Assembly (NCBI GenBank): GCA_046153645.1
Contig: JBJXGI010000093.1
Location: forward strand, 1-33,287
Direction: 5' to 3'
Length of the DNA: 33,287 bases
From: Elusimicrobiota bacterium
Lineage (GTDB): Bacteria; Elusimicrobiota; Elusimicrobia; F11
Numbering within the stretch: position 1 is the stretch's first letter; every line of letters starts with the position of its first letter. The notes beneath the pieces are model-generated. The model saw nothing but the letters and a program-made list of their open reading frames with translations. It did not search any database and was not told where the DNA came from. Below, piece by piece: positions 1-33,287 of this stretch. Made by a program: the position numbers and the translations under genes.

Positions 1-1
1 G

Positions 2-1384
2 GGTGGATTGATCCTTACTGGATGGATGAAACCGCTTTGGTATTTGATTGTTTTGCCTGAACAGTTGAACCTGGTTTTTTTCTTGTTAGCGATTCCGGCT
101 ATTTTATTTGGAATTTTTAATTCTAAATTGCGTCCGGTTTTTTTATGGTTCGCTTTTTCTCTGATCTTTTTTAGTTTGATTAATAATCGAAATACGCGTT
201 ATTCATTACCCGCTCTTCCCGCGTTGGCCATTTTGAGTGTGGCATGGATCCCTTCTTTATTTCGATTGTCGTATTATTTTTTGAATACAATCTGTATCGT
301 GTTTTTTGTGATGTTTCAATTTTTCCCGAAGGCCTGGCCTCCCATTAGCCTTGGTCGCTTTACAATCCCTATTATTGATAGATCGCCTGCTTTAGCGGAG
401 AATTGGAGGCATCAAGAAATTATTAATAAAATTTCTGAAAATTTAGATTCACAAAAGAAGTTTTCCAAAGTCGTGTTTGTTTCTAATGCGCCTTTTTTTC
501 ATAGCACTTCCATCAATGTAACAGCACGGACAATGAATATAAAAGATTTTTCATTTCAGGGGCCTGGAAAAAGTCGTTGGTTAGAATTTGCCGATTTTAT
601 TCTTTGGAAAACAGGAGATTTAGGGCCCGCCTTTACAACCGGACAGGTGGGTGTTTGTGCAGAATTTTTATCGAATCCACCTGATTGGTTTTTGAAGTCA
701 TATCAGGTTATTGGTGAATGGGATTTACCCGATCACTCTAAAGCTGTTTTATTTCAATGGAAACCAAAACCCATGCGCATTCCTGATGTGGGGATGCTAA
801 ATTTAAATTTAGGAAAACTCGCGCTCCCTCATATTCAAATGTTTAATGTGAAATTAAGAGCGGTGCCTTTGAACCCTCAGTCCACCGGAGTTGGGAAACT
901 CAAAGAACTTCTTTTTTCTTGTGAATCTGCAAAATATAAAGATTTTACTTTTGATCATGTCTCAATCAAACTTATTAACCCTCAAATGAATCTGCCTTTT
1001 TTTCTTGAAACCCAGGAGGTTTCCCTTGCTTCATTAGAGGCGCTTGAACTGAAGACAACGCTGAGAGATGAAGGGTTGCTTTTTTATGCCAAAAAGAAGT
1101 TGAAATGGTTAAAAGAGCCTCAATTAGAATTTCAGGGAAGTGACATTCATGTTCAGGGATACATAAAAGGTATTCCCGTAAAAATTATAGCCCAAGTAAA
1201 AATAGAAGATAAGGCGCTTCGCCCTTCGATTGTTAATTTGAAATTAGGGCCACTTAGTTTGCCGCACTTCATTTTGAACGGATTGGTTAATCGGTTATTT
1301 TCACTGGCGGCTAATCGAGAAAAACCTTTTGATATTCGAATTCAGTCAATCCATGGATCGGGGTCAAAATTGACAATAGAATAA
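2..1384 (+). CDS. Membrane glycosyltransferase (GT-C/ArnT-like), 5'-truncated by the window, with a C-terminal LmeA/DUF2993-like domain
   Basis: Frame is open from the window start. Multiple TM helices with RYSLPALPALAIL, typical of ArnT/PMT-like enzymes; beta-rich C-terminal region; LPS gene context. Confidence 0.55.
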   Translation, partial: GGLILTGWMKPLWYLIVLPEQLNLVFFLLAIPAILFGIFNSKLRPVFLWFAFSLIFFSLINNRNTRYSLPALPALAILSVAWIPSLFRLSYYFLNTICIVFFVMFQFFPKAWPPISLGRFTIPIIDRSPALAENWRHQEIINKISENLDSQKKFSKVVFVSNAPFFHSTSINVTARTMNIKDFSFQGPGKSRWLEFADFILWKTGDLGPAFTTGQVGVCAEFLSNPPDWFLKSYQVIGEWDLPDHSKAVLFQWKPKPMRIPDVGMLNLNLGKLALPHIQMFNVKLRAVPLNPQSTGVGKLKELLFSCESAKYKDFTFDHVSIKLINPQMNLPFFLETQEVSLASLEALELKTTLRDEGLLFYAKKKLKWLKEPQLEFQGSDIHVQGYIKGIPVKIIAQVKIEDKALRPSIVNLKLGPLSLPHFILNGLVNRLFSLAANREKPFDIRIQSIHGSGSKLTIE

Positions 1385-1413
1385 AGCAGTCTAATTTTGG
1401 TAGGCTTTTTAAA

Positions 1414-2277
1414 ATGAAACGATTAATATTTTCAGCCCTTTTATTTTTACCTGTTTTTTCCTATTCCCAAAAAAAAACTGAAGACCAAGTACAGGTCCTA
1501 GATTCCAATTCTACCGATAAGGATATCTTTAAATCTGAGAATCGGGTTTCTTTTTCAACTCATGTTATCAAAGGCCCTTCCCTTCATCAAACCGCGTTTT
1601 GTGAAGGCGAGAAACTGATTTTTACGATTAAATATGAATTTGTTGGCGCCGGGCAGGCGACAATGGAAGTCAATAATGGTGATCTTTTGAATGGTCGCCC
1701 TACTTATCAATTTGTGTCAACAGCTAAGTCCAATGGGTTTATTGATAAATTTTTTAGAGTGCGGGATTTCAATGCTTCAAGAGTAGACCAACAAACAATG
1801 TATACCTTGTCATTTCATCAGAATCTACAAGAAGGTCATTATAAAGTTATTCGGGATACTCACTATGATTATGCGAATAAAACTTATTATTACAAGCGTC
1901 AGTATAAAGGGAAAAAAAGTGAGAAGTCAGGCCCTGTCGAAAAAGGTGTTCATGATATTTTGTCGGCTTTTTTTGTCGCAAGAACCCTTCCACTGAAGTT
2001 GGGGGAAGAATATAAGATCAGTGTATTTTCTGATGGCGACATGTATGACTTAAACATTCAAGTTCAACCCAAACTCCAAAATATAAAAGTTCCAGCAGGG
2101 AAATTTGAATGTGTGCGTATTGACCCTTTTATTATCGGGGATGGAATTTTTAAAGCCAAAGAAGGTCGAATGTCGATATGGCTTACCAATGATGAAAGAA
2201 AGATGCCTGTTCTTATTCGGTCTAGAGTTCTGGTGGGCGCTTTTGATGCAGAATTATCGGAATATACGCGCCCCTAA
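1414..2277 (+). CDS. DUF3108 domain exported protein
   Basis: Signal peptide; motifs GEKLIFTIKY, IDKFFRVRD, IKVPAGKFEC and WLTNDERKMPV. Confidence 0.8.
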   Translation: MKRLIFSALLFLPVFSYSQKKTEDQVQVLDSNSTDKDIFKSENRVSFSTHVIKGPSLHQTAFCEGEKLIFTIKYEFVGAGQATMEVNNGDLLNGRPTYQFVSTAKSNGFIDKFFRVRDFNASRVDQQTMYTLSFHQNLQEGHYKVIRDTHYDYANKTYYYKRQYKGKKSEKSGPVEKGVHDILSAFFVARTLPLKLGEEYKISVFSDGDMYDLNIQVQPKLQNIKVPAGKFECVRIDPFIIGDGIFKAKEGRMSIWLTNDERKMPVLIRSRVLVGAFDAELSEYTRP

Positions 2278-3264
2278 ATGACTCCTCCTAGAATTATTAT
2301 TCGTTGCCCCAATTGGTTGGGCGATCTTATGATGTCGCTTGGTTTTATCGAGGCGGTTTTACAAAAGTATCCTCAATCACAAATAGATTTAATTGTGAAA
2401 AAAGGTTTTGAATCGCTCTCATTGCCACATCGTGGAGAAATTATTCCTTATGACCGAGAAAAAGATACGTTGATTTCTTTTTCAAGGGGTTTAAGGAAAA
2501 AGCAGTACGATTTTTTTTATGTTTTACCTCCTAGTTTTTCTTCGGCGCTTATGGCGTTTTTATCTGGTGCTAAAATCCGTATTGGGGCCAAGGGAGAGGG
2601 ACGAGGTTTTCTTTTCACAAAGGCCAAAACGCCGCTCACAAAAGACCGGTCTGAGCATCTTTTAAAAGAGTATTTAGACTTGTTGGATCCACCGGTGAGC
2701 GCTGATGTTTATGTTCCTCGTTTACAAAATTCACCTGAATGGATCCAAAAAAACCTTCCAAAATATTTCTCAAATTATAGGTCAAATGAATTTATTGTTT
2801 TGGCCCCTGGTGCTACATTTGGCCCGGCGAAACAATGGCCTGTTCTCTCTTATAAGGAACTGGCTGAAAAATTATCCGCTCATTTTGACATCTTTATTAT
2901 GGGTTCTGCCCAAGAAAAAAAAATGGGGGAAGAAATCGCCGGGACCAATTCAAAAATTAAGAATTTATGTGGGGGCACAAATTTAAACGAGATGATTGCG
3001 ATTTTAAATGAATCAAAATTGCTCATAAGTAATGATTCGGGGGCCATGCATGTCATGGCGGCTTTACAAAAACCGCAGATTGCACTTTTTGGTTCAACCT
3101 CTCCTGTTTGGACAGGACCCTTAAATAAAAATGCTGAAATTATTTATTTAGGATTGGAATGTTCTCCTTGTTTTAAACGTGTTTGTCCACTAACACATAC
3201 CAATTGCCTAAATCAGATTTCAGTAGAGATGGTCTTAAATAAAATTAAAAAATATATTTCATGA
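2278..3264 (+). CDS. waaF: Lipopolysaccharide heptosyltransferase II (GT9)
   Basis: PNWLGD, APGATFGPAKQWP, NDSGAMH, LFGST and CSPCFKRVCP motifs. Confidence 0.9.
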   Translation: MTPPRIIIRCPNWLGDLMMSLGFIEAVLQKYPQSQIDLIVKKGFESLSLPHRGEIIPYDREKDTLISFSRGLRKKQYDFFYVLPPSFSSALMAFLSGAKIRIGAKGEGRGFLFTKAKTPLTKDRSEHLLKEYLDLLDPPVSADVYVPRLQNSPEWIQKNLPKYFSNYRSNEFIVLAPGATFGPAKQWPVLSYKELAEKLSAHFDIFIMGSAQEKKMGEEIAGTNSKIKNLCGGTNLNEMIAILNESKLLISNDSGAMHVMAALQKPQIALFGSTSPVWTGPLNKNAEIIYLGLECSPCFKRVCPLTHTNCLNQISVEMVLNKIKKYIS

Positions 3265-4373
3265 ATTCAAAATCGATAGCAGTTGTCTTTAGAGATTTAA
3301 AACCTATGACGGGCACTTTTACGATCGTCAAAAATGTATTCCCGTTATTGCGAAAAAAAGGATGGGAGATTCATCTCGTCTGTCACAAAACAGATACCGA
3401 ATATTTTAAAAAAATGGGTGTCCATGTTCATAATGTTCCATTTATAAACATTGGCAAATCGGCTCGTCGCTGGTTGTTTGATAAATTGTGCCGTTTAAAA
3501 ATATCTAAAATTAAACCTCAAATTGTTTGGGGGCATGGGGACATTCTCAAGCAAGACATTCTTAGTTTGCACAATTGCGTTCATAAAACATTTGAGTTAA
3601 CGCGTCCAAATGAAAAATTAAAAGAGCAGGGAATGTATGGTTTTCATCGAAAATTATTGGAGAGACAAAATTTTAAACTATTGTTAGCAAATTCGAATTT
3701 GATGAGAAAAGAAGTGGAGGCACGCTTCGATGTTCCTTCATCAAAAATAAAAGTGGTTTATCCTGGCATTGATATCGATCGGATTTCTCAAAACTACACG
3801 ATCATTGAAAAAAATAAAGCCCAAAAAGAATTGGGGCTCCAGTCAGATAAAATTTATTTAGGTTTTGTTACTTCAGGAGATTTTAAAAAACGAGGATTGG
3901 ACCGGCTTATAGATATTCTTCAATCACTCAGTTTAGAAGTAAAAAAACAAGTAGGTGCTTTTGTGGTAGGAAAAGATAAAGAAACGCTTTTTTATCTTGA
4001 AAAAGGGAAAAAGTGTCAGCTCGAAGGCGATTTTTTCATATTTCAACCGAGAGAGTCTCCCCAAATTTTTTATGACGCGCTAGATTTGTTCGTCTACCCT
4101 GCCTATTTTGAAGAATTTGGTTTAGCCCCCTTAGAGGCCGCCGCCAATGGTTTGCCAGTCATCACAACCTGTTTTGTCGGAGCTTCCGAGTTATTGCGCG
4201 ATCATTCTCAGTCCGTGTTATTTCCAGAATACGATTTACTGTCGTTTAAACAGGAAATCGAAAAGAAAATTGAATCTAAAGCTTTTTCCAGAACCACGAG
4301 AGCACAATTCCTGCCTGACGGGCAAGGATACGCAAAGGAAGTGTTGGAACTTTGTGAGTCCTTTATAAGATAA
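3261..4373 (+). CDS. Glycosyltransferase family 4 (LPS core)
   Basis: FKKRGLD and EEFGLAPLEAAANGLPVI GT-B motifs; ATGA overlap with waaF. Confidence 0.85.
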   Translation: MNSKSIAVVFRDLKPMTGTFTIVKNVFPLLRKKGWEIHLVCHKTDTEYFKKMGVHVHNVPFINIGKSARRWLFDKLCRLKISKIKPQIVWGHGDILKQDILSLHNCVHKTFELTRPNEKLKEQGMYGFHRKLLERQNFKLLLANSNLMRKEVEARFDVPSSKIKVVYPGIDIDRISQNYTIIEKNKAQKELGLQSDKIYLGFVTSGDFKKRGLDRLIDILQSLSLEVKKQVGAFVVGKDKETLFYLEKGKKCQLEGDFFIFQPRESPQIFYDALDLFVYPAYFEEFGLAPLEAAANGLPVITTCFVGASELLRDHSQSVLFPEYDLLSFKQEIEKKIESKAFSRTTRAQFLPDGQGYAKEVLELCESFIR

Positions 4374-4380
4374 GTCGACT

Positions 4381-4815
4381 TTATTTATTTTCCGATAACC
4401 ATTTTATACACGGCACTACACGAATTTTAACCCCTTTTTCCTTGATCGATTCTTCAGTATCCATAGTTATGATGGTGAGGTTGGATACGTTTAATTCCAT
4501 AGATGCTTGATGTAATGCGCGTAGTTCTCTCTCACGTGTTTTTAAAGCCGAAAGGTTTTGTGTCACTTGAATGAGTTCAAGATTCTTTGACCCTTGTCTT
4601 AGAAAAAAGTCCACTTCGTTACCAGTGCGTGTTTGATAATAAAAAAGATCAAAATTAGGCTTAAATCCTCGTCGCACCAGTTCGACAAAGACCATGTTTT
4701 CAAGTAAACGAGAGTCGTTAGATGTAACAGATTGATATGTGGCAGAAATAAACCCATTGTCATAAGCGTAAATTTTTCGATCAGCTTTCAATCGCATTCT
4801 CGTTTTGAGAAAATT
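4381..4815 (-). pseudogene. C-terminal DUF4143 fragment of an AAA_14/DUF4143 ATPase
   Basis: KIYAYDNG, LLENMVFVEL and GNEVDF..LIQV motifs. An in-frame stop lies just upstream (4816-4818) and the P-loop half is missing. Confidence 0.75.
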
Positions 4816-4911
4816 TTACAAGTAATTTACTTCTTCTTAAGGCGGAATTAAGCTCCCCATTTTATAATTGAGAGCATGTTAAGAATAATTTATAAACAGA
4901 GAAAACAGCTT

Positions 4912-7900
4912 ATGCGTTCTCGTTTAAATTCGAATTGTTTTATAAGAGTGTTTTTGTCAGTTGTTTTTCTTCTTACCCAAGTTTTATTTGCCCATAGTGC
5001 TGAAACAAGCATTTGGGCTGAAAGAAGAAAAGCTTTGCCAAGTGCCGCTATGACTTTCTTGCCGCCTTTAGGTCAGGTTTGGAAAGATAAAACTCAAGGA
5101 AGCGACGACCACAGAAAAAAATCTTTTTCAGCTTTACTTCCTTTCGGTACCATTCAGAAAATTCAAAACCCCATCCAAAAACCCCAAGGGACGGTTATTT
5201 ATATTCAAGATGTTCATGGCCATCTTGAAGCGCAAAAAAACATTTCTCAAATAATTCTTAAAATTTGGGAACAACACCCCAGCGCTCACCTCGGTTTAGA
5301 AGGGGCAGAAGGGCGCTTTTCGACGGAATCATATAGGCAATTTTCTCCAGATATGAATAAAAAGATGGGGTCATTTTTATTTAATGAGAACTTAATCACA
5401 GGAGCTGAATATGCCGGTTTTGTCACTCCGGAAAATCCAACGATTATTGGAGTGGAAGATGCCAAGTCGTATCTTGAAAATGTCGCAGCGATTAAAAAAG
5501 CGCTCCCTTTGCAAAACGAAGAATTGAAAGTAATAGATCTAGAAAAAAATATCCTGGGTATTCAAAAAGAAAAAGTTTACTCACCCCAACTTTTAGAACT
5601 CGATCAGAAATGGGAAAGCTATCAAAATGGAAATTTAAGTATTGGTGATTATTTAACGGCCCTCACCCTAACCCTCTCCGAGGGGATAATAGAAATTGGT
5701 GTCCCTTCTCCCTTTAGGGAGAGGGTTAGGGTGAGGGTGCCAGAGTCTATCTCTCTTTTCCTCAAAACTTGGCAATTAGAAAAAACTCTTAATTTTGAAA
5801 AAGCAGAACGCGAACGAAATCAGTTTTTATCCCAGTTGGTTGAAAAATTAAATAAATCAGATTTTGATTTTTTAATGGCCCAAAGCCAATTGCTTCGTAT
5901 GGGTGAGATGGCTTACCCTGATTATTACGCCTGGCTTAAAAAAATGGCTTTGGATCATGGGGTTTCTCTGAACCGAACGCCTGAGTTCGATAAATATATT
6001 CATTATGTGCTACAAGCCAATGCCATCGACGCGCAAATATTATTATCCGAAATGTCCCAATTTGAAAAAGAGGTTTGGTTGTCACTTTGTAAAACGGAAA
6101 ATCAAAAAATATTAGTTAAGGATTTTTTTCATCTCCACCTTCAGGAAAAATTAGTGAAGTTAATTTTGACACCATCGGAGTGGGACAACTATAAAAAAGA
6201 CGTACTTGGTCAAGGCGAAAGCGTACTTAGTACTAAGGTTCAGGAACGAAGAACGTCGTTAAGCAGTTTTGAAGACTTTTACAAATTCGCCGAAGCGCGC
6301 GATGAAAAGATGGTTAACAACTTCTTTAAAAACGTACTGAGTACGAAGAACCAAGAACTAAGTACGCCTCTCATTTCCATTCTTGTTACTGGCGGCTTTC
6401 ACTCCTCTGGAATCAGCGATCTTTTACTTAAGAAAAATTTCACTGTTGTTACGGTTACTCCTCACCTTCACATGAATAACCAAAGAAGTTTTGATGATCA
6501 AACTCAAGGGAATGAATACCTTAACGTTTTTACTCGAGAAAAAACGCCACTTGAAAAATTGTTTGAAGCGCCTCAAATTTCACTGGTAGAAACTCTTCGA
6601 ACAAACCCCATACCTGGCACAGGAATCTCTCCTCTCAATAAATCTGAAGGATATAGAAATTTAAAATTATTTTTAGAAAAAGGTTGGGTTGTCCAAGACC
6701 CGCAAAGCGGGGAGTGGATTGCCACCAAAAATCACTCCTGGGCCAAAGCGGGAACAAAAATTCAAGACGATGCCACTATCTTAAGTGCAGTTCAACGGGA
6801 GTGGTGGCGAAGCGTTTTTATTATGGCAATTCCGGCTGTTGCTGCTGTTTTCCTCGGGCCTTTGCATATGACAATTTCTCCTTCATTCGTTGTGGGGTTT
6901 GGGTTATTGGCCAGTGGAATTTTCATTGTGGCAACTCATCTCCAGTCGCATAGCCTTAAAGGTTTGATAAAGCTATTTGTCAATTCGTCTCCTCTTATTA
7001 CTCTGTTAAGTGTCCTGGCCTTTTGGGAAACCATTCTTTCTTTTAATCAAGTTAGTTGGAGTACTATTGTTGCGGCGACTCTGACGGGGCTCGTTGCCTA
7101 TAACCTTCTTCATTTTATTTGGGATAGGCTCGCCATACTTTTCCCGCAGTTGGGGTTGGCGCCGATGTCGGCGGAAGTTTCTTATGTAGAGTTTAAAACG
7201 AAATTTAGAAACCGTTTCGAAGTTTTATTTGAGGCTTGGTTAGGTAAATCAGGAAAACGCGGGAAAACTTATCTCGACAGTTCTGAAGAGATATTAAGCG
7301 ATGTGTTGACTTTAAACCCACATATTAATTTAGAAGAGGCCACCCTGGTTGAGATAAAAGGCATTCCACATGTTATCTATTTGGTGGGGAAAAACGTGGA
7401 AAACTCCAATCAAATAATTATTTTTGAGTTCAATATTGAATCTGCTGGAAGTAAAACTGAAACCACTATTAACCAGCGAATTCAAGCATTAGATAACCCA
7501 GTGAGATTAAAAAATTATGATTGTATCTTAACCCCAACAAGTGAATTGCGCATGTGGAGTTTTGATAATACCGTTAGAGATATCCACGATTTGGTGACAA
7601 AAACACTAAAGCTGTCTGACACCAACCATCCCGCGCATATGGTTTATGAAAAAGGAATTTCTTCCTTCACGCCTGCTCCAGAACCCATTCCAATGAAAGG
7701 GGGAAAAATACCTCGAGAGTTAAAAAAGGTTGATGAAAAAAAAGAATTAGGTCTATTTCCATTAAAGATAAGTGGTTTTAGGCAAAATATTTTCTTGATA
7801 TATGAAGATATTCTTAAGCCAAAAGGAGATGTTACGTCTGCTCAATTTGTTCTGATAGGGATGTTATTGCATGCCTACAGTTTAGACCCCAAAGAAATTA

Positions 7901-10401
7901 AAAAAATATCAGGTTTTTTCTCCAAGGATTCTATAACTGGTGCAACTAATTATTTATTAGATGCTATTGGAGATTCGCGTTTAGATCATATAACTCAAGA
8001 ACAATTAGCAGCTTTTATTAATAGAGCCGATTTGAAGGTTTCTCAAACGCAAAGAAATAAATATTTAGCAGTGCTTCCCTTGCTATTTCAAAATAAGCAA
8101 TCGGGTTTAGAAATAGACAGAGATCAATTTCTTGATAGTTCAATTTTATATATAGGGCTTACATTTGGAGTTCATAGACAGTTAGTTCTAAATGGAACAA
8201 AAACTGTTCGTGACATAGTCGTTAAATCGTCAGATGATTGGAAAGAAGTAGCTAATATTGGAAATGCAAAAATAAAGATAATAGAAGAATGTCTCCAGCG
8301 CTATGGTTTAAAAATTAGGATGACTAATGAAGAGATATTGGATTGGGAAAGTGCAGTGAATTTAGATGGCGGTACTTGGCTTGACCTCCCTGGTTACAAG
8401 CGAAACGCAGCTTGGATTGAAACATTCTTCGCTCGCATCATGGTTCCCGCTCTTATATTTATATTTTCTTTTTACAGATACGATGTTGGCTTTTGGGAAA
8501 GTTATGGTTTGGCTATTGGCGCGGCAACGTTTGTGTTTTGGGGGTTACATATTCTTAGAGGTTTTTCTTTTGATGGGAAACCTTATTCCTTCAAAAAAGC
8601 TTGGGCCGCGATGAAAAGTAGAGATGTGCTTTGGCTGACATTTTTAACTCCTTTTGCTGTCGCGCTCCCACCCTTATTGGTGCTGTTAGCGATTTATCAT
8701 TACCGGATTGATAGATCTTCTAATGAAAGATCAGATCAAAAAAAGAGAATAGACTTTTATAAAAAATTAGAAAATCAATTTTATCAATCAGGGCTCGATA
8801 GAAAGCAGATCAAAGCTAAAAGAGAAAAAATGTTAGATCAGAAAATGGATCCATTAATGTTTGATGAGGCCGAAGATCGCTCCGTTGAAATAACGATGAA
8901 TTTTTCTCCAGAACTCGGAAGTTTTTTTAGCCAAATTCTGGATAGAATTAAAGGTCAAATAAACGGGAAAATCTGGTTGGCTGATCCGAAGGATTACCAT
9001 ATCACTCTTTCTTGTTTGATTAGTCCTGATCAGAAAATGACCAATATTTCCCAAGATTACGATACGATGATGCGTCTTGCGATGATTGAAACTCTTTCTT
9101 ATTACCGCGATATTCACTTGGTTCGTCCGAGGTTGCAAATGACAACCAATGGAGCAGTTATAATTTTATGGGATGTGGAAGGTGATATTGAAGCAGCGCG
9201 TTCGCGCCTTCTAGGGGCATCGGGGAAAGTATTAGCTGATTCTCATAATGGCCCTCGAGTTATTGTGCATACAACCATTGCTCAAATTTTTTCTGAAGAA
9301 GAAGCTGATTATTCTGCGGAAAAAAAGATGCAACTTCAAACTATTTTGGATGAAGTTAATGCTCAGTTATTAACAAAAGAAATTAAACTCCCCGTAGTGC
9401 AAGCCCGTTATGCGGCTATTTATGGTTGGTTGGGAGTAAAAATAAATGAGTTAGGTCATTTCGATAACAAACTGACAACTGAAACCAATGCTTTGTCAGA
9501 TTTTGTGGCGGATTCTGTTGGTTTTGAGGATGCTAAAACTAATTTAGAGCATCTTCTTTTATCCGATATTGCCAGGAAGTCCTCGCCCAATTTTGAAGCG
9601 CTATTTGAAACACTTAAAAATCGTCCAGATGCTTATCGATTTGCTCTGACTATTTCCGCATTGATTTCTTATCATCAGCGTATTCAGTCTATATATACAG
9701 ATTCTTTTGTTGAGGAACTCCAAACATTAGTGCGTGAATTGGAATCTAATAACTCGGTGTCAAGCTTAATAACTCTTACTGGCCCGTTGCAAAAAGATCT
9801 TTTGAAAAATGGTTTTGTGTTTAACGGGAAAAAGATAAAGGGAGAAAAGGTTCAATATCTGCAAAAATTAATTGGAAAGTACTCTCAACTATTCCGTGGT
9901 CTTGTTCGATTCGTAGCCAGGGTTTTAGGGCAACAAACTGTCGTTATGATTCATGTCGATGACATTCTGTCTGGCTATTACGATCAAAATAACCACGAAA
10001 TATTCAGACAAAAGCAGAATTTAATTGATGAAATTATTTACGCTGTAAAAAAGAAAACGCCTATTGTGTTTATGGGGAAAAGCGATTTGAGTGAAGAGAA
10101 AATACGTGAAAAAGTCTCTCAATTTATTGGTTACAAAAACTTATTTGATTCAGGATTGAATGTTGTTGTTCAGCACCAAGGAGGTAATTTAATTCATCCC
10201 AGCAAAGTTTTAGAAGTTGCTCAAGCAAAATCAACCTTCATCAAAAATAGTCAAATTTTCTTGAGAATTTATTCGAGCGATCCTGGCGCGTTCAATCTTT
10301 ATGACGCTTCTGTTCGATTTATTTTCTTCGCCTTGTCAGAGCGTGTGGTTCCTTTAGCTTTGCGGATAAAAATAAATCATAAGATAGAGCAGCAAGCATA
10401 A
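4912..10401 (+). CDS. Large modular exported/membrane protein (~1830 aa): putative ChaN/Tiki-like N-domain, two TM modules, alpha-CTD-like and 2H phosphoesterase-like domains
   Basis: Uninterrupted 5.5-kb ORF. The ATG at 4912 gives a plausible signal peptide (..VFLLTQVLFAHSA); the track start is 4876. Motifs are detailed in the findings. Confidence 0.75.
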   Translation: MRSRLNSNCFIRVFLSVVFLLTQVLFAHSAETSIWAERRKALPSAAMTFLPPLGQVWKDKTQGSDDHRKKSFSALLPFGTIQKIQNPIQKPQGTVIYIQDVHGHLEAQKNISQIILKIWEQHPSAHLGLEGAEGRFSTESYRQFSPDMNKKMGSFLFNENLITGAEYAGFVTPENPTIIGVEDAKSYLENVAAIKKALPLQNEELKVIDLEKNILGIQKEKVYSPQLLELDQKWESYQNGNLSIGDYLTALTLTLSEGIIEIGVPSPFRERVRVRVPESISLFLKTWQLEKTLNFEKAERERNQFLSQLVEKLNKSDFDFLMAQSQLLRMGEMAYPDYYAWLKKMALDHGVSLNRTPEFDKYIHYVLQANAIDAQILLSEMSQFEKEVWLSLCKTENQKILVKDFFHLHLQEKLVKLILTPSEWDNYKKDVLGQGESVLSTKVQERRTSLSSFEDFYKFAEARDEKMVNNFFKNVLSTKNQELSTPLISILVTGGFHSSGISDLLLKKNFTVVTVTPHLHMNNQRSFDDQTQGNEYLNVFTREKTPLEKLFEAPQISLVETLRTNPIPGTGISPLNKSEGYRNLKLFLEKGWVVQDPQSGEWIATKNHSWAKAGTKIQDDATILSAVQREWWRSVFIMAIPAVAAVFLGPLHMTISPSFVVGFGLLASGIFIVATHLQSHSLKGLIKLFVNSSPLITLLSVLAFWETILSFNQVSWSTIVAATLTGLVAYNLLHFIWDRLAILFPQLGLAPMSAEVSYVEFKTKFRNRFEVLFEAWLGKSGKRGKTYLDSSEEILSDVLTLNPHINLEEATLVEIKGIPHVIYLVGKNVENSNQIIIFEFNIESAGSKTETTINQRIQALDNPVRLKNYDCILTPTSELRMWSFDNTVRDIHDLVTKTLKLSDTNHPAHMVYEKGISSFTPAPEPIPMKGGKIPRELKKVDEKKELGLFPLKISGFRQNIFLIYEDILKPKGDVTSAQFVLIGMLLHAYSLDPKEIKKISGFFSKDSITGATNYLLDAIGDSRLDHITQEQLAAFINRADLKVSQTQRNKYLAVLPLLFQNKQSGLEIDRDQFLDSSILYIGLTFGVHRQLVLNGTKTVRDIVVKSSDDWKEVANIGNAKIKIIEECLQRYGLKIRMTNEEILDWESAVNLDGGTWLDLPGYKRNAAWIETFFARIMVPALIFIFSFYRYDVGFWESYGLAIGAATFVFWGLHILRGFSFDGKPYSFKKAWAAMKSRDVLWLTFLTPFAVALPPLLVLLAIYHYRIDRSSNERSDQKKRIDFYKKLENQFYQSGLDRKQIKAKREKMLDQKMDPLMFDEAEDRSVEITMNFSPELGSFFSQILDRIKGQINGKIWLADPKDYHITLSCLISPDQKMTNISQDYDTMMRLAMIETLSYYRDIHLVRPRLQMTTNGAVIILWDVEGDIEAARSRLLGASGKVLADSHNGPRVIVHTTIAQIFSEEEADYSAEKKMQLQTILDEVNAQLLTKEIKLPVVQARYAAIYGWLGVKINELGHFDNKLTTETNALSDFVADSVGFEDAKTNLEHLLLSDIARKSSPNFEALFETLKNRPDAYRFALTISALISYHQRIQSIYTDSFVEELQTLVRELESNNSVSSLITLTGPLQKDLLKNGFVFNGKKIKGEKVQYLQKLIGKYSQLFRGLVRFVARVLGQQTVVMIHVDDILSGYYDQNNHEIFRQKQNLIDEIIYAVKKKTPIVFMGKSDLSEEKIREKVSQFIGYKNLFDSGLNVVVQHQGGNLIHPSKVLEVAQAKSTFIKNSQIFLRIYSSDPGAFNLYDASVRFIFFALSERVVPLALRIKINHKIEQQA
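5660..5737. repeat. REP/boxC-like palindromic element inside the large CDS
   Basis: Perfect 20-bp inverted repeat CCCTCACCCTAACCCTCTCC (5660-5679) / GGAGAGGGTTAGGGTGAGGG (5718-5737). Confidence 0.85.
6201..6367. repeat. Two degenerate heptamer tandem arrays inside the large CDS
   Basis: cgtactt/agtacta/aggttca/ggaacga/agaacgt (6222-6256) and cgtactg/agtacga/agaacca/agaacta/agtacgc (6333-6367); 11-bp inverted repeat 6221-6231 vs 6357-6367. Confidence 0.65.
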
Positions 10402-10440
10402 GATAGGTTTTCTGTGGGAATTTAACCTGCGTAGTTTGTC

Positions 10441-10902
10441 TTAAGCCGCTTTATAAAATGTGCCTGGATTAACATGAAATCGGTGGGCTAGACGTTCTAT
10501 TTGATCTCTGTTTAATTTTCTTCGTCCATTTAAAATATCTGAAACGACTGGTTGGCCCCCTAAATCGCTTGATAGATCTGTTTGTTTTAAATGAAATTGA
10601 TCCATGAAAAACTGAAGCATTTCTTCTGGTGTTCCTGATGAGTTGGGGTAAATCTTTTGTTCAAATTCTGATACAAAATGCGATACCGCTCCAAAATAAG
10701 TCTCAATTGCTTTTTTTTCTTTTTTGGAAAGCATTTTTTCTCCTATTAACTCAGAGAGCATGTCCAAAATACTGGAATAAATTTTATGCATGTTTTTATC
10801 TTTCATGGGCTGAGGAGGAAGGCGCAGAATCAATGTTTGAAATAAGTGACCATTTATTTGAGGGTACTTCCTTACCTTTTTTTCAATAGTGAGTGTTGTC
10901 AT
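10441..10902 (-). CDS. higA: HigA-type antitoxin (XRE HTH)
   Basis: LKQTDL..LGGQPVVSDILNGRRKLN HTH. The ATG at 10902 overlaps the higB stop (ATGA); the track start is 10914. Confidence 0.8.
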   Translation of the reverse strand: MTTLTIEKKVRKYPQINGHLFQTLILRLPPQPMKDKNMHKIYSSILDMLSELIGEKMLSKKEKKAIETYFGAVSHFVSEFEQKIYPNSSGTPEEMLQFFMDQFHLKQTDLSSDLGGQPVVSDILNGRRKLNRDQIERLAHRFHVNPGTFYKAA

Positions 10903-11030
10903 ATCTTTCTCCATTTATTTCGGTTATATTCGTCGTGTGTTAATATATGTGTGATTCTTAAAGCGTTTTGCATATAAATAACGATGGCAATCAATCGAAA
11001 GTTGTTTCCTCCAATGTCAAAGATCGTGGT
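10899..11030 (-). pseudogene. higB: 5'-truncated HigB toxin
   Basis: Hand translation TTIFDIGGNNFRLIAIVIYMQNALRITHILTHDEYNRNKWRKI* matches the HigB C-terminal half. An in-frame stop lies a few codons upstream and there is no start codon. Confidence 0.85.
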
Positions 11031-11167
11031 ATAACAATATGCTATATAATTTCAAGAGGTAAATATTTTTGAAATATTTGACCCACCGTTTCATATTTGA
11101 TATTCCTACTCGTCCCGGCAAAAAATACTGACCTTAAGGACAACAAGCCTCCAATAAAGAGTGAAAG

Positions 11168-12169
11168 GTGCAACACAACATTAAGTTAAATAAAAAGCGT
11201 TTATTAGATTGGGTTGAAAAATTTAAAGGCGTTCCTGTTTTGGTTTTGGGTGATCTGATGATGGATCGCTCCTATCGAGGCACCTCCGAGCGTATCTCTC
11301 CTGAAGCGCCTGTTCCGGTTGTCCATGTTAAAAGTTCCGATTTTACCCCTGGTGGTTCTGGCAATGTTGTAAGCAATTTAGCCAGTTTGGGTGCTTATCC
11401 TTCTCTTATTGCTGTTCGTGGTAATGATCAAGATGGTTATGAGTTAGAGCTTGATTTAAAATCGCGCGGCATTAATGTTCGAGGCTTGATCATTGATTCT
11501 TCTCGCCCAACCATTACTAAAACCCGTGTTTTTGTTGGTCATCAGCAGGTTTCTCGTTTTGATTTCGAAAATCGTGAGAATCTCTCATCTCAATTTATTC
11601 GCCAATTATTTGAGCGGGTTAAACAAATGATCCCTGCTCATAAGGCTGTGGTTATTTCTGATTATGGAAAAGGGCTTATTTCGAAGTCGCTTATTCAATT
11701 GGTTCTTCGTGAAGCGCACAAAAATAAAATTTCCGTTTTAGTTGATCCTAAAATTGAGCATTTTATGCAGTATAAAGGTGTTGATTGTATAACCCCAAAT
11801 ACCAAAGAGGCCATCGAAGGAATGAAAGTTTTATCTCCAAAAAATGAAAAAGAATTTCTGAGCTTGGGTTGGAAAATTTCAAAAACTTTAAAATGCGCTT
11901 CAGTACTTATTACTCGTGGTGAAAAGGGTATGACCTTGTTTAAAAAGGGGGAAGAACCTTTTAGTATTCCCGCTTATTCGCAGCAAGTTTTTGATGTGAC
12001 GGGTGCGGGAGATACCGTCATTTCAACTTTCGCCCTCGCGCGTGCCATTCAAGCTCCTCATATTGAGGCGGCTCAACTTTCAAATATTGCAGCGAGTTTG
12101 GTGGTAGCCAAAGTGGGAACAGCGGTCGTGACTCAATCAGAATTAAAAGAACGAATTCATGCTCTTTAA
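11168..12169 (+). CDS. rfaE1: D-glycero-D-manno-heptose 7-phosphate kinase (PfkB family)
   Basis: GDLMMD, RISPEAPVPVV, SDYGKG and DVTGAGDTV motifs. Confidence 0.9.
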   Translation: MQHNIKLNKKRLLDWVEKFKGVPVLVLGDLMMDRSYRGTSERISPEAPVPVVHVKSSDFTPGGSGNVVSNLASLGAYPSLIAVRGNDQDGYELELDLKSRGINVRGLIIDSSRPTITKTRVFVGHQQVSRFDFENRENLSSQFIRQLFERVKQMIPAHKAVVISDYGKGLISKSLIQLVLREAHKNKISVLVDPKIEHFMQYKGVDCITPNTKEAIEGMKVLSPKNEKEFLSLGWKISKTLKCASVLITRGEKGMTLFKKGEEPFSIPAYSQQVFDVTGAGDTVISTFALARAIQAPHIEAAQLSNIAASLVVAKVGTAVVTQSELKERIHAL

Positions 12170-12179
12170 AAAACATCCC

Positions 12180-12304
12180 GTCATTCCCGTACCGTTCGAT
12201 TATTTTATTAATGTCGGTACTGTCCCCTTTGGGTACGAATGTCTCTATCGGGAATCTAGATTGATTTATAAATTAGATCTCCGATTGAAAATTTCGGAGA
12301 TGAC
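12180..12304. repeat. REP-like double-hairpin element with a nested ~48-bp insertion
   Basis: GTCATTCCCG..AATGTCTCTAT-CGGGAATCTAG..TAGATCTCCGA-N9-TCGGAGATGAC; related copy at 29916. Confidence 0.75.
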
Positions 12305-12318
12305 AAATATTTGGAATT

Positions 12319-13035
12319 ATGAGATTTAAAGATGTTATTGGTGTTATTCCCGCAAGGTACGCTTCCAGCCGTTTTCCAGGGAAGCCATTGGCGATGATTA
12401 AAAATAAGCCCATGATTGAATGGGTTTATAGACAGGCCAAAAAAGCTCTTTTACAAGTTGTTGTGGCCACAGATGATGTGAGAATTATTAAAGCTGTTCA
12501 TACTTTTGGTGGGGTTGCCATGATGACACCTAGAAGTTGTGCCTCAGGAACCGATCGCATGGCTTATGTCGCGCAAAGAATGAAAGCGACGTATTTCGTC
12601 AATATTCAAGGGGATGAACCGTTGATTGACCCTGGTGTCATTCGAAAAACAGTTATCTTGGCCAAACAGCATAAAGCCATTGCGACCTCAGCCACTTATC
12701 TAGAGGAGAAAGATTTTAAGAACATCAACACCGTTAAGGTGGTTATTGATAAACAATCAAAAGCCCTCTATTTTTCAAGAGCGCTTATTCCTTTTCCACG
12801 AGAGGGAAAAAAGGTTACAAAGTCGTTTAAACACCAGGGATTATATGTTTACCCTAGAGAGGAACTGTTGAAATTTGTCCGGTTTCCTGTTTGTGAGTTA
12901 GAAAGTATCGAAAAATTAGAACAATTAAGGGCTTTGTATAACGGCCTGAGTATTTATGTGAACATAACAGCGAAAGATTCTTTGGGTGTTGATACACCAG
13001 CAGATTTAAGAAAAGTTGCAAGTTTAATGAAATGA
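12319..13035 (+). CDS. kdsB: CMP-Kdo synthetase
   Basis: IPARYASSRFPGKPL, SGTDR, QGDEP and EKLEQLRAL motifs. Confidence 0.95.
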   Translation: MRFKDVIGVIPARYASSRFPGKPLAMIKNKPMIEWVYRQAKKALLQVVVATDDVRIIKAVHTFGGVAMMTPRSCASGTDRMAYVAQRMKATYFVNIQGDEPLIDPGVIRKTVILAKQHKAIATSATYLEEKDFKNINTVKVVIDKQSKALYFSRALIPFPREGKKVTKSFKHQGLYVYPREELLKFVRFPVCELESIEKLEQLRALYNGLSIYVNITAKDSLGVDTPADLRKVASLMK

Positions 13036-13048
13036 GGATTGAAATAAT

Positions 13049-14644
13049 ATGACGAAGTTTATATTTGTGACAGGCGGGGTGGTTTCATCTCTAGGGAAAG
13101 GAATCACTTCTGCTTCATTGGCTCGATTGTTAAAGGCGCGAGGCTTTAAGGTAACGATGATTAAGCTTGATCCTTATTTAAATGTGGATCCAGGAACGAT
13201 GAACCCTTACCAACATGGAGAGGTTTTTGTTACCAATGACGGGGCTGAAACAGATTTGGATCTGGGTCATTATGAGCGTTTTCTTGATTTGGATATGACC
13301 AAATACAATAACTGCACGACCGGTCAAGTGTATGACACGATTATTCAACAAGAGCGTCGTGGTGAATTTTTAGGAAAAACAGTTCAGGTTATTCCTCATG
13401 TGACCAATGAAATTAAACGTCGCATTCGACGTGTTGCCGATGGTTTTGATGTCGTTATTATTGAAGTTGGGGGAACAGTTGGTGATATTGAGTCTCTTCC
13501 CTTTTTGGAAGCCATTCGTCAAATTCGACTCGACGTTGGGCGTGACAATGTTTTATATGTTCATGTGACCCTTATTCCTTTTATTAAAGCTTCTGAAGAA
13601 TTAAAAACAAAACCGACCCAGCATTCTGTTGGAAAATTAAGAGAAATTGGAATTGAACCTGATATTTTGGTTTGTAGGACTGATCGAGAATTGAGTCGAG
13701 ATCTAAAAGATAAATTGGCTCTTTTCTGTAGTGTGGTTCCAGAAGCGGTAATTGAAGCTCAAGATGTTCGAAGTATTTACGAAGTTCCCCTCATGTTTCA
13801 CCGTCAAGGGATGGATGAACAGGTTTTAATGCTCCTTCGAATGAGAAGTGGATCAAGTGAGTTAGACGATTGGAAAAATTTGGTTGATACGTTAAGTTCT
13901 CCTCATTCCCATGTCACTATTGGTGTAGCGGGAAAATATATTGGTGTCAAAGATGCGTATAAATCAATTTCAGAAGCTCTTCTTCATGGCGGGGTTGCCA
14001 ATAAATGCCGCGTTGAAGTGAAATATATTGATGTTGATGGCCCCAGCATGGAAGAGGAACTTTCTAATGTTCATGGTATTTTAATTCCTGGCGGATTTGG
14101 AGACCGGGGTATTGAAGGAAAAATAAATGCGGTGAGGATTGCTCGTCAAAATAAAATTCCTTTTTTTGGAATTTGTCTTGGAATGCAAGTGGCCTGTATT
14201 GAATTTGCGAGAAATGTTGTTAATTTGAAACGGGCCAATTCAACAGAGTTTGATTTGAAAACACCCCACCCTGTTATTAGCATGTTAGAAGAACAGAAAA
14301 AAGTTAGAGATAAAGGCGGAACCATGCGTTTGGGAAGTTATGTGTGTCATCTCAAAAAAGGTTCTAAAGCCGCACACTTATATGGCAAATCAGTTATTTC
14401 CGAAAGACATCGACATCGATATGAGTTTAATGGTGTTTACCGGGAAAAACTTGCGAAAGCAGGTCTCCATGTTGTGGGTGAATTTAAAGGTCAAAAACTT
14501 CCGGAAATTGTTGAATTAAAAAACCATCCTTTTTTTGTTGGGGTTCAGTTTCATCCGGAGTTCCAAAGTCGGCCTCTTAGGCCCCATCCTGTTTTTTCTG
14601 GGTTTATTGCAGCGGCATTAAAGAAGAGTATGGGTGCTCTGTGA
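13049..14644 (+). CDS. pyrG: CTP synthase
   Basis: [29 protein letters not shown] and QFHPEF motifs. Confidence 0.98.
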
Positions 14645-15468
14645 AACAAAACGAAGTAAAACTGAATTCGATTACGTTCTCTAATAATAAACCCTTTGTT
14701 TTATTGGGTGGGCCTTGTGTTATTGAATCTGAGAAGTTGGTTTTTCAGGTGGCCACTCGACTTAAAGAAATTACATCGGCGCTTAAAATCCCCGATGTAT
14801 TTAAAAGCTCTTATGATAAATCCAATCGCTCCTCAGTAAAATCTTTTCGGGGGCCTGGTTTAAGAGAAGGGTTGAAAATTCTTTCTAAAGTGAAAGAAAA
14901 ATTAGATTTGCCCATTATCACGGATATTCATACGCCAGAAGAAGCTCGTGAAGTGGCCCGAGTGGCAGATATTCTTCAAATACCCGCTTTTTTGTGTCGT
15001 CAGAGTGATTTGCTGATCTCTGCAGGTGAGACGGGGAAAATTGTCAACATCAAAAAAGGTCAGTTTATGTCACCGTGGGAAATGAAAAACGTGATCGAAA
15101 AAGTAGAGTCCACCGGGAATAAAAGAATTTTTGTGACGGAACGTGGAACCACTTTTGGTTACAATAATTTGGTTGTTGATATGCGTGGTTTGGATATCAT
15201 GAAGTCGTTTCAATATCCGGTTGTTTATGATGCGACTCATTCTGTTCAATTACCTGGGGGAAAGGGAAATTCTAGTGGGGGGCAAAGAGAATTTGTGTTG
15301 CCACTTGCCAGAGCGGCCACGGCGTTGGGTTTGGCGGCACTTTTTATGGAAATTCATCCAGACCCTGACCATGCCCTTTCTGATGGCCCGAATTCTCTTA
15401 AACTTTCAAACATGAAAAATATTCTCGAAGTGCTTCTTAAATTAGATAAAGTCGTTAAAACGGCGTAA
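14641..15468 (+). CDS. kdsA: Kdo-8-phosphate synthase
   Basis: [27 protein letters not shown] and DATHSVQ motifs; GTG start overlaps the pyrG stop. Confidence 0.95.
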
Positions 15469-15497
15469 CATTATTCAAGGGTGAAACGAAGGAAAAT

Positions 15498-15749
15498 ATG
15501 AAAAAACAAAAAGGTTCTAAATCAAACCAACCTCAAGGATCGGAAGCTTCTCCTCTATCTGAATCCATCGCCATTTCAAGTGAATCTCTTTGGATTCCAA
15601 CTTGGGCATGGCATTTAAAAACACTCCTTATTATTTATGTGTTATTAACAGTGGCCTATTTTTTAATTTCGTCTTTTCTCTTGAAAATACCTAAACCTTA
15701 TAAACTCCGCGAGGTTCCAAAAGAAGTACGTCCTTGGATTAAAGGATAA
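15498..15749 (+). CDS. Small single-TM hypothetical protein
   Basis: AAGGA upstream of the ATG; one hydrophobic helix; fills the kdsA-kdsC gap. Confidence 0.65.
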   Translation: MKKQKGSKSNQPQGSEASPLSESIAISSESLWIPTWAWHLKTLLIIYVLLTVAYFLISSFLLKIPKPYKLREVPKEVRPWIKG

Positions 15750-15761
15750 CCAATACCTTCA

Positions 15762-16304
15762 ATGCTAGCTTCGTTGGGAGAAATAAAAAAAAGAGCTAAA
15801 AAAATAAAACTGGTTGCTATGGATGTTGACGGCGTTTTGACCAATGGCGATATCGTTGTTTTGGAGTCAGGTGAAGAAGTGAAAAACTGGAGTTCTAAAG
15901 ACCGGTTACTGATGGCTCTTATTCGTTCAAAAAAAATCCCTCTTACTATAGCTTGGATTACAGGCCGTCAATCAAAAGCAGTTGAGTGGGGAGCGAAAGA
16001 TTTGTCGATTCCTTATTTGGTTCAAAAATGTGGTCAAAAAAAAGAAGCTCTTGAAACCATCTTGAAGAAAGAAAAAATAACACCCCAAGAAACTGTTTTT
16101 ATCGGAGACGATATTATCGACTTGCCTGCGCTCAAACTTGCGGGATTGTCTGCTTGCCCCAAAGATGCTGTTCCGGAAGTATTAAAAACGTGCGATTATG
16201 TTTCTCCTTTGGAAGGGGGAAAGGGTGTTGTTCGTGATGTTTTGGAAATTATTCTGAAAGCACAAAATAAATGGGACGATATATTAAATTCTTTCTCTCA
16301 TTAA
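15762..16304 (+). CDS. kdsC: Kdo-8-phosphate phosphatase (HAD)
   Basis: MDVDGVLTNG, ITGR, IGDDIID and GGKGVVR motifs. Confidence 0.9.
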   Translation: MLASLGEIKKRAKKIKLVAMDVDGVLTNGDIVVLESGEEVKNWSSKDRLLMALIRSKKIPLTIAWITGRQSKAVEWGAKDLSIPYLVQKCGQKKEALETILKKEKITPQETVFIGDDIIDLPALKLAGLSACPKDAVPEVLKTCDYVSPLEGGKGVVRDVLEIILKAQNKWDDILNSFSH

Positions 16305-16867
16305 TTTCTTGCTCTTTTCTTTTGATTTCATGCGCGCCTAAGAAAAAAATGCAATCAATCGCTCAGGATGAACAGGAAAAAGAAATTCCTGCACTAAGGT
16401 TAACTGACGTAGCTCTCCAAAATTTTGATGAAGCCGGTTTACAATGGGAATTGTTTTCTCCCGTGGCCGAAGTTTTTACGAAGAAAAAAATTATAAGGGC
16501 GCGTAAAATGGCCGCTTTTACCTATGAAAATGGAACAAAATCAACACATATAAAAGCCAATCAGGCGATGATGAGTACGGCTCCTAAAGAGGATCTTGTG
16601 CCCTATCAAACTCACGTTGGGATTCCATTAAAGAATAATGATTTGTTTTTAGAGGGAAATGTGGTTGTTGTGTCTACTCAAAATTCACAAGTTAACACAG
16701 ATTGGCTTTATTTCGAAAATGCCGAACAAATTATTCGTTCTTCCGCGCCAGTTGAAGTAAGACGTGAAGATTCGATTACGCGCGGAGTGGGTTTAAGAGC
16801 CACTTCCGATTTATCTCAAGTGCAAATTTTCAAACAGACATTAATTATTAAAGAGAAAACTCAATAA
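16271..16867 (+). CDS. lptC: LPS export protein LptC-like
   Basis: Position kdsC-X-lptA-lptB; hydrophobic N-terminus with lipobox-like LISC; beta-jellyroll-like LEGNVVV and GVGLRA. Confidence 0.7.
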   Translation: MGRYIKFFLSLISCSFLLISCAPKKKMQSIAQDEQEKEIPALRLTDVALQNFDEAGLQWELFSPVAEVFTKKKIIRARKMAAFTYENGTKSTHIKANQAMMSTAPKEDLVPYQTHVGIPLKNNDLFLEGNVVVVSTQNSQVNTDWLYFENAEQIIRSSAPVEVRREDSITRGVGLRATSDLSQVQIFKQTLIIKEKTQ

Positions 16868-17556
16868 TGAAATTTTTAGTTGGCATTTTTTTTATTTTTT
16901 TAACGTCAACCGCTTTCTCTGTGGATACCACTATTACCGGGGGAGAGATGGAATTGCGAGATAAAGGCGAAACAGTTTTTTTTAAGGGAGGGGTTCATCT
17001 CCGTCGAGGAAATGACACAATGAAATCCCAAGAAATGTCTACCAATAAAAATAGAGATCAAGTAACGGCTGTTGGTCATGTTCAATTGTTTCGAAAAGTA
17101 AGTTCCACAGAAAATTGGAAAGGTAAGGGTGATCAAGCTTACTACGAAACTCAAAATGCTTCTGGTTATTTACTTTCTTATGAGAAAAGAGCTTCACTTC
17201 GCAGAACAGAAATATTGAGTTCAACGATGACGCGCGTGGTTGATATGTTCGCCAAAAGGTTTGATTTTTTTAAGAACAATCAATTTGCGACTGCCAACGG
17301 TCATGTTTATGGAAAAACAATAGATTCTCAAAGTCGATCGGGATATGAATTTTGGTCAAACAAAGCAGAGTATGATGGTGGATCAAAAATAATCACACTG
17401 TCAGGTTGGCCTTTCCCAAAACTAGTTCAGAAAGACGCCGAAAAGACGAGTACTCTTGTTGGTGAAAACATTCTTTATAATGTCGAAACTCAAAAACTGG
17501 TGAGTAAAGGAAATGCCATGGCTGTTTTTACCGATTTAGGAGAAAAGAAAAAATGA
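16867..17556 (+). CDS. lptA: LptA/OstA-like periplasmic protein
   Basis: Signal peptide; FKGGVHL and AVGHVQL beta repeats; directly upstream of lptB. Confidence 0.7.
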   Translation: MKFLVGIFFIFLTSTAFSVDTTITGGEMELRDKGETVFFKGGVHLRRGNDTMKSQEMSTNKNRDQVTAVGHVQLFRKVSSTENWKGKGDQAYYETQNASGYLLSYEKRASLRRTEILSSTMTRVVDMFAKRFDFFKNNQFATANGHVYGKTIDSQSRSGYEFWSNKAEYDGGSKIITLSGWPFPKLVQKDAEKTSTLVGENILYNVETQKLVSKGNAMAVFTDLGEKKK

Positions 17557-18272
17557 GTTTAGCCGCCAAAGATTTAGAAAAAACGTATGGTTCACGAAAA
17601 GTGGTTAAAGGCGTTTCTTTAGAAGTTTCTCCCGGTGAAATTGTGGGCTTATTGGGTCCCAATGGCGCTGGCAAAACAACTTGTTTTTACATGATGGTGG
17701 GTTTGGTGGCCTCAGATAAAGGAACTGTTTCTATGAATGGTCGAGACATCACTTCTTTTGCCATGTTTAAAAGAGCACAAACCGGTATTGGCTATTTACC
17801 GCAAGAACCCTCTATATTCCGAGGTCTTTCTGTTGAGGATAATTTAAGAGCGATTTTAGAGCACGTCAAAGGAAGTAAATCTGAAAAAGAAGCCAAGGTT
17901 GATTCTCTCTTAGAAGAATTTGGTTTAACCCGTCTTCGCAAACAATTGGCTGTTACTTTATCCGGCGGAGAAAAAAGGCGCTGTGAAATTGCCAGGGCAC
18001 TGACCACCAATCCTCAAATTTTACTTTTGGATGAACCGTTTGTTGGAATTGACCCTATTACTGTTTCTGATATTCAGGGTATTCTGCAGGTTTTAAAGAA
18101 AAAGGGCCTGGGCGTTTTAATTACCGACCATAACGTTCAAGCCACGCTTGATATCGTTGATCGTGCCAGTATTGTTTATGATGGAAAAATCCTCACGCAA
18201 GGATCTCGCGAAACCTTATTAAATGATCCTGAGGCCCGCCGGGTGTATTTGGGTGAAAACTTTAAGATTTAA
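17553..18272 (+). CDS. lptB: LPS export ABC transporter ATPase
   Basis: GPNGAGKTT, YLPQEPSIF, LSGGE, LITDHNV and VYLGENF motifs. Confidence 0.95.
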   Translation: MSLAAKDLEKTYGSRKVVKGVSLEVSPGEIVGLLGPNGAGKTTCFYMMVGLVASDKGTVSMNGRDITSFAMFKRAQTGIGYLPQEPSIFRGLSVEDNLRAILEHVKGSKSEKEAKVDSLLEEFGLTRLRKQLAVTLSGGEKRRCEIARALTTNPQILLLDEPFVGIDPITVSDIQGILQVLKKKGLGVLITDHNVQATLDIVDRASIVYDGKILTQGSRETLLNDPEARRVYLGENFKI

Positions 18273-18278
18273 ATGGTC

Positions 18279-18312
18279 TTGAAAACTCCAAAATACATTG
18301 TAAAATGGAGTT
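18279..18312 (+). promoter_or_regulatory. Putative leaderless sigma70 promoter with operator-like inverted repeat
   Basis: TTGAAA(18279)-N16-TAAAAT(18301), ATG 6 nt later; IR AACTCCA 18284-18290 / TGGAGTT 18306-18312. Confidence 0.5.
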
Positions 18313-19446
18313 ATGTATTCCAGACTGCTTAAAGCTCCTAGAAATAAAAGTTTTTTCTTGTTGGGTCCCCGCGGTACCGGCAAAACAACATGGGTTCGAA
18401 CCAACTTTCAGGATTCAATCTATATTGATTTGTTAGAAGCGCAAGTTTTTAATGACCTGCTGGCTCAACCTCAAAGAATAAATTCTTACATTCCTCCTCA
18501 GTTTAAAAATTGGATTATTATAGATGAAGTGCAAAGAGTCCCGGATCTTTTACACGAAGTCCATCGATTGATTGAATCAAAGAAATACAAGTTTATTCTT
18601 ACAGGTTCAAGTGCTAGAAAGCTAAAAAGAGCAGGTCCCAATTTATTGGCTGGACGAGCTCTTTCATTATCAATGTCCCCTTTATCTGTGTCTGAAGTTG
18701 GTGACGATTTTGATATGAATAAGATTCTTCAATTCGGACAACTCCCCAGTATTTACTCGGAGGAAAACCCAAAGCAATATCTCGAATCCTATGTAAAAAC
18801 CTATTTGGAAGAAGAAATTCGGCAAGAAGGCTTAACGAGAACGCTTGCGGCTTTTGCACGGTTTCTTGAATCAGCTAGCTTTTCTCAAGGATCTGTTTTG
18901 AATGTTTCATCGGTTGCTAGAGACTGTGCAGTAGAGAGAAAAGTCGTAGAGAACTACTTCACTATTCTTGAAGATTTGCTCATTGCTTATCGTATTCCTA
19001 TTTTTTCTAAAAGATCTAAGCGCCGTCTCACTCTTCATTCAAAGTTTTATTTTTTTGATGTGGGGATTTATCGCACGATTCGGCCCATGGGTCCCTTAGA
19101 CTCCATAGAAGAAGTGGAAGGCATTGCACTTGAGACATTATTTTTTCAGGAGTTAATGACTTTAAATAATTCGCTTGGCTTGGGATATCGGCTGTATTAC
19201 TGGAGAACTTCGAATGGGCAAGAGGTCGATTTTGTGTTATATGGTCCACGCGGTTTGTTTGTGTTTGAAATAAAAAGAACTGGAAAATTTAAAATTGAAA
19301 TGTTAAGTGGGATTCAGTCATTTCTTAGAGAGTATCCCATGGCTAAGTCTTATTTAGTGTACATGGGAGAGCGAAGTTTATTTGAGGGTAAAACTCAGAT
19401 CATTCCCGCTAAAAAAATTCTGCAAAATTTGATTAATATTCTATAG
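18313..19446 (+). CDS. AAA_14 ATPase with DUF4143 domain
   Basis: GPRGTGKT, IIDEVQR, LTGSS, LAGRA, KFYFFDVG and EVDFV..FEIK motifs. Confidence 0.9.
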   Translation: MYSRLLKAPRNKSFFLLGPRGTGKTTWVRTNFQDSIYIDLLEAQVFNDLLAQPQRINSYIPPQFKNWIIIDEVQRVPDLLHEVHRLIESKKYKFILTGSSARKLKRAGPNLLAGRALSLSMSPLSVSEVGDDFDMNKILQFGQLPSIYSEENPKQYLESYVKTYLEEEIRQEGLTRTLAAFARFLESASFSQGSVLNVSSVARDCAVERKVVENYFTILEDLLIAYRIPIFSKRSKRRLTLHSKFYFFDVGIYRTIRPMGPLDSIEEVEGIALETLFFQELMTLNNSLGLGYRLYYWRTSNGQEVDFVLYGPRGLFVFEIKRTGKFKIEMLSGIQSFLREYPMAKSYLVYMGERSLFEGKTQIIPAKKILQNLINIL

Positions 19447-19459
19447 GCTGCCTTACTTT

Positions 19460-19500
19460 TTTTGTAAACAAATTAAGTGACTTTGTTGTGTTTTTTTGAA
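19460..19500. repeat. Direct repeat, copy 1 (41 bp), flanking the Fic cassette
   Basis: 39/41 identical to 20529-20569. Confidence 0.9.
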
Positions 19501-20405
19501 TAATCTCTGATGGCGTCTAATGTTGTCATCCAATTGCGGCCAAATTTAACTGAGGGTAATATTCCGCGCCTTGCCAATAAACTTAAATATTCTTGTGAAT
19601 AGGGCGTTTTTTGTGCAGCATGAGCCAATGTAATATAACCTTGTCGTTCGTCGGTTTGTTTGGGTGGGGTTAAGGCTTGTAAATAGATAATAAGGGAACG
19701 CTCTATAGATCGAGCAATGAAATGAAAATAATCTTCGTTTTTTCCTTGATCTGCTTCTTGTAGGACCCGGTAGTATTTTCTCCTATCTACTTTTAAAATG
19801 ACGGCAGGGGGATAACCTTTCCGCATGAGAACAAAATTCATCAAAAGACGAGCGGTACGACCGTTCCCATCTATAAACGGGTGAATAGACACAAATTGAT
19901 GATGAAGACGAGCTGCTAGTTCTAGCGGGTCCATTTTTTTCTGATTTAGTTGAAACCATTCAAATAGCGTATTCATTAAGCTTGTCACTTTTAATGGGTT
20001 AGGAGGAATGTGGGTCGCGCCTAAAATCCTAACCGAATGACGGCGATAATGACCAGCTTCTTCTTCATCGATATTCTTTAGGATTAGTCGATGTAGTGAG
20101 CAAACCAATTCGTCATTAAGCTCATGGTGATCTTGTGTATATTTTTCAAGAGTCTGAATGGCTTCTTTATGATTGGTTGCTTCAAAGTGTTCGCGAAGAG
20201 GTTTCCCTGAAATGGTCAGCCCCTCATTTAAAATCAAGGCTGTTTCTTTCAAGCTCAAGGTGTTCCCTTCGATAGCGTTAGAGTTAAATGTCCACTCAAT
20301 GGCCATTTGTTGGCGCAATTTTTCCAGCGCCAATTTAGGGAATGGCCTTAAAGAATCAAGCTTTTTCTTTTTTTCTCGAATTGATATTTTTAAATTGAAG
20401 CTCAT
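19473..20405 (-). CDS. Fic family protein with C-terminal HTH_17-like domain
   Basis: Canonical HPFIDGNGRTAR; inhibitory-type SNAIEGN motif; C-terminal YSQEYLSLLARRG..KFGRNW. Confidence 0.9.
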   Translation of the reverse strand: MSFNLKISIREKKKKLDSLRPFPKLALEKLRQQMAIEWTFNSNAIEGNTLSLKETALILNEGLTISGKPLREHFEATNHKEAIQTLEKYTQDHHELNDELVCSLHRLILKNIDEEEAGHYRRHSVRILGATHIPPNPLKVTSLMNTLFEWFQLNQKKMDPLELAARLHHQFVSIHPFIDGNGRTARLLMNFVLMRKGYPPAVILKVDRRKYYRVLQEADQGKNEDYFHFIARSIERSLIIYLQALTPPKQTDERQGYITLAHAAQKTPYSQEYLSLLARRGILPSVKFGRNWMTTLDAIRDYSKKHNKVT

Positions 20406-20412
20406 AGGGAAG

Positions 20413-20450
20413 AGTATATCGGATAAGTAGTTATTTTGTCTATCCGATAT
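20413..20450 (-). promoter_or_regulatory. Putative leaderless fic promoter overlapped by a perfect 10-bp inverted repeat
   Basis: Minus strand TAGACA-N18-TATACT, ATG 7 nt later; IR ATATCGGATA 20416-20425 / TATCCGATAT 20441-20450. Confidence 0.6.
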
Positions 20451-20528
20451 TTATTCTGTTTTTGAGTTTTTCCATCTAAAAATCAATCTAAATTTAGCAT
20501 CTTCATGCTTTTTTATGTGAATCTGAAA

Positions 20529-20569
20529 TTTTGTCAACAAATGAAGTGACTTTGTTGTGTTTTTTTGAA
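20529..20569. repeat. Direct repeat, copy 2 (41 bp), flanking the Fic cassette
   Basis: 39/41 identical to 19460-19500. Confidence 0.9.
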
Positions 20570-20663
20570 AGAATCAAAGCACTATTGAAAATTGCTAGCA
20601 CGAATCATTAGTGAAATGTGGGGAAATGCCCTGCATTTTTTTTATGCCCGGGAGGCGAGTATT

Positions 20664-21083
20664 ATGACGAAGATGTTTGTAGGAAGTTTGCCGTTTGATG
20701 TAACAGAAGAGCAGCTCTTTGATTTGTTTAAACCATTTGGCCAAGTTGGAAGCGCTAAATTGATGACAGATCGAGAAACCGGGCGTTCCAGAGGTTTTGG
20801 ATTCGTGGAAATGGAAGATGCGCAAGCTCAAGAAGCCATTGCAAAATTGAACGGTAGCACAGTGGGATCAAGACAAATTGTTGTTAACGTTGCTCGCCCC
20901 ATGGAAAAAAGAACAGGTGGTGGTGGCGGTGGATTTGGTGGCGGACGCGGCGGCTTTGGTGGAAACCGAGGCGGTGGCGGAGGCGGCGGTGGACGTGGTG
21001 GATTTGGTGGCGGACGTGGTGGTGACCGAGGTGGTGGTCGCGGCGACCGTGATGGAAATAAAGGCGGATTTAAGCGCTGGTAA
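20664..21083 (+). CDS. RRM RNA-binding protein with Gly/RGG-rich tail
   Basis: RNP2 MFVGSL and RNP1 RGFGFVEM; GGAGG Shine-Dalgarno favours ATG 20664 over the track start at 20592. Confidence 0.92.
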   Translation: MTKMFVGSLPFDVTEEQLFDLFKPFGQVGSAKLMTDRETGRSRGFGFVEMEDAQAQEAIAKLNGSTVGSRQIVVNVARPMEKRTGGGGGGFGGGRGGFGGNRGGGGGGGGRGGFGGGRGGDRGGGRGDRDGNKGGFKRW

Positions 21084-21091
21084 TTTTTTTT

Positions 21092-21136
21092 AAAACGCGC
21101 TGTTCTTCTTGAAAAATAGAAGAGCAGCGCGTTTTT
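21092..21136 (+). terminator. Rho-independent terminator (probably bidirectional)
   Basis: AAAACGCGCTGTTCTTCT-N8-AGAAGAGCAGCGCGTTTT, with one G-U pair. Confidence 0.8.
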
Positions 21137-21142
21137 AGTTGT

Positions 21143-21171
21143 TTGACTATAATCCGTAGAATTCATAGCAT
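21143..21171 (+). promoter_or_regulatory. Putative sigma70 promoter for the PTS cluster
   Basis: TTGACT-N17-TAGCAT immediately after the terminator. Confidence 0.45.
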
Positions 21172-21209
21172 TTCCGTCCTAATCAATAAATTTATTTGAG
21201 TGAGTGGCC

Positions 21210-21668
21210 ATGAAAGTTTTAGAGTTTCTCGACGAAAGTTGTATATTTCTGGATTTGAAAAGTTCATCTAAAAAAGAAACCATTGAAGAACTTTGCAATA
21301 TACTCCTTCAAAATTCGAAAATTAAAGATCTCCTTCCTGTCGTTAATTCATTAATGGATCGTGAAAAATTAGGCTCTACTGGTATTGGTCAAGGTGTAGC
21401 CATTCCCCATGGAAAGTCAGATTCTACATCCGCTCTCGTCGGTGTATTGGGCATCTCAAAACGAGGTATTCAATTCGAATCTTTAGACGGAGAACCTGTT
21501 AATGTTGTATTTATGTTGGTTTCTCCTCCCGATTCAAATGGACAACATTTAAAAGCGTTAGCCAGAATTTCACGGCTTCTCAAAGATAAATTTTTTAGAC
21601 AAGCTCTTAGGGAAGCCAAGACGGCTCAAGAAATTAGAAACATCATAAAAGAGGAAGATGAATATTAA
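21210..21668 (+). CDS. ptsN: PTS IIA (Ntr/Fru type)
   Basis: REKLGSTGIGQGVAIPHG and HLKALARISRLL motifs; alternative GTG start at 21204. Confidence 0.88.
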   Translation: MKVLEFLDESCIFLDLKSSSKKETIEELCNILLQNSKIKDLLPVVNSLMDREKLGSTGIGQGVAIPHGKSDSTSALVGVLGISKRGIQFESLDGEPVNVVFMLVSPPDSNGQHLKALARISRLLKDKFFRQALREAKTAQEIRNIIKEEDEY

Positions 21669-21731
21669 TTCTTCGCTTTTTCCCCGTTTTTTTAGAATTT
21701 TTTCTATCCCCCTGTCTCCAAGGATTAACTC

Positions 21732-22676
21732 ATGAGTGAACTAACAATTAAAGAATTGTATGAGTCTTGTTATAAAGAATTAAAATTAGATTGGATTTCA
21801 GGTAAATCAGGACAAAATAGAGTTGCTAAAGTTTCTGAAGTTAATCGTCCTGGTTTATCTCTGGCTGGATATTTTGAATATTTCAGGCCAGAGCGTGTCC
21901 AAATTTTAGGACAAGGTGAATATGCTTATCTTCAAACGTTAGATAATGCCAAACGCCTCGAAATGGTTGGAAAAATGCTGAGTTTTAAAGATCTTCCGTG
22001 CGTGATTATTACACATGGCAGAGAGATTACCCCTGAGATTACAGAAGTATCCAATCGAAATAATGTTGCTGTTTTTAGATCTCCATTAACAACCGCGCAC
22101 TTAATTCGTGAGTTATCCGCGTATTTAGAAAACCGCTTAGCGCCAATGGAGATGGTTCATGGAGTCCTCACGGTCGTTTATGGTTTGGGTGTTTTGATTA
22201 TGGGCGACTCTGGAAGCGGAAAATCAGAATGCGGACTTGAACTTGTTAAACGTGGACATATTCTCGTATCTGATGATATTGTCGAAGTTCGGCATCACCC
22301 CGGTGAATTGTTGGTTGGTTCTTCTGGTCCTTTGCTTAAACATTACATGGAAGTTCGTGGCCTTGGAATTATTGATATTAAACAAATGTTTGGGGTCAGC
22401 TCCGTTAAAGATTCGGCTCGCATTGAGTTGGTTGTAAAATTGGAATTGGACAAAGGCGATGGCGAATACGATCGCATTGGACTTGAAAATAAAAATATGG
22501 AAATTTTAGACGTCCCCGTCCCCGAAGTTGTTTTGCCCTTGCGGCCCGGAAGAAATGTGGCGGCTTTATTAGAGGTTGCCGCATTAAATCAGCGATTAAA
22601 ACAAGAGGGTATTTATGCCGCTCGAGATTTAAATAAAAAACTGATTAGCCGTATTAATGAAGCCCACGAAAAATAA
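21732..22676 (+). CDS. hprK: HPr(Ser) kinase/phosphorylase
   Basis: NRPGL, GDSGSGKSE, EVRGLGII and PGRN motifs. Confidence 0.95.
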   Translation: MSELTIKELYESCYKELKLDWISGKSGQNRVAKVSEVNRPGLSLAGYFEYFRPERVQILGQGEYAYLQTLDNAKRLEMVGKMLSFKDLPCVIITHGREITPEITEVSNRNNVAVFRSPLTTAHLIRELSAYLENRLAPMEMVHGVLTVVYGLGVLIMGDSGSGKSECGLELVKRGHILVSDDIVEVRHHPGELLVGSSGPLLKHYMEVRGLGIIDIKQMFGVSSVKDSARIELVVKLELDKGDGEYDRIGLENKNMEILDVPVPEVVLPLRPGRNVAALLEVAALNQRLKQEGIYAARDLNKKLISRINEAHEK

Positions 22677-23533
22677 TGAAGGCTAATTTTCATTGCATTA
22701 TTATTACAGGATTGTCAGGGGCAGGGCGGAGTGTTGCTTTAAATGCACTAGAAGATTTGGGAATTCACTGTGTTGATAATTTACCTCTTCAGCTTCTTCC
22801 AAAGTTGCTTGATCTGTATCATGAAAGTGGTGTTCGCCTAAAAGAAATTGCTGTTGGTGTTGATGTTCGAGTTGGCGCGTTGTTAGACGAATTTACAAAA
22901 TCTCTTCAAGATCTTTCTCGTCGAGGAATTACCTATCAGGTTTTATTTTTAGAAGCGAAAGATGACGCCTTGGCGCGCCGTTTTTCAGAAACAAGGCGTC
23001 GACATCCACTTGGAAAAACACCTCTGGGTGGCATACGAGAAGAAAAACGGCGAACCAAAGAAATCAGAGCTATTTCTGATCGGATTATTGATACCACTCG
23101 AACCAATCCAAATGAATTAAAGGGAATTTTAGCTCGTGCTATTCGATTGCCCAAAGCAAGGTCCATGGCAATTACGGTTACTTCTTTTGGTTATAAATAT
23201 GGGCTTCCCATCGATGCTGATATTGTTTTAGATGTTCGTTTTATTCCAAACCCCAATTATGTTAAAAGTTTGAAAAATTTAACCGGACTTCATAAGCGAG
23301 TATCTCAATACGTGCTTAGACAGAAGTTAACCAAGAAATTTATGGATGCTGTGAAATCTATGCTGGATATGACTCTTCCCCAATATGTTGGAGAGGGAAA
23401 AAGTTATTTGACCGTCGCCATTGGATGTACCGGAGGGCGGCATCGAAGTGTCGCTTTGGCTGAGCTGATTAAAAGTTATTTATCGATGAAAAAATTTCCA
23501 GTGAGAATTGTTCATCGAGATATTGGACTTTAA
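22676..23533 (+). CDS. rapZ: RNase adapter RapZ/YvcJ
   Basis: GLSGAGRS, VDNLP, RFSETRRRHP, SFGYKYG and GCTGGRHRSV motifs. Confidence 0.93.
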   Translation: MKANFHCIIITGLSGAGRSVALNALEDLGIHCVDNLPLQLLPKLLDLYHESGVRLKEIAVGVDVRVGALLDEFTKSLQDLSRRGITYQVLFLEAKDDALARRFSETRRRHPLGKTPLGGIREEKRRTKEIRAISDRIIDTTRTNPNELKGILARAIRLPKARSMAITVTSFGYKYGLPIDADIVLDVRFIPNPNYVKSLKNLTGLHKRVSQYVLRQKLTKKFMDAVKSMLDMTLPQYVGEGKSYLTVAIGCTGGRHRSVALAELIKSYLSMKKFPVRIVHRDIGL

Positions 23534-23535
23534 AA

Positions 23536-23934
23536 ATGATTGGGATCTTGGTTTTAACTCATGGACCATTTGGTGAAGATCTCATTAAGACCGCCAGTGC
23601 CATTATGAACGAGCAGGGGAAAATTTCAGCTTTAAACTTGTCTCGCCGATTGGATTTTCCAACTCTACGAAAAAAAGTGTCAGACGCCATTGAGGAATTA
23701 AAAGCAGAATCAGGGGTATTGGTTCTTATTGATGCCTATGGGGGCACTTCCTATAATACGACGCTTCCGTTGATGAATAGTTTTCATTTGAGTTTGGTGA
23801 CAGGCGTTAATTTACCAATGGTTCTTTCTGCTTTAACCAACCGGCATCGGATGGAGTTAGAGACACTAGCAAAAAAAGTTTCGGAAGATGCCAAAAAAAC
23901 AATTTCAGTTTTATTAAAAGCAGATTTAGGGTAA
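23536..23934 (+). CDS. PTS IIA (mannose/fructose type)
   Basis: LTHG, DAYGGT and TGVNLPM motifs. Confidence 0.88.
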   Translation: MIGILVLTHGPFGEDLIKTASAIMNEQGKISALNLSRRLDFPTLRKKVSDAIEELKAESGVLVLIDAYGGTSYNTTLPLMNSFHLSLVTGVNLPMVLSALTNRHRMELETLAKKVSEDAKKTISVLLKADLG

Positions 23935-23943
23935 ATCAATTTT

Positions 23944-24219
23944 ATGATCGAAAAAGATTTTATTGTTAGTAATCGTTTGGGCTTACATGCGCGGCCAGCA
24001 TCATTGTTTGTTAAGACCACTTGTAAATTTAAAAGTTCGATAAAAATTAAAAAAGACGGAAGTGAAATAGATGCGAAAAGTATTATGGGACTATTAATGT
24101 TAGCCGCTGGTCCTGGCAGTACACTGACCATTGTGGCAGACGGTCCAGATGAAGCCGATGCGATAAAAGCATTGGATGATTTATTTCTACGACATTTTGA
24201 TGATGATAATGGAGATTAA
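23944..24219 (+). CDS. ptsH: Phosphocarrier HPr
   Basis: GLHARPAS (His15) and DAKSIMGLL (Ser46). Confidence 0.95.
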   Translation: MIEKDFIVSNRLGLHARPASLFVKTTCKFKSSIKIKKDGSEIDAKSIMGLLMLAAGPGSTLTIVADGPDEADAIKALDDLFLRHFDDDNGD

Positions 24220-25995
24220 GTGACAGAAGAACAACAAAATATTGTGTTAAAAGGAGTCGCAGCGTCCGATGGTATTTCTATCGGTCCCGCTTTCGTTTTT
24301 GAAGACGAAGATGTTGCTATTCCTAAATGGAACGTCCCCAAAGATCGTCTTAAAAACGAAATTTCACGTTTTCGTTTTGCGCTGGCTCGAACCAAAGAAG
24401 AAATGGTCGGAATTCACGCTAAAGCGATTAAAGCTTTTGGTAAATCTCATGCGCGTCTGATGGATGCCTACCTTCTTATTCTTGATGATCCCTTCTTAAG
24501 TAAAGACGTTGTCAAAATTATTGAAACCGATCAAGTGAACGCTGAATATGCTTTGACCCAAATTATTGATCGTACCGTAAAAGTTATGGAAAATTTTGAT
24601 GATGAATATTTTCGTGACCGGAAATACGATATTTTAGATGTTGGGCACAAAGTGCTTCGTCACTTGATGGGGCATGAAAAAAAATCGATGGATTCCATTT
24701 CAGAACCTTCTATTGTTATTGCCCATAATTTAACCCCAACAGATACCATGAATTTAAAAGATCATATGGTGGTTGCCTTTGCAACAAATATTGGGGGCAA
24801 AACTTCTCACGCGGCTTTATTGGCCCAATCTATGACGATTCCAGCTGTTGTGGGAATGAGAGATATAACAAGTCATGTCCGAACGGGAGATATGCTGATC
24901 ATCGATGGGCATGAAGGTATTATTATTCTCAAGCCTGATGATGAGATAATTAAAAAATATCGTATTAATCAACAGAAGCGAAAAGAAGAAGAACGGCGCC
25001 TCGAAAAATTAAGGGATTTACCCGCTCAAACCCTAGATGGACATAGAATTACTTTGGCGGCCAATATTGAGGTTTCTGCTGATGTTAAAGTGGCGTTATC
25101 TCATGGAGCCGAAGGAATTGGTCTTTTTAGGACTGAATTTTTATTTTTAAATCGTAAGTCAACTCCGACTGAAGAAGAGCAATATGAAAGTTACAGATTG
25201 GCCGTGAGAGCGTCTTTTCCTTTCCCCGTTATTGTAAGAACGCTTGATATTGGTGGGGATAAATTGGCTAATTTGGGTGTCACTGGAATTTCACCAGAGA
25301 GTAATCCTTTTTTGGGTTTAAGAGGAATAAGGCTTTGTCTTAAATTCCCGGAGCTGTTCAAAGTTCAATTGAGAGCGGTTTTACGCGCCTCAACTGAAGG
25401 AAAAATAAAAATCATGTATCCGATGGTTTCAGGATTAGATGAGTTGAGAGCGGCAAATTCAATTCTCCAAGAAGTAAAAAGTGAATTACGTTCTAAACAA
25501 ATCCCTTTTGATGAATCAATGGAAGTTGGAATGATGGTTGAGGTTCCCTCCGCCGCTTTAATGGTGGATATTCTTGCCAGAGAAGTTGATTTTTTTTCTT
25601 TGGGAACCAATGACTTAATTCAATATTCCTTAGCGGTTGATCGGGTTAATGAAAATGTGGCCAGTCTTTACCAGCCGCTTCATTTGGCGGTCTTGCGCCT
25701 TATTGATCAAACCGTAAAAGCGGGGCACAATATTGGCAATAAATGGGTTGGTGTTTGCGGTGAAATGGCCTCTGAGCCAGAATTGGTGCCAATCTTATTG
25801 GGTTTAGATATTGACGAATTATCTGTTGCTCCCAGCGCTGTTCCAAAAGTAAAAGAAGTTATTCGATCCAGTACCTATGCTGAGTGTGTTCAATTAACGC
25901 GTGAGGTTATGAACGCGGCAAGTTTAGAATCAGCGCAAAGAATATTAAGACTCTTTGCTGATCAAAAATTATCATCTCCTCGGCCCCGGTCTTAA
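24220..25995 (+). CDS. ptsI: PTS enzyme I
   Basis: GGKTSHAA, GLFRTEFL, NPFLGLRGIR, GTNDLIQY and VCGEMA motifs. Confidence 0.95.
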   Translation: MTEEQQNIVLKGVAASDGISIGPAFVFEDEDVAIPKWNVPKDRLKNEISRFRFALARTKEEMVGIHAKAIKAFGKSHARLMDAYLLILDDPFLSKDVVKIIETDQVNAEYALTQIIDRTVKVMENFDDEYFRDRKYDILDVGHKVLRHLMGHEKKSMDSISEPSIVIAHNLTPTDTMNLKDHMVVAFATNIGGKTSHAALLAQSMTIPAVVGMRDITSHVRTGDMLIIDGHEGIIILKPDDEIIKKYRINQQKRKEEERRLEKLRDLPAQTLDGHRITLAANIEVSADVKVALSHGAEGIGLFRTEFLFLNRKSTPTEEEQYESYRLAVRASFPFPVIVRTLDIGGDKLANLGVTGISPESNPFLGLRGIRLCLKFPELFKVQLRAVLRASTEGKIKIMYPMVSGLDELRAANSILQEVKSELRSKQIPFDESMEVGMMVEVPSAALMVDILAREVDFFSLGTNDLIQYSLAVDRVNENVASLYQPLHLAVLRLIDQTVKAGHNIGNKWVGVCGEMASEPELVPILLGLDIDELSVAPSAVPKVKEVIRSSTYAECVQLTREVMNAASLESAQRILRLFADQKLSSPRPRS

Positions 25996-26001
25996 ACCTC
26001 C

Positions 26002-27789
26002 ATGCCTGATAATATTCGAAACTTTTGCATTATTGCGCACATTGATCATGGTAAATCTACTTTGGCTGATCGTTTATTGGAATTAACTGGCACGGTCTCT
26101 CTTCGGGAAATGCGCGGGCAAATATTAGATGGAATGGAATTGGAGAGAGAACGCGGAATTACTATTAAAGCGAAATCCGTTCGAATGAATCATGAAGGAA
26201 AAATCCTAAATCTCATTGATACTCCTGGTCATGTGGATTTTACTTATGAAGTTTCTAGAGCGCTGCAAGCGTGTGAAGGAGCGCTTTTAATTATTGACGC
26301 TTCCCAAGGTGTAGAGGCTCAAACTCTGGCTAATTTTACTTTAGCCACCGAGGCGGGCCTTAAAATTATTCCAGTCATTAATAAAATTGATCTGCCTGCC
26401 GCTGATCCTGATCGAGTTCATGAAGAGATTTATGAGATTTTAGGTATTGAAGATGATCCCATCAAAATTAGCGCCAAAACAGGTTTGAACGTAGAGGCGG
26501 TTTTAAAAGCCATTGTTGATCGAGTGCCGCCGCCGAAAGGTTCATCAGATGAAGCGCTTTCTGCTTTGTTGTTTGATTCTTTATTTGATCCCTTTAGAGG
26601 GATTATTGTTTTTGTTCGTTTGATGTCAGGAACGTTAAAAGGCGGCGACAAAGTCAAATTTATGGCCTCTGGTGATGAGTTTGTTGTAGAAGAACTGGGT
26701 TACATGCGCATGAAAATGGAGCAGGCCAAATGTTTATTGACCGGAGAAGTGGGGTATCTCATCCTTGGTATTCGCGACGCGTCTCAAGTTCATATTGGGG
26801 ACACCATTACAAGTGTTCTTAATCCAACCAAACAAGCTTTACCAGGCTATCATGAAGTCAAACCTTTTGTTTTTTGTGGAATGTTTCCCATTAATTCCAG
26901 CGATTATGGAATTTTAAAATCCGCTCTCGAAAAACTGCATTTAACAGATTCTTCGTTTTTATATGAAGCAGAAACGTCAACGGCTTTGGGTTTCGGTTTT
27001 CGCTGCGGGTTTTTGGGCCTTCTTCATATGGATATTATTCGTCAAAGATTAGAACGAGAATTCGATTTAAATCTTATTATTACGGCTCCCAATGTTGTTT
27101 ATCGTGTCATTGACCAAAAAGGAATAGCAACTGAAATTCATAATCCCTCTGATTTCCCCGAATCTTCTAAAGGGATGACAGTTCAAGAACCCTATGTGAG
27201 AGCCACGCTGATTTCTCCTGCCGATTACACGGGGTCCATTATGCAGCTTTGTCAGGACAGAAGGGGAATTATGTTAGATATGAAATATTTAACACCCATT
27301 CGTGTTCGCATGATTTATGAGTTGCCACTTGCAGAAATTGTGGTTAACTTTTTTGATTCGCTCAAATCTATCACGCGTGGTTATGCTTCGTTTGATTATG
27401 AGCCGATCGGTTATAAAGATGGCGATTTAGTAAAACTAGAAATTTTGGTCGCTGGTGAACCGTTGGACGCGCTTTCTTATGTGGTTCATGAAACAAATGC
27501 TTTTGCTTGGGGGCGTCGGATCACAGAGAAAATGCGAGATTTAATTCCCAGACAAATGTTTGAAGTTCCATTACAAGCGCGCATAGAAGGGCGTATCATT
27601 GCCAGGGAATCTGTTCGTGCCATGCGCAAAGACGTTTTGGCCAAGTGTTATGGCGGTGATATCTCAAGAAAACGAAAATTACTTGAGAAACAAAAAGAGG
27701 GTAAAAAAAGAATGAAGCAGTTCGGGGCGGTTGAAATACCACAGGAAGCTTTTTTGGCTGTACTCGAATTATCCGAAGGGGAATCTTAA
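26002..27789 (+). CDS. lepA: Elongation factor 4
   Basis: IAHIDHGKSTLADR, GFRCGFLGLLH and KCYGGDISRKRKLL motifs. Confidence 0.98.
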   Translation: MPDNIRNFCIIAHIDHGKSTLADRLLELTGTVSLREMRGQILDGMELERERGITIKAKSVRMNHEGKILNLIDTPGHVDFTYEVSRALQACEGALLIIDASQGVEAQTLANFTLATEAGLKIIPVINKIDLPAADPDRVHEEIYEILGIEDDPIKISAKTGLNVEAVLKAIVDRVPPPKGSSDEALSALLFDSLFDPFRGIIVFVRLMSGTLKGGDKVKFMASGDEFVVEELGYMRMKMEQAKCLLTGEVGYLILGIRDASQVHIGDTITSVLNPTKQALPGYHEVKPFVFCGMFPINSSDYGILKSALEKLHLTDSSFLYEAETSTALGFGFRCGFLGLLHMDIIRQRLEREFDLNLIITAPNVVYRVIDQKGIATEIHNPSDFPESSKGMTVQEPYVRATLISPADYTGSIMQLCQDRRGIMLDMKYLTPIRVRMIYELPLAEIVVNFFDSLKSITRGYASFDYEPIGYKDGDLVKLEILVAGEPLDALSYVVHETNAFAWGRRITEKMRDLIPRQMFEVPLQARIEGRIIARESVRAMRKDVLAKCYGGDISRKRKLLEKQKEGKKRMKQFGAVEIPQEAFLAVLELSEGES

Positions 27790-27790
27790 C

Positions 27791-28729
27791 GTGGAAGCTC
27801 GATTGTTTTTCTTATCATTGTGGTGCGGTTTATACGCGTTTTTGGTTCGATTTTTCTTAAAAAAAGAATCAACTCAGAAAAACCCTTTTTTTGTTGTGGT
27901 GATGAATGCTTTTTTTTGGGCAACAGCGGGTGTGATGGTAGGAATGCTGACAGCTAGTTACCGAGAGAAAGTGGATCAAGCCGATCAGATGGCCATTATT
28001 TTTGGTTTGGTTGCTGGGTTGATAGGGGCCATTGTTGGTTTTATTGTTGCTAAAAAAGAAGTTAAAAAAGAAGCGCTCATTAAAGATAATTTAGAATGGG
28101 CTGATACTGGTTTCTCAGCCATTCTCTTGGCTTCGGTTGTGATGTTTTTCTTGTTTCAAGCTTTTAAAATCCCTTCTGGTTCCATGCGAATGACTTTTGT
28201 TGAAGGAGATCATCTTTTTGTTCTGAAATGCGCTTATGGTTTTCCGATTCCTTTTACGCGTAAAAAAATTATTCCTTTTCAACAAGTAAAACGGGGTGAT
28301 ATTGTGATTTTTAGATATCCTGCGAAATCAAAAGAAGATGGAAATTATGGAAAAGATTTTATTAAGCGAGTGATCGGGTTAGAAGGCGAAACCTTAGAAT
28401 TGAAAAATAAACAACTTTATATTAACGGGGTTCCTCTTGATGAGTCCTATAAACAGCATGTGGTCAACACAATTTACGAAGGAAATCCGCTGCCAAAAGA
28501 TGAGTATCAGATGGCTTGGGAAAATGGCGAATTTGCGAGCCCCAGTTCTATTGATATTCGGGATAATTTTGGACCAATAACAATACCATCTGGAAAAGTT
28601 TTTGTTATGGGAGATAATCGCGATCGATCTTTTGATTCTCGTTATTGGGGACCTTTAAGAAAAGATGAAATTAAGGGAAGGGCTGGTCTTAGGTATTGGC
28701 CGCTGTCTCGTTTTAAACTCGTCAAATAG
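27791..28729 (+). CDS. lepB: Signal peptidase I with extra N-terminal TM helices
   Basis: IPSGSM, FIKRVIG and MGDNRDRSFDSRYWG motifs. GTG at 27791 avoids overlap with lepA (track start 27731). Confidence 0.92.
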   Translation: MEARLFFLSLWCGLYAFLVRFFLKKESTQKNPFFVVVMNAFFWATAGVMVGMLTASYREKVDQADQMAIIFGLVAGLIGAIVGFIVAKKEVKKEALIKDNLEWADTGFSAILLASVVMFFLFQAFKIPSGSMRMTFVEGDHLFVLKCAYGFPIPFTRKKIIPFQQVKRGDIVIFRYPAKSKEDGNYGKDFIKRVIGLEGETLELKNKQLYINGVPLDESYKQHVVNTIYEGNPLPKDEYQMAWENGEFASPSSIDIRDNFGPITIPSGKVFVMGDNRDRSFDSRYWGPLRKDEIKGRAGLRYWPLSRFKLVK

Positions 28730-28741
28730 TAAAAATTTCCC

Positions 28742-29818
28742 ATGCACCATGGGCTTTATGTTCATATTCCTTTTTGTGATGCCAAGTGCTCGTATTGCGA
28801 CTTCGTTACCTTTGTTGGGCTCAATGACCAAATAGATCGCTATCTAAAAGCACTGGAGATTGAAGCTTCTTCCTACAATGAAGCGATCGATACCTTGTTT
28901 ATTGGTGGTGGGACCCCCAGTGTTTTATCTCCTATTCAAATTGATCAGCTTTTTCAAGGTCTTAAAAAATCATTTGATTTCGCACCGCTAAAAGAAGCCA
29001 CGGTTGAAATGAATCCAGAAAGCGCAACTGAGGAAAAGTTTCTAGCTTTTAAGAAAAATGGAATTAACCGAATTAGTTTTGGTTTGCAGGCCACTCAAAA
29101 CGCCATTCTCTCTCATATTAATCGCCTTCATTCATATGAAACTTTTTTGAAAGCCTATTCTTTGGCTCGCAAACTTGGTTTTTATCATCTTAATATTGAT
29201 CTCATTTTAGGTCTTCCCCATCAAACCTTAAAAGATTGGGAAAATACTTTGACTGAAATTATCCAGTTAAATCCCGAACATATTTCAACCTATGCTCTTA
29301 AAGTAGAACCAAATACCGACCTTGGAAAAAACCACTTTGAGTGCGATTCCGATTTGCAGGCCGATATGTATTTGATGGCGTCGGAAAAATTGATCAGCGC
29401 CGGTTATGAACATTATGAGATTTCTAATTTCTCTAAACCAGGTCGCGCTTCCCTTCATAATTTGAAATATTGGAAAAATGAACCCACGGTTGGGTTGGGT
29501 GTCTCCGCAACAGGTTACTTGGGTAAAAAACGAAGGAAAAATACACCGCGTCTCCCAGAATATTTGAATTCCTTGGAGAAAGGGGAAAAGGTTCCTCAAG
29601 AAATATTTGAATTATCTGATTATGAAACCGAAAAAGAATTTTTCTTGTTGGGATTGCGCCTCAAAGAGGGGGTTTCTTACGAAAAATTAATGACGTATCA
29701 AATTCCAAAGGTGAAAGATTTTTTAAAAGCGAATTTGGCCGAAGTTGATAAAGGGAGATTTAAATTAAAACCCGCTGGATGGTTACTCTCAAACCAACTG
29801 TTTTCGGAATTGGTGTGA
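28742..29818 (+). CDS. hemW: Radical SAM heme chaperone HemW
   Basis: YVHIPFCDAKCSYCDF, GGGTPS, HYEISNF and HNLKYW motifs. Confidence 0.9.
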   Translation: MHHGLYVHIPFCDAKCSYCDFVTFVGLNDQIDRYLKALEIEASSYNEAIDTLFIGGGTPSVLSPIQIDQLFQGLKKSFDFAPLKEATVEMNPESATEEKFLAFKKNGINRISFGLQATQNAILSHINRLHSYETFLKAYSLARKLGFYHLNIDLILGLPHQTLKDWENTLTEIIQLNPEHISTYALKVEPNTDLGKNHFECDSDLQADMYLMASEKLISAGYEHYEISNFSKPGRASLHNLKYWKNEPTVGLGVSATGYLGKKRRKNTPRLPEYLNSLEKGEKVPQEIFELSDYETEKEFFLLGLRLKEGVSYEKLMTYQIPKVKDFLKANLAEVDKGRFKLKPAGWLLSNQLFSELV

Positions 29819-29836
29819 TATTTTTTAATTGAAATT

Positions 29837-29876
29837 AAAGAGGTGAAAGTGTATGAAAGCGAATGAATTTGATCGT
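29837..29876 (+). pseudogene. Possible scar of a BrnT/BrnA-like toxin-antitoxin junction
   Basis: KEVKVYESE* overlapping MKANEFDR in a second frame; very short, recognised from memory of the family. Confidence 0.4.
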
Positions 29877-29915
29877 GTCTCTTTAGCATGTTGAGTCAAT
29901 TTTAAAACCTGAGTC

Positions 29916-29970
29916 GTCACCCCCGAATGTCTTAGTCGGGGGTCTGCTTTTGAACAGTTTAGATCCCCGA
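29916..29970. repeat. Truncated REP-like element, same family as 12180
   Basis: GTCACCCCCG-AATGTCTTAGT-CGGGGGTCT..TAGATCCCCGA. Confidence 0.7.
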
Positions 29971-29989
29971 ACGCCTGAAAGCAGCTTAA

Positions 29990-30003
29990 AGTTATTTCTA
30001 GCA
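29990..30003. repeat. Direct repeat, copy 1 (14 bp), flanking the TA cassette
   Basis: AGTTATTTCTAGCA, identical at 30390-30403. Confidence 0.75.
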
Positions 30004-30020
30004 TGCTTTATTAATTGCCA

Positions 30021-30049
30021 TTGAAGCTGTTTTATAAACTTGTTATCCT
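30021..30049 (+). promoter_or_regulatory. Putative leaderless promoter of the antitoxin gene
   Basis: TTGAAG-N17-TATCCT with extended TGn; ATG 6 nt later; no Shine-Dalgarno. Confidence 0.5.
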
Positions 30050-30055
30050 TTTTTT

Positions 30056-30238
30056 ATGACAATAAAACAAAAAGTTTTAAAAGCGGTTCAGAGTCTACCG
30101 GCTAAAGCCTCAATGGAAGATGTTATAGATCAGTTATTGTTTCTTGCTAAAATCGAAAAAGGATTAACTCAAGCCAATTCCAATCAATCTATTTCCCATT
30201 CAAAGGCTAAGGCGAAAATGTCGAAATGGTTCAAATAA
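30056..30238 (+). CDS. Small antitoxin of a RelE/ParE system
   Basis: LP..ASMEDVIDQLLFLAKIEKGL...ISH; overlaps the start of the toxin gene. Confidence 0.75.
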   Translation: MTIKQKVLKAVQSLPAKASMEDVIDQLLFLAKIEKGLTQANSNQSISHSKAKAKMSKWFK

Positions 30239-30391
30239 AGTGGACCCCTCAAGCCGTTGACGATTTTAAATCAATAATTGAATTCATATCAAAGAACTCC
30301 TTTCAAGAAAAAAGTAATAGAAGTATTAACCATTTATCACACTTCTAAGCTGTTTAGCCCGTCAAAATTACACTGGAAAAGTAGAAAATAG
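30226..30391 (+). pseudogene. RelE/ParE toxin with internal deletion and frameshift
   Basis: N-terminus MVQIKWTPQAVDDFKSIIEFISKNS joined out of frame to C-terminus KVIEVLTIYHTSKL. Confidence 0.8.
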
Positions 30392-30403
30392 TTATTTCTA
30401 GCA
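30390..30403. repeat. Direct repeat, copy 2 (14 bp)
   Basis: AGTTATTTCTAGCA, 400 bp from copy 1. Confidence 0.75.
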
Positions 30404-30424
30404 CTCTTCCTAAGAGTGTGCTTG
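30398..30424. promoter_or_regulatory. Degenerate second CIRCE overlapping the -35 box
   Basis: CTAGCACTC-N9-GTGTGCTTG (8/9 and 6/9 matches to consensus). Confidence 0.5.
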
Positions 30425-30449
30425 ACATAATTCCCTAACCTTTTATACT
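30422..30449 (+). promoter_or_regulatory. Sigma70 promoter of hrcA-grpE-dnaK
   Basis: TTGACA-N16-TATACT. Confidence 0.8.
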
Positions 30450-30450
30450 A

Positions 30451-30477
30451 TTAGCACTCATAAATAAGGAGTGCTAA
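30451..30477. promoter_or_regulatory. CIRCE element (HrcA operator)
   Basis: Perfect TTAGCACTC-N9-GAGTGCTAA upstream of hrcA. Confidence 0.97.
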
Positions 30478-30488
30478 ACTAGAATTCC

Positions 30489-31562
30489 ATGAGAATATTA
30501 GCTTCAGATGAACAGCAAGCGCGCAAAGAAAAGATTCTTCAAGCGGTTGTTCATTTGTTTATAAAAACCGGAAAACCAATAGGCTCGAGTACCATTATTG
30601 AGTCATACAAAGTGAACTTATCTCCGGCGACCATTCGCAATGTATTGGCAGAGTTGGAGTTGGATGGGTATTTAACCCATCCGCATACCTCTGCTGGGCG
30701 AGTGCCAACGGATCGAGGGTATCGTTCTTATGTGGACTCTCTGGTTAATATTCAGAAATTGGCGGTGGAAGAAGAACGAAGAATTCAAAAAGAATACATT
30801 CAACGCCAAAGAGAAATAGAAGATCTCATGACGTCGACTTCTCGAGTGTTATCGGCGCTTTCTAATTGCACGGGATTTGTTTTACCTCCGAAAGTAAATG
30901 TAGACCGCCTAAGAAGAATTGAATTAATTCCAATGAGCAGAACTCAATTATTAGCCGTTTTAGTTTCAGAGACAGGGTTTGTCAGAAATCAAATGATCGA
31001 GGTGGTTTCTTTACCTAGTGAAGAAACATTAAGAGACGCATCAAGATTTTTAAACCAGCGTTTGAGTGGGCATTTGATGACGGAAGTAGAAAGTCAATTG
31101 ATTCAAGAGCTTGATCAATATAACCGACATCAAGTAGAACAAGAAGAGTTTATTAAGTCGATTGCGCGAAATTTATTTGGGACAGAATTTAAAAACGACG
31201 TTTATGTGGAAGGGGCCAGTAACTTGCTCAAGTTTCCCGAATTTCAAGATGTTGAAGCCATTCGGCATTTTGCGCAGTTGGTAGATGAAAAAGAAACTTT
31301 AGGAGAAGTTTTATCTAAAGGATTAACTGAGGATGGAATGCAAGTGAGAATTGGATCAGAATATTCTCCAGAGTTAAAACATTTCAGCGTTGTTTCATCT
31401 GGTTACACTGTGAATGGAAGACCTGTGGGCGTTCTCGGGATTTTAGGCCCTCGCCGGATGGATTATGAGCGCATGATGTCTATTGTAAATACCGTTTCAA
31501 AGCTTATGACACAATATTTAGAAGAGAGGAAACATTTACTTGAAGAAGGTGACGAAGCATGA
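30489..31562 (+). CDS. hrcA: Heat-inducible transcription repressor
   Basis: SPATIRN, PHTSAGRVPTDRGYR and LGPRRMDY motifs. Confidence 0.96.
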   Translation: MRILASDEQQARKEKILQAVVHLFIKTGKPIGSSTIIESYKVNLSPATIRNVLAELELDGYLTHPHTSAGRVPTDRGYRSYVDSLVNIQKLAVEEERRIQKEYIQRQREIEDLMTSTSRVLSALSNCTGFVLPPKVNVDRLRRIELIPMSRTQLLAVLVSETGFVRNQMIEVVSLPSEETLRDASRFLNQRLSGHLMTEVESQLIQELDQYNRHQVEQEEFIKSIARNLFGTEFKNDVYVEGASNLLKFPEFQDVEAIRHFAQLVDEKETLGEVLSKGLTEDGMQVRIGSEYSPELKHFSVVSSGYTVNGRPVGVLGILGPRRMDYERMMSIVNTVSKLMTQYLEERKHLLEEGDEA

Positions 31563-32116
31563 GTTTGGAATCTGAAGAGAGACCAGAATTGGCTGAAAAA
31601 TTGTCTGAGCTAGATATTTTAAAGCAATCTGTAGACGAATTAAAATTGAAAGAGCGCGCGACATACGATCAATTATTAAGACAGACTGCAGACTTTCAAA
31701 ACTTTAGAAAAAGAAATGAACAAAAAGTTATCGAATCAAGGCAAGCAGGGAAAGAAGATGTTTTGACAAGCATTATTTCTTTGGCCGACACACTGCTATC
31801 GGCTGAATTGGCCAGTCAAAATGCGACTGATATGGAATCATTAAAGCGTGGGCTGACGCTTGTCAGAGAACAGTTTGAAAAATTTTTAAGTGAACAGGGC
31901 TTGGTCGCCATAAAAGCAAAAGGAGAAAAATTAAATCCAGACCTTCATGATGTGATTGCAAGTGTTGTGGATAATTCTCTAGAAGAAGGAACCATTGTTG
32001 ATGAAATTCAACGAGGGTTTACTTTAAATGACCGAATGGTAAGACCGGCTCGTGTGCGAGTGTCGACAAAGCCGCAAGAAGTGACACCCACAAAAGGAAA
32101 TCAGGAGGAAAAATAA
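31559..32116 (+). CDS. grpE: Nucleotide exchange factor GrpE
   Basis: ADFQNFRKR and [16 protein letters not shown] motifs. Confidence 0.93.
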
Positions 32117-32117
32117 T

Positions 32118-33287
32118 ATGGCTAAAATAATTGGAATCGATCTCGGAACATCAAATTCTGCTGCATCTATCATGGAGGGAGGAAAACCCACCATTATTCC
32201 TTCAGCAGAAGGAACAACGTTGGGAGGAAAAGCTTTCCCATCTTATGTGGCTTTTACCAAGGGTGCAGATTCTCAGCTTCTCATCGGTGAACCCGCTCGT
32301 CGTCAAGCGGTGTCAAACCCTGAAGGAACCTTGAGTACTTTTAAACGAAAAATGGGAACTGATTATAAGTATAAAGTTGGCGGAAAAGAATTTACGCCAC
32401 AACAATTGTCAGCGTTCATTCTTCAAAAAGTAAAAAGAGACGCGGAAGCTTATCTCTCAGAAAAAATTGAAAAAGCTGTTATCACCGTTCCTGCATATTT
32501 TAATGATCACCAGCGCCAAGCAACCAAAGACGCAGGTACCATTGCTGGTCTTGAAGTGGTGAGAATTATTAATGAGCCCACGGCGGCCTGTTTAGCTTAT
32601 GGAGTTGATAAACAAGGTAAAGACGAAAAAATCATGGTCTTTGATTTAGGAGGCGGAACGCTCGATGTTACCATCATGGACTTTGGTGGAGGCGTTTTTC
32701 AAGTGGTTTCTACCTCAGGTGACACTCAACTGGGTGGAACCGATATGGATAAAATTCTCATTGATTTTATCGCCGAAGAATTCAAAAAAGAAAATGGTTT
32801 AGATATTCGCAATGATGCTATGGCCACTCAACGAGTAAAAGAAGCCGCAGAAAAAGCCAAAATTGAACTTTCAACCACGCTTGAAACAGATATCAATCTT
32901 CCTTTTATTACAGCAGACGCTTCAGGCCCCAAACATTTGACCTTAAAACTCTCGCGTGCAAAATTGGAACAATTGGTAAAACCCATTGTCGATCGTTGTA
33001 AGCAGCCTATTGATCAGGCCTTGGGTGATGCCAAATTAACGCCAACCCAAATTACGAAGATTATTTTGGTTGGTGGTCCAACCCGAATGCCCATCATTCA
33101 AAAATTTGTTGAAGAAGTTGTGGGTAAAAAAGTGGAACGTGGTGTTGATCCCATGGAATGCGTTGCCATGGGGGCGGCTGTTCAGGCTGCGGTATTAACT
33201 GGAGAAGTAAAAGATGTTCTTTTGTTGGATGTTACGCCTCTTTCATTCGGCATTGAGACGCTTGGTGGAGTATCAACGAAGTTAATT
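32118..33287 (+). CDS. dnaK: Chaperone DnaK, 3'-truncated by the window (absent from the ORF track)
   Basis: Hand translation [41 protein letters not shown] upstream. Confidence 0.97.

Follow-up and report, generated by a model that had tools for sequence, protein, structure and literature searches.

The DNA window analyzed here comprises the first 33,287 nucleotides of an Elusimicrobiota contig (JBJXGI010000093.1, assembly GCA_046153645.1) and includes, on the forward strand, one unbroken frame (4912-10401) that encodes 1829 amino acids and ends in QQA. The initial annotation of this frame as one giant protein, with a leader, a soluble N-domain, two transmembrane modules and a QQA end, is borne out. 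Hydrophobic stretches lie at residues 7-31 in the leader, at four places within residues 631-737 (nt 6802-7123) and, in the second module, at two strong positions and one weaker one within residues 1166-1266 (nt 8407-8710), in agreement with the modules first placed at about 6800-7170 and 8410-8712. The start is probably not 4912 itself; the likelier codon is the in-frame ATG at 4876, which adds 12 residues and is favored because it lies 22 nt 3′ of a promoter element whose usual spacing in the family is 21-23 nt. From this probable start the whole gene (4876-10401, forward strand) would encode 1841 amino acids; residue numbering nevertheless counts from 4912 (P0001, 1829 aa). The 40-bp promoter element (4814-4853, forward strand) is built of four short repeats with an 11-bp period (TTACA, TTTAC, TTAA-N7-TTAA), and 3′ of it a TATAAT hexamer (4863-4868) stands 7 nt before ATG 4876.

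Both flanks lie outside the system and on the reverse strand: a 5′-truncated DUF4143 gene at 4381-4797, matching profile positions 73-157 of 160, and, at 10441-11030, a HigA-like antitoxin gene (10441-10914) with a HigB remnant (about 10899-11030). The gene had been described as standing alone between two decayed loci. The decay is real, in the form of the DUF4143 and HigB remnants, but the gene is alone only at its locus: a sequence search finds 48 family ORFs sharing its head in this genome, together 12% of the 2.6 Mb. Contigs from four sequencing runs of one study cover the region at no less than 99%, with no alternative letters, gaps or joints; because that study is possibly the source of the sample, these contigs are not independent support. 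The sequencing runs listed with this region include no RNA run.

The leader (4912-5031, forward strand) is of signal type, basic and hydrophobic with a predicted cut after A27, and is followed by the family W-x-E-R motif at W35-R39. Its hydrophobic stretch and its fit to the -3/-1 signal peptidase pattern confirm, at the level of prediction, the signal peptide proposed earlier; basic residues occur on both leader flanks. Among the members, 113/136 possess a W-x-[EDQK]-R motif, and Ala is the commonest residue at -1. Head-only proteins also exist that carry the same leader, the W-x-x-R motif and a classical signal peptide with no membrane anchor, and the head is, therefore, presumably exported as a rule.

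The head itself (5092-6636, forward strand) is predicted to have the TIKI/EreA/ChaN fold, interrupted by a large insertion of helices; its D100, H102, E130, R463 and H497 are invariant. All five residues of this D-x-H…E…R…H site are kept in 42/42 paralogues. They are likewise kept in 196-202 of 196-202 sequences of a wider set, with two exceptions at the Asp, the locus half of that set having been collected with a pattern that already contained the D and H. The TIKI fold is also that of esterases and of a haem-binding protein. The head model (pLDDT 84) ranks TIKI-superfamily proteins in places 1-5 of 48,161 chains. It aligns with ChaN (2g5g; Z 8.2, rmsd 5.5, 190 aligned), EreC (6xcq; Z 8.0, rmsd 4.3, 170 aligned), two Bcr proteins (Bcr135/136; Z 7.9 and 7.8) and HopBA1 (Z 7.8, rmsd 4.1, 169 aligned); these values of 7.8-8.2 are close to the level of unrelated models, and the first unrelated chain scores Z 7.2. 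Foldseek returned no match to the head model, and PDB sequence searches with the head and with the head alignment gave nothing significant. Pfam PF04187 did not match this head and reached 3/23 paralogues below its cut-off (E 3e-5 to 2e-4). The fold of the model and the site residues of the sequence both assign the head to the TIKI/EreA/ChaN type, predicted to be protease-like. The site also matches in pattern and first spacing the catalytic set of RRSP (5w6l), which the available portion of its description gives as E3900, H3902, E3930, R4001 and H4030.

The head is followed by membrane module 1 (6796-7167, forward strand), a degenerate CPBP-like region of four helices that ends in L-A-P-M (E630, H676, H734-x3-D738). 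Module 2 (8368-8712, forward strand) is a CPBP-like cassette (E1170-T-x3-R1175, H1213, H1263-x3-D1267). Both show the E…H…HxxxN/D series that marks CPBP intramembrane proteases, helix two bearing the F-x-x-x-H motif and helix four the H-x-x-x-N-type motif (H676/H734-D738 and H1213/H1263-D1267); in each, Asp takes the place of the motif-4 Asn and the second Glu is missing. Motif 1 (EExxxR) reads E-T-F-F-A-R in module 2 and is reduced to a Glu in module 1. Module 2 behaves as a 115-residue cassette with sharp borders: its likeness is seen at other positions in three relatives and stops exactly at D1267, and it is 58% identical to its counterpart in the closest paralogue, against 44% for the head.

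Across the family, the E..H..HxxxN/D arrangement occurs in 7.5 per 100 TM segments compared with 0.48 in the background (~15-fold), and 62 instances were observed where 20 shuffles gave 3-9. A motif-bearing module is present in 19/48 of the genome's own ORFs, and many members are without one. Aligned family modules carry the Glu in 37/43 cases, having been picked by a Glu-requiring filter, and the second Glu in 5; among the Endomicrobiaceae-side matches eight modules were found, seven with the full EExxFR. The module profile matches 18 stand-alone CPBPs (E 2e-5, probability 77%), and PF02517 recognizes 3/94 family modules at E <=0.02, while two own-genome modules pass its cut-off in a genome search. 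Neither module of this protein matches PF02517, nor did either, searched singly, match a CPBP profile or protease families. HMMs started from the modules gained no further members on iteration, ESM Atlas gave no usable match to module 1, and a PDB sequence search with the module alignment found nothing significant. In the standard leave-out test module 1 does no better than background, 336/930 windows reaching its score. The model of module 2 (pLDDT 76, pTM 0.53) has three helices, the last two fused; no Rce1-type chain is among its top 50 structure matches and Foldseek returned no match at all. Judged from sequence, CPBP likeness is supported for module 2 and marginal for module 1. Other family members contain S2P/M50-like and rhomboid domains. 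A P-hydrophobic-small motif after HxxxN was considered as a common cut site and dropped (24/80 against 16.7 expected).

Between and behind the modules lies the cargo. Cargo block 1 (7180-8091, forward strand) has no homologue that we could find, and ESM Atlas gave no usable match; its reading by eye as a decayed nuclease fold or a DnaA-type helix-turn-helix was dropped, since no search supported either. A divergent RNA polymerase alpha-CTD-like domain follows (8113-8331, forward strand; residues 1068-1140). The alpha-CTD-like domain proposed initially survives as a weak likeness: the region matches a protein of 11 alpha-CTD repeats (E 3e-12), but misses the cut-offs of NCBIfam (E 2e-4) and of PF03118 (17.7 bits vs 23.8, E 0.003, 59/67 positions). 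The 2H-like domain, by comparison, is supported by its motifs: the segment at 8734-9516 (forward strand) shows two HxT motifs about 90 residues apart, H1363-I-T and H1453-T-T, which suggest a 2H phosphoesterase. Both motifs are kept in two homologous segments (P0122 and P0123) and align with those of 18 stand-alone 2H proteins (profile E 2e-4, probability 45%). No shorter stand-alone homologue of the segment was present among 1301 candidates, and a PDB sequence search with the 2H alignment returned nothing significant. Sigma-70 regions, helicase, AAA+ and cNMP-binding domains are among the cargo types of paralogues and other members.

The chain closes with a C-terminal soluble domain (9529-10398, forward strand) that ends in an amphipathic helix and a terminal Ala. 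Ala is the last residue in 30/32 own and 26/34 foreign complete members compared with 76/988 background ORFs, and the organism's own tmRNA tag ends in ALAA. When this protein was left out of a profile of family tail domains, the profile failed to find its tail domain at E 0.1; the one link to that domain is through the closest paralogue.

The pattern of a chassis with variable cargo, put forward from the single gene, is strongly supported by the paralogues. Comparing them as had been suggested, for constant termini and a variable middle, we found head and Ala tail kept, whereas, of the sequence behind the head, the best paralogue covers a median share of 0 and at most 0.37 (n=42). The two cargo blocks of this gene were not found in the 11 other genomes of its family that were searched. 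Some paralogues contain internal signal-like helices. Relatives belong mostly to the Elusimicrobiota, where 17/31 related genomes have 15-48 matches each and 14/31 have none, and the family extends to gut Endomicrobiaceae, no match among the 120 listed being named Endomicrobium proavitum. In a wider genome set, 75 genomes were positive for the head and 176 negative. The link of this N-terminus to Elusimicrobiota and Omnitrophota that was proposed initially holds, for this head recurs, at 22-29% identity, in six matches with the name Omnitrophota. Clustering of 1029 flanking ORFs brought out no conserved neighbour, secretion gene or dedicated partner gene, and a literature search found no description of this family.

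A shared promoter element ties the members together. Of 28 promoter sites scoring >=20 bits in the genome, 23 are at family genes, and a shuffled genome gives 1; with a weight matrix the element is found at 55/68 foreign head genes and 0/68 control windows. A strict pattern was near control level as a detector in 5 genomes; the weight matrix succeeded. The same promoter stands 5′ of two other giant exported proteins and one UPF0164-like protein, and such other genes under it encode signal-peptide proteins. What the sequences show is a co-regulated family in which promoter, leader, TIKI-type head, protease-like membrane cassettes and Ala tail form a chassis that stays the same while the cargo changes fast.

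How such a chain sits in a membrane is addressed by its charges. In 19/24 first modules no TM lies between head and module, and the charges place that face inside. Family modules carry 0.35 K/R in the a-b loop and 0.07 in the c-d loop, against 2.22 and 1.67 in stand-alone CPBPs. By loop charge, 23 of 43 family modules are inverted, 3 canonical and 17 ties, compared with 0 inverted and 16 canonical among 18 stand-alone CPBPs; a charge-blind module filter leaves 15 inverted and 1 canonical (n=25). Module loop charges thus appear reversed with respect to stand-alone CPBPs and would put head and cargo on one ‘inside’ face even though the head looks exported. A composition classifier did not separate exported from cytoplasmic, for heads or for cargo.

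Because head and cargo fall, by their charges, on the same membrane face, the plain receptor topology implied by an exported N-domain with cytoplasmic cargo does not fit. A one-component receptor with a periplasmic TIKI sensor, a membrane span and cytoplasmic outputs, spread by domain shuffling, would suit the signal peptide, the ligand-capable fold, the outputs and the single TM that follows the head in 39/207 members. It is, however, very improbable given that the first module of this protein has an even number of helices, four, that in 72/207 members the roughly 260 residues after the head are free of TM segments, and that the single-TM members are more basic on the head side in 21 cases and less basic in 10 (n=39).

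The loop charges also oppose uncut, membrane-tethered envelope proteins, whose head and cargo would face the periplasm or surface, with head and cassettes as binding or anchoring pseudo-enzymes and the whole chain acting in adhesion, surface coat or scaffold, as proposed for some Omnitrophota giants. Canonical CPBP topology would indeed place outside whatever precedes the Glu or follows the HxxxN, matching an exported head with no TM between; motif residues are missing from many modules, ChaN is a binding protein, and non-catalytic CPBP proteins are described in the accessible literature. Yet the charge-blind filter agrees with the inverted orientation, sigma-70, alpha-CTD, helicase, AAA+ and cNMP-binding cargo would be useless in the periplasm, and the five head residues are invariant in about 200 sequences. 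We consider this arrangement improbable.

A positive-inside pattern is satisfied without any second cell if the chain is a self-processing polyprotein of the producer's own inner membrane, its soluble domains facing the producer's cytoplasm. The leader would then anchor the head or fail to translocate it, the cassettes would free cargo such as sigma factors, alpha-CTD and nucleotide enzymes on a signal, and the Ala tail would be a ClpXP degron, with parallels in regulated intramembrane proteolysis or anti-phage responses. The cytoplasmic cargo types, the ALAA end of the tmRNA tag and the basic residues on either side of the leader are in accord with this. So is hydrophobicity: by an insertion scale, the helices of the modules exceed the cores of stand-alone CPBPs in hydrophobicity, and Sec should therefore release them into the producer's own membrane. 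Weak hydrophobicity as a route past Sec, seen relative to a polytopic background, was rejected when the fair control, the stand-alone cores, reversed it. Against a life in the producer's membrane stand the -3/-1 fit of the leader and its recurrence with W-x-x-R and head in anchor-free proteins, the signal-peptide proteins under the same promoter, and 15-48 copies with unshared cargo, odd for housekeeping regulation; we hold it to be rather unlikely.

The explanation that we prefer, tentatively and at somewhat below an even chance, is a self-cutting multi-cargo polyprotein working in the cytoplasm of a partner bacterium. Because a protease-like head, modules and tail surround unrelated cargo, the chain may cut itself into pieces that act in another cell. 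Processing into units, raised in the initial annotation, gains here a candidate mechanism that it had missed, in the TIKI-type head and CPBP-type modules. Self-cleavage of the chain is, on balance, probable; delivery into another cell falls just short of an even chance, and delivery to host or prey is something we infer, our searches having turned up neither a secretion machine nor a conserved neighbour nor a host. The leader would take the chain into the Sec pathway, and the conserved mature N-terminus and/or tail would address it to a second transfer step. The four-helix cassettes would insert as hairpins from the head-and-cargo side, by charge pattern a cytoplasm, the simplest candidate being the cytoplasm of a partner or prey bacterium. 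Cassettes and/or head would cut the chain, leaving cargo released or tethered. One target of the cargo would be transcription, through the alpha-CTD-like domain of this protein and the sigma-70 regions of its paralogues, and another the phosphodiesters of nucleotides or RNA, through the 2H domain; the terminal Ala may engage ClpX-type unfoldases for turnover or pulling. A family that fills 12% of a genome with private cargo suggests a conflict system. Precedents, as far as the consulted parts of the sources go, are giant proteins transferred between bacteria in ‘Chlorochromatium aggregatum’ and a giant Omnitrophota protein up 3-fold upon prey contact.

It is tempting to speculate further, although the full proposal is doubtful, that this is an undescribed, co-regulated contact-delivery system of Elusimicrobiota. 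Dozens of Sec-exported polyproteins would send inverted, core-only intramembrane protease cassettes into the membrane of a partner bacterium from its cytoplasm, and cutting of the chain there would free sigma factors, decoys of the alpha-CTD and metabolic enzymes to seize control of that cell, as a bacterial counterpart of the viral polyprotein that may also explain the Omnitrophota giants. In the literature available to us, the giant membrane proteins with many domains that occur in Elusimicrobiota and Omnitrophota are a recognized open problem, for which self-cleavage has been proposed without cut points or enzymes. The present family breaks down into small units that can be tested: the five residues of the head site, the cassette of 115 residues, the tail ending in Ala and the promoter of 40 bp. 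Cutting by the cassettes would mean that intramembrane proteases, apparently turned the other way round in the membrane, have been put to a new use; delivery of the chains would mean a lifestyle and a transfer route not yet known for these bacteria.

Set against known systems, the head would share with the TIKI/TraB/EreA/ChaN superfamily the core fold and the set of acid-x-His, Glu(+30), Arg and His. It departs from the superfamily in that Asp replaces the first Glu, some 270 helical residues are inserted and the domain serves as constant N-terminal chassis rather than as cargo. The modules resemble CPBP/Rce1-type peptidases (PF02517; MmRce1, myxosortase MrtX) in the order and nature of Glu, F-x-x-x-His and His-x-x-x-Asn/Asp and in the four-helix core. 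Unlike these, they are embedded and repeated in one chain, reduced to the core and inverted in loop charge, with a longer b-c loop (55 vs 35 residues between histidines). MARTX toxins and viral polyproteins are single chains with interchangeable cargo and a built-in protease that frees the units, which is the working model proposed here; in contrast to MARTX, our chain has a Sec-type leader, membrane cassettes between cargo and cargo pointing to bacterial targets, and Pfam and NCBIfam found no MARTX repeats or cysteine protease domain in it. Polymorphic toxin systems, as outlined in the part of Zhang 2012 (PMC3482391) consulted, have a conserved trafficking end, variable payload and many paralogues as here; by that outline, the present payload differs in being internal and multiple and the C-terminus in being the conserved part, and no immunity gene stands behind the tail, the next gene being HigA-like on the opposite strand. 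Closest in outline are the Omnitrophota giants (Archaeovorins; West-Roberts 2023, 10.1101/2023.11.21.568195; Nielsen and Lui 2026, 10.64898/2026.06.07.730766), to which the accessible portions of these reports attribute C39 or S8 peptidases, SecA-like domains and lengths of >10,000-30,000 aa. One database homologue of our family has an internal S8 domain. Neither this protein nor the 39 paralogue sequences scanned contained a SecA DEAD-like domain or a C39 or S8 peptidase or exceeded 30,000 aa, and those portions name neither a TIKI head nor a CPBP cassette for the giants. Both groups, to judge from the same portions, have a signal peptide and TM helices in clusters, carry enzyme cargo of cytoplasm type, are close to unique in sequence and are proposed to cut themselves; the members described here are distinct in being shorter (mostly 1,300-4,400 aa), in numbering up to 48 per genome and in sharing a promoter and an Ala tail.

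The open frame at 4912-10401 (forward strand) that the initial annotation had described holds throughout, encoding 1829 aa and ending in QQA, and the hydrophobicity of its translation bears out the positions proposed for its hydrophobic stretches. Residues are numbered here from nt 4912; translation more probably starts at an in-frame ATG at 4876, because this lies 22 nt past a 40-bp promoter element (4814-4853, +) and this distance is usually 21-23 nt in the paralogues. For the full-length protein, Pfam gave no useful match and NCBIfam gave a weak alpha-CTD match at residues 1068-1140 and nothing else. The flanks are indeed decayed, with a truncated DUF4143 gene (4381-4797, reverse strand) upstream and, on the other side, a HigA-like gene and the remnant of HigB. 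This DUF4143 copy breaks off at the edge of the promoter element, as though the giant gene had arrived there by insertion. DUF4143/AAA ATPase-type genes repeatedly adjoin genes of the family and make up the most numerous cluster of neighbours, with 12 ORFs spread over 9 contigs or loci; another gene of this type in the window lies at 18313-19446 (+). A second accessory patch of the window holds genes for a Fic-domain protein with an HTH at its C-terminus (19473-20405, -) and for a glycine-rich RNA-binding protein (20592-21083, +). One biofilter study, possibly the source of the sequence, supplied contigs from four runs, and these match the giant-gene region wherever they overlap it.

The N-terminal 500 residues, hereafter the head, recur in 48 ORFs of this genome, ranging from 204 to 10,189 residues from stop to stop; their 106,760 residues in all take up 12% of the assembly. 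Two family genes (contigs C23, 17491-20204, and C80, 20555-28463) each seem to be split into consecutive ORFs. All 80 head loci retained from the genome collection bear the titles Elusimicrobia/Elusimicrobiota or Ca. Obscuribacterium, and protein matches extend to Endomicrobiaceae and, at 22-29% identity, to six named Omnitrophota. Among 31 related genomes, 17 have 15-48 head matches and 14 have none; across a phylum sample, 75 of 251 genomes match, including 45/60 in family f17 and 0/81 in family f7. An f17 genus with genomes of 0.9-1.3 Mb yielded 1-9 first-look candidates, which are not copy numbers, against mostly 16-38 in larger genomes. If f17 is Endomicrobiaceae, to which named protein matches point, the head family may shrink in reduced, endosymbiont-sized genomes.

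Five head residues (D100, H102, E130, R463 and H497) are invariant in 42/42 aligned paralogues and nearly so in some 200 further sequences, a set that includes nine own-genome duplicates and locus-derived rows found by a pattern containing the Asp and first His. When the predicted head model (pLDDT 84) was compared with 48,161 chains, the first five places went to ChaN, EreC, two Bcr proteins and HopBA1 (Z 7.8-8.2), and PMT and RRSP domains ranked lower. These Z values are modest, but the ranking is coherent for a predicted TIKI-type fold; Foldseek returned no match for the same model. PF04187 was matched below cut-off in 3/23 paralogues. The essential residues given for RRSP (E3900, H3902, E3930, R4001 and H4030) follow the same order as those of the head, with identical initial spacings of 2 and 30 residues (PMC6254334). 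Thus, invariant residues, coherent fold ranks, sub-threshold PF04187 matches and RRSP spacing together make a hydrolase site in the head likely, and it may be that of a peptidase rather than an esterase.

A weight matrix trained on 37 upstream regions describes the 40-bp element, which has an 11-bp repeat period. At a threshold of at least 20 bits it has 28 sites in the genome, 23 of them at family genes, as against 1 in the shuffled genome; at 15 bits or above it lies upstream of 55/68 foreign head genes and 0/68 controls. By its upstream sequences, the head family is one predicted regulon, which seems also to hold other exported proteins, candidate partners of the family. The element also stands ahead of genes for two head-less giants of 6,623 and 8,730 aa, a 537-aa repeat protein, a UPF0164-like protein and a small protein resembling a lipoprotein; the sites of this set are loci L181, L182 and L183 and, in this genome, C79:12434 and C86:48994. 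A -10-like hexamer lies merely 6-9 nt ahead of the ATG in many of this genome's family genes, counted in family genes alone, and suggests possible leaderless transcripts. At the other end, alanine is the last residue of 30/32 complete own members, 26/34 complete foreign members and 78/112 database homologues (many of them partial) versus 76/988 background ORFs, and an amphipathic pattern runs ahead of it. The tmRNA tag of the organism ends in ALAA; the alanine tail of the family may be a ClpX signal.

Behind the head, little is shared. In a set of 42 paralogues, the share of the post-head sequence that the best partner covers has a median of 0 and a maximum of 0.37, and a search of 11 other family genomes found neither of the giant protein's own cargo blocks. 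The homologues are therefore not colinear over the full length, and the cargo varies, as had been proposed. In the 39 paralogue sequences scanned, about half of them without a match, it includes sigma-70 regions, methyltransferases, AAA+, vWA, helicases, a metallophosphoesterase, HATPase and cNMP-binding domains. Residues 630-1829 found five matches only among 1.84 billion proteins: the protein itself, its closest paralogue, two fragments that share its 2H segment and an alpha-CTD repeat protein. The suggested 2H-like domain is upheld, both HxT motifs being kept in the segment and in two homologous segments, one of which weakly matches PF13563; the segment profile reached E 2e-4 against stand-alone 2H proteins. 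The closest paralogue carries a decayed 2H-like segment (L001:4034-4606, -) ahead of its second module, where that of the giant protein follows the module (pairwise E 0.02). The suggested alpha-CTD-like domain does have its match at 1068-1140, but a weak one, below cut-off. Residues 757-1060 and the tail domain drew no assignment. The alpha-CTD repeat protein matched above (P0124) is an unrelated protein of 1031 aa that contains 11 such repeats behind a signal-like N-terminus; putatively exported cargo of the alpha-CTD kind is thus found outside the head family too.

The membrane modules punctuating this cargo resemble CPBP proteases, whose catalytic residues are the Glu, His and HxxxN/D set (PMC11980579; 10.1101/2023.06.07.544157). 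Following hydrophobic stretches, Glu … His … HxxxN/D occurs 25 times in 19/48 own ORFs and 37 times in 27/110 homologues, whereas 1504 background ORFs contain it 8 times; the total of 62 compares with 3-9 in 20 local shuffles. PF02517 matches were obtained in 3/94 modules, two modules exceed its cut-off, EExxFR is retained in 7/8 modules of Endomicrobiaceae-side matches, and one homologue has a rhomboid domain. A profile of 43 modules (10 of 53 having been left out as duplicates or poor aligners) matched 18 stand-alone CPBPs at E 2e-5, a value that is partly circular because modules were picked by motif. In a leave-out test the score of module 2 (8368-8712) was reached by 2/930 background windows and 2/300 shuffles, and its assignment as a putative CPBP-like module is supported. 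Module 1 (6796-7167) is a marginal candidate, its score being reached by 336/930 windows and 123/300 shuffles with composition correction and by 5/930 and 16/300 without. Searched singly, neither gave a protease family match, nor did the predicted module 2 structure (pTM 0.53) give an Rce1-type match. Module 2 reappears at other positions in three relatives, with likeness running from 1153 to exactly D1267, and is 58% identical to that of the closest paralogue, where the heads share 44%. Another kind of cassette carries HExxH and G-P-P (loci L021/L022 on C86 of this genome, G000, and L028, L014 and L010); the 10,189-aa paralogue has eight of them in tandem, and Peptidase_M50 matched weakly in 2/94 modules. 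Canonical CPBP domains above the Pfam cut-off also lie, in genomes without a head match, within ORFs as long as 13,760 aa (L154/L155 on G023:C15, L157 on G030:C123, L158 and L159); in the one inspected the a-b loops are basic, as in the usual orientation. Giants punctuated by proteases may thus form a wider class. With such modules the chain might process itself within the producer's own membrane, a reading that we hold to be possible yet rather doubtful.

Topology bears on where the chain acts. The leader fits the pattern for signal peptidase, and in 113/136 members it leads into a W-x-[EDQK]-R motif. The head is predicted to be normally exported, because four head-only proteins of 567-623 aa in three other genomes have classical signal peptides and no anchor (L184:1646-3505, -; L185:994-2862 and 4191-5891, +; L186:1642-3381, -). 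The L185 pair sits among other signal-peptide genes, ahead of a histidine kinase-like gene. No transmembrane segment separates head from module Glu in 19/24 first modules. In family modules K and R are common ahead of the Glu and behind both the first His and HxxxN, while the two intervening loops have hardly any. The pattern is reversed in stand-alone CPBPs from the same lineage: compared with family modules, their K/R values are 2.22 versus 0.35 in the a-b loop, 1.67 versus 0.07 in the c-d loop and 0.28 versus 1.16 after the His. As our first module filter penalised charges in these loops, the count was redone with a charge-blind filter: of 25 family modules, 15 were inverted and 1 canonical, and of four stand-alone CPBPs passing, none was inverted and three were canonical; chance matches numbered 0-1. 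From the inverted charges, the positive-inside rule would place head and cargo on the same, inside face of the membrane. The modules' hydrophobicity is not unusually weak, and composition was uninformative on exported versus cytoplasmic location. Either the leader leaves the head unexported, or the exported chain inserts elsewhere from a cytoplasmic side. An envelope protein that stays uncut seems improbable to us, and a plain receptor still more so.

It is tempting to speculate that the protein is an exported polyprotein passed to a partner bacterium, the reading that we favor, tentatively and at less than even odds. The chain would be exported from the producer and transferred into the partner, whose membrane the cassettes would insert it in; there it would be cut into pieces whose targets are transcription and nucleotides. 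Passage into a partner would alone account for an exported head together with cargo that faces inside, and the private cargo and the cost to the genome, 12% of the assembly, agree with it. Among the neighbour genes of family members, no transfer machine was found.

Taken together, the giant protein is real and far from ordinary, a giant modular membrane protein with a defined, testable chassis, whose function we infer. In a search of mainly open-access literature and of the main texts of preprints, whose supplementary domain catalogues may list such domains, we found no published description of a TIKI-headed, CPBP-punctuated family. A word search of an Endomicrobia genome study (PMC11257099) and an Obscuribacterium preprint met no mention of giant proteins. 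Elusimicrobiota are described in one account as having many huge, unassigned proteins (PMC11573180), and another offers a precedent for giant proteins transferred between bacteria (10.64898/2026.03.19.712371). In Omnitrophota, giant proteins combine a signal peptide and transmembrane segments with enzyme cargo, self-cleavage by C39 or S8 domains is proposed, and N-terminal regions are said to be mostly without identifiable domains (10.1101/2023.11.21.568195; 10.64898/2026.06.07.730766; PMC10066038).
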